Source of the DNA: Mytilus californianus
Lineage: Eukaryota
Length of the DNA stretch: 64,000 bases
Direction of reading: 5' to 3'
NCBI RefSeq assembly: GCF_021869535.1
Contig: NW_026262712.1
Coordinates: forward strand, 70,680,001-70,744,000
Position numbers and translations under genes: made by a program. Below, piece after piece: positions 1 through 64,000 of the stretch; the stretch's first letter is position 1; the number at the start of each line of letters is the position of its first letter. A model generated the notes under the pieces. It had not been told where the DNA came from. It made no database searches and saw only the letters and a program-made list of their open reading frames with translations.

Positions 1-611
1 GATTATAGAATGTGTTATCTAAATGTAAACTTGTTTATCCTAGGGAATTCATTGCAATATCCGTCACTTCTCCTATAAATATGGAAGCACATGTAAAATT
101 GTATACAAACAAAAGCACGTGGAGAAACAACTTTAAAATAGGTGAGAAATAACAAGTTTATTTTCATTGTAGCTTAATATATAGACATATACATTTCTTG
201 TCATAATATTTGGTGACTTTATATACGATTTCAATATTTTTATGTAAATTCTTGTAAGATTTTGTCGGCATCAATCACATGCAAATATTATATTTGAGTA
301 CCATGTTTTGGTTGTGAAATCTAATATAATTGCGTTATTTGACAAATTTGTCATTGCTTTGAGACCTTTGGTTGTCTCTGTAAAATTCATTTACATTATT
401 TGTTTAGACTCGGTGATATATAGATCTTTAAATATTGTATAGACACCTGTATAATATTTTTCATAAGATTTTTCATCTTATACATCAGTGCTGCTTAATT
501 CTCAATTGCTTGAAACATCAAATATTGATATTATACTATACACGTGTATTCATTAATTAATTAATAAACCCTTCTTTTTAATACGTTATTTCTAATTCAC
601 AGGAAAAAAAT

Positions 612-3004
612 ATGTTGACACAGATTTATACATTATCTACATTTATTGCTGTCGTCTACGGGCACGGCAGACTAATATCTCCTCCTGGCAGATCGACAAT
701 GTGGCGCAATGGGCACAACACACCTAAGAATTACAACGATAACCAGTTATCTTGTGGAGGATTTTATGTAAGTCTTTATACTCTTATGGTCCGAGTACAC
801 AGTTATTTCGTAGTGCATTTCTTTTACACAATAAATGAAAATTAAAAAAATCCCACTTGCGCTTTCTCAATAATATTTTTACAGTGTGTTGTACTACTTT
901 TGGGACAAATTATATCAAAATTATAGAAAACTTCATCGGCTCTAACTCTAAATATGGACAATTTTATATTAAGGGGGTCTTGAAATCTTTTGACAGCTTC
1001 CGAAGTGCTTATTTTTAACCTTTTTCAGCTGGACCAAATCACTACTTTACTTTAAAATTCATGACCCAAATTTGTTTATAGTGTAATTTCATCCCCCTAC
1101 TTGCTATTTGAGGCATAAAACATGGAGAAATAAATTTGGAAGGGGTATAAAAAAAAAAATGGCAAGTAACACACTGTCCACACTACTGGCTATATTTGTG
1201 GACAACGAAAATCAAAGGACGATAACTGTGTACTCGGACCTAATAGTTAATCGTTTTAACAAAGAAATAAAACAAGGTTTCATGAAGAATTGATAAAAAC
1301 ATAATGATGTCTTGTACGACTTGATCTTAGAAACTGAGAACTGTCATTTACATTACAAAAAGATAACAAATATGCCTCTTTGATATACTAGAATATCTGT
1401 TTTATTTACTGACTAACAAATGATACAGTATGGGTATTCCAAACCCGACCAACAATGATTGCTTCATGTTGACGTAGTTTGTGATACTAATACTGCGCAG
1501 TACTCATTAACTTTTGAGAAAAGATGAACTTGCATGTATAATATTTTTTCAGAAACAATGGAAACTTAATGGAGGAAGATGTGGATTATGTGGTGACTCA
1601 TGGAACGAGGCTCGTGAGAACGAGGCTGGAGGAAAATATGCAACAGGCACCATTGTTAGTAAATTTAAGACCGGACAATGTATTCAGATTAAAGTTCAGA
1701 TCACTGCTACTCATCGTGGATACTTTGAGTTCCGTCTTTGTCCGGTTAACAATCCACGTCAGCCAGCCACTCAAGCCTGTCTAGATAGGAACCTACTAAA
1801 ACAACCAAATGGTCAGTCTAAGTTCTATGAACCAGGAGCAATTGGAACATATACAATTGATCTCGTTCTTCCTTAAGATCTTACCTGTACTCAGTGTGTA
1901 TTACAATGGAAATGGAATACAGGTTAGCATTGTTAAGATCAATGAGTTAAAGAGTCAAGTTAAAGGTAGGGACTTGTCGGTTTATGTTCGATTCCTGTAT
2001 TCTCCTTGTTGTCCATATTCTTTAGTTTTTCTGTTTTTCTTATTTTGTATGTTATTGTTGATTCTTTTGTAACAATAGCGGGTTTTACCGTTTATTTTTG
2101 GATTATAATTGGCTATTTTACATATTTGAAACGAAAATGATTACATTCATTTGTCCATTATGGTTTTATAAATACAGTATGATTTCATCTGCTTTACTAC
2201 ATAATTTGACAAATGTTTATTCGCAAAATTAACTCCTATGCGAGTAAATCGCGATGTGCCTAGAATTAGGCTTTGTTTGCTAGAAATTTCGGTAATATAC
2301 TTATTATATATACTTAGAAATAAGTTCGAATATATCTTATTTTGTAAACACAGATAATATTCAGATGTCTGATAATTTAAAAACACGTGTTATGTTATAT
2401 TTGTATTTCTCTAACCAATTAATTGTGAACTTAGATTTATTAATGCATCGTAGAACATGATAACATGTTTGTTTAAACCCACTTACAATACCTTCTAATT
2501 AAGAAAAGGCTTTAATTTTAAAAAATACATTAACGCAATAGTTTAAGTTATAGATACAATTGATAAGCCCTTATTCATGACAACCAAACCATTCGACCTC
2601 CGGGCTCATGGTTTCTTTTTCAAGAATCAACGCTTATTCATTGTATCTATAATACTTAAATGCTTACTATGCTTGTTTATTATTAACTGATTTTTTTGTT
2701 ATTCTTTCAGGGAACTCATAAAATTGTGATAATAACCATAACTGTTGTATTGGCTGCGGACCACAAGAACAGTTTTATGGCTGTTCAGATATAGCTATTT
2801 CATCGTCAGTTTTCTAATACTGGTGTTCAACAAGAACGCCCACTTGGTTTCTTACCAATTTCAGAAAAAACTGTTGGTACATGCCAGGCAACACCACTTT
2901 TCAAAAGTCGATATCCTTATGCAGACAGACATTGTGAATTACAATGCAACCAGAATAAATGTCCACCAAGTACATACTGCACTGATGCTTGTAGAATCCA
3001 CTGA
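612..3004 (+). pseudogene. AA15-type lytic polysaccharide monooxygenase (chitin-binding type-4 domain) pseudogene, 3 exons: 612-767, 1553-1922, 2711-3004
   Basis: Signal peptide followed by mature N-terminal His (YG|HGRLISPPGRSTMWR); motifs NDNQLSCGG, GRCGLCGD, ITATHRGYFEFRLC, CTQCVLQWKWNTG, GPQEQFYGCSDI and a Cys-rich tail. GT-AG junctions with matching phases (0, 1). Lesions: in-frame TAA 1874-1876, in-frame TAA 2719-2721, +1 frameshift in the T-run at 2810-2813. AATAAA at ~3130. Confidence 0.88.
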
Positions 3005-6000
3005 ATGTGGACGCATTTTACAAAATATATACTCATTTACTTACCTTTTTTTGATACAAACTTTATTTTGTTTACAAGGTTTTTATAAATGTATTTATTG
3101 CTATTGCATATTTATCTTTTTTTTTTACAAATAAAATCGTTTATTGATAGATTTGTTGTTTTTTCAAACACCAATAACTAAGTAACGGTCTGCAAAAGCG
3201 GTAAAAGGCTATAAATTTGACAAAAGAGATGGATAGATAGATATTTTATTCTCTAAAAGGTACAAGTTTACAGAGTAATACACTATATCTATGAAAATAT
3301 ACTACTCTAAGAACGTTTTGCAACACTTCCATTGAGATTTATTAGGGTCAAACTTTGAGTGCCCATATATTTGTAGAAAAGGCTCAAAATAATTTAAAAT
3401 TAAAAACATGCCTGTGTGAATTGTGTAAAGATTTGATTAAAGAAGAAAACTAAATAATTATGACACAAAATTTGGGATAAAAAGTGCATCTACCAATTTT
3501 TTGCGAGGAAATGTTAAGTTTCTGTTCAAGTGTAATTAATTATACAATCAGATTCACCTCTTTGTCAATTTTGTGCATTGCATGTATTTTTAACTTGATC
3601 ATGTACAAAATTTGTTGACATTGTGACTTTCAATAGTAACCCCTTCTCTCAAAGTTAAGGAAATTTGACCATAATAACTACTTCACTTTTGAATTCACAA
3701 ATGATAGAAGAATAAGAATACAAAAACTTAAAATGTAATTGAAGATTTAGTTTTTCTTTATTTTCCGTCAGAAGTTGTGTTGCAAAAGTTGTTTTGAGTG
3801 GTAAATAATAGAGTTGTAGGTATACTTCCTTTTGTAACAGATGATCAACAAGGTTTCTCATTTACAAGCCATCGGTGTTGAAGTGTATTACGACCTTAAA
3901 TCAAGACGATGAGGACATGCTTAATAAGACGTACAAACGCTGGTTACCACGATGTAACAAAAGCATGAGTAAAAATCCCACTCAGGTTTCAACAAATTTT
4001 GCTGTAAGAACTAACTTTGTTTGTTTAAATTTCATATATATGAAATTAGTTGTTCTAACCCGGTGTAATTCCTATTTGATATTTGAATGAAAATGTAAGT
4101 AGTAGATTTGTCAGATCTTTACACGTATTTATTTATTTGATACCATCAAAGGCGATATCTATGAAAATAATTCGGTTAATCTACACGTATGCATCAACAC
4201 TCAAGTACTGCCGTCAATATTGACAATTTACTAAACTAGATTAGTATTGATTAGAACAAAATAATGAAACATAAATCAACTAACTCATCAAATGATAAAG
4301 TGGGTGGATTTTGATATAGCTTGTCCGATAAAAAGTTCTGTATCCAAACTATATTTGCTTAAATCAGTTATCAAGTTAGTAATAAGGAAATCGTTTTATC
4401 TCGTTTGTTTCCAAACAATGTTGTATATAAATAGTACAGAGATGAAGAAGGTTATAGCTCTTTTACCCAGATGTGATATCTTATCATTCATTTAAAGAAT
4501 AATCATTACGGAGTGTTAAGAAAAGTCGAAATCTTCTAGCTGTATCATGTTAAGACCTTGAACTTCATGATGAGTTATGTCAAAAGATTTGAGCAATAAA
4601 GACCAGATTTCAGTTTCTTAATAGTAATTGATATATTTAATGGTGCAATTAAATATAAATAAGGAGATGTGGTTTGTTACCAATGATACATCTAACCCCC
4701 TCAGAAATGACGCACGTGTAAGTAAAAGCATTCAATAACGCCCTTACTTTAAAGTTAGCTATAGTAGTCCCCGTCATAATTAAAGGTAAAACAATGCAAT
4801 TAAGAAAACCTACTGCCTTATTGAATGATAATTAAACAATCAATAAAAAATAACATATACGACAGAGAGGAACCAACGGCAACAACCGAATCACAGGCTC
4901 CTGACTTTGATAAAGGCACATATAGAATGTTACGGGGTTAAACATGTTTTCGAGTGCTCAAACCATCCCTTAACCACATCTTACCGAATGGAATTATCCT
5001 TACTAGACTCAACTACGACAAAATAGAAATTAAAAAAGACGAAATATAAATAACAAGTTTCAAAACATCACACAGAAAATCAAAGATTTAGCAACACGAA
5101 CCCCATTAATAACCTATTTTAACTAGCTACTTCATGCTCTCAGGAAGGGTTAACAGTTTCAGCACTACTATATTTATACTTTTCACTCGTTTCGTAACTG
5201 CAACCAAAATTCGTTGATACGGCATTGTACAGTAGAAGTTCATGACGTCTTGGAGATTTGTGAACAAAAGTTCTATTAGAGAAAAGAAACAGACAACTTA
5301 ACTTAGACATTATTTTTACTTATCGGGTGCCACATATGGAGCAGGATCTACTTACCCTTCAAGAGTACCTGAGATAGCCCACTTTGATAGTGGGGTTCGC
5401 GTTGCTCAGTCTTGAGTTTTTGTTTATGTTGTGTTTTGTAGGCTAATTCTCTTTTCGTCGTTTTTCTGTTCTATGATTTTGCCATGGTCTTGTCAGTTTG
5501 TCTTCGACTTATAAGTTTGAATATTCATTTGGTAACTTCTGCCTCTCGTTTAGCTGAAGTATCAGATGTATATTGCATTTGTTTTACTGCAGTTAAACAT
5601 CCTACTGTATCCCGTTTACTAGAATAAATCCTGATGAAATGTAACTTAAACTTTCAGCAAAGAGTGCATGAGAGATAGGTATCCTTGTTTGAAATTGACA
5701 AATACAAATATGTCCGCTGAAAATTGATGAAAATGTACCCATGTAAAAATATAAAGACAAGTGATGGAGCTCTGTCTATCAGGTAGGTGATGTCAACGTC
5801 AACAATAATAGTCAAACGGCTAATGAATAGAACACAATGGTAATATTACCATTTGCTTATCTATTACAACATATATAAAAAATGTTCCCATTTGTTTGAA
5901 TTGAAATGTGCGTTCTTCTAATAAAATCGAATGTCGGATAAGACTATATCAACTGTTTCTATAGCAAAAGTTACAAACGCATTTGAGTTATTTACATCCA

Positions 6001-7703
6001 AGTCGTTTGGTATCTTGTGGATAATTGTTTCATTGGCAAGCATACAGCATCTCTTTATTTTTATATGTAAAACTTGCACAACTCAATATTCACATGGTAG
6101 TTTTCAAAAATGTCTTTTTATCTCATATGACCAAACAGGGTGTTTTTGGGTTTGTTTTTTTTTTTGGCTCCGTCATCTGTCGGTCTGTCGTCCGTAGACG
6201 TTTTATTTTTAAATATCTTTTCATTCAAAACTAATAATCATGTTTAAATAAAACTTGATATGATTGATCCTTATGTAATTGTTCAGATTATTTTAGTTAT
6301 ATATTACCCCATCCCTTACGGCTTTCCCTACAAAGTTCAAAATTATAATAGATAGACAGTAATTGTAAAGTACCAACGTAATAAGCAACACAAAATCTTA
6401 TAATTAAGATACTTATCTGACAGTCAATTGACTATTAATGGGGCTTATTGCCCTTAAATGACAATTGTTATTCTATATTTGTTATTATCCTATGATTGTC
6501 TTCACATCTGAAAATAACTGTTCCAATCTCAATAAATTTAAATTTCAATATGAGCGATCCTTATGTGATTAAGACTTAAGTTTTATAATTAAATTACGGT
6601 CGACATGACTGAAATAGAAAATAAGGATTTGAGGGCAAATGATATGGAAACTATAATAGATAATGAAAACATGACAAGTGCAAAAATACTCGCAGAATCC
6701 AAGTCAAATTCAAATCCTAAACCCAAACTAATTAACAAGCAAGTTCATATTTACAATGTGAATTACTTAGTCGTTAATATTCGGTTGAATGCAAGAAAAT
6801 GGTTATTTTAACAGCTTTTCATGTTTTCCTTCATTTGAACGTTTTTATCAAATTGGCATGTTTTTCCAAATGAGCAATTAATTCTTGAATGGTAAAATGA
6901 TTTATCCCTCTAATCTAAACATAAATTTGACCTCTTATGATCATGTCTGTAAATATAATTTTATATACATTCTGAAATTGTCCATGCTTTTATTGGATGT
7001 GACTCTAAATTGAAAAAATACCCAACTAAATATATTGATATCACAGGTATTCATCCCGCTTAAAATAAAAAAGTAAGATTCATCAGAGAGGTATAGAAAG
7101 GTAACATGCAATTTTTATACTTATTTTTTTATGTATTTTAAAAAATATACTGCAAAAAAAAAATTAAGACAAAAAATGTAAAGCACAAATAAATATTAAT
7201 GGCAGCACAAGTCAATCGTTTTAGAGCAATTTTTTCGTATATTGTCTTCCCTCTTATTGATTGGCAGATTATTCGTGTCATTTGGAGCATACATCATCTA
7301 AATTTAATCATTATTTACGCCTTTCATATCTAACAAAAATTTAATAATTTCCTGATTGATAATTACTATACTCAGACCTGAAAGTAAAATTTTAACTGAA
7401 AACGGGTTTCGGACATAATCTACTTCAATTGATCAACTTTTGATGTTATAGAGTTAAACCACTTAAAAAAAACTGTTATGTTGAGAACTTTAATACATAG
7501 TTCAATTGCCAAGATAAAATATGTACTAAGCAAGCTTCTAATAATATCCTAAATTGATCGGAGATAAAACTGGAGTACTTAAACCGGTGTTCTAAAATAG
7601 GCTATTTTAAGTGTAGTGACATGCAATATTATAAAATTGTTCAGTGTAAATATAGTGGGGATGTAGTTTTCCTGCTGTTGTAGTATCACATAGCTCTAGG
7701 AGT

Positions 7704-10241
7704 ATGGATCGGAGATTTTATCTACTTGTCGCAGTGACATTTTACATGATAAACAAATTGGCATTTGCTCAGTTTTGTGATATAAGTGATCTATTTGCCA
7801 ATTGCTCAAAGCGTGATTTATCAAACATTCCTCAGAATCTTCCTACAAATACAACGGAACTTGATTTATCGGAAAATGTCATAACCGAAATAGGAGCCAG
7901 AACATTAAACAGATATCGTAAGCTATTACATTTATACATTGCAAACAACAAAATAAGCTCCTTGGATAGTGATGCTTTTTCGGGCTTAAACGAACTAAAG
8001 GTGCTTACCCTAATAGGAAATCGATTAGATCATACAAAATATCCGAACAATGTTTTCCGTCCGCTCAGGAACATACAAGAACTTTACTTAAATCGAAACA
8101 TGAGGAGTCCTTCTCCGTTCGAGCCATTTTGCAATGGAAAACCTTGTAGATATTCCGATAAAGCGTTTAGCTGGTTGGTCAATCTTAAAGTTCTGTCAAT
8201 AGATTTATGTGAAAATCCAGAGTTTGGCGAAGGTTTTTTAAATATGAAAAATTTGCAGAAGCTTTCATTTGATTATTGCTTAGTTTGTAAATTAAGTAAT
8301 AAAACATTTGGAAACTTTAGAAATTCCAACGTCACTGTATTGAACCTTAGTCGATGCGAACTATATAAAATAAGTAAGTCTATTGAAGCTGGAATTTTCA
8401 ATCCGTTTTCAACTGTGACAAGTCTAGATTTATCAAACTCGTACTTTAGCTTAAAGCACGCTCTGAAGCTCTTATTTCCCTTCCGTAATAAGAAAATGGA
8501 CATGATAAATTTCCATCGTGTAAGTCGCGGATCTAGAACCAGTCCAGATAATCCATTTAAAATTGTTATTACAAGTGAAATGATGCAATATTTAAAAACT
8601 ATATGTGTGAAAACTCTTATCATGTCATATAATGGAATTGTTGATGTCAGACCTAACTCATTATTTAGTCATGATCACCCAGAGTGCTTTGAAAATATCA
8701 TAATGTCAGCGAATAGTTTTTCAGTGGAATATAATATCCAATACATGGAGGTTCTCAAATTATCAAACGCCGTCAAAAATCTGCGTCTCTTTGATTATTC
8801 GTACGTCCCGCTTCAGTTTTCAGACATGAAATTTATTCTCCCGCCAAATTCAATGATCTTAAACAATCATTTCCCGTCACTGTATACAGAAAGAAAACAC
8901 CCAACCAATATGACGTTTAAACTGCCACCAAAACTAGAAATTTTGCGTTTCAGTTATGTTATGTCAGGGTCCAGTTTGTTTAGTTTGATATTAAAAAATA
9001 CAAAGGCACTGAAATACTTAGATTTATCACATTTTGCCTTCCAAGAATTTCCTGATATTTTTATGCCCGAAGGTAACGTGTTAGAACACGTAGATTTTTC
9101 AGGAATAGATTCAAGACTTTATGTTGATAAGGGAGTAATTGAACTAATGCGAGACGTAAAAACTATTCTCTTACGTGACGCAAACTTAGATCTCACATTT
9201 AGAGAAGGGAAAAATGTTTTCAAGTATTTTGGAAACAGTACAGTTAATATTGATATTTCTTATAATCATCTAGTAACCCTTCCAAAGACATTTGGTGTGA
9301 TATCAAATTTAGAACACGTCAATTTATCTTTTAACTCATTCCGACATTTTCCGAAGTCTTTGACATCACTATATAATCTCAAAATAGTGGACTTGAGATT
9401 TAATCAGTTGCTTACCATAAACAAAAAGGTTACACAATGGGCTGACAATGTTTTCCAGAAAACGAATCTATCATTACTGTTAAAAGGAAATGAATTTGCT
9501 TGCACTTGTGAAAACCGGGACTTTTTGAAATGGCTTACGCAAACAAAGGTTTTATTGGATACAAATAGAACTTATTATTGTCAATTTGCCAATGGAACAA
9601 GAACAACCACTCGATTCGTTGTAGAACGATTTCATGAGACGTTTTCAGATTGCGATGCAATCGCTTGGTTACGTATAGGCGTCATTTGCATCGTTTCGTC
9701 CTTTGTCATCATTTGTTTTTCGGCTGTTATTTATCAGTTTCGATGGAGAATGGCATATTTTTTCTATCGAAAACTAAAAGTGAACTATTTAATCGAATCG
9801 GACGACGTTGAATTCAAGTATGACATCTTCGTTGCATATGCATCCGATTGCTGCGAATGGCTAATAGGTTCACTTCTACCAATACTAGAAAAGGAATGGA
9901 AATTGAGTGTTTGTGTTAAAGATCGGGATTTCCCGGTAGGGGTAGATCGAGCAGATACTGTCATCAACAGCATGCGAAATAGTAAATTTATCATTTTCAT
10001 AATTACACCAGGCTTCATCAAAAGGCAATGGGGAAAGTTCGAGATTGAAATGGCTAAATATGAAATGTTCGAGCAAAGAAAACAAAAGCGCATTATTGTC
10101 ATAATGAAAGATGGGACGTCAAAAGAAGACGTTCCTATTGAATTTAGTATTATATGGAAAGATGTAATTATGATCGAATGGCCTGGTGATGATATGAACG
10201 CAGAGAATGTGTGGTATGATCTGAAATTGCAATTAAGTTGA
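7704..10241 (+). CDS. Toll-like receptor, single exon, 845 aa (signal peptide, LRRNT, LRRs, single LRRCT, TM, TIR)
   Basis: Uninterrupted ORF. LRRNT CDISDLFANCSKRDL; LxxLxLxxNxI repeats; LRRCT LKGNEFACTCEN...YYC...DCD; TM WLRIGVICIVSSFVIICFSAVIY; TIR box1 KYDIFVAYA; BB-loop KDRDFPVG; WGKFEIEMA. Confidence 0.96.
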   Translation: MDRRFYLLVAVTFYMINKLAFAQFCDISDLFANCSKRDLSNIPQNLPTNTTELDLSENVITEIGARTLNRYRKLLHLYIANNKISSLDSDAFSGLNELKVLTLIGNRLDHTKYPNNVFRPLRNIQELYLNRNMRSPSPFEPFCNGKPCRYSDKAFSWLVNLKVLSIDLCENPEFGEGFLNMKNLQKLSFDYCLVCKLSNKTFGNFRNSNVTVLNLSRCELYKISKSIEAGIFNPFSTVTSLDLSNSYFSLKHALKLLFPFRNKKMDMINFHRVSRGSRTSPDNPFKIVITSEMMQYLKTICVKTLIMSYNGIVDVRPNSLFSHDHPECFENIIMSANSFSVEYNIQYMEVLKLSNAVKNLRLFDYSYVPLQFSDMKFILPPNSMILNNHFPSLYTERKHPTNMTFKLPPKLEILRFSYVMSGSSLFSLILKNTKALKYLDLSHFAFQEFPDIFMPEGNVLEHVDFSGIDSRLYVDKGVIELMRDVKTILLRDANLDLTFREGKNVFKYFGNSTVNIDISYNHLVTLPKTFGVISNLEHVNLSFNSFRHFPKSLTSLYNLKIVDLRFNQLLTINKKVTQWADNVFQKTNLSLLLKGNEFACTCENRDFLKWLTQTKVLLDTNRTYYCQFANGTRTTTRFVVERFHETFSDCDAIAWLRIGVICIVSSFVIICFSAVIYQFRWRMAYFFYRKLKVNYLIESDDVEFKYDIFVAYASDCCEWLIGSLLPILEKEWKLSVCVKDRDFPVGVDRADTVINSMRNSKFIIFIITPGFIKRQWGKFEIEMAKYEMFEQRKQKRIIVIMKDGTSKEDVPIEFSIIWKDVIMIEWPGDDMNAENVWYDLKLQLS

Positions 10242-12269
10242 TCGCAGTACTAGGTTTTTAACACTTGTTGAAAATTAATCTATAAATTTAATTGTTAGCA
10301 TGTAGATACTGCTATAAGAGTGGGATTTTGACGCTAAAAGAGAAGGTTACAGACGAATCATTGTATTTTCTAATTTAAACTGATTTAAAAACATAATTCA
10401 ATAGTTCATTTTTACGATTTTTACTAATGAAAGATTATTTTTTGAAAGATAATTGTTTTTTTCCTTCGAGAGTTAACTACTGTTAAATAAAAAGAATTCT
10501 ATTTTTCTTATTGCACTATCATTGACCCATTGACCACTTGTCATGAGAAAAGCAAAGAATTAGAAGAGTTTAGACCAGTGCATTAAATCAAATCTCAAAA
10601 GTTGTTATTGTCCTGTCTAGGTCCACCTCCTCATCGGCTAGTTTAAAGGAGACCAAGTTTTTATTTGCCAAACCTTATTTATCCTTTCCTTGCTACCATT
10701 CCAAGTGTTAACCACTCTGCTGAGGGTACCTATTTTTTTCAGAATAAGTATTCCAGAAATATATGCCACTGGATGCTCTGTCTTTTCATTTTCTTGACAG
10801 GTGGTATTTTTCTCTGAAATACATATGCTAAAAAAAATTTGTTATCAGAATTTTAATCCGCAAAATTCTGTTGTGACCATAACCTTAAATCAATTTTGAG
10901 CCTTTTTTACTCCGACAAGTGGTAAAATCTGATTTATTGCTCAACAATATTGCCCTGAAACTATCATATCATTAAATGGTCTCCTGAGAGACACTGTGAC
11001 CATGACCTTTCACCTTCTTGCCCAACAATTTATAGAAGTCTTGTTCTTTCTTATCAAATTAAATTTGGTCAAGGCTAATTGTATTGTTCAAAAGATATCA
11101 TCTGATATAATTTAATCTGGCCACAATGTTAGTCTATCAACTACTGACCTGGATTTACCTTCATTAGGAACGCTCAAAGCCGAATATTTGACCATTTCAA
11201 TCAATTGAGCCTTAATCAAAGTTAGTTTTGTAAAACAATTGTTCTAAGCTCAAAAGATTTTGTTGTGAAAAAAAAAAATTGATGCACAGAGAGCATTTAT
11301 CATGAAATTAAAAGCAATGGTGGATTGAGTGGCAATTCGCCTTAAAATAATCTAAAAGGACAATTACTCCAATGAACAGTCAATTAAAGTTTCAGTTAAT
11401 ACAAGGATTTATAACTAACTAATATACATCCATGGTCAATGTGACACATTTTTTTTATCATTTTTTTTAATTATCAATGAATACATATATCTTTCAAGAA
11501 GACAAAAAATGAAATGAGGTTAAAATCACTCAAATATTTATCATATGAAATATGAACACATAAAAACATGGCATCACATAAGCTATTCATGTCATAAAAA
11601 AACGAAAATACAAAATGTCAATCCAGTTTTGCATAAATATTAATACATATTCAATCAAGGTAAATTTATTCACCAACATTCAAAACAAAAAACATAAATA
11701 ATAACAGAGAAATCTTGTGTTGAACAGGGATATTTTGCAGCTAGACTATACAACTTTTACCAAATGTCAGCAAGATAAGTTTCATTAATAAAGATTATAC
11801 AAATAACCCCTTAGTTTACACATTACCATTTAGAATACTTAAAAATACACAAATTGTCTATTTACATTCCTAACAACAAAATGTTGTGGCAGTTTTTATT
11901 TGTGGTTAACTTATCATGACAAACAGTTTCAAATACAAATTGTGTCTGAATGTTTTCCATCTCATGAGTAATCCTTATTTCAGACAAAATTCAGCACTTC
12001 TGTAAAAATAATATAACAAAAATATAAGCTATTTGTTATTGTGTAAATCTATAAACATGACAAAATAATGAAATCTTCAGAAAGATACATTGCATATACG
12101 GTGGATCCATTGATTTCAAAATATAATAAATTTCATGGATTTAGTATGTAAAAACTATTTGAGAACTCACAAAATATATATCTACCATTGCACTGAAAGG
12201 AGCAAATTTTAAAACAAGAAATAATAAATCATTGAAACATTTATCTAATACAATGAAAAATGCTAACTA

Positions 12270-12475
12270 CTGTAAATTCAGAAATAATTGCGTGCATTTA
12301 TTATTGCGATTTTGTCGTTTTAGACTAAAATGCGATTCTAATTTTTGTGATATTGAGAACAATCCTGTTTAATTCATATAAAATATTTCAAAATGCGAGT
12401 TTAAATTATTGTGATTATAACCCTGTCACATTTTTCGCGATAATAAAAACATTGCAATAATTTCTGAATTTACAG
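12270..12475. mobile_element. MITE with TA target duplication (Tc1/mariner-type)
   Basis: TIRs CTGTAAATTCAGAAAT / ATTTCTGAATTTACAG flanked by TA on both sides; a partial related end lies near 30257. Confidence 0.7.
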
Positions 12476-12803
12476 TATTTCAATACACAGTAGTTTTCTA
12501 ATTCTAAACAGACTAATTCTAAAATCTTCTGATCATGATAATGCTATTTTGAAATTGAGTAACCTGTAAGTAGGAATTTCATATCAATCAGTATCAAGTT
12601 TGACAGTCATTATGTAATCAGTCTATATTAGGACAAGATTGTTTCTTTACAATTTTGACACTGGAAAATGTGTTTTGTCGAAACAAGTCACCAATACAAT
12701 GAAAATAAAAACCAGGAAATGAAATATAAATAAACTTTAAATGGCCAAAAATTGAATCTAAAGTGTACAATGCTTTTCATCTTAATTTAACTTTTAGATT
12801 TGA

Positions 12804-12847
12804 GTGTCACTGATGAGTCTATTGTAGACAAAACACACGTCTGGCAT
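12804..12847 (+). ncRNA. Degenerate minimal type I hammerhead ribozyme (retrozyme/Penelope-type relic)
   Basis: Stem I TGTCA/TGGCA; CTGATGA core 12810-12816; stem II GTCT-attgt-AGAC; AAAA in place of GAAA; short stem III ending in GTC. Confidence 0.55.
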
Positions 12848-15800
12848 ACAAAATTTGAATCCTGGTGTCTATGATAAGTTAATTTGTCTCATTTTCAATC
12901 ATACCATATCTCCTTATTTTTTATAAAAACTATCATGAAATAGCAAAAATGACATGTATCATTATATAGAATGTAACAATTAGGTGCTATAAAGATAAAA
13001 GAAAAACCTGTCAATGCCACCCACCAATGAACATATTTAATCTGTTCAAGGACAATTACTCCAATATATATGTTTTGTTCTTTTAAACTTTTTCATAAAT
13101 ATCCTTCAAGAATAAAGTCATCAGATTGGTTACAATGCAATTTTTCATATAATTTCTATTTCCAAGAGGCATAACTCATGTAAAAATATTTGACCTTATT
13201 AAAAACTGTTTAAATAAATTACATTAAATTCCTACAAGGAATGTAGAGTGCTTACAATGCAATTTTGAATATAATTTACATTTCCTAGGATCATAACGCC
13301 TGTAAAAATTATTGGTCAGTGCTGATTTTTGAACTCCTATGAGACTGCATATATTTAGCCTTTGCATAAAAATCTGTCAAAAATGTAGGTTTGAGAGAGC
13401 TTTTAATGCAATAGTCCATAGAATTTACATTTGCAAGGGACATAACTCCTTATCAACAAGAAGTGTCACAGAATAGAAGTTCCTTCATAATATAAGTTCC
13501 AAAAGGAAAAAATATTCTGGAATACTATTTCCACAGGAATAAATATTACAGTATATGTTCCTAACGATATAAATGGTATAGAATATTTGTTCCAACAGGA
13601 ATAGATATTATGACATTGTTTATAACAAAGTTTCCAGTGGAACTTCTGTTAGGCGGAACAAATATACGTTGACAGAAGCAAACCTGTATTGTGCAAAAAC
13701 TGCCAGTTTGCTGATAAGGACTATTATATGAACATACTATATTTACTCTTGTATTGCTGATCATTTTTGCATTTTACATGTTTAACAAAGCTCCTATAGT
13801 TTTCACAATAATGGCCCAAAAATACAAAAAAATACATATTTCAAGTGCAACTACTCCAAAACAGGTAAACAGATTTTCCACAGTTTCAGGAGGGGTGCAG
13901 CTTGTCATGATGATAATTTTTGCAATTTACACTTTTTGCTAGTTCCTTCAATTTTTGAAAATATGTCAAGGAAATGCCAAAAAACTATTCTTCAAACCCA
14001 CAAAAATAAAAAACCTGCAACAACTACATTGATCAATTGATTGTGGTTTGCTTCACATCCAGAGGAATATATTTCATGCATGTCCATAATGAGAAGAAAT
14101 TAACAATAAAGCTTCATTGGCAGGCTTTGGTAAATTGGCTACACTAGATGAAGAGTGGGAAATTTGATCTGCCACAGAAAAAGAGAGTATTGTAAAGTAG
14201 TTTATTTTCCTGGAATTTAAATTTTGCAAGTTGTGGTTCAAAACCGGTTCACAAAGATCTCACTTTCAATTTTCTTGTACCTGATTCGAATCTTCTTTGC
14301 ATAACAAAAATGAACAAGGGAATAATTTCACAAATTTATCTTAAATGGCAAAATTTTGTAAAAAAAACCCTGACGAAAATTTCCCCTTTACGGTAATTGT
14401 TGAATAGCAGTAAAAATTTTGCCTTTTTCAAGCCAACTATGGACCACTCAAAGGATTGTTGAAGGATTCTCTAACTTACAAATACCATTGCATTCTCCCT
14501 ACATGCAAGATTTATATCCTCATACAGACTGGACATACACATCCTCTCTGCATGCATATCATGTTTACTGCTAAGCAGGACAAGTACAGAAGACAATAGC
14601 CTACTCCAGTTAACTTTTTGGTAAATCATTTAACAAATAAAATGAGTATTGTCTTCCTTAAGAAAACTTAGTCACCTTACATGCTATCACACTAAAAAAA
14701 ATGCATCATTGAAACATGTTACATGATGCTAGGTCATTTAGTTTATGGTAACTTATATGTATGTTTAAAAACTAATCAAAGCCACAACACCATACAACAT
14801 CATTTACATGGGTCATGTTAATTGTCACAGTCTGACAGGTATCTGACAATCTTTCAAAGATGCTGACACCAAATTGCCCTCCATAGATGTGTATGTGGAC
14901 ATGGATGGCTTGGGGCATCCCAATATTCAATTTTAAACTTCATTAAGAGGGGGAACTATAGAGATATTATGTAAGTATATTCTCCAATGGCTGAGCCAGA
15001 CTAATAGTTTTGTTATAAATTAGGCTGTTAGTTTTCTCAATTGATTTGTTTCATATTTTTCATGTTGGGGCCTTTTATATTCGACTATCCAGTATGGGTT
15101 TTTCTCATTGTTGAAGACTGTACAGCTCCTATAGTTGCTTACATCCACTTCATTTGAACTTTGGTGGATAGTTGTCTCATTGGCATTCATACCACATCTC
15201 CTTATTTATATATTTATCATATATGTCATTAAACTGACATGATAGATGAATCTTTAGCATGCAATCTCTCAAAGTAATAGTTTGCTGAGAGAATTGTCAA
15301 TCCATCCAGACATATCTTTCTCATGCTGAGCTTTATGTAAGTCTTTATGTTATTACTTCTTAATGCAGCATGCTCATAAGCACAAAAGCAAAAATAAATT
15401 TTGGTCTTTGGTTAAACCTGGCCACAGAAACTGTCTGTTATGATGATACAAAAATAAATCTCATCATTGAATGCAATTCTATATAAAACTATGGCACAGA
15501 CATTACAATATAGCACAGACATTACAATATAGCACAACAATTTAACTAAATAGATTCATAGTAAAACACAGGCACTTTACAAACAATCATTTCATAAATA
15601 CGTTTTCATCATTTAATAATATCTTCTAATGATAAATGTCCGGGCATCTAACAACATTGTTCAGACTTATTTTTTTTAATTTTTTTTTATAAAAAAAGTT
15701 TTAATTAATTTCACAAAACATAGAACAATTCAATTGAATGAAGTGAAATTCTTTCTCTCTTTCCTTGCATTTGCATTACAACACAAATACAATAAAATAA

Positions 15801-16330
15801 AAATTCACAACATGCAAATGGTGCATAAATTCATTTTGCAATTTTTTCTATCTCAGAAATTTTGTGATGCTATCAATATCGTTAATATTGTGACACGATA
15901 GGTTTCACAAAAATAATAAGCTGTATTTTAGATTTTGATAGTCTTATATGTATGCAAAATGTCTTGAAATCAAAAAAAAATAATGCAGTAGATTTGTCCA
16001 TTGTTTACAAATTGCAATATTTAATGCATGCACAAATTCTGTATTTATAGTATTCACCATTAATCAATATTGAAAATTGGAGAAATTGGTAAAATTCATT
16101 CACCTAAGTCTATTTTTTTATGTAAAATATATCAAACTTGGCCAACAACATTCTCTAGCAGGGAAATGAATAAATAACAGTTTTCAACTCTTATAACAAG
16201 ACCAGTATCAGTTTCACATGAATGTTAAATTACTTCAGATACACCTGAAAAGAATAAAAAATCTTCCAGTATAATTTTCAAGATTCTCATAAGTACATGC
16301 ATAATAGTTTGTTTCTACTTTCCTTCAACA

Positions 16331-16483
16331 TCAAGAATCTGATTCAAAAGATAGTTCACTTCCCCTTTTCCTAAGTGTTTTTTTATGGTGTAACTTTTCT
16401 TGTCCCTGTCTACGTAAGGCATTATTCAGTCTTGTGGCTCCCCACATCCACAGCCATTCAGGAATGCTATCTGATATCCATGC
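16331..16483 (-). CDS. HSDL1: HSDL1 exon 9 ([26 protein letters not shown]...ESDS*)
   Basis: TAG acceptor; PEWLWMWGA matches the HSDL1 C-terminus; TGA at 16333-16331. Confidence 0.92.
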   Translation of the reverse strand, partial: AWISDSIPEWLWMWGATRLNNALRRQGQEKLHHKKTLRKRGSELSFESDS

Positions 16484-19400
16484 CTATAATAAAATAAAGT
16501 TATATTACATATACATACATTGGATGGATTATGAAACTCAGATCAGGAGGCATTTTATTGACTTAAACTTTGTCGTAAATGTAACCATCTGATGTAAAAT
16601 TTGTTTTTTAAAGTGTTTTTTCTTCAATTTTCCACCTGAATGTAATGTGTTTACAGTACCCATGTAGCCATTCTGTTTGAATGATATCACTTGAAAGAAA
16701 TATTGAGAAGATTCTTGTTTTGTTTTTGATTGTTGACTGCTAATAAATAAAGTACTATGAGTACTATGAGTATGATTTAACCTTTTTTTTTTAGTATTAA
16801 GAGAAAATCAAAGTATAGTGTTTTATTCATGCCTCCATCTTATTTATTTGTATTGAATGTCATTGGCGTAGATATATAAAAATGAAATATGCTATACATT
16901 TATAAAATGATAAATAGATGAAAAATTAACAAACAATAGTCATGCATGGTTTTTAAGCATTAAGAACGTCATTTTGCTAGAAAACTTAGTACTCAATATT
17001 TCAAACGCCGTAAAATATATTAGCTAAAGTACTGTCAATTTTACAGTGACAAATGTTATTTAAAAATTAAAGCACTGGTCTTGGAACACTGGGTCATGTA
17101 AGAAGTACAAGCTGCCTTGGCTGCCTTTAATACACTTGACTCTGTACTAAAGTAATCAGGATCCTTGAAACAGTTTATTGTAGCTTTTAGGAGGCTGTGA
17201 ATTGTATTTTGAATCAATGCTTATCTGATGTCAGTTAGAACTGAAACTATTATATAATGTCCCAGGTTTGGATCTTCTTTAGCATGCTGAAGGTCCTTAA
17301 TGTCTGCACTGGAGTGTGGCATAGTCAATGTTTCTTTGCTGAGTTGAAAATTTATTAAATGTTTTTTCGGCATCAAAACCTTCTGATCAATGTTTTGAAA
17401 ACAACTTTCCACTTTTCTATCAATGCCGGTATTTATCGGTGTGTGCCATAGACAGAAGCCATAACAAGTTTTTAATATCCTATCACCTGTTTTTTGTTCA
17501 ATCAAACTATTATCACTTGTTAATTAGCCACAGGCCAGGTCAAAATCTCCACATGTTGCCTAATCAGGTAATGTCAGTTACACAGGATATGTTCGATACA
17601 CTTGGGTTTTTAGGCCTTCAATAACAAACATTTGTAAACATCATAATAAAAAATGGTGCCTGAAATTTTTCATTCATGATAATTTTTATACATGGGATTT
17701 TTTATCTCTTCAATGTGAGGACAGGAGGAGACCCCTGAAAATGGGATTGTTGTACTCCCATCGGGAGGTTCACATGTATGCATATATATTAAAATAAGGC
17801 AACTATCCACTTAAGACCAATAGATGTGAATGTTCACAACTATAGGTCACCATGCAGCCTTCAATAATGAGCAAATTTCATACTGTATAGTAAACTATAA
17901 TAGCTCCCAGATAGACAAAATGTGAAACTTTCAAACATGAAAACCAATGGCCTGATTTATGTAAAAAAAATCAACAAATAAAAGAAGAACCTGTCTGAGG
18001 ACACGAATGCCCCCACTCAAGCTTTGCAATCTTCCAAGTTAAAAAGGGGCATAACTCTAGAACAGTAAATGACTCACAACCCAAATTCGAACTCTGTCTG
18101 CATGTTGAGGTTCTAAGCATTGTGAATGAGTTTTATAAAATTCACAAACTTAAGTAAGAGTGATAAACAAAAATGGTACAGACAGAAGAACTGACAGACG
18201 GACGGTCAAGGATAACACTTTATGCCCTGTTGCCTACAGGGGGCATAAAAACAAATATCGCAAACAACAACCAACAATAACCTACAAATATATTTGAATA
18301 CTTATTAAGTTGTTTTTCTCTCTAGTATTATTGATTTAAAACAATTTATGCAAGTATGAAAGTTACATGCAAATGAGCCTAACCCTGCTGTTGCTCATCA
18401 CGGACAACTAAATTTAAAGAGATAAACTTAATTCAAACTAGACAAAGAGCATTATCACACCAACCTTTAAAGTAATTCACAGCCAGCAAAGTGTTTGCAT
18501 ATTGTAATCTTAAACTTAACTTTTTTGTTTATATACACATCTAAGATGTTAACAAGTTTGTAATACTTAAAAATCTATATTGAAAGTAAAAAAATTGTTT
18601 AAGACTAATTTTTGCATATCAAATCCTGTAGTTTTCATATTAAAAAAAACATCTCTCTTAAAATGACAACATGCTCTCTTTTTTCGAAATAATGGCTATG
18701 AGTATCAAATACTTCAAAAATAAGTAAATGTATATATCACTGTATACATGTACCTGTATAGTATGTGGCCAGTATCCTGATGTTCTGCTACTATATCCTA
18801 GTGTAGCTATTGCTGACTTGGCATAGTTATCTGCTGATGGTATAAATAAACCTGGTTTAGATAATGTCTGACTATAGCGTGTCATTCTAGTCGCAACATA
18901 AAATGGCATCAGAGACTGTACAATAACTCCTGAGTTCCGGTACTCATATTGTAATCCCCTGGCAAAATAGTCCAGGAAATACTGAAACATAAAATATCAT
19001 CTTTTTGAGCTCAATGTACATAAATTATTGGAAAGTAAACAGATTTTCAGATATCTGATCCATTATCTGTTTAATTTTGAAGAAAAAGCCCATGGTATAT
19101 TCTTATATATATAAACTCGCTGCAATTGTTTGCACCTGTCCTAAGTCAGGAATCTGATGTTCAGTAGTTGTCGTTTGTTGATGTGGTTCATAAGTGTTTC
19201 TCGTTTCTCGTTTTTTATATAGATTAGACCGTTGGTTTTCCCATTTGAATGGTTTTACACTAGTAATTTTTGGGGCCCTTTATAGCTTGCTGTTCGGTGT
19301 GAGCCAAGGCTCCTTGTTGAAGACCGCACTTTGACCTATAATGGTTTACTTTTATAAATTTTGACTTGGATGGAGAGTTGTCTCATTTGCACTCATACCA

Positions 19401-22400
19401 CATCTTCTTATATCTATAGAAAAGATCCCTTTACTAAATGTTAGGTTCTTATGACTTTGTGTATATATCTATATATAGATACTATAATGGATGGTGACAC
19501 TTTAATATAATAAATCATCTTATTTTATCTGTAAATTCCAGCATTGGGCAATTCTGTCAATTCATGCAGATATAGTAACCATGGTAATATTGTTTTTTTG
19601 TCTGTAGTGTGGACCAATGAAAAAAGTCTTAACAGTTTGTTCATACATACTTTATATACATCAGAATGTCCTGGTTAAATGAATAAACATAAAGCATTGT
19701 TGCAGTTCAGTGCAGAACGTTTGGACTTTTGTTTTATTAATATAAATTCCATTGATTAACTTTGACTTAAAGTGCACTGACCAATATTTGAAGAGTTATA
19801 CACTTTACCCATACATTTTAAAAAGGAAGGCAAGCCCATCTACTGGTCATTTGAAAAAACTAATACAAAATGGATACATTCTTATTTATATCTATAACTA
19901 CAGTTCTGTATACAGATAATAATTCTACACAATTGACTGAAAGCATTTGCAATGTAGAAAATATTTGATGATTGCAACAATGAAAATTACCAAGAAAATA
20001 AATGCAATTTAGGAAAAGCACATGCATGCCATCAAGTTTTGTTCCACTTGTTTATAAAATGTGTATTGGTATATAGTGCAAATAAATTTTTGTGATAATA
20101 ATTGTTCAAATGTAAAAACTAAACTTTCTGGTAAGTGTTTTCAATTGCTTCTACTTTCCATGATTTTCACAATTTACGCTGCAGAACTATCAGGAGTTGA
20201 TTCTAAAGTCTTAAGTCTGTATGTCTATATGAACATGGCAAAAATAAAGGGGGTGAAAGGATAAAGTTTACAATTTTTTAACCAAATCACAGAACTTATT
20301 TGAAACAGAGACTGAAAAAAATTGTCAATTTTTAGTAAAAATGATTTGTTAATAGCTATCTGAAATGTTGTTTTCGCTAATTAATTCTTTATGATTCAGA
20401 CTGAATTCATTTCAATATAAATAATATAATTTTTTTGAACATCATATGGAGCATGCAAAATAATGGAAAATCTATCACTATAAAAAATACCTAAAGGGAG
20501 ACAATCTAGTTTGAAGATTTCGAAAACTGACATTTTTTATTATTAACTCCATCATTCTTATTTCATGGGTCAACTTAAAAATTTTGGAATGCATCAATAA
20601 TAGTGATATGTTTGCTTTACTTTGATATGGAATTCATATAATACATTTTCCATATCCAAAACAGCATATTAATATTATATATTATTTAAATAAAAGAACA
20701 GAGTTCCAATGTTTATATTTCCAAGGGCATCACTCTTTTAAAGAAAGTCGATCGTCCACCATTATAGAACTTGTCCGAGATATTGCTGATATTAACCAAT
20801 AGTATATAGTTTTATAAAAAATCTGGCAAGAATTGTACCCTTCATTTCCAAGGGGCATAACTCTTTTAAAAAAAGGCAATCGTCCACCATTATAAAACTT
20901 GTCCGATATATTGCTGATATTAACATATGGCATAAGTTTTATAAAAATCTGGCAAGAATTGTACCCTTCAGAGTGCTAACAAGGCCATTTTCCATAAATT
21001 AAATATTTCCAAGGGGCAAGACTCTTTTAAAAAAAGTCGATCATCCACCATTATAAAACTTGTCTGAGATTTTGCTGATATTAACCTATAGTATAAGTTT
21101 TATAAAAATCTGGCAAGAATTGTACCCTTCAGAGCGCTAACGAGGCCATTTTCCATAAATTAAATATTTCCAAGGGGCATAACTCTCTTAATAAAAGTCG
21201 ATCATCCACTATTATACAACTTGTCCGAGATATTGCTGATATTAACCTATGGTATAAGTTTTATTAAAATCTGGCAAGAATTGTACCCGTGAGAGTGCTA
21301 ACAAGGCCATTTTCCATAAATTTGATATTTCCAAGGGGCATAACTCTTTTTAAAAAAGTCGATCAGCCACCATTATAAAACTTGTCCGAGATATTGCTGA
21401 TATTAACCTATAGTATAAGTTTTATAACAATCTGGCAAGAATTGTACCTGTGAAAGCGCTCACAAGACTGTCGGACGCATGCACACACAGATGGACACAC
21501 GGACAGACGCACCCCGTTTTCCATGTCCCCCGCAACACGTTACGCAGGGGACAAAAAAATGAAAGTTACAACAAATAGAATATTATAAGCAAGCAACAAG
21601 ACATACTACGCTAACACTATTCTAACCGTTGTAGCAGCATACACTGTCATTTGTGGAGTAATTTTTGTACATGAACCTGAGGACACCATAACTATAGCTC
21701 CTTTTTTCCTGTAACAAACAATTTTTATACTCAAGTTTTACATTTTCTCTCAAAATCAGGCTCATAGGGTGAGAAAGATATGCTTAAATACCATAAAAGT
21801 ACTATGTTCTATACCAGTGTGCATTTTGCTTAGACTATAGAAATTGTCAACAAAATATATGTTTAGCCCTAAAAATTGAAAATGAAGGCAGCAACCAACT
21901 TCTATATTTCAGTATTCCACTAAAGAAATAAATTGTTTTCTGAATGAACATTTTCTTTTCACTGAAAAAGTCTGAAATCAAAAAAGGGAGGGCAAATTTA
22001 TGTAAGAATCTAAATATTCTTATCATTATCATCCTAAAGGTAAAAATTGGTGGTCAATCCAGGGGGTGAGTAGAGAGCATTAGCCCCAAACTTTTGATCG
22101 CCAAAACTTTTTTAAATCTTTTTTTTTTCATGATATGTATATAAATTTTTATTCAAAGTAGACCAAACTATTCTGGCCTTGCTCCGCTTGGTGATATGCA
22201 TTCAAATATTGGGAATTATGCCCCTCTCCCTTTAAAAAATCCTTGATCTGCCCTTGAAAATAATATAGATGTAAAAAACTGTTTAAAGGCAATAAAACTG
22301 TGAGAGAGCCCACAAAAGGATATCCCACACCACCTTAAGTCTATTGAAGTAAGTATTCTCTATTATCTCCTCTTTATTATGTTTGATCTGGATTACTTCC

Positions 22401-25400
22401 TTTATGCACATCTTATCATCATAAGGTAGTGTTATACTTATATCCATCCTGAAGTCTAGGAAGAGTTCCACTTACAAGGAACATGGAAATACAAATGGAC
22501 AGACAAGATAACTTCTATAGACTCCCCTCCCACTACCCCCCAAAATAAATTGTAGGATAAAATCAGTTCAACTGTGAAGCATTTGGGCAGCCATCCCAGA
22601 TTATCAGGTACAATGTTTTAAAGATTTATAATTTTCTATTATTTTTAAATTGACAATTCATCTTCTTTTTTAAATATAAATTTTGGTCATCTCAATGAAA
22701 AATTTAATTTTGGTATTTTCAGTACTTTTATGGTATTTTAAACTGTCCTTCGATAAAAAAAAGGAATGCATTAAATACATTCAATCATCTAACCTTTGTT
22801 GCTGCATAAACAGTCATTTGTGGTGTGATTTGGGAACTTGACCCAGAGGCAAGCATGATAACAGCTCCCTTCCCTCTACAACAGAAAACATCTAGTCCAG
22901 ATAATTATTCAACTATTTTGTGTTTAGCTTTCCTTTTAGAAGAAAATAAAGATATCAAAATGAAATATAAAATGCTCCGCTGGGCGCAGCTTGATACGAC
23001 TGCAGAGGTCGAACCCTGAACAGTTGGGGCAAGTATGGACACAACATTCAAGCTTGATACAGCACTGAATTTGGATTGTGATTAAATATTTGACACAGCA
23101 TAGGTTTCTGACACAGAGTGAATGTGGTCTAAGAACTTAAAAAGTTTTAATTTACCTATTCAAACCATATCATTATTATTTGCTTTTATATATAAATCAG
23201 GAATAACCAATTTTAAAAACGGAAAATTTTAAAGAAAAAAAAAGGAAAAAAAGGGAAAAAAAATCCCTCCCCCAAATTTTTTGAAACCCCTTATGATTCA
23301 TCACCCCCAAACTCAATCCCAGCCTTCCTTTTGTGGTATGGTACCTTGCAGTACAATTTCAGAGAGATCCATACACAAGTTATTGTCTGGAAACTAGAAA
23401 AATGCTTGTTTTTAGGCCCCTTTTTTGGCCCCAAATTCCTAAACGTTTAGGGCAATTACCCCCAAACTCAAACCCAGCTTTCCCTTTGAGATGTGGACCC
23501 TTGTAGTACAATTTCATAAAGATCCATACACTTACACACAAGTTATTGTCATGTAACTAGAAAAATGCTTGTTTTTTTCCCCTTTTTGGCCCCTAATTCC
23601 TAACATTTTGAGGCAATTACCCCCAAAATCAATCCCAGCTTTCCCTTTGTGGTATGGTACCTTGCAGTACAATTTCAGAGAGATCCATACACTTGAACAC
23701 AAGTTATTCTCTGGAAACTAGAAAAATGCTTATTTTTGGCCACTTTTTGGCCCCTTTTTCCTAAACGTTTTGGGCAATTACCCCCAAACTCAATTCCAGC
23801 TTTCCCTTTGTGATATGAAACCTTGTAGAACAATTTCAGAAAGATCCATACACTTACACACAAGTTATTATCATGAAACTAGAAAAATGCTTGTTTTTTG
23901 CCCCTTTTTTGGCCCCTAATTCCTAAAATTTTGAGGCAATTACCCCCAAAATCAATCCCAGCATATCCTTTGTGATATGGAACCTTGTGGTACAATGTCA
24001 GAGAGATCCATACACTAACACACAAGTTATGTCTGGAAGTTACAAAAATGTTTATTTTTGGCCCCTTTTTGGCCCCTAATTCCTTAACTGTTGGTACCAT
24101 AACCCCCAAAATCAATCCCAACCTTCCTTTTGTGGTATTGAACCTTATGGTAAAATTTCATAGAGATCCATTCACTTAAACTAAAGTTAGAGTGCGAAAA
24201 TCAATGTGTCTTTGGAAGACGACGTCGACAACGACGACGAGGTCATACCAATATACGACCACAAAATGTTTATGCTGTTGTATAATAAACTATTAGTGAA
24301 AACCATCATTCCATAAAGTCATAACTATCTGAACTACAGAAGATGATGCTGGGAACTTCAAGATTGTTTTGTTCTTTTCTCTGTATTTAAAAGTACAATC
24401 TTCATGCTTGAATAACCCTTATTTCTCAATGCATTCCGTGTAAGTTTACAAATCATAGTAAAGAAAGAATATAACATATTACAACAATAACTTAGGGAAG
24501 AAACACCCATTTACTAGAAATCTGAGCAATAAGTTTCTATTTTGATATTGGTTTCAAACTTATATAAATGAAATTATTTTTGCTGGCAGTGTTTTGTATA
24601 CATACTAACCTTTGAACCATCTGTGGCATTATGAGATGTGTCATCTGTAAATAAAACACTAGAATTACATTTTTTTCCAGAATATAAATAAAAAACTTTG
24701 CAATGCTGTGCTATGAATGTGTTAATATAAACAATAAGACATTTTATTTAGAGAAATCACCTCTGGTCTCTGCAATTGCTGCTGTCAAGAGTAAAAGTAT
24801 AATGTTGACTTACAAATATGAAACAAATTTATCAGTAATAAATTAAAATGCAGGGTGCAGCTTGATACAACCACAGAGGTCAAACCATTAACAGTTGGAG
24901 TAAGTATGGACACAACATTCAAGTTTGATACAGCTCGGAATTTGGATTGTGATTAAATATTTGACACAGCATTGGTTTCTGACACAGAATGAATGTGGTC
25001 TAAGGACTTCAAAATTTGAAATTGGACATTTACCGATTATGATCCAATATCCAAAATCTAAATACATGGTAAGTTTCAAGAATCCCAAGAATTCAATTTT
25101 TAATGAAATCAAACAGAGTTTAATTTTGGATCCTTTGGACCTCAATGTGGAATAATTTGATAATGGGGCCCAAAATCCAAATACACAGTTAGATTCAGCA
25201 TATCAAAGAACCCCTTATATTACATTTTTGTTGAAATCAAAACAAAGTTAATTTTGGGCCCAACTTGGACCAACTTGAAAACAGGGCCTAAAATCAAAAT
25301 ACTAAATATACCGTTAGATTCAGCATATTTAAAGAACCCCAAGAATGCAACTTTTGTTGAAATCAAACAAAGTTTAATTTAGGACCCTTTAGACCTTAAT

Positions 25401-28400
25401 GTGGGCCAATTTGAAAACGGGACCCAAAATTAAAAATCTTAATACACGGTTAGATTCATAATATTAAAGAGAAATCAAATCCCAACCTTCCTTTTTTGGT
25501 ATTGAACCTTGTGGTACAATTTCATAGAGATCCATAGACTTATACTCAAGTTATTGTCTTGAAACCAGAAAATCCTTTTTTTTTTTACTCTTTTTGGTCC
25601 CTAATTCTGAAAAGGTTTAGGCCATAACCCCCAAAATCAATCCCAACTTTCCTTTTCAGGTATGGTACCTTGTGGTACAATTTCATAAAGATCCATACAC
25701 TTATACACAAGTTATCATCCTGAAACAAGAAAAATACTTTTTTTTTGGTCCCTAATTCCTAAACAGTTAGGACAATAACCGCCAAAATCAATCCTATCCT
25801 TTCTTTTGTGATATGGAACCTTGTGGTACAATTTCATAGAGATCCATTCACTTATACTCAAGTTATTGTCTGGAAACCAAATGTCTTCGGACAACAACTA
25901 CAATGTTGACAACATCATACCATTATAAAAATCATATGTTGTGCCCTCAACAAACTGTGAACATGATGAATAGAAACTATGGTTGACATTTAATCAAAGT
26001 ATATCTATAAATAGCATAGCAAAGAAAGATCTACTGAGTAAGGTTATTTTTTTTTTACAATCTCTTTTAAACTGGAAGCAGTTTAAGGCTTGACATATGG
26101 CAGAAACATGTGTCTCTTATTGTAGGCTAGATGTTGTCATCAAGATGTCTTTTATGAGCTCTAAGGTAAATCTTTAGTAGTATCTGTCCAATTGTCTTCA
26201 CAACTATTATACTCTATGGGCTGGTTAGAGCTTGACATAGGAGAAATTCTTATTGTAGACTAGATGTTGACATCAAGCTGTCTTATGAGCTCTTACATTG
26301 TGTCTTAGGATAGGTAATTCTTCTTCACAACTATTGAACACTCAGGGCGGATTCGAGCTTGACATATGGAGACACATGTGTCTTTTATTGTAGCCTAAAT
26401 GTTGACATCAAGATGTCTGATTAGCTCTTAGGTAAATCTCTGGTAGTATCTGTTCAATTTTATTCACAACTATTATACACTTGACATATGGTAGGCACAT
26501 GTGTCTCTTATTGTAGACCAAATGTTGACATCGAGATGTCTTATTGGCTCTTAGGTAAATTGGATCAATTTTTATGCCCCATTTATGCACATTGTTTTTC
26601 GGTCTGTGCGTCCGTTCGTTCTTTCGTCCGTCTGTCCCGCTTCAGGTTAAATATTTTATTCTTTCAGGTTAAAGTTTTTGGTCAAGGTAGTTTTTGATAA
26701 AGTTGAAGTCCAATCAACTTGAAACTTAGTACACATGTTCCCTATGATATGATCTTTCTAATTTTAATGCCAAATTAGAGTTTTGACCCCAATTTCACGG
26801 TCAACTGAACATAGAAAATGATAGTGCGAGTGGGGCGTCCATGTACTATGGACACATTCTTGTATTCACAACTATTACATGTTTTATACACTTGACATAT
26901 GGTAGGCACATGTGTCTCTTATTGTAGACCAAATGTTGACATCAAGATCTTTTATTAGCTCATAGGTAAATCTTTGGTAGTTTCTGTTTGATTGTCATAA
27001 TAACTATATTGTGTGCTTGGGGCAGGATAGAGCTAGACATATGGTAGACACATTTGTCTATCGCTGTTGACATCAAGATGCCTGATTATTTTTGTGTTGT
27101 GTAGTGTTGTTTAATTGACATTTACTTCACATGTCCTTTTATAGATATTCAAATGAATGTTAGTTTTTCTCGAATTTTACATACCATAGTTGCTGCTGCT
27201 ACATTGACATTCACTAGTGACCACAATCTCTGTAAAATATCAAATTATATAAAAAAAATCTGCTAATACATGTACTCTCAAATTCATTAGTGGCCACAAT
27301 CTCTATAAAATATCAAATCATCAAAAAATGTCTGCTAAAACACTCTGACGCATTCACTAGTGACAATAAATTTTGTAAAATATAAATTACTATAAAATGT
27401 TTACTGCCACACAAACAATTCACCTTTGTCAAATATCAAATGACTGTATAATGATTGCTGTCAAACTCACTTTCTCTATTAACATCAACCTGTCAAATAT
27501 TAAATAATTGAAAAGATCGCTAGGGGCCCTATTTGGCTTAAATTTGGAGTATTTCAAAATACGGTGATTTTTGCTTAAATATAATTGGTACGCGAGTGCA
27601 AAGTTCAAAGCGTAAGGACTTTCAAATATTACAAATATTCACCAAAATTTTACAGTTTAAGATAGCATAAAATAAATATGTTTTTTCAAAAAAATGACAA
27701 AATTGCCTTCTGACACATATTTGTGAGTTTATAGAAATATTGTACACATGCAAATAAAAAATAAATATTTACATGAAAGATGTTTTTCTTTATTGACAAA
27801 CATTATGGTTAATTATTTAGTTACACACTACAGCTTTTGGCTATATTTTCAGTGCCACTATTTCCCCAAGGAAGTACCAGTTTCATATTCTAATCTTTAA
27901 AATTTCCCGATCTTAATTACTTTTTACAACACAATCAACAGTTTTGCAGGTTAAAAGGTACAGCAAAGTAGGTTAATGTGATGCAGTGGCTATGTATCTA
28001 TTTTATTCTAAATGAAATATTTTGCATGGATTATTAATTTTCTTGAAATGTGAGGAGGAAATTTAAATCAACTGTCAGCTGGAAATTTACTGAAAGAAAT
28101 TTGGTTGCCTGGACATTATCCATTTACTGTTACTTGACCTTAAATTTAATTTCATTTCATTTCACTTACTGCGGATTCATTTATTTAGGTCGGTACCAAT
28201 TTTCATTGATTGAGAATATAATGTAGTATCTTGGATATTTGATTTTGTGGTTTTGCAAAAGTTGTATACAAGCCTATAGAATATCTATACTTTGATGAAC
28301 TTTTAAATTCTTTGTTTCCCAATACCCATAAAATCAACAAAAAATGGTACCCGAAAAAAATCATGTTTGAAAATGATAATGAATCCACAGTATTTGCCAT

Positions 28401-31400
28401 TTTTTTAAATGAACTAAACATAGTCTTCATTTTTTAATAATATTAACAAACTGATATAAACAGAAACTGCTTTGGTTTAGGAAACCCCGACAATCACACA
28501 GATAAAAAAATTGAAATCATGTCTTATCATTGATAATTTTTAATTTTTTTCTAGGTATTGTGTACGATTTTATTCCATGTACATTTACTCCATATCCTTT
28601 CATTTTCTACTTATCATGCTTATTGATGAGACAGTGCAATTTTGACTAAATACTCTGTGAATCTGCTTTCAAGCTGAGGACAAAAAAGTGTGATATGAAA
28701 AACAAGATGATGAGGACGACCTCGGACCATTTAAGACAACAGAAGTGATCCCTGTGCGTTGCCCTAGTTGGACATTGTCAGGTGACACAATAATAAGAAA
28801 TGGAAAAATTTTCAGATTACCTTCTAATTCTACATACCTCTACAGGAACATCTAAGAAAAGCTGAGGAAATTCATACATTACACCAACATTGTTTACTGT
28901 AATATAAAAAAAATATCAGATAATTTTCTTTATTATGAACATGAGAAGGAAGCTTTGTAATTCAATAGACTATGTGGCTGGGGAGTGGGGAACTGTTTAA
29001 TAAGATTCTCTATTGCTTTATTATTCAACATAATGCCTTTTTGGCATAATGGCAATTGGAGATTATAGACAAAATTATTTAAAAAAATAAGCTGTTTATT
29101 GATGCATGAGTCTGTGAGGAATGGATTTGAGGTTGATATAACTTGCATATTTGTCGAAAACTTAGTATTAAGATACCCAAGTAAGAGTAAGGAAATTAGT
29201 ACATTAAACACCTACTTTAGTCACTATAAAAGATTATATTTATAGTCCAGTTGCAAAGCCCCCCAATATTTCATTAATATTGAGGAAGAGAAGGAATTTG
29301 CAATGAAAAATCAAAGTATCATTGGTGCTGTGAGGCAGCCAACCTGACTTGAGCATCCATATATGAATTATTACAGTAAGTCTTTTCTTAACGAATGTTT
29401 CATTCAAAGCAGTTAATTATTAGTGAAGAAAAGAAAGAATATTGCTTATTAATTTTTTACGCATACCGGTAATCACTTCACAGTGCATGTGAGACCTCCA
29501 ACATGGAGCAAACAATCCATAGGCGGATCCAGGGGGGGCCCTGGGGGGCCCGGGCTCCCCCTTTCATGGGAAAAATTTGGTTGATTATATAGGGAATCAC
29601 TGAAGCATGACTGGAGCGTGCCCCCCTTAGGTCAGTCAGCGGGCCCCCCTTATGAAAAGTTCTGGATCCGCCACTGCAATCAGACCTCAATGCAAGTTCA
29701 AGACGGTCCCTTAAGCACCAGATTGAGTGGGACATGTGATAAAAACTTGCATTACAATTTGTTTCCTCCTTCAACACATGCCTTCTCATGAACAATAATA
29801 TTCTTTGTTTGAACATATAAGTCAAAAACTGTGTTAAATATTGTATCTGTTATTATTATACACAAACAAAGTTTCATACCTAGTATACCAATTTCTTTGT
29901 CTTTAATTTGATTCCAAATCTTCTCATAAATTTCTTTTCCATGAGCAAAATCAACAGCTATTGTACAGGTTTCCACTTTATATTGTTCTTCTAATTAAAT
30001 AGAACCATAACATCGTATAACAAATGTGTAATGAGAACTTGTCTAAAAACTTTAATGTATACAAAAATATCAAATATTGTTATCTTCCTAAACTAAATTC
30101 AAGTGACTAAAAAGGGTGCTAATTGTAAGAATATGGATTACTGCATAAAATTGAGAATAGAAATGGGGAATGTGTCAAAGAGACAACAACTGACCAAAGA
30201 GCAGAAAACTTATGCATGGTAAGTTTGAATTTCACTTCATCAATATATGTTTGTTACTGTAAATTCTGAAATTTTTGCGAAGTTTTATTTATTGTATAAA
30301 AATATGAAAACTTGAATTTCAAAAATTTTATTAGCAATATAAATCTGAAATCACAATAATTAATCTCACATTTGTAATTCTGATCTTTTATAAAGTAAAT
30401 ATATTTGATGACCATGATGACACTCAAAGGAACTCAGAGGCTGAGTTACTCCTTCCTCAAGTTAGGTTTGAATTGGTTCAGCCATTTTTAGAAGTCCAGT
30501 TTTCAAAATTCGACAAACCAGTAACTAGAATAGGCCATGATAATATAATGGTTGATGAATCAGCAGCAAAGAAACAATATTCCAAAAACTCCTTGTGACA
30601 TTTCATTCATTTTATTCTGCTTAAGGGCTATCAAGAAAATGATTAAAATGTGAATTGAGAAAGGACTTAATTCAGATTCCAAGAAATAGTGACAGCAATA
30701 CCTTATATGACTTTTGGCCCAATGAACTTAATATCGATTGGAATTATAGCCATGGGTTCTATTTTTTTTTATTAACTAATACAAACTAGTCTCTAGGATG
30801 AAACCAATGCCTATCTAATTTAAATTAGAACTTTATAGGAATCTCCTTTTCAGATATGTTGCAAAATTCAGTTTTAGTTAGATTGAAGTCAATGGCTACT
30901 TTTAGTTCATCTCAGCTTTCACATCTCTATTCTAATGACATAACTGGTGTCCTAAGGCCAATCTTCCTTTTTCAAAAGTGGCATTTTTTCTTAATCTTAT
31001 ACTGTTCATACAAACTTAAGATCTGCTTATACTTTATGAAACCAATGAAAAGTGGCAATGTTCCAAAACCACTTGAACAGGCTAGCATTAGAAATACTTG
31101 GGTAGATCTATTTAGCATATATACCTATATCTTTAGCTGCTCTGTATAACTTATTCTCTCCTCTACTTATCATAACAACATGTAATCCTCTACTGGCTAG
31201 TTCTTTGGCATAGGCTAATCCAATACCTTCACTACTACCTGTTACAACTGTAAAAATATATCATGTCACATGCTGATATCAATTGAATTAATAAAAACCA
31301 AAAGAGAAAAAAAATACAGCATTATTATATTCTTTTTGCTTATACAAACACGAATGTTTTTGGCAAGAAAAATACATGTAATTTGTAACCAGTTTTTTGT

Positions 31401-34400
31401 TAGAAAGTGTTTCAAGTCAGTGGCAAAAATTGGTGACAGTAAACATATTTTTTTTAATCTGGCTTTTGTCAAATACATGTAGGCAAGCATCCATGGCCGG
31501 ATATGTATAGATTATAGGGTATTCTACACCTTGATTTTGAAAAATGTCAGCTGTGAGCCACAATGTGAACCTTTTGGGGAGTGAGAATAGTGAACGAGCG
31601 AAAAATCTTCACACTATGTTGAGCGGCTGATATTTTACGATATCAATACCCAAAAGCCCTGATAATCTGTTTATCATGCTATTTCTAGTTTTTTCCCCCT
31701 CCCTTAGACAGTTTTACGCTTGTCCAGTTGATAATGTCTCAGACTCACCTTACATATTGTGACGTCACTGATAACTTCTGCTGAAGCATTGTGACATCAC
31801 TGATAAGTTTTGATCACATCTAAAGGCTGTGATACGAGAATAATGGAGCCATTAAGCGACGGATATAAGCAAAGGGAAGTACAAGAAAGTTTCCTATGAC
31901 AATCATGATTTCACCAACAAGCAATTTATACATTCTTTAGTTAAAATTTTCAAATCAGATTGATTTTTTGCTTTTTGGTTGCTAAAAATTGGATAAAAGG
32001 CCTCTGTATCACTTTGAAAGTTATCATGCTTTACATAGACAGAAGCCCATTTTGTCTGGTATTGAACATGTTGAACCAGTCTGCAATTGATATGAGGATG
32101 AACAGTAACATGAGTGAGAAAATTAATAAAACGAAAAATTAATATACTAATGAACTCAAAATTGTTAACTTTTTTGTCCTTTTTTCTTTTCTTTTCGCAA
32201 TTTGGTAAATCAAATTATTTATTGGTCAGCCATCTCTAATGAAACCAATAATGTAGAGTATCTCTCAAAGTTACTGATGGTTTTAAATGACATATCCAAC
32301 TAAGTAAGACATCACATGACTTTGGTGACATAGGAGAGCCGCCATTTTGTGTTATATTGCCCCATATAAAATGCATAGGTGCTTCAATAAAGTTCAATCT
32401 TCTCATTAATCTGACCCGTTTTCTAACTTTTGCAACTTAATCCTTGGTATTCCAACATAATTCTACCAAACAATGTTGGTTCTGACAGTTTAATTATTGA
32501 TTAAATTACGTCCCTGGACATTCGTAAATATCTCACTTTTTCTCATCATTTCCCAATTGACTCAATGCTAAATCTAGTGACCCCACGTCTACTTGTACTT
32601 TAAATTCACAAATTCCGTAAATAAAAGTAAAACTTTGCAACTCGATTGAGTATATCAAAACATATATCTGGCGAAGTATTCTACTTAAAATAGTTTAATT
32701 CGAGGGCAAATTATGTCCCACATCGATTTAAAAAAGTGATTTTTTCTGGATTTTTCAAAATGGCGGATGTGTTTGGGAGTGTTGCATGTATTTTTAATCA
32801 TCGTGTATTTTTCATGCAGAATCTGTGCTGTTTCTGTTATTTTTGTTGTTGTTGATATATTGATACGTTTGATTTCAAAATTTATTGATAAAAAAAAATT
32901 ATTTCAAGTGTGAAGTGAAACATAGCAGGGCAAAGTCAAAATAAATGGTCCAAATTTTAAATTTTTGACCAAATTTCAACATTGTTTCAGTGCACTTTCT
33001 TTTGTTGTATCTTGATACATATACATTTAAGTTAATAAATCCAAAAGGATATAAAAAAGTATAAAGAAAATAAAAAAGGTCTGAAACTTTATTGACATAA
33101 ACCAATAAATAAAATTTAAATCAAGTATACATTTTTGGAATATGATTTCAGACAAACAATATCAAATATTTATATTTTTTTCACCCCAATTGATTGCAGA
33201 GATCCAAACATTACTTTTGATGCAATGATTAATAATCTCCTCTTTGATTATCACTTTTTTTTTTATGTTTTTGGCTTTTTTTTTGTATCAATTCACTTAA
33301 AATTGATTGAAAAAGTTTTGATTAAAACATAAATCATTAATTAGTTGATAAAAAAACTTCTCCATATTAAAATGAACCCTTTTTTAAATTCACAGAGGAA
33401 AAAAACTGATTGATAAATCTTTTAATAAAGAAGATATATCAAAAAGAAAATACATCCACTTGTTGCACTCCTGACATATTATACACCAAACAAAAAATAC
33501 AGAAACTAGAACAAAATACTCATGATTTTTAAAAATTTGTAATCATTGCTGATTTATAAAGACCTAAATCTGTTATTTGAATGTTATTTCTATTTTAACT
33601 TATGCATCTTATGCACTTCAGTTCATATTTAAATTGATTTCTCTGACACATTATTATTAAAATCAGGTTAAGTTACCAAACAATGAACTAAATTCTATTA
33701 AATATTCAGCAGAATTGTTGTTTGACAAATTATAAAGAGATCTGCAATCTTCAAAGTTTTTCTGAACCATAATTTCTTTTTAAATTATTACCTATATAAG
33801 GTACTTTATTTCTCCTATTCTGTTGCACTCCTGACACTCAATATATATCATATCAAAACAGTTATACATCATCAAAATAGCCCATGATTTCTAGATGAAG
33901 TGTATATACCTTTCAGATTTAACGTTTTAATTTCATTTAAATAATATTTTTGAACTTTTTCATATCTATTACTTATTGTATACAGAAGTTCAAGTCTCAT
34001 CACATTACGCTACTATTTTTTTTTAAATGGCAGTCTTTGCTGTTTTAGAATGAGCTGAATTTTGTGGCTTGTTGTGTAGAATATTACTGCAAAATATCTT
34101 TGGAAAATCTCAAGTATTAAAAAAATGACGTTAAAAAAAGATGCCAAAATTGTCAGGAGTGCAACACTTTTTTGTGACATTTTGAAAAAAATACTTTTTA
34201 AAGACACAGCAAATTGTTGTCTGAAGATATGTGCCTTAAATTCTAATTTGCTTTACAACTATTATGTCTTAGTGATAATTTAAGCTCAGAATGAAGCTTT
34301 TCCATTAAACCATTTTGATACAAAAGTAGTGCCCTGTCAGGAGTGCAACACAAAAATTAGTACAACTGAGGAATAAATGATTTTGGAATATATGAATCAC

Positions 34401-37400
34401 ACTTAAACATAAACAAAAGTCAATCCTGTAAAAAAGATATGTCCTTTCCAGAATAAATACTTTATTAACCTGATTATTGATATAAATAATGTGTGATAGT
34501 CAAGTAAAAAAGGCTTCCCTATAAATGGTCAGGAGTGCAACTTTGAAGTTTAAAGACTCACACTTAATAAATACAAAAGCCAACATATTGTTCTGTTTTA
34601 TTTTTCAAAAGATACTATACTAGATAAAAGATTGCACCCAAAGAGTAGCCTGATAGACAAGGAATTTATCTTTCTGCACCATTTCTTTGATGTTTGGAGT
34701 GCAACAGTTTTAAAATGTTATTTTCTTGGACTTATATTTTAAGATAATATCAGCTCCTTATGACTTATTTGCCTTCAAATATGTTTTCTTGCTACTTAGG
34801 CTACATGTATGAGTTATAATAAATTCCTAAAGGTGAATTTCAAAGCAGGACTTTTCCAAAAATTATTGTTTGTCACAAGCAATTATATCTGAATGATGAA
34901 TTTTTATATAATTTTTGAATTTAGGAAACTAATTGTCATAAACTGTGTCTTTTGATAAGAAAATAACCATATTTCAATTTAAAAGTTTTATAATGGTTTC
35001 ATGTAATACTAATCAAATTATTATATCTGTAATAACAAACAATTAATTGTGTTGAACTCCTGACATGAATTTTCCATAACAAGCAGTTTTGCACATTTTG
35101 AGTTCAATTTTTATGATCCAACCTTTGAATGAATGAAAGATGGGAAAGATGGTTGTGAAACTGAACTTTAGAAGAAAATCAGACAGGCTAAGTGCATACA
35201 AACACACCATCAAAGTCAACAACAACTTCAATTTTGATGAGCAGAAAATTGAGAAAACTCTGAAAGAAGATCCACCTAAAGAAAACACTAGACAAGTATA
35301 AGCAAAGAAAACAAAACAATGTAAAATTAAATTACAAAGACTTAGACCTGAAGGCAAAAACACAGATGGAGAAAATGAAAAAAAACAAAACAGAGATTGG
35401 CAACAGAAGAGAAGAAGAAAATTGACACAAACCAAAAAAGTTGCAAACCAACAGAAAAATGTCCAGTCGAGAAGCAAAAGTACCGGTGCAGATACACTTT
35501 CTAGAAAAATCAGAAAGAGAAGACAAAGTATAAGGAAATTCTTCCTTCTTCAACCCAAACCTTGGCCTAAAACAATTGAATACCTTATATTCACAGCTAC
35601 ACCAAGGCAGTTGTAAGAGCTAATCAGTACTGATGGAAGTGTGCAAGAAATTGATGGGTGTCAAAGTGGAAACAAAGTTGAGAGACCCCTTAAGATCTGG
35701 AAACTGTTGAAAAGAAACTGGCATTTTCAAAAAGATAAGAAGGCTACCTGAAAAGTTTAGAACTAAGGGACTCTTTGAAAATGCCATTTTCTTTTCAACA
35801 GTTTTCAGATCTTTGAGGGGTTCCTCAACTTTGTTTATACTCAACATGTTCAAGACTCATCAATTTCGTGCACACAGCTGCCATCAGTTCTCATTAACTC
35901 GGACAACCACCTTGGTGTAGCTGTGCATGGATATGATGTGCTCAATTATTTTAGCCCAAGGTTTGGGATGGTCAGGAAGATAATGTCTTATTCTTTGACT
36001 TCTCTTTCTGATTTTTCTAGGTATTGTAACTGCATCTGTACTTCTGCTACTAGACTGGACAATTTTCTGCTGGTTTGCACCTTTTTTAGCTTGTGTCAAT
36101 TTTCTTCTTCTTTTCTGTTGCCACTTTCTCTGTTTTGTTTTCATTTTCTCATATGTGTTTTTAATTCTGGTCTATGTTTTTTGAATTTAGTTTTACATTG
36201 TTTTGTTTTCTTTGTACTTTCTTTGTTTATATTTGTCTAGTTTGTCCTTCAGATTTGGATCTTCTTTCAGTGTTTTTCTCAATTTTCTACTCCTCAAAGT
36301 TGAAGTTGTTGTTGACTTTGATGGTGTGTTTGTATGCACTTAGCCTGTCTGATTTTCTTCTAAAGTTCAGTTTCACAACCATCTTTCCCATCTTTCATTC
36401 ATTCAAAGGTTGGATCATAAAAATTGAACTCAAAATGTGCAAAACTGCATGTTATGGTAAATTCATGTCAGGAGTGCAACAAAATTAATTGTTTGTTATA
36501 ACAATTATAATAATTTAATTAGTATTACATGAAACCATTATAAAACTTTTAAACTGAAATATGGTTATTTCCTAATCAAAAGACAAAGTTTAAGACAATA
36601 AGCTTCCATAATTTGAAAATAATATGAAAATTCATCATTCAGATATTTTTGCTTGTGACAAAAAATAATTCTTGGATCAAAGTCCTGCTTTGAAATTCAC
36701 CTTTAGAAATTTATTATAACTCATACATGTAGCCTAAATAGTTAGAAAACATGTTTAGATGCAAATAAGTCATAAGGAGCTGATATTATCTTAAAATATA
36801 AGTCCAATAAAATAAAATTTTAAAACTGTTGCACTCCTGACATCAAAGAAATGGCTCAAAAAGATAAATTCCTTGTTTATCAGGCTACTCTTTGGATGCA
36901 ATCTTGTATCTAGTATAGTATCTTTTGAAAAATAAAACAGAACAATATGTTGGCTTTTGTATTTATTAGATGTGAGTCTTTAAACTTCAAAGTTGCACTC
37001 CTGACACTCATAGGGAGGCCTTATTTACTTGACTCTCACACATTATTTATACCAATAATCAGGTAAATGAAGTATTCATTCTGGAAAGGACAAATTTGTT
37101 TTACAGGATTGACTTTTGTTTATGTTCAGGTGTGATTCATTTATTAAAAAAACATTCTATTCCTCAGTAGTACTAATTTATGACAGGGCACTACTTTTTT
37201 TCAAAACACATCTGTATCAAAATGGTTTAATGGAAAAGCTTCATTCTAAGCTAAATTCATCACTAAGACATAATAGTTGTAAAACAAATTAGAATTTAAG
37301 GCACATACCTCCATACAACAATTTGCTGTGTCTTTAAAAAAAAGTATTTTTTCAAAATGTCACAAAAAAGTGTTGCACTCCTGACAATTTTGGCATCTTT

Positions 37401-38983
37401 TTTTAACATCATTTTTTTAATACTTGAGATTTTCCAAAGATATTTTGCAGTAATATTCTACACATCAAGCCACATTATTTGAAATTACTTTATTCAATCA
37501 AATGATCAGTATGATTGATAAATATTGCTTTATATGCAGGGAACCATTTATTTGGACTTTGCCCAGCAGGAAACATATATTTTGACAGATATATTGTTTC
37601 CAGAAAATAGTTAACACTGAAATTACAAATTTATTTGTAATAAAAAATTATTTTTCACTTTTTTGGGGTTTTTTTCCCCCTTTTCTGTATAATTTATTTT
37701 TATTTTCAAAAATATATAACTTTTTTATAGAAAAAAATGTTTTCGTCTCTAGAGAGAAAAAAATAATGCCCAACAAAAGATAAATGCTCTGTACCTTTTA
37801 AAGTTAATCCCTTGACGAACAGGTGAAGTCGAATTAAGGTTATAATGTTACATAACAACAAATTGTCAGGTAATGCAAAGGAATCGTGTCAAACCAAAAG
37901 CCACCAGGTGACATTAATATCCTTGAATACACATGTATTTCCAGAGTTAAGATTTTGTTATATATACAAACGTTGTAAGTGCACCAATAAATATTTTCTC
38001 TTTCCCGTGTACACACCTGAAGAAATATATACCATAAAGAACTTTAAGAAAAATGAATATTATGAAAAATTCTTCGATAAGTTGATTTTTGCTTAAAAAA
38101 AAATAAAATATTAATGTTACACGATAATTGTTTTGAAACAAATACTCTCATTCAAATTTTATATTTGATAGTTTTTTTTATTATTTTATAGAAAACGAGA
38201 CTTCATTGCATATGATTTTTGTCATTAATTTTTTTCAATTCAATATAAGCAAAATCCAGTATGTTCCAAATATTTAATTACAATCCAAATTCAGACCTGT
38301 ATCAAGCGCGAATATTGTGTCCATTTTTGCCCAGGCATTTAAACCGATATTGAAATTTTAACTTGTGTACAAAAACTTGTGATTGCATACATTTCAACAT
38401 GGTATACCCGCTCATATTTATCGACAGAGTTATTAGTCCTGAATAGGACTGATATAGTTGGGTATGTTGTGGTTTTTTGTATCATGTGTAATGTTATAAT
38501 TTGTTAATGTGAAAATACTTGAGACCTTGGTAATGAGATTCAAAATCATTTATTTGCAGTTTGAATTTTGCAAAAATCAGTATTTAATTAGTTATTTATA
38601 CGGACTTTGTCCTCTTTCTTGTTCTGAATATGCATGAAATATTTGCCACTGGACGCTAAGCAAATATCAATCAATCAATCATCTTTAACAGGTAATAACT
38701 ACCTCATCTTGAAAAAAAGCTTTAAAATATCAATTCAGACAAAACAAAACAAATTCTCTATATTTAAATTACCCGCCCATGCTCCAAAACGTTTTTTGTA
38801 ATTGCTGATATACGAAAGTTTGCTCAGGAGATGGTCGTTTGTTGCTTTTATCAATCCTATGAGACATTGTAGCGTTCGTTTACAAGCATAAAATACACCA
38901 ATAAATGCTAAAATATCTCTGGTATTTGTACATGTTCTTTCTAACTCTTTAAGGAGAAAGTCAAAGCTGTCAACTACCGCCAT
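16331..38983 (-). CDS. HSDL1: Hydroxysteroid dehydrogenase-like protein 1 (SDR family, HSD17B12/HSD17B3-related), 9 coding exons, 1047 nt, 348 aa
   Basis: Exons 38983-38773, 31247-31125, 29990-29880, 28896-28838, 27229-27185, 24644-24610, 22875-22794, 18981-18754, 16483-16331; all GT-AG with consistent phases. N-terminus [10 protein letters not shown] resembles vertebrate HSDL1 (MAAVDSF); TGxxxGIG, NNVG, YAATK, LQYEY...[29 protein letters not shown]. Confidence 0.93.
17065..17620 (-). mobile_element. Degenerate hAT-type transposase C-terminal (dimerisation) fragment in the last HSDL1 intron
   Basis: Frameshifted translation [21 protein letters not shown], then [11 protein letters not shown]...[13 protein letters not shown], resembling the hAT dimerisation consensus (LxLPHSxAxxERxFS). 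Confidence 0.55.
18754..18981 (-). CDS. HSDL1: HSDL1 exon 8 ([14 protein letters not shown]...GYWPHTIQ)
   Basis: Lies within ORF 18658-18990; CAG/GT, phase 0/0. Confidence 0.95.
19140..19420 (-). repeat. Representative copy of a very abundant interspersed repeat (AAGAAGATGTGGTATGAGTGCCAATGAGACAACTCTCC end motif)
   Basis: Related copies near 4655-4930, 15010-15210, 17790-17960, 39800-39890, 44950-45030, 50340-50460, 54858-54995, 57710-57760. Confidence 0.7.
20719..21559 (+). mobile_element. HINE/Helentron-like (pearl-type) non-autonomous element carrying a tandem array of five units (four ~161 bp, one 127 bp)
   Basis: Units start near 20721, 20848, 21009, 21170, 21331, followed by a (GGAC/ACAC)-like microsatellite and the terminal stem-loop GTCCCCCGC...GCAGGGGAC plus an A-run. 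Confidence 0.7.
22794..22875 (-). CDS. HSDL1: HSDL1 exon 7 ([27 protein letters not shown])
   Basis: Catalytic Ser region and YxxxK motif; TAG/GT, phase 2/0. Confidence 0.93.
22965..24290 (+). mobile_element. HINE-like element, family B: 5' module plus six ~161-bp tandem units, GAC microsatellite and terminal palindrome
   Basis: 5' module GCTCCGCTGGGCGCAGCTTGATACGAC...; CCCCAAAATCAATCCC marker recurs near 23305, 23460, 23620, 23781, 23943, 24103; ends GACGACGTCGACAACGACGACG...ATACGACC. Confidence 0.7.
24610..24644 (-). CDS. HSDL1: HSDL1 exon 6 ([12 protein letters not shown])
   Basis: CAG acceptor, GTTAG donor, phase 0/2. Confidence 0.88.
24845..25930 (+). mobile_element. Second, more degraded copy of HINE-like family B
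   Basis: Same 5' module at 24845-25020 and ~161-bp units at 25470-25880. Inverted fragments of the 5' module also occur near 38255-38330 and 56520-56640. Confidence 0.65.
26080..27080. repeat. Degenerate tandem repeat (~120-140 bp units) interrupted by an unrelated insertion at ~26560-26870
   Basis: CTTGACATATGG...ATGTGTCTCTTATTGTAG...ATGTTGACATCAAG recurs near 26089, 26230, 26359, 26481, 26891, 27035. Confidence 0.7.
27185..27229 (-). CDS. HSDL1: HSDL1 exon 5 ([15 protein letters not shown])
   Basis: Matches the KLWDIINVNIAAA region of HSDL1; CAG/GT, phase 0/0. Confidence 0.9.
28838..28896 (-). CDS. HSDL1: HSDL1 exon 4 ([20 protein letters not shown])
   Basis: NNVG motif; CAG acceptor, GTATG donor. 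Confidence 0.92.
29518..29676. mobile_element. MITE with GGCGGATCC terminal inverted repeats
   Basis: CATAGGCGGATCCA...TGGATCCGCCACTG flanked by CAATC on both sides. An inverted sister copy lies at 40986-41194. Confidence 0.7.
29880..29990 (-). CDS. HSDL1: HSDL1 exon 3 ([15 protein letters not shown]...KEIGIL)
   Basis: TAG acceptor, GTATG donor, phase 1/1. Confidence 0.92.
31125..31247 (-). CDS. HSDL1: HSDL1 exon 2 ([21 protein letters not shown]...KDI)
   Basis: Rossmann TGxxxGIG motif; CAG acceptor, GTAT donor. Confidence 0.93.
34063..37474. mobile_element. Foldback-like giant inverted repeat: arms ~34063-35613 and ~35904-37474, spacer ~290 bp
   Basis: Arms are reverse complements along their whole length (e.g. 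34063 TGTGGCTTGTTGTGTAGAATATTACTGC vs 37445-37474); the internal motif TGTCAGGAGTGCAAC is mirrored; mirror-image ORFs appear in the track (35043-35477 vs 36174-36488). Confidence 0.9.
38773..38983 (-). CDS. HSDL1: HSDL1 exon 1 (MAVVDSF...RFGAWA)
   Basis: ATG at 38983, donor GTAAT at 38772, phase 1. Confidence 0.9.
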
Positions 38984-40124
38984 TTCCCGACCTTACTTTC
39001 CGGTAATGTACTATACCATCACTTTTCTACCCTCCAATAAAAGAGTATAGTCATAATACCGAAAACGAAAGCGAACAAAAAGGAACTGTAACATGTGATG
39101 AGTTCCCTGATATTACTATTACAGACATTACATGTTATCAATACGATATTACAATAGCAGTAATTTAAGTATTTGTCCCTGTATCCTTTTTTCTTATACA
39201 TATTGATATATGCCGACTTTAAACAAATTTAGTTAGTTACTTACTTACTTATTTTCGTGGAAAACAAGAATAGAGGCCGGAACAAACAATGACAACAATG
39301 TAAATGACTCTCGAGAAATGACTCAGTTTAACATTGCATGATTAAGAGTAAGAGCACATTAATTATCAAAGAGAAAATAAGTGTAATCGTTAACAAAAAA
39401 TGTTAAAATTCAAACACAATAATAATAAATGGGAAAAGAACAAAACGGGGCTGAGCTAGTAATTAGATGTAAACTGCATTTGGCTCTTCTGTTTATCCGT
39501 CCATATGATACTGAACATACATTATCTCTTATATCTCTCCTTGCTCTTGAAAAATAGAGGGGTCGGTATTTTCCGACCCAAATAGATCACCCGCAAACAT
39601 GATATTTTATCATGTACTATAGTAATTAAGTACGACTTTTTATCACAGCTGCACTTGTCTCAGAATTTTTTCTTCTTCTATATACCTAAATATATAAAAA
39701 AAAATTCTGAGACAAGTGCCTGTGTTGAATTAGCACCAATGAAAAAGCTTGAAAACGGCTCGGTATCAACCTGATGCAAAATCACAAGGAAATATAAAAA
39801 TAAGAAGATGTGGTATGATTGCCAATGAGACAACTCTCCACCAGAGACCAAGTGACGTAGAAGTTATTTAACAACTACAGATCACCTTATGTCATAGGCA
39901 AACCTCATTTCACAGGTAGTTGGTACATGCCACCAGATGCATGTACCAGCTAATTAGATAAATGTACTGAAAGAAAAATTAGACTAGATAAAAGCACAGG
40001 GTTGATATAATTGTAATCATCAAAACTATTTTCTGGGAGATTTCCAAAGATACTAATTCAATTCTTTTAATACTTTAAGTAAATATTGCTCATCAGCACA
40101 ATGACATTAAATGTTTTAAACATG

Positions 40125-40295
40125 TAATAAATATATGCAAATACAATAACTGATATTAAATAAATATATGCAAATACAATAACTGATATTAAATAAATAT
40201 ATGCAAATACAATAACTGATATTAAATAAATATATGCAAATACAATAACTTATAAATTTATATATGCAAATACAATAACTGATAAATAAATACAT
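40125..40295. repeat. 33-bp AT-rich minisatellite, ~5 copies
   Basis: ATGCAAATACAATAACTGATATTAAATAAATAT at 40135, 40168, 40201, 40234, and a shorter copy at 40264. Confidence 0.9.
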
Positions 40296-40985
40296 ATATA
40301 TAATGCATATATAACATGTAAAATGATAAATGAATGCATCCGAGAAGAATAATGACCTATATTAAGTATTGGATACTATAAAAAGTCTGTTCTACGTTTG
40401 AAAACACAGAAAAGAAATTTACAAAGGTTATGGTCAGATCATATGTTTTCGTACTATACATGCTTTTCCAAAGGAAATTGTGAGGTCAAAATGAATTCTG
40501 TCAATTCTGATCAATAGCACGAAAATCCATGAGACGAGGATACATACAATGTCATATGTCTTTTACATTTTCTGAGCTCAACAACTGTACATGTTTAAAT
40601 GCATGACGATGGACGCCTATAATAATATGGCTAACTAAGAATTGCAAGACTAAGAACACACAGCTGCTGATAGCGAGGATCAGTCATTGATAGACATACT
40701 AAATCTAGACCGAAGAGAACTTTTTTATTTACATGTACACAAAGGGAGATTATAACCATGCAGATGAAAGAAGACACAACACATTTTTCTACATATTATT
40801 TCTTAAATTGACACACAATCGACCAGAGCAGGAAATTTGAAATTGATAAAACAAAATACTAATGCATTATGTAAATAAATCAATAGCCTGAAAATAGACA
40901 AACAATGGATACCACCTCATCAGATAAAACATGAAAATAGCCAAAACCGACAGCGAGGATGCTTTAGCTTTAAACCAACAGTTTC

Positions 40986-41194
40986 CAGTGGCGGATCCAG
41001 AACTTTTTATAAGGGGGAGGGGGCCCTGACTGACCTAAAAGGGGGGGGGGCTCTAGTCATGCTTCAGTGATTCCCTATATAATCAACCAAATTTTTCCCA
41101 CAAAAGGGGGGCAAGGGTACCCAAGCAACTCCCCCCCCCCCCCCCCCCCCCCCCACCCACCCACCCACCCACCCACCCGGATCCGCCTATAATG
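40986..41194. mobile_element. MITE, GGCGGATCC-TIR family (inverted sister of 29518-29676), with poly-C/(CCCA)n expansion
   Basis: CAGTGGCGGATCCAG...GGATCCGCCTATAATG flanked by GTTTC on both sides; internal sequence is the reverse complement of the 29.5-kb copy. Confidence 0.7.
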
Positions 41195-41639
41195 GTTTCC
41201 ACGAGTTTTCACAGAAACAAAGTTTGCCTAGTAGTAGACCAATAGCACGAATTGCTAACAAAGTAAGGAACTTCAATATACTAGTAACCTACATAGGAGA
41301 AAAGATGATAAAGAATATATAGCCACCAATATTGACCAAAGCAATAAGACCTAACTGCATTAGTTTAAACATATTTTATTGTTCAAAAATGACAAATGGA
41401 TTAGACACAAGTTTTTCAACTTAGTAACGTCTTCTCCAAAAACTGCATTCATCCCCGTGTATTGACTTTAATATCAACAGAGCAACTGTAAACATCTTAG
41501 CTAAATTCCTTCAACAATCGAAGAATGGAAACGTCAGGTAAATATCTGACTTCTATTAAATAATAACGAAAAGTACATATATCAAGTAATCATCGACCAG
41601 TATCAGTATCCTGTATAACATGTAAATTAATAGTCTAAG

Positions 41640-43345
41640 AACACATCATTTGTTCAAACCTTGTGCAACACTTTGAAGACCAAAACATAATCAACAACAG
41701 ACAGCACTATGGCAAGCCGTTTTAATCTTTATTCTAACTTCATATATCTTATATAATCCAGTTTTTATAAACTGGTCAAACTACAAGCATTTCCAAAAAG
41801 AATGCAAAAGACAAGTCCGAAAGGCTGAATGGGAATACATCAACAACACCATAATGGAAAGACTGGAAAACGCTATCCTGGAATACAACAATCCAAAGCC
41901 TTTTTGGAAATACATAAAATCGAGAAAACAAGACAACATAGGAGTATCACCGTTGAAAAGCAATGGCCATTTAGTGAATGGCAGTAAAGGGAAGGCAGAA
42001 CTACTGATACAACATTCAAATCAGTATTCACAAGAGACAACGACAAACACTGCCTAAAACATCAAAACACATAAAGAACTCAATCCCAATCCTCGAAATA
42101 AAACATAAAGGTGTCGAAAAACTGCTCAGACAACTTAATCCATTAAAAGCATCAGGACCAGACGGTATACCAAACAGAATCCTCAAGGAAGGCTCTAAAC
42201 AACTAGCACAGAAAATTACAGACCGGTATCACTAACATCTGTGCCGTGTAAAATACTAGAACACATCATCTGTAAGCACATGCTAAACCACCTAGACAAG
42301 CACAGCTAGGGTACTAACATTACTTAACCATGGATTCAGATCCGGGTACTCGTGTGAAACACAGCTACTAGTCACACTGCACGACTTCATGAAATCACAC
42401 GATGCTGGTAACCAAGTTGATGTTGCTATCCGGCCTGGACTTTTCAAAAGTATTTGACACCGTGCCACATAACAAATTATTACACAAACCTGATGAATAT
42501 GGTGTGAGAGGACCACTGAATAAATGGCTCGAAATGTTTCTCACTCAGAGAAATATGAAGGTTGTCATTGGTGGAGAGGAATCTGAAGAAGCTACAGTGG
42601 ACTCAGGAACCGTACTCGGACCCCTTCTTTTCCTCTGTCATATCAACGACCTACCAGATGCAGTAAAATCAACCGTTAGACTTTTTGCTGATGATTGTCT
42701 GCTATTCAGAAATATAAAAACACAACATGACCACACTCTATTACAACAAGATCTGGTGAGCCTAGAAAAATGGGCCAAAGACTGGGGTATGCGCTTTAAC
42801 GCAAAGAAATGTTACATCCTGAGCATTAAGAACAAAAGCCAGAAATGCTATGCCCTCGATGGACACATACTCCAACAAGTCCAACACAATCCATACTTGG
42901 GGATACCGATATATATCAGAAGATCTAAAATGGACCACCCACGTTTCAAATGTAGCCAAGAAAGCAAATTCGACACTAGGCTTTCTAAGACGCAACCGAA
43001 GATTCTGCCCAAAAGACTGCAAGAAAACAGCATACATCTCATTGGTAAGATCTACGATGGAATATGGGGCAATTGTATGGGACCCATATACAACAAACAA
43101 CATCAACCAATTAGAAAGGATCCAGCGAAGAGCAGCGCGATTCATCACAGGGGATTACAAATCTAGAGAAGAAGGATTGGTCACCAAAATGCTTACCGTA
43201 CTGGAACTAGAAAACCTGCAGTCTAGAAGAACAGGCCAAAGACTGGTATTTCTGTACAAAGTGGTTGAGGGTTTGGTCCCAGCTATCAAACCTGACATTT
43301 TTTGGTAAAGAGCAAAACCAAAAGGCTTATCAAACCGAAATGTTT
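41640..43345 (+). mobile_element. Decayed non-LTR retrotransposon ORF2/RT fragment (CR1/L2-type group)
   Basis: Frameshifted motifs KASGPDGIP, YRPVSLTSVPCKILEHII, HGFRSGYSCETQL, LDFSKVFDTVPH, GTVLGPLLFL.HINDLP, LFADDCLL, LVRSTMEYGAIVWDPY, LERIQRRAARF. Confidence 0.88.
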
Positions 43346-43644
43346 TGAATCATTATTTTTTTCTATATAGATTATCAACTATATCTTTTATTACCATATA
43401 GCATATAAGTCGGGTTAAGCGATCTGTGTAACTAAAGTTCTTTATTGCCAAGTTTTAGATATCTTAAATGATCCGTATGGAGGTGTTCTTAATTGCAGGA
43501 AGCTAATACAGATAAGAAATATAAATGTTCCGAATGAACAATAATTAGGGTTCTGAATATTCCTCCATAGAATATATTTCTAACTAATTAATATGTAACC
43601 ATAGATGTATATGGGTTTATACATCTATGGTGTAACACACGACT

Positions 43645-43990
43645 TGGGAACTTCCATCGACATCAGGAAACAGATTGACATCTTTATACTTGATTCTAAA
43701 AAGGTTAATTATTACGGTACCTCGCAAACTTTTAAAATGTAAGCTTGGTGGATATGGAGTACAAACAAACATATCAAAGTGGATACACACATTCTTAACA
43801 CAATGTGTGGTAGTAAATATTTGCAATTCAAGAACAACACCAGTGTTTTAATGAGTCCCGCAAGGTATACCGTCTTGGGACCCATATTAATTATTAATTT
43901 ACATCTCAGTCTGTAAATATTTCATCTGATATCAGACTATTAGCAGATGACTGTGTTACTTTGCTTCAGGGAAATCAATACCATCAAGTA
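43645..43990 (+). mobile_element. Second short, highly degenerate RT fragment
   Basis: QIDIFILDSKK, KLGGYGV...KWIHTFL, GVPQG-like, VLGPIL and RLLADDCV remnants. Confidence 0.6.
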
Positions 43991-44319
43991 TTGAAAACAA
44001 GTTGCTTTCTTTATGAAAAGAAAATTCACTTTCCGTGAGTGAAATAAATGCATGCATGTGTTTTTTTGTGTGCAAGAAATAGTATATGGAAAGCATGCGA
44101 ACTCATAATCACGCATATTTATTCTAGGCTCAAATATAATGCAAGTTGAATTCTGATGTCAAACTAACTACCTCAAGTCGTTTGCCATTGTCATTTAATC
44201 CTGAATTTGTGTAAACGAAACCGATATTGTTGTCAAATAGGATTTACAAAATCGCACCATATTGCAAAGATTTAGGTGCTATAAGGTTGAACTATTAAAA
44301 CAAAAACAAAATGGCTTCG

Positions 44320-44850
44320 CCGCGGTTGACAATGTTTTCTCGGGGTAACAATCTGCTCTATCACCCTCTCAGTTATGTGTTATTTATATACTATCACATG
44401 GCTGAGCGGGTGACAATTTTTTTGAATGTCACCTTCTCGTCCAGACCAATCAAAAATCAATAATTTAAAGGACAATGAATTGAATTTACATCAAGTTATT
44501 AAAGGCAATGCTTAAGATCTACGTTTTGGCTCAGATTCTTTTATTTGACTGTCAAAATAAAAAAAATAAAACATCTTGCTTCACTTCTGTTGATTTTTCT
44601 AATACCCGTAACGTTGTTATGTACGTGACGTCATAGAAAATACTTTTAAAATAAAATTAATCTGTAAAAGACAATAATTATAGAACATTCAGTATAATAA
44701 ATTAAATAACACATAGCTGAGAGGGTGATAGAGCAGATTGGTACCCCTCGAAAAACCATTGTCAACCTTGGCTTCGCCGCGGATGACAATGTTTTCTCGG
44801 GGTAACAATCTGCTCTATCACCCTCTCAGCTATGTGTTATTTATATAATA
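44320..44850. mobile_element. Non-autonomous element with a ~65-bp-arm terminal hairpin and a direct copy of one arm at the other end (family unassigned)
   Basis: Hairpin ~44704-44843 centred on GGCTTCGCC; the right arm is repeated directly at ~44322-44390. Confidence 0.6.
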
Positions 44851-45861
44851 GTATGAGATACATTGTTAACGATAAAAATAACTCATAAGATGCTGAGATC
44901 AATGATCAGACTATAAAATCGGTATAAATGTACTATATATATGATAGTTGTTAATTTCTGTGTCATTTGGGCTCTTGTGGAGAGTTGTCTCATTGGCAAT
45001 CATACCACATTTTCTTATTTTTATATGTTTTCTGTTAATCTAATTAAAATACAGGTCATGTGATGATGTGTGATTAACAGCATGTACAAGCAAAGCGTGG
45101 ACACAGCATCTATATTTAATCAGATTGCTTTTCTGTTGTCTATTTAATACGTCATCGCCGTTATCAATTTGGTGTACGTTGAAAATGGAACCGACACGAT
45201 GGTGTTTAAAAATGGTTTTATCTCATTGTGCTGCAATGATCACCTTTATACTTTGATTATAGTTCAGGTAAATGGAAGTTTCTGGAAGTACACTTGTTAT
45301 GATTCATTGTGAATTTTAATTCATAAGTACTAACAAAAAGATCGTGTGACCTACATTTTATGATTCAATAATGGTTAAACTATATAAAACTACAGGCTAT
45401 ATTAAAGTTTAATATCAAGTCTGAATCAGTTAAAATGGGAATAATTTCAACTAATAACACGAAATGTGCGTCAACTTTCAGAAATAATGCAGGCTTCTTA
45501 TATAGATTCAGATTCTTTATTTCTTATAAAACCAAGTTAATTTAATGGTACAAAGAAAGACATTTTTACATATAATTGCATACAGATTCTGCGCATGACA
45601 AGTTTGTACAAAACGAGCATAAAAAGATGAGTGATCGATGATCAACCTGGAGAACATACTTCTATATTGATAATTCTGATTAATTTACACAAATTTTTCA
45701 ATACCCGAATATTTGTTGAAACAAATAAACTGCCGAATTTCAAAACATTTACTCGACTTACATAGTAAGGTTTAAGAAAAGCTCTTATAGAAAGTGTTTG
45801 GTTGGCACTCGGTCTGATAAAGAGATAAGGCCGATTTTCCATGTAATTGTTTGCAGGCTAT

Positions 45862-46040
45862 TTCTTTCACTCACAGGGTGGAAATCTGAAGTATTTGTTT
45901 CACTCACAGGGTGGAAATCTGAGGTATTTGTTTCACTCACAGGGTGGAAATCTGAAGTATTTGCTTCACTCACAGGGTGGAAATCTGAAGTATTTGTTTC
46001 ACTCACAGGGTGGAAATCTAAGTATTTGTTTCACTCACAG
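45862..46040. repeat. 33-bp minisatellite, ~5.5 copies
   Basis: CACTCACAGGGTGGAAATCTGAAGTATTTGTTT at 45868, 45901, 45934, 45967, 46000, and a partial copy at 46032. Confidence 0.92.
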
Positions 46041-47827
46041 CTAGGAAATCTAAAATTCTTCTAGAAACAGAATATTGAACTTTATATCATATACATGTAC
46101 TTTAACTATTTGGCAACGATTTTATAAATTTGCATTATAAACCAAAACTCTATTCAGCAGTACATGTTGCTGATGTAGGCATTTTGATACAAATTGCAAA
46201 TTTTAAAATTACATGTTTTATTCAAATGATGCACCCTATGACATCACTAACTAAAATTAATTAATGTGTATCCCAAAAACAAGACATAGCTTTACTACCG
46301 ACAGGAATTTGGATTGAGTCAACGAAATCCTGCCTATATACTTTTTGGATAAATATTCTAATTTTTTTTTTAAATCTGTCAAAATTTCGGTTTTGAACAA
46401 TTATCTGGCGGTAATAATTAGGTGTTCTGATTTGTTTATAATGTGCCATTATATTATTAAAACCTTAAAGTAGACACAGTCAGTTGTGATGAGTGTGAAT
46501 TTAAGTAAAGATTGGGGCACGTTTTGAAAGTTGCCCTGGTGTGAAACAAATCCACGGGAAAATAAGTCCTCTGTTTTCATATAGTATGACCCCAAGGGTT
46601 GACTGGGGAAAAACAATAAAGTCATATCTGGATATCTTGCTAAAGTGGGGTACCGGTGTCCGTTTGGCTGTGCAGAATGTAAAAATAAGCAACCACGTCC
46701 AGTCGGAATGGGGACTTATCATTTTTTTTATACGATGTCTTCAGTAGGATGAGTGCGATCTCTGCACGTTAGTTAACTAATCTTCACAACATTTTTCTAA
46801 TGTGTCCGGGCCTGTTGCATGCAACATATCCGCTTCTTTTAAATATCCTATCATTTTCAAGGTGCTACAAGTGCCAAAGTTGTCCAACCCTTATCCCGAT
46901 CAACCTTTTTGAATATGCATGACATATTTGCCACTGGACGTTCAGCTATCACTCAATCGTGTAGCCTGCTACTATCTAGATTAGTGGAATAACAAATGGC
47001 TCAAAGAAAATCACACAAACAAAACCTGATTTCGAGAAAGCTCATAACCCAATAATATCAGTATTACGATAAACAACACTGTAAACACAGTTAAATGTAA
47101 AACTACACATGTTGTATGTAATAACATCCTCATGAATACAAATACGAATGTAGAAATAATTTTCTACAAAACAGGGGTTGGATGACAAACGGCTGCATCA
47201 AAAGGTGAAGATATAGGAATTTGCTTGAAGGAAATCTGCAATAGTTTTATGATGTAGACCCATTTTGACTATTCTTTTTTTTACATAATAAGCAGCCAGT
47301 TTAATTGTAACTTTTACTTAGTAAAGTAGATTTGTATGTTTCGGAGTTTAGTGTGGCGTTAATTTCGATGAAATTGTTTACATTATTGTAAAGTGCCCAG
47401 CTGAAACCCGCCTCCGGGTGCGGGATTTTCTCGCTGCGTTGAAGACCCATTGGTTGCCTTTGGATGTGTTCTGCTCCTAGGTCTAGTCGTTGTCTCTTTG
47501 ACACATTCCCCGTTCCCATTCTATATTCTATTACGCGTCATAACGTTTTTCTCAGGGTGATGTGTACTGTAAATGTCTAGTGATGAGTTTTCCATATATG
47601 ACCCTAGCAGAGATATACCTGGTAAAACATATTCACGAAAAGATCCATAAACTATATTTATTTGTATATGTATTATTTAGTTTTGCAATTTTCAGTAAAG
47701 CAGACTTTTACAAGTATAATTATAATCTAGTTAAATTAAAAAGAAAATTTACATGATACTCTTAATTGTTCCAATGCATATGAAACTTCACTGTTTGAAT
47801 GTTGTCAATACATGCATAAACAAATCT

Positions 47828-48961
47828 TTAAGTCGGCTTTGAATATCGGCCAATGAAAAGTATAGTTCCAGATTCATTTTCACGGATTAAAAACAAGAAC
47901 GGGTGGTCTGCTTTAAACTCAAATGGCGGAAGTGGCATCATCATCCGGGTCATTACAAGAGCGGTGGCAGCAGCTGCTTCTGTTCCTTCCTCGTTCACTT
48001 CAACAAAAGCCTTGTGTATGGCGTCGCTCACATACACATCTTTCCCACCATCTTGATATATCCCACCAAAGTCAGCTTTAGTATCGAATATTTTTGTGAT
48101 GCCAAGCTTTGGTAAAACTTTAGTCAGATCAAATGTAGCCTCTATTTTAAATTTCGGTATGGAAATATTAGTTTCTTGTTTATAAGTACTGTCAATGGCT
48201 TTTTGTAATGTCGAAACGGTCAGATTACTTTCTAATACAGTCAAACCCATCTTTTTGTTTGGTAGAATAATCATCATAGAAAGTGTGTCCCCTTTGTACG
48301 GCAGTTGCAAACACTTACAATCCAACTCGTCAAATTCACCGGACATAACTTTCTTTTTACCAAACATCATATCTACTGCGATCACATTTTCGTCGCTGAC
48401 GTGAAAGGGTTGCCTGGAAGTATTTCCTTCATCAAACTTGAGCTCCCAATCACCCTTAAAATATATAGCATTTGTTAAAACCATCATTGTATCCTTAGTC
48501 AGAAGATTCGGAGTTAGAAGATCCTTTATCTTATCCCTGGTTTGTTTTTCTATCCAAGAGTTAATCTGAATTCTTGCTTCTTCAGCTTTGTTTTCAAAGT
48601 CCATCAGTTGTACTTCACTGCCATAATATTTCAGGGCAGCATCGGTGAAATTTGTCTTCAAATCTACTCCTAATTTCGAAAATAATCTATTGGCTATTGC
48701 CACTAATACACCGTTTCCTGATTTAGAACACAGTTTATTCTGCAGTGAATTGTATCCTTCATGGGCAGAAGAACCTGTTTGTCCCTGAAGTTTTAATGCC
48801 GTTTCTAATTCTGTTTTAGTATCACCATCTGTTCCCAAAAGAAGTAACATCAACGCGGCAGATACACTGTACGGTGACATAAACACATTTCCTTCTTTTT
48901 CTAGTGCTTGATATAGTGGTAATGAGAATTCAAGAACCGATTTCTCGAATGCACTACTCAT
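47828..48961 (-). CDS. Serpin, leukocyte elastase inhibitor/clade-B-like (no signal peptide), single coding exon, 377 aa
   Basis: NVFMSPYSV, IANRLF, INSWIEKQT, LTNAIYFKGDW, LQLPYKG, IPKFKIE, HKAFVEVNEEGTEAAAAT hinge, FKADHPFLFLI signature. TATA-like TATAAA at 49068-49063. Confidence 0.96.
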   Translation of the reverse strand: MSSAFEKSVLEFSLPLYQALEKEGNVFMSPYSVSAALMLLLLGTDGDTKTELETALKLQGQTGSSAHEGYNSLQNKLCSKSGNGVLVAIANRLFSKLGVDLKTNFTDAALKYYGSEVQLMDFENKAEEARIQINSWIEKQTRDKIKDLLTPNLLTKDTMMVLTNAIYFKGDWELKFDEGNTSRQPFHVSDENVIAVDMMFGKKKVMSGEFDELDCKCLQLPYKGDTLSMMIILPNKKMGLTVLESNLTVSTLQKAIDSTYKQETNISIPKFKIEATFDLTKVLPKLGITKIFDTKADFGGIYQDGGKDVYVSDAIHKAFVEVNEEGTEAAAATALVMTRMMMPLPPFEFKADHPFLFLIRENESGTILFIGRYSKPT

Positions 48962-50729
48962 TTTCGACAGTTCGTGTTGCTGAGACTAATCTTTTTTACA
49001 ACAGCAAAGTAGTCAGTTTTATTACAAATCCTTCCTGGGTAGGCGTGTTTAATTTAGTATAATTTATAAGTGTTCTACGATGCGGAAAGTAGCTTTAAGG
49101 AAACACAAATTAAAGTGAATGTGATCGATATTTACCACTTTGTACTTGTGTGTATGATAATGATCATATATGTTAATACATGTATAGTGTGACCTTCACA
49201 TGCATGATAAGAACTGAAGGTAATTTAGCCCGGGGTTCAGATATATAGGTATACATACAATACATACATACACACATATATATATGTATGTTCATTGATA
49301 TTTTAAAAGTAATTTTCTATCTCCGCTTTTGTCTTGTATACTTAGCTGCGTTGTTGTAGAGACTGATTAGAAATTGTAACCCTGCATCTGATCACCCCAT
49401 CCCCAACCTTTTCCCTACACGATTCCATGAAACAAAAGTACCTGTAGTTTTAAAATAAAATAACGCTTATTAATTTACATGAAACAAATTTAGTGACAAT
49501 AAATAATAAATATCTGAATTACATATTACATGTGTTACACATACAGAACAAATTTTTTTTTAATGATGTATGCATATTAACTTTTCTAATCCTTTTTGAG
49601 TGATGTGAAACATGACGTCCTTTATTGTAGGAGAAAATATTGTCTTTCTCATAATAGCCATTAATTTGAATGAAATTTATTAGTTTATGACTGTATCGTA
49701 GGCGATTGTTAAATGCTTCGAGTGTATTATATTTGATTTCTCACGACCTTGCAGTTTTGACATATTTACAAAGAAGGCAATAATGCTGAAAGATAAACAT
49801 TTATTCGATTTAAAGACGTTTTCGTTAAGATGTAATTTTTATTTCAGTGTGCATTAGTGTCGATGCATTTTACGCCAAGATTCTTCAATTATTTTGATTT
49901 ATCATAACAAGTGTAAAAGAGAGGCGAACGATATCAAAGGGACATTCAAACTCATAAGTCGAAAATAAACAGACAATGCCATAACTAAAATTGAAAATAA
50001 ACTGACAACGTCGTGACTAAAAATGAAAAAGACCAACAGACAAACAACAGTACAGTGGGAAATCTGGTGACAAAATATTACCTGCACTATATACACAGAA
50101 ATCTTGATCTTTTCAATGTTTGTCAAGTTTTCGCAATGACGCTATCAACAATAGATTTACTTATTGATAAAAAGGTTCTGGTAAATATAGTAACAATTAA
50201 ATCAAATTGAAATAAAATCAAAATTTTCATATAATGTTATCATTTCCCTCCTAAATATATATAGCAAACGACGAGACTCAGTATAGCAGGCTATAAGAGC
50301 TTTATGTAAAATTGGTTTAAAATGTTGCTATGATAGATATAAGAAAATGTGGTATGAGTGCCAATGAGACAACTCTCCATCCAAGTCACAAGTTGTAAAA
50401 GTAAACCATTATAGGTCAAAGTAAGGCCTTCAACACTGAGCCTTAGCTCACCCCGAACAGCAAGACATGAGAATAAATTCCTGGATTACCAACTTCAATT
50501 TATTTTTCTACTGGCTTTATAGCTCTCTGGAACACCCCAATTATATGTATGCACCTAGATCAGAGAAGTTCTGGGAAAAAAGTTCACTGGAATCGATTAA
50601 TATGCAGCAAAGATTAACATTTTTGAAATTAAGTTACCAAGCAAATTCAGACGGACCTTATCCCGATTTAAACAATGAATGCGAATAGATCGAGAAGACC
50701 GCAAATACATGTACAGAAATCGAGACTAC

Positions 50730-50880
50730 GGCTGTGTTTGGATATACGCTAGAGGTGGCCTATGGTTATCCATAGGTACCTTTGGTTTGATATTCTATAT
50801 ATCAAAATATCAAACCATTGGTACCCAAAGATACCTATGGGTAACCATAGGCTGCCTTAGGCGTATATCCAAACACAGCC
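50730..50880. mobile_element. 151-bp palindromic MITE (PIF/Harbinger-like TIR GGCTGTGTTTGGATATACGC)
   Basis: ~20-bp TIRs; inverted relative to the copies at 51073-51371 and 55851-56001, differing by about 2 nt by eye. Confidence 0.8.
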
Positions 50881-50949
50881 GATCTTTTCTTAAAATTGTA
50901 TAAAAGAATAGTAAAAATCTTTGAACAGTTAACCTACTTTATAAAAATA

Positions 50950-51715
50950 ATTATATTTATTATATACTTAGTAGTAAATACAGATAAATTGTATGTGTAA
51001 TACAATCATTGGCAAGCGTGCTGTATCAGCCACCCGTGATGATATCGATATCAGCACGGTTGCAAAGGCTTTGGCTGTGTTTGGATATACGCCTAAGGCA
51101 GCCTATGGTTACCCATAGGTATCTTTGGGTACCAATGGTTTGATATTTTGATATATAGAATATCAAACGAAAGGTACCTATGGATAACCATAGGCCACCT
51201 CTGGCGTATATCCAAACACAGGCTGTGTTTGGATATACGCCTAAGGCAGCCTATGGTTACCCATAGGTATCTTTGGGTACCAATGGTTTGATATTTTGAT
51301 ATATAGAATATCAAACGAAAGGTACCTATGGATAACCATAGGCCACCTCTGGCGTATATCCAAACACAGCCACAGCCTTTATCACACCTTTAATCTATAT
51401 GACGTCACGTCATCTATTGTAGTCACTGTTGCAAAGGCTTAATCAAACCCCTAATCTGTATGACGTCATGTCAAACCTCTAATCTGTATGACGTCATTTC
51501 AACCCCCCTTATCTGTATGACGTCATGTCACATTAAACACATCTACGTGAGGTATATGTATATAATAAAGTGTATATGATATAGCTTTTTCAATATCACA
51601 CACCGTATCAACCCTCAACCAATATAATCCCTCGAGCAGAGCTCTTGGGATTATATTGCTGTCTCTGGTTGATACGGATGTGATATTGAAAAAGCCATAT
51701 GATATTCTCTATTTA
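50950..51715. mobile_element. Host element of the MITE dimer, with internal TGACGTCA-containing repeats and a terminal hairpin
   Basis: Repeats of TAATCTGTATGACGTCA; hairpin TTTTCAATATCAC..CCGTATCAACC / GGTTGATACGGATGTGATATTGAAAA at ~51585-51693. Confidence 0.5.
51073..51371. mobile_element. Head-to-tail dimer of the 151-bp MITE
   Basis: Copy 1 at 51073-51220 lacks the last 3 nt and is fused directly to copy 2 at 51221-51371. Confidence 0.85.
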
Positions 51716-52224
51716 ATTTTTTAACCTGCAAAGACATGACTTTTAAATTGTTATATTCACGAAAAGACAATATTTCTATATTGAAAATTCACGTGACAAG
51801 AGCAGATCGGTGTACTCGAAAACTTAAGATGTGACAAATAGGTATATTTTGGGAAATTGTAACAGGTTAAGGACTTTGTGGAACACTCCGAAATGTTTTG
51901 ACCTGAAAGGTCTTTAGATTTTGTATATACATGATTTTTCCATTTTTTTTAATCATTATACAGCAAAGATTTTTTAAATTTCAGTTTCACAAGCTTTCAA
52001 TGCAATTATCTCTGTAAATAATGATCATACAACATCGTGTCTTTGTATGTATATTTCTAATAACACAGTTTAACAATTAATTTCTTTAAAATGTACGATT
52101 GTTGTTTAGAAATAACTTTTGATCAGTATCGTAACCGTCATTGTTTTACTATCGATTTTCTCGACTTTTTCAAAAGAAGAGTGAATTTTCCTTTGTTCTA
52201 GTTCTTCGGTTAAGCCGCTGAGTA

Positions 52225-54560
52225 CGCAAAACACAACATATACAACTAAAGACTGAGCAACACGTACCCCACCAAAAACTGGGGGTGATCTCAGGTGCTC
52301 CGGAAGAGTAATCAGATTCTGCTCCACATGTGGCACCCGTCGTGTTGCCTATGTTAGTACAAACCGGTGATAAGTCTAATTCGGTAGGTCACATTCGGGG
52401 AAAGGGGACGGGATTGTAGTTAAGACAATTGGAACATATCCGTTGTAATCAGTGAAACAGATATTCCATAACGATCAACCAACTCGTGATGGCGTCCGTA
52501 AAAGTTACGAAGGGATGATTTTAACTTCACCACTTGGAACTCTTGGTTTAATAGCATTTTTGGGAGCATCAACCCTCTATCAAGGAAATCATGATAGGAG
52601 ATACAAGCCATGGAATATCGTATTAACTGGGAGATAAATACTCCATATGCAGGAGCTGCTGGAATGTTGCTACATAGAAATGGGAAGTTCACAATTGAGA
52701 AGCTGAAATCATCTCTTTTGTCGTAAAGTTTTGATTTTAACCGACCCTCATTGTCAATTTCTAGATGTAAGTCAAGATATGAGGCAGACTGAAGTGTACC
52801 AGTCGTATCCTTTATCTCAAGTTCGATGGGATAGATGCGTTCAACATAGTCACCAACTTTTGAACTATTTAGTGATAGAACATCATCTATATAGCGGAAA
52901 GTGAAATTAAAGGATACTGTAAAGTGTAGAAAAGTCAAATGTTGTAATACTATTGCAAGATGAAAGAGCTTAGATTGTATGTACTCCAAAAGATCTTTGG
53001 ATTTTTTTAGACTGATTCACGCCACCTCTAGAATAGGTAGTTTCACAATAGCTTTGAAGGCCGGCCTTAATTGCTGATAACATTGATGTTAATAATTTAG
53101 AGAGGTTTCGTGGAGCACTTGGAAGACCCAGCAATATAACGTTTTTTGAAAGGACATTTGTGTAGTTTAGGTATCCAATACAGGGATGGAAGATCCAGTT
53201 CTTCATCTTTGGTTGAAATTCCAAAGGAACATAGAACAGACCTATGATTATCCAGGATTTCCTCATTGGTAAGTGTCGTTCGGGTACATGTTGAGTTTTC
53301 AAGTGAATTGTCAATGTCTCATTCATTTATCAAGCAGTTTACGTAATGTGATTTACACACAAAATCCAAAGTTGTTTGGGGATTTATCTGCGGGGACAAC
53401 ATATTTGTCATGGAGGTAGAACAGGTGTTTTGCAACATTTTTGGGTCTTTAAAGATTGGTTTAGCATGGATATTCATAGACCCATTCAGTTTTTTTAATT
53501 CTGGTTTGTATCAACGACCTTTCAGCCTTAATCTATTTGGAAAGAGTATCTACGTACGCGTCTTCTTTCTCGCGTTTAATCCATTGCCTCGCATAATCCT
53601 CGACTGAATCCATCAGTATTTAGGTCACCAGTAATAACGTGACCTGCCTAATATATGAATGGGGAACTAGCACATGTGCAATCAGGAGGTTTAGACTAGA
53701 AGTCATCAATATTGAGATCCTGCAACACGTGTTTGTAATTGAAAATTTTAGTTGCAATTGGTTTGGTATAGATATCTGGAAATGATGGGTACAGACTGAT
53801 CTTTTAAATGGGGAGGTGTTTTTGAGTAAACTGATTTATGATGAAGTATATTGCCCAAGTTGATGGCATCGAGACTTTTGTTGGCAAAGGAAAGTTTTAG
53901 AAAGGATCTTTTTTTTCCTTTTCATCTTTTCCAATGCGAGCTGGTTTGAAGTCTGTGACTTGCAATATCCGAGATGAAAGCTGTAAGTTTGTATTGGTTT
54001 GAATAGGGGTTTGTAACAGTGGTTTCCAAACATAAGTTGTACATAGAATGAAGTGTTGAAAGGGGTAATGAATAAAACTTCGTGCGAATGTGATGAATAT
54101 CTAACGGCTTTTGTATAACTGGCAGATCATGGAGAGTATGTGATGTATAATGACGATGACCATGACTGCGTCTACGTCGAGGAGTAGAGTTAAAAATGTT
54201 CATCATATTCATCGAGCTACAGGAAGGACTAGATAGAATACCTATACCATCAATTTTGTCATTGCAACCATATGGTGTCACAGTTCCCAATTGGCGAATC
54301 CAGTTGTTTCCTTTTTGTCTACCGAGAGGTGTTGCAAGATGAGGATTGTTAGTCCTGTGGTATATTTTTTCGATGATGCGAGCTTGCATAGTAAGGACTG
54401 AATGATCATGCTGGTTAAAATGCTGGTAAATAATGTCGCTTGAATTGTTGTTTATTTAGCCTTCCTTTCGTTTCACCGATATATACCAATCCGCAAAGGT
54501 TAGACTCTGATCCGTAGACGACATTAGTTGGTTTACAATTCATATCATCGTAGCTTCTTC
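52225..54560 (-). mobile_element. Decayed Penelope-like element with N-terminal GIY-YIG endonuclease (Naiad/Chlamys-type architecture)
   Basis: 5' to 3': NVVYGSESNLCGLVYIGETKGRLNK, WIRQLGTVTPYGCND, KPPDCTCASSPF..GHVITGDLN, RT FRYIDDVLSLN, SASYLDLHL, LYDKRDDFSF, PAYGVFISQLIRY. Frameshifts and an internal RT deletion near 52920-52950. Confidence 0.82.
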
Positions 54561-54564
54561 AATT

Positions 54565-54628
54565 TGTCAGAAGTGGGATTCGAACCCACGCCTGGAGAAC
54601 CAGACTGCGACCTGAACGCAGCGCCTTA
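54565..54628 (-). pseudogene. trnL: 3' 64 nt of a tRNA-Leu(CAG) gene (orphan half left by the retrotransposon insertion)
   Basis: Identical to the 3' part of the array tRNA from TAAGGCG through ACTTCTGACA; lacks the 5' 20 nt and the T5 terminator. Confidence 0.92.
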
Positions 54629-55850
54629 TTTTTATCATTAATAAAATGTTTATTACATATTTACATACTGTCACCATGAGACATTCCTCTTTGGTGAGAA
54701 TTTTTCTATTTACAGAGTTGTTAGTAGTTATCCTCCTACATTATTAAAAAAATAAAATACATCTAGATGATACACGTTAAAAACTTTAAAAGGAAATTAT
54801 AACATATTTGTCCCAATTTATTTTATAATGATTCATTTTTCAAAAAGTGTATATGCCCTTTATAGCTTACTTTTCGGTTTGAGCCAAGGCTCCGTGTTGA
54901 AGACCGTACTGTGACCTATAATGGTTTACTTTTATAAATTTTGACTTGGATGGAGAGTTGTCTCATTGGCACTCATACCACATCTTCTTATATCTATATA
55001 TGAATTGTAACAGGACAAATTCAATATAAGATATATATTGAAAGCGAGACAACTCTTTTTTATTTTTACAAAAATCGAACACACCTAAATGCGATCGATA
55101 ATTTTACATTGGAATGCGATCCTTTGTTCTATCAACCAATCAAATGAAAGTAACTGTCTAGACAAAAAACTATGTAGTCATTTTGAATATCTAATAAAGT
55201 GTTATTGTGTAAAAAATATTTATAGAATAATTGTCTTTGTTGTGTCATTTTATAATACGTGTATGCGTATTCAATGTATTTTTTAATTGTGTACTTGAAT
55301 AAACGAAGTGCATCAATATCTTTGTCATGAAAAACTTTTAAATTCCGTGTTTTGAATATGCATAGTCGGGCTACACTGAGGAAAAAAATAAGAAAATAAG
55401 TATTAATAACTAGTGTACGTTTCAAAAACCTAAGTAAAAAAGAACTGTTCATAATCATTAGAATTAACCATGTCAGGTGGGTAATTAATAAAAATGTTGA
55501 GTACTAGTAATATGTCCTTCAGGTAATCATGAATTGTTTGAGCTTTTGACAAAGTACAAACAGGTGACTAAGATTTTCTGTACCCTGGCCGCACGTTTTG
55601 CATGTGCCAGTATCTGTCTAACCTATTCTGACCAGTTTTTCGAGTGCAAAATTGCTCGATGGACAATCCTATAGTTTAAGCAATGACAATCAGGGGGTAA
55701 ACCACTTTGATTGACAACTGAATAAAGACTTTTGAAATTGAGAGACGGATATCGCTCCGCCCAATGCTTTTCAGCAGAGGGCGTTTCAAAAAATTTTGAC
55801 AGAAGGCTGTAAAATAAATTCGTCACAGCACTTCTAAGGTGAATTTCTTT

Positions 55851-56001
55851 GGCTGTGTTTGGATATACGCCTAAGGCAGCCTATGGTTACCCATAGGTAT
55901 CTTTGGGTACCAATGGTTTGATATTTTGATATATAGAATATCAAACGAAAGGTACCTATGGATAACCATAGGCCACCTCTGGCGTATATCCAAACACAGC
56001 C
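55851..56001. mobile_element. 151-bp MITE inserted into the Tx1-like ORF2 with a 3-bp (TTT) target duplication
   Basis: TTT at 55848-55850 and 56002-56004; removing the insert restores the reading DNDK-EIHL. Confidence 0.88.
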
Positions 56002-56764
56002 TTTGTCGTTATCTAAACAAATTTTAACAATCGGAGTAATCTCAACATTAAGAGGATTTTCGGATTTTAATAGTTCTTTTCACTCGTCAGGAATACATCG
56101 AATGATTTTTTCGAAAGCCGTTTTTTCATCAGGAAATTTTTGTTTAATTATTTCGACTATTGAATTCGATGTGAAGAAACCCGGCATAAATTCATAGCAA
56201 ACGTCTCTTATCCGTATCAAGCCTGTTTGAATGAATTTTTCAAACAGTAGCATTTTACCGTTGTATGTTATGTTTGGATTACAAAAAAGTGGATTATTAT
56301 ATACATGTTGTACTTGAAAATCGAATTTCAAATTGGATTTTATTTTATAATACGCGTTTATCATTTCTTGATAATAAAGCGGTAAGTTTTGAATTCAGAT
56401 GCGTATAAACAATATCTTGTTTTAAATCCATATTATCGATTTTAGTGATGAAGTAATCAAACGCACCTTTCCAAATTGACTGACATTCAGGATCTAAATA
56501 TTTTTTAAGAAATTTTAATATGTCAAATATTTAATTACAATCCAAATTCAGACCGGTATCAAGCTTGAATATTGTGTCCATTTTTGCCCTAACTGTATAG
56601 AGTTGGACCTCTGCGAGCGTATCCAGCTGCGCTTATTTCGTTCATAAATTACTTTCTACTTGGAAATAATTTTGTTTGGAGGAACTGTTATAGTTTCTAG
56701 AAAAAGTATTGTCATCGAAAGAGTTGACATGTTGCAATGTACATTTAACATTATGTTACTTGAT

Positions 56765-57020
56765 AAAATTGAGAATGGAAATGGGGAATATGTCAAAGAG
56801 ACAACAACTAGACCAAAGAGCAGACAACAGCCGAAGGCCATCAATGGGTCTTCAACGCAGCGAGAAAATCCCGCACCCGGAGGTGGTCCTCAGCTGGCCC
56901 CTAATTAAAATATGTACTAGTTCAGTGGAAATTGACGTGACACTAAACTCCAAAACATATAAATGAACTAAAATTAAAAACATACAAGACTAACAAAGGA
57001 CAGAGGCTCCTGACTTGATG
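56765..57020 (+). repeat. Interspersed SINE-like repeat, with other copies at 47380-47530 (inverted) and ~30150-30210 (partial)
   Basis: GAGAATGGAAATGGGGAATATGTCAAAGAGACAACAAC...GGGTCTTCAACGCAGCGAGAAAATCCCGCACCCGGAGG shared between copies. Confidence 0.65.
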
Positions 57021-60000
57021 TTCTTGCAATACACACAATACAGTGACTAAGCAATCATTATGAACTACTTTTCATAGGATGGAAGTCATTGAATATGCTG
57101 ATATAATCAATAATAAAGAATAGTCCATTTATATTTATAAGGAAAGGTATTACATGAAAAGTGCTTACCATGGTGAGGTACAGAAAATATATATATATAT
57201 ACGGTGATTATCACCAAGGTTGAAATTTATTTTCTGAAGTAAAGGAAGACAATGTGTACCCCATTGTTAAATTTACATTGCATTTCAGATTAAAACAGAT
57301 ATCTTGAGATTGACTGTATGTTACCATAGTTTACAAATAAAATTAATATATCATATTATCCATATAAAGTGCGTTTTATAATTATGCCACAATATCTATT
57401 ATCATCAACCATGCCAAAATATATGCTTGGTATATCCAATATGTAATTTCACAGATACACACATATACTATGTGCAAGTTAATTATATCAAAGTAACAGT
57501 CATACAAATTGCCCTTAACCGTCAAAATGTACTGAGATTTAACACCAGCATTCATCTATGCACGATAAGTTCAACAGGAGTATTCTACATAGTTTTATGC
57601 TTCCAAATCAAAAGTTTATATAAAAGAAAGAAGTCAAAGGTTTCCCATCATAGTTTAGTTACATACATTTTTTTTGTACCTGAGGTCATTGAATATAGAT
57701 CATTATACAAATAAGGAGATATGGTATGATTGCCAATTAAACGACTATCATCCATGATTACTAGTAACAAACCACATTTGCAAAGTTGAATAAAATACAG
57801 TTGATACCTGGTATTTATTCCTAAAAAGAAAATGCCCAACTATATTAAACCGTATTTGACTATAAACAGGGTACAAACTGGACATAATGCACTAGTTCAT
57901 AAACAAGTTAGAACAATCACCTTCATATAATGCTCAGAATATGACATTCATGAAACTTGTTCAATATCATTAGAGAACTCTAAATCTTAAATACTGGAAG
58001 CCACCTCTCATAAGTACACTGTACTATGCAAGATAATGATATAACTGGACTAAAATTACACACAACCTGAAATTAACTGCCTTTACAGCGCTTTCGCGCT
58101 TTGATTCAATCTAAAGTATGAAGTCAAAAATCCATTACATTTAACTGAACTAAAAATGTTTGTGTAAAATATTTTTATCCAGTTTTTGAATTTATTACCA
58201 AATCCAAATTTGTCTAAAACTGCAAACAGATACTCGTGTCCAGCTCTGTCAAATACTTTTTCTTTGATCTAATTTTAATAAATAACATTCTATATCATCC
58301 ATTTCTACTAAATCCATAATATCCCTCACACTAGCAACTGTATCAGAGATATCTTTTCCTAAGATACAACAGCTTTGATTTGGTGAAATAACTTTTGGAA
58401 GTACATAATTAAATCTATTTGCCATAACTCTTGCAAGTATTTTGTAATCAACATTCAACAAGCTAATTGACCTAAAGTTTTTCAAATCTGATTTATCACC
58501 TTTGTTTTTTAATATTATATTTATATTCCCATATCTCATAGCTCTAGATAATTCCTCATTTTCCACAATACTTTGATAAATATAGAGTAATACGTGTTTT
58601 AATTCATTAAAAAAAAAAAAAAAAATTCTGCAGTTATACCATCTGGTCCAGGTGTTTTCCCTTTTTTCATACCTTTTAAGGATTTTTCAATTTCCTCAAT
58701 ATTAATTTCATCATCACACATTTCTACATCCTCATCATCAATTTTGACATTAACATTATTCAATAATTCATCAACTGAATGCATATCAATACTAACACAA
58801 GAAAACAAATGTTTATAATAATCATGTATAACATCTAGTAGATCATTTTTTTCTGTGACAATTTTCCCATCACAATCTTTTATTTCACTTATCACATTCT
58901 TATTCTGTTAATACTTTTCTAATTTCAAAAAAATATGCAGTATTTCTATCACTTTCTAGAGCCCACTGACTTGTATCTCAAAATTGCACCTTTACATTTG
59001 TATGTTTCAATATCTTCTAATTGTGTTTTCAATTCTAAAAATTGTTCACTATTTATCTGAATACCATTTGCAGATTTTACTGTTAATTCTTGAATTTTAT
59101 TCTGCAATTTATAATATTCCCTGTTTAAATCTTTTTGCTTTTCTTTGCCATAGATTTGGCATAATCTTTTAATCGTAAATTTTAAATTATCCCACCAAAT
59201 TAAAGGATTTGACATATAAAGATCTGACCCAATTTCCTCTGCAAATAGTCTCTTTATTTTATCAGTAAATAATTCATCTTGTAAAAATGAATTATTAAAA
59301 ATTCCACACACCTGGACCTCTTTCTACATTACAAAAATCTACTTTCATGCTGACAATATTATGATCACTAAAACTAGTATCTTTATAATGAATATTCTTA
59401 ATACTTGATTTTAAATCTATTGAAACAAGAAAATAGTCTATTCTGCTTTGGGTTAAAAACCCTTTTACAACCTGTTTTCTAGAAAAAACTTTTGTATTAA
59501 TATTTCTATTTCTCCATATATCATATAAATCTTTTTCTTGCATAAAATTACATAAGGATTTTACAGCCTTATCATTACAATGTAGGGTTTTCCCACTCTT
59601 GTCTAAACTGGATAAAGTAGTATTAAAATCTCCAGCAACTAATACATATTTTCATTTACTAATTTTATTTTTACACTTTAAGAAAAACTCATATCTTTCA
59701 TTTACATTATTTGGTGCATATATATTATAAATGTCAATTAATTTATCATTAATTGTCCCTTTTATATGAATAAATCTTCCATTATCATTTTCCACTTCTA
59801 AAAAAATATTTTTTAATTTCTTACTAACAAGAATAGCAACACCTTGTCTGTTATTACCACTATTACTAAAAAAAAACATCTCCATCCCAAATAGTTTTAT
59901 CTCTTTTAATTCTTTCTACAAACAAACCATTCCAGAATGTTTCTTGTAAACATATAATATCATAAAATCACAATGAAAAAATACAATTCCTTTTTATTAT

Positions 60001-64000: not shown

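What the first reader, a model, noticed from the sequence alone, without database searches (positions are those of the whole stretch)
34063..37474. 3.4-kb foldback palindrome in HSDL1 intron 1, built from two inward-facing copies of a coding-like element end
Seen: ~1.55-kb arms (roughly 85-95% identical by eye, more diverged towards the centre) separated by ~290 bp. The inner parts carry a decayed Lys/Arg-rich reading frame (...[12 protein letters not shown]...PKPWPKTIE...TATPR) pointing inward from both sides. Inference: a Foldback-type element formed by duplicating one end of a long-TIR DNA transposon. The HSDL1 pre-mRNA would fold into >1 kb of dsRNA (a substrate for ADAR editing or endo-siRNA), and the DNA could form cruciforms. 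The family is not recognisable to me.
Basis: partly seen in the sequence, partly recalled or inferred. Interest (0 to 1): 0.72.

Follow-up and report, generated by a model that had tools for sequence, protein, structure and literature searches.

The report
Hairpin-bodied Sola2 transposon in mussel intron
The 3.4-kb mirror-image stretch is real, but it is the inner part of a 4.6-kb gene-less jumping element of a mussel (about 33 copies). The element replaced its own transposase gene with a back-to-back copy of that gene's start, which is an ordinary kind of transposon derivative with an unusual hairpin body.

Summary
The palindrome is real. Its arms are 34063-35731 and 35774-37474, they are about 88-90% identical, and the loop is 42 nt rather than ~290 nt. 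It is not a Foldback element and it is not the ends of anything.

It lies inside a 4,637-bp cut-and-paste transposon (window 32928-37564). That element has 24-bp terminal inverted repeats (GGGCAAAGTC...) and 4-bp target duplications (AGCA here). It has about 33 copies in this 1.65-Gb mussel genome.

In every full copy checked, an A-type arm sits next to a 1,135-bp left part and a B-type arm sits next to a 90-bp right tail. A tree of 38 arms separates A from B at 100/100 support, with mirrored subfamilies. The inverted duplication therefore arose once, before the family amplified.

Each arm holds about 1.08 kb of upstream DNA with five copies of a conserved 15-bp motif, followed by the decayed first ~210 codons of a transposase. 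An old single-armed relative (L052) runs from the arm straight into the rest of that gene. Its catalytic motifs match published Sola2 sequences.

Two copies differ by only 9 of 4,708 bases, so the family moved recently. No matching autonomous element is in the assembly.

The central 1.4 kb is predicted to fold as one long RNA hairpin. The one RNA run I could lay gave essentially no reads. The host gene context (intron 1 of an HSDL1-like gene, minus strand) holds.

The parts
32924..32927 (.). Left copy of the 4-bp target-site duplication (AGCA).
   Evidence: The same 4 bases follow the element at 37565-37568. 14 of 17 copies with both ends in hand have perfect 4-bp duplications of differing sequence.
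32928..32951 (+). Left terminal inverted repeat, 24 bp, starting GGGCAAAGTC.
   Evidence: Homology among copies begins exactly here. The 21-mer occurs 33 times forward and 33 times reverse in the genome, against 1+1 for the control.
32928..34062 (+). 1,135-bp non-palindromic left part. It is the presumed 3' region of the parent element and carries two copies of the 15-bp motif (33462-33476 and 33822-33836).
   Evidence: It is present next to the A arm in about 30 copies and nowhere else. The motif positions match those of the non-palindromic sister element L051.
34063..35731 (+). A arm: the inverted duplicate of the parent's 5' region. It carries four forward motifs (34151, 34335, 34527, 34691), one reverse motif (35051), and then the decayed transposase start.
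   Evidence: The A arms of 19 copies form one side of the tree at 100/100 support.
35140..35736 (+). Decayed transposase codons 1 to ~209 in the A arm. It starts [10 protein letters not shown] and ends around IFTATPR.
   Evidence: tblastn of P0001, P0003 and P0006 onto the element gives E values down to 7e-6 for this arm. BLASTP of the same frame from another copy against P0001 gives E 9e-9. Most copies carry in-frame stops.
35732..35773 (.). 42-nt unpaired centre (loop) of the palindrome.
   Evidence: It is the gap between the two ends of the arm alignment. It forms the hairpin tip in the RNA fold.
35774..37474 (-). B arm: the native 5' region of the parent element. It is contiguous with the right tail and TIR. 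Its motifs lie at 36466, 36828, 36992 and 37372, and the partner of 34335 is deleted in this copy.
   Evidence: The distances of its motifs from the right end (192, 572 and 736 bp; ~364-380 bp where this copy has lost the fourth motif) match the sister element's 191, 368 and 558 bp. The B arms form the other side of the tree.
35758..36391 (-). Decayed transposase codons 1 to ~212 in the B arm.
   Evidence: tblastn places P0003 residues 1-16 at 36391-36344 and residues 37-212 at 36288-35758, E 3e-13. BLASTP of this frame from another copy against P0001 gives 55% identity over 33 aa, E 3e-11.
37475..37564 (-). 90-bp right tail. It ends in the right TIR (37541-37564; one A-to-C change in this copy).
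   Evidence: The tail is conserved in all copies, and homology ends at 37564.
37565..37568 (.). Right copy of the target-site duplication (AGCA).
38760..38983 (-). Exon 1 of the host HSDL1-like gene. It starts [11 protein letters not shown] and ends near ...RFGAW.
   Evidence: It is the ORF at 38735-38983 on the minus strand. Its likeness to the human HSDL1 N-terminus rests on my recollection. The 3' limit of the exon is approximate.
31111..31260 (-). Exon 2 of the host gene, carrying the TGxxxGIG dinucleotide-binding motif.
   Evidence: Pfam adh_short, E 5.5e-9. The element therefore lies in the ~7.5-kb first intron.

Best explanation
**What it is.** Window 32928-37564 is one copy of a non-autonomous cut-and-paste DNA transposon family of the Sola2 group, with about 33 copies in this mussel genome.

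**What the parent looked like.** The parent element carried these parts in order:
- a short TIR;
- about 1.17 kb of upstream DNA with repeated copies of a 15-bp motif (TGTCAGGAGTGCAAC);
- a transposase gene;
- a 3' region of about 1.1 kb with more motif copies;
- the other TIR.

**How the derivative arose.** In one ancestor, everything beyond about codon 210 of the transposase gene was lost. It was replaced by an inverted copy of the first ~1.7 kb, starting 90 bp inside the end. This gave the 3.4-kb internal palindrome.

**Shown here.** The single origin, the homology of the arms to the transposase start, the true ends and target duplications, and recent mobility.

**Inferred.**
- The rearrangement arose by strand-switching during repair or replication of the element (abortive gap repair or fold-back priming).
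- The element is moved in trans by a Sola2 transposase that recognises the TIRs and probably the 15-bp motifs.
- The hairpin is a by-product rather than a selected function. Any transcript through it, such as the HSDL1 pre-mRNA, should still form a long imperfect duplex that matches the 5' end of the parent's transposase mRNA.
For: **True ends.** Homology among copies runs from 32928 to 37564 and stops there, and the flanks beyond are unrelated. The TIR 21-mer occurs 66 times in the genome, all in this family.

**Target duplications.** 14 of 17 copies have perfect 4-bp duplications. 8 of 14 are A-N-N-T against 1.6 expected (p = 4.5e-5). This fits the AT-rich AWWT duplications reported for Sola2-type elements (PMC3627910).

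**Single origin.** The IQ-TREE of 38 arms puts A and B on opposite sides at 100/100 support. The two halves have near-identical topology: the same subfamilies and sister pairs.

**Arms are the transposase 5' end.**
- P0003 starts MGKMIIKLPAIRKS; the arms start [14 protein letters not shown].
- tblastn places residues 1 to ~210 on both arms, and BLASTP gives E 3e-11 and 9e-9.
- L052, an ~80% identical single arm, continues into transposase residues ~224-732.

**Sola2 assignment.** L053 and P0001 read DFSEN..QDEIE..HW..QVTI(N/H)P, ISDSLTHD, FSDNCAAQYKNK and ESGHGKG. The published Sola2-1_HM and sea-urchin Sola2 rows read DFAENY..Q(D/Q)EIQS.HW, a 2nd-Asp block (FISDDITHD / FITADVKHD), (T/S)DG.A.QYK and SHG (PMC3985635 supplement). 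The Sola1 and Sola3 rows in the same file differ.

**B arm is the native copy.** The non-palindromic sister element L051 (TSD TCAA) has all six motifs in one orientation. They lie at the same distances from both ends as in this element's left part and B arm.

**The motif is constrained.** 2 of 75 motif columns vary among the four consensuses, against 294 of 1,641 elsewhere (p = 1.2e-4).

**Recent mobility.** Two copies with different flanks and target duplications differ by 9 of 4,708 bp.
Against: - No transposase-bearing element with this TIR was found, and no transposase more than 52% identical to the L052 gene. The mobilising enzyme is therefore unidentified, and the Sola2 assignment rests on relatives rather than on this family's own gene.
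- I could not find the ends of the nearest coding relative, L053.
- The repair mechanism proposed for the duplication leaves no checkable footprint after this much divergence.
- The excess divergence near the centre (2, 7, 8, 10, 20, 34 early fixed differences per 280-bp bin from the outer end to the centre) is not explained by simple neutral decay of once-identical arms.
Confidence: 0.85

Rival explanations
1. The hairpin is functional. The element acts as a mobile, Mu killer-like silencer. Read-through or convergent transcription of the arms would give dsRNA matching the promoter-proximal part and first ~210 codons of the parent's transposase mRNA, and small RNAs from it would shut down the autonomous Sola2 parent.
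For: [quoted passage not shown]
- This copy sits in an intron of an expressed-type gene.
- The predicted hairpin is -856 kcal/mol, and the arms share 18 perfect runs of 21 bp or more.
- No intact parent survives in the assembly.
Against: - There is no RNA evidence: 11 partial reads in about 10 million read from one RNA-seq run. No small-RNA data could be examined.
- The arms drifted apart by 7.5-11.5% without obvious maintenance of pairing.
- The family was still transposing very recently, which suggests the transposase was not silenced.
Confidence: 0.15
2. The inverted copy persists because it helps transposition. It doubles the array of 15-bp binding motifs and makes the element's two halves symmetric, so the rearranged derivative would out-compete plain deletion derivatives for transposase.
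For: - The motif is conserved against an 18% variable background, and across family-level divergence (the variant TGTCAGGAGTGTGAC lies at the same offsets from the ATG in L053).
- The palindromic form has about 33 copies, while the non-palindromic sister has one.
Against: - Constraint is clear only for the native B-arm motifs: 0 changes against 4.4 expected, p = 0.012. In the A arm it is weak: 2 changes against 5.7 expected, p = 0.08.
- Copy number alone does not show an advantage.
- No binding data exist for any Sola2 transposase, as far as I know.
Confidence: 0.2
3. It is a Foldback-type or long-TIR element whose 1.7-kb arms are its functional termini.
For: The large inverted arms have repeated subterminal motifs. 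The palindrome ends TGTGG...CCACA, which resembles TG...CA termini.
Against: - In all 20 other full copies examined, the same 1,135-bp and 90-bp sequences flank the palindrome.
- There is no duplication at 34063/37474 (ATTT on one side, TCAT or TTAT on the other).
- The palindrome is never found without those flanks.
- The target duplications lie at the outer TIRs.
Confidence: 0.02
4. It is an assembly artefact: a chimeric foldback join made by the assembler or by library chimeras.
For: Palindromes are a known artefact class in long-read assemblies. I had no long reads to span this locus.
Against: - More than 25 dispersed loci have the same structure but individual substitutions, deletions and nested insertions.
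- The arms differ by 10-12%.
- The A and B halves of the arm tree mirror each other.
- Independent short-read contigs from three studies cross the loop.
Confidence: 0.01

Closest known systems
Sola2 DNA transposons (Sola superfamily; Bao et al. 2009, as cited in PMC3627910 and PMC10741241)
   Same: - 4-bp AT-rich target duplications with an A..T bias.
- Short TIRs.
- The transposase relatives L052, L053 and P0001 carry the Sola2 catalytic blocks shown in the PMC3985635 supplement.
   Different: - This family has lost the catalytic part of the gene.
- Its body is a 3.4-kb palindrome.
- I did not find a repeated 15-bp subterminal motif described in the Sola papers I could read.
- The original Sola paper was not available to me.
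Mu killer of maize (PMC3440606)
   Same: It is an inverted duplication of the 5' part of an autonomous transposon's transposase gene. It is placed where read-through transcription from a host gene can produce a multi-kilobase hairpin RNA.
   Different: - Mu killer is a single immobile locus that includes the TIR in both arms, and it has demonstrated silencing activity.
- Here the duplication excludes the TIR.
- Here the structure keeps both element ends and has itself multiplied to about 33 copies.
- No silencing or small RNA is shown here.
Foldback (FB) elements of Drosophila and similar long-inverted-repeat elements, including the satellite-armed foldback noted elsewhere in this genome (s1-287930)
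   Same: Kilobase-scale inverted arms with internally repeated short motifs, and hairpin or cruciform potential.
   Different: - In FB elements the arms are the termini and are built of tandem repeats.
- Here the arms are internal, and they are unique sequence plus a gene fragment.
- Here transposition uses separate short TIRs.
Rearranged internal-deletion derivatives of cut-and-paste elements (Ds, non-autonomous P elements), ascribed to abortive gap repair with template switching (my own knowledge, not checked here)
   Same: Loss of the transposase core with both ends retained. New junctions and duplicated or inverted internal segments. Mobilisation in trans.
   Different: - The inverted segment is unusually long (1.7 kb).
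- It was formed once and then carried through the whole amplification of the family.

Membership tests
Sola2 (Sola superfamily) DNA transposon | 4-bp target-site duplications, AT-rich (AWWT-like). | tested here: met
   14 of 17 copies have perfect 4-bp duplications. A is at position 1 in 11 of 14, and T is at position 4 in 10 of 14. A..T occurs in 8 of 14 against 1.6 expected. The sister element has TCAA. The reference statement is in PMC3627910.
Sola2 (Sola superfamily) DNA transposon | Terminal inverted repeats. | tested here: met
   24-bp TIRs, 22 of 24 matching in this copy, at the exact limits of inter-copy homology.
Sola2 (Sola superfamily) DNA transposon | DDD transposase with the Sola2-specific conserved blocks. 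| tested here: inconclusive
   This family keeps only codons 1 to ~210, which precede the catalytic domain. These codons are homologous to the N-termini of proteins whose catalytic blocks match the Sola2 rows of the PMC3985635 supplement and not the Sola1 or Sola3 rows. The old relative L052 links the arm to such a gene. The match to the Sola2 rows was made by eye on published alignment rows, not by a scored search.
Foldback-type element | The long inverted arms form the ends of the mobile unit and are flanked by the target duplication. | tested here: not met
   Conserved non-palindromic sequence extends 1,135 bp and 90 bp beyond the arms in every copy. The target duplications lie at the outer TIRs.
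Ginger1/Ginger2 | TGTNR termini with CCGG (Ginger1) or RTATAY (Ginger2) target duplications, and an integrase-type transposase. | tested here: not met
   The element's ends are GGGCA...TGCCC, and its duplications are 4-bp and AT-rich. The palindrome's TGTGG ends have no duplication. The criteria come from PMC2836005.
piggyBac / Kolobok | TTAA-specific target duplication. | tested here: not met
   Only 1 of 14 duplications is TTAA.
Mu killer-like hairpin silencer | A hairpin transcript, and small RNAs that silence the autonomous parent. | not testable with these tools
   Only the structure is met. One RNA-seq run gave 11 partial reads, and no small-RNA data were available.

The most novel reading that the evidence does not exclude
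A self-propagating silencer. This would be a non-autonomous Sola2 element whose body is a hairpin of its parent's promoter region and first ~210 codons. Each new insertion into a transcribed intron, as here in HSDL1, would add another source of dsRNA against the parent's transposase. That could explain why no intact parent remains in this assembly while the hairpin element has about 33 copies.
Probability: 0.12. Interest if true: 0.65.

Novelty: new member of a known kind. Interest (0 to 1): 0.33.

Why it matters
- **Annotation.** The report turns an unclassified "foldback" into a defined Sola2 non-autonomous family with exact ends, target preference and subfamilies. The same applies to about 33 other loci in this genome.
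- **Sola2 biology.** It points to a 15-bp motif kept at fixed offsets from the ends and from the transposase ATG across diverged mussel Sola2 lineages. That makes it a concrete candidate binding site for a superfamily with no biochemistry that I know of.
- **Palindrome evolution.** The family is a natural series of about 33 dated copies of one long palindrome. It could be used to study arm-to-arm conversion, central decay and deletion in an animal genome.
- **Hairpin RNA.** If the hairpin is transcribed, it is a ready test case for dsRNA editing or small-RNA production from intronic transposons in bivalves.

Tried and rejected
- **Autonomous partner by TIR.** I searched the 21-mer with 2 mismatches, the inner 19-mer, and a degenerate 20-mer. 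These found only this family plus one sister element (L051).
- **Autonomous partner by peptide.** The arm peptides hit only family copies.
- **Ends of the coding relative L053.** I found no convincing TIR pair within 14.9 kb, and the only other copy in the genome is interrupted.
- **Pfam on the transposase.** No family matched. The DUF7869 lead from the protein atlas gave many unrelated hits in the genome and none at these loci. No paper mentions it.
- **Ginger, considered for the TGTGG...CCACA palindrome ends.** Rejected on target duplication and flanks.
- **Long open frames on the T-rich strand of the arms (up to 185 aa).** Rejected as composition artefacts of a purine-rich region (AT skew about 0.4).
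- **Consensus reading frames of the arms.** These are still broken. Consensus sequences were used only for divergence statistics.
- **Empty-site evidence from reads.** The joints near 32917 to 37572 have 21-nt sides, extra letters and multi-copy depth. They come from paralogues of the repeat the element landed in, so they are not a clean empty allele.
- **The original Sola paper and Yuan & Wessler 2011.** Neither could be read.
Full report
**1. Observation**

The inverted repeat is real and lies at the coordinates given. The repeat finder returns nine collinear inverted pairs between 34058 and 37479. BLAST of the left half against the reverse complement of the right half gives one alignment, 34063-35731 against 37474-35774. 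It has 87.9% identity over 1,714 columns with 36 gap openings.

A global alignment has 1,487 matches, 164 mismatches and 68 gap columns. The longest perfect run is 149 bp (35084-35232), and 18 runs are 21 bp or longer.

The unpaired centre is 42 nt, not ~290 bp. The arms are 1,669 and 1,701 bp. The inner part is purine-rich on the inward strand, with AT skew about +0.4.

**2. The palindrome is internal to a larger mobile element**

A search of the window's own genome (1.65 Gb, 175 contigs) with the left arm found 85 matches. Most are pairs of opposed arms about 42 nt apart at more than 25 loci.

I fetched 20 full copies with 300-bp flanks. The sequence outside the palindrome was conserved too. 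Comparing the window with all loci showed that homology runs from 32928 to 37564 and stops there.

The ends are 24-bp inverted repeats starting GGGCAAAGTC. The sequence beyond them differs at every locus.

Of 17 copies with both ends in hand, 14 have perfect 4-bp target duplications of differing sequence; the window copy has AGCA. Eight of those 14 are A-N-N-T, against 1.6 expected from base composition (p = 4.5e-5).

The TIR 21-mer occurs 33 times forward and 33 times reverse, against 1+1 for the control, and all the clean matches belong to this family. The 1,135-bp left part is found only next to A arms.

The unit is therefore 4,637 bp:
- left TIR plus the 1,135-bp left part;
- A arm;
- 42-nt loop;
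- B arm;
- 90-bp tail ending in the right TIR.

**3. One origin, before amplification**

In every full copy checked, one arm type (A) adjoins the left part and the other (B) adjoins the tail. A maximum-likelihood tree of 38 arms from 19 copies puts all A arms on one side and all B arms on the other, at 100/100 support. Two rearranged copies, L033 and L048, were left out. The same two subfamilies and the same sister pairs appear in both halves.

The inverted duplication therefore happened once in an ancestor, and the arms then evolved as parts of one lineage.

Arm divergence between consensuses is 7.5% in subfamily 1 (which includes the window copy) and 11.5% in subfamily 2. Terminal branches are 0.05-2%.

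Two copies on contig C154 have unrelated flanks and different duplications (ATTT and ATGT). They differ by 9 of 4,708 bases, and their homology is confined to the element. That indicates very recent transposition.

Several copies carry nested insertions or asymmetric deletions in one arm (L032, L033, L035, L039, L048). One search also lists shorter derivatives.

**4. What the arms are**

Each arm holds five copies of a 15-bp motif, TGTCAGGAGTGCAAC. Four are in one orientation at 164-200 bp spacing, and one is reversed. An ATG follows 89 bp after the reversed copy. The left part holds two more copies. The motif occurs 294 times in the genome against 0 for the control, almost all in this family.

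One outlier led to L051, a 2,325-bp non-palindromic sister element:
- It has a related 27-bp TIR and the duplication TCAA.
- It has six motif copies, all in one orientation.
- They lie at the same distances from its two ends as the motifs of this element's left part and B arm.

The B arm with the tail is therefore the native arrangement, and the A arm is the inverted duplicate.

Among the four subfamily and arm consensuses, 2 of 75 motif columns vary against 294 of 1,641 others (p = 1.2e-4). The constraint is clear for the B arm and weak for the A arm.

**5. The coding-like frames are the start of a Sola2 transposase**

An old, ~80% identical single arm (L052) is followed directly by open frames with transposase-like motifs.

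The nearest relative in the genome is L053, at 49% amino-acid identity. It has a 631-codon open frame and an OTU-protease frame downstream. It carries the motif variant TGTCAGGAGTGTGAC at the same offsets from the ATG (-90, -440 and -601, against -89, -434 and -598 here) and again downstream of the gene.

Full-length database relatives of 750-900 aa come from bivalves. They begin MKKLVVKLPF (P0001) or MGKMIIKLPAIRKS (P0003), where the arms begin [14 protein letters not shown].

tblastn places residues 1 to ~210 of these proteins on both arms (E down to 3e-13). It places residues 93-732 on L052, running past the point that corresponds to the palindrome centre. BLASTP of arm frames from other copies against P0001 gives E 3e-11 and 9e-9.

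The frames are broken in most copies and in the consensuses. The long open frames on the opposite, T-rich strand are composition artefacts.

Pfam has no model for this transposase. The alignment rows published by Majorek et al. (PMC3985635, supplement file 5) allow a by-eye comparison:
- **Sola2-1_HM and a sea-urchin Sola2 protein:** DFAENY..Q(D/Q)EIQS(Y/A)HW..(S/T)(L/I)HP, a 2nd-Asp block (FISDDITHD / FITADVKHD), (T/S)DG.A.QYK and S(H/C)(G/H).
- **P0001 and L053:** DFSEN..QDEIE(S/F)(A/T)HW..VTI(H/N)P, ISDSLTHD, FSDNCAAQYKNK and ESGHGKG.
- **Sola1 and Sola3 rows:** clearly different.

Sola2-type elements are reported to make AT-rich 4-bp (AWWT) duplications (PMC3627910), which agrees with section 2. 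I therefore file the family as a non-autonomous Sola2 derivative. The caveat is that the catalytic evidence comes from relatives and from a comparison by eye.

**6. How it most likely arose and works**

Shown: the parent's transposase gene beyond about codon 210 is gone and is replaced by an inverted copy of the first ~1.7 kb, starting 90 bp inside the end. Both TIRs are kept. The family has multiplied and moved recently.

Inferred: a strand switch during repair or replication of the element (fold-back priming or abortive gap repair) made the inverted duplication. A Sola2 transposase supplied in trans moves the element, recognising the TIRs and probably the 15-bp motifs.

The enzyme is not identified. 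No transposase more than 52% identical to the L052 gene is in the assembly, and no other element shares the TIR. The source may be a diverged Sola2 element, or a parent absent from this assembly.

**7. Arm evolution**

Differences fixed between A and B before the subfamily split number 2, 7, 8, 10, 20 and 34 per 280-bp bin, from the outer end to the centre. Later lineage-specific changes are flat along the arm.

Thirteen columns show both arms changing together between subfamilies, against 1.4 expected, and 12 of them lie in the outer two thirds. This points to occasional arm-to-arm conversion that fades towards the centre. An alternative is early selection for a de-symmetrised centre. I could not separate the two.

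**8. RNA and reads**

The central 1,411 nt fold as a single hairpin of -856 kcal/mol.

From one RNA-seq run, about 10 million reads (6% of the run) gave 11 reads. Most were 90-95% alike and only partly fitting. Expression, editing and small RNAs are therefore untested rather than excluded.

DNA contigs from three other studies, one under a second species label, cover the family and cross the loop. One contig matches the right junction of this very locus exactly (X2 record 8).

The joints near 32917 to 37572 have short sides, extra letters and multi-copy depth. They come from paralogues of the repeat in which the element landed, and they are not a clean empty site.

**9. Context**

The host gene is on the minus strand. 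Exon 1 is the ORF at 38735-38983, starting [11 protein letters not shown]. By my recollection this resembles the HSDL1 N-terminus. Exon 2 is at 31260-31111 ([10 protein letters not shown], Pfam adh_short E 5.5e-9). The element fills 4.6 kb of the ~7.5-kb first intron.

Earlier notes of this scan call the genome a mussel, the California mussel. They mention other Sola-like transposons and a satellite-armed foldback element in it. I used these only as leads.

**10. Verdict**

It is wrong on the type, because the element is not Foldback, the parent was not long-TIR, and the arms are not the termini.

This is a new family of a known kind. Three points are of modest interest: the conserved 15-bp motif, the single-origin palindrome carried through the amplification, and the untested Mu killer-like possibility (PMC3440606).

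Noticed in passing
L051:3139-5463 (G000 C24:51108838-51111162): A 2,325-bp non-palindromic sister element. It has a 27-bp TIR (GGGTSAAYTCAAAATAAATGAGGCACA), the 4-bp duplication TCAA, and six copies of the same 15-bp motif, all in one orientation. It appears to be single-copy.
   Followed up: partly
L052:1538-5200 (G000 C154:80640037-80643700): An old, degenerate, progenitor-type copy. A single arm (~80% identical) runs straight into a frameshifted Sola2-like transposase gene. No TIR or left part was found nearby.
   Followed up: partly
L053:4335-7868 (G000 C24:5337334-5340867): A Sola2-like transposase gene with a 631-codon open frame, 92% identical to database protein P0001. An OTU cysteine-protease frame follows it (Pfam E 7e-8). 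The motif variant TGTCAGGAGTGTGAC lies upstream and downstream. I could not find its ends, and the only other copy, on C94, is interrupted.
   Followed up: partly
window 32500-32927 and 37565-38000: The element landed inside another repeat. The flanks have multi-copy depth in three DNA runs, and contigs from paralogues join the two flanks with diverged filler.
   Followed up: no
window 42402-43308 (+): Reverse-transcriptase open frames of a retroelement (Pfam RVT_1, E 9e-19), about 3.4 kb upstream of the HSDL1-like exon 1.
   Followed up: partly
window 40126-40299 and 45859-46051: Two 33-bp tandem arrays with 5.3 and 5.9 copies, at 92% and 94% matches.
   Followed up: no
window 32928-32951 / 37541-37564: The reverse complement of the TIR (GGACCATTTATTTTGAC) matches 15 of 16 bases at the start of the insect Sola1_NA TIR listed in PMC3845634. 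It lies in the opposite orientation relative to the terminus. This may be chance or a shared binding site.
   Followed up: no
window 37565 (X6 record 15): A single-copy-depth contig from another individual starts exactly at the element's right boundary. It then continues for about 100 nt that do not fit the element. This may be a different or empty allele at this intron.
   Followed up: no
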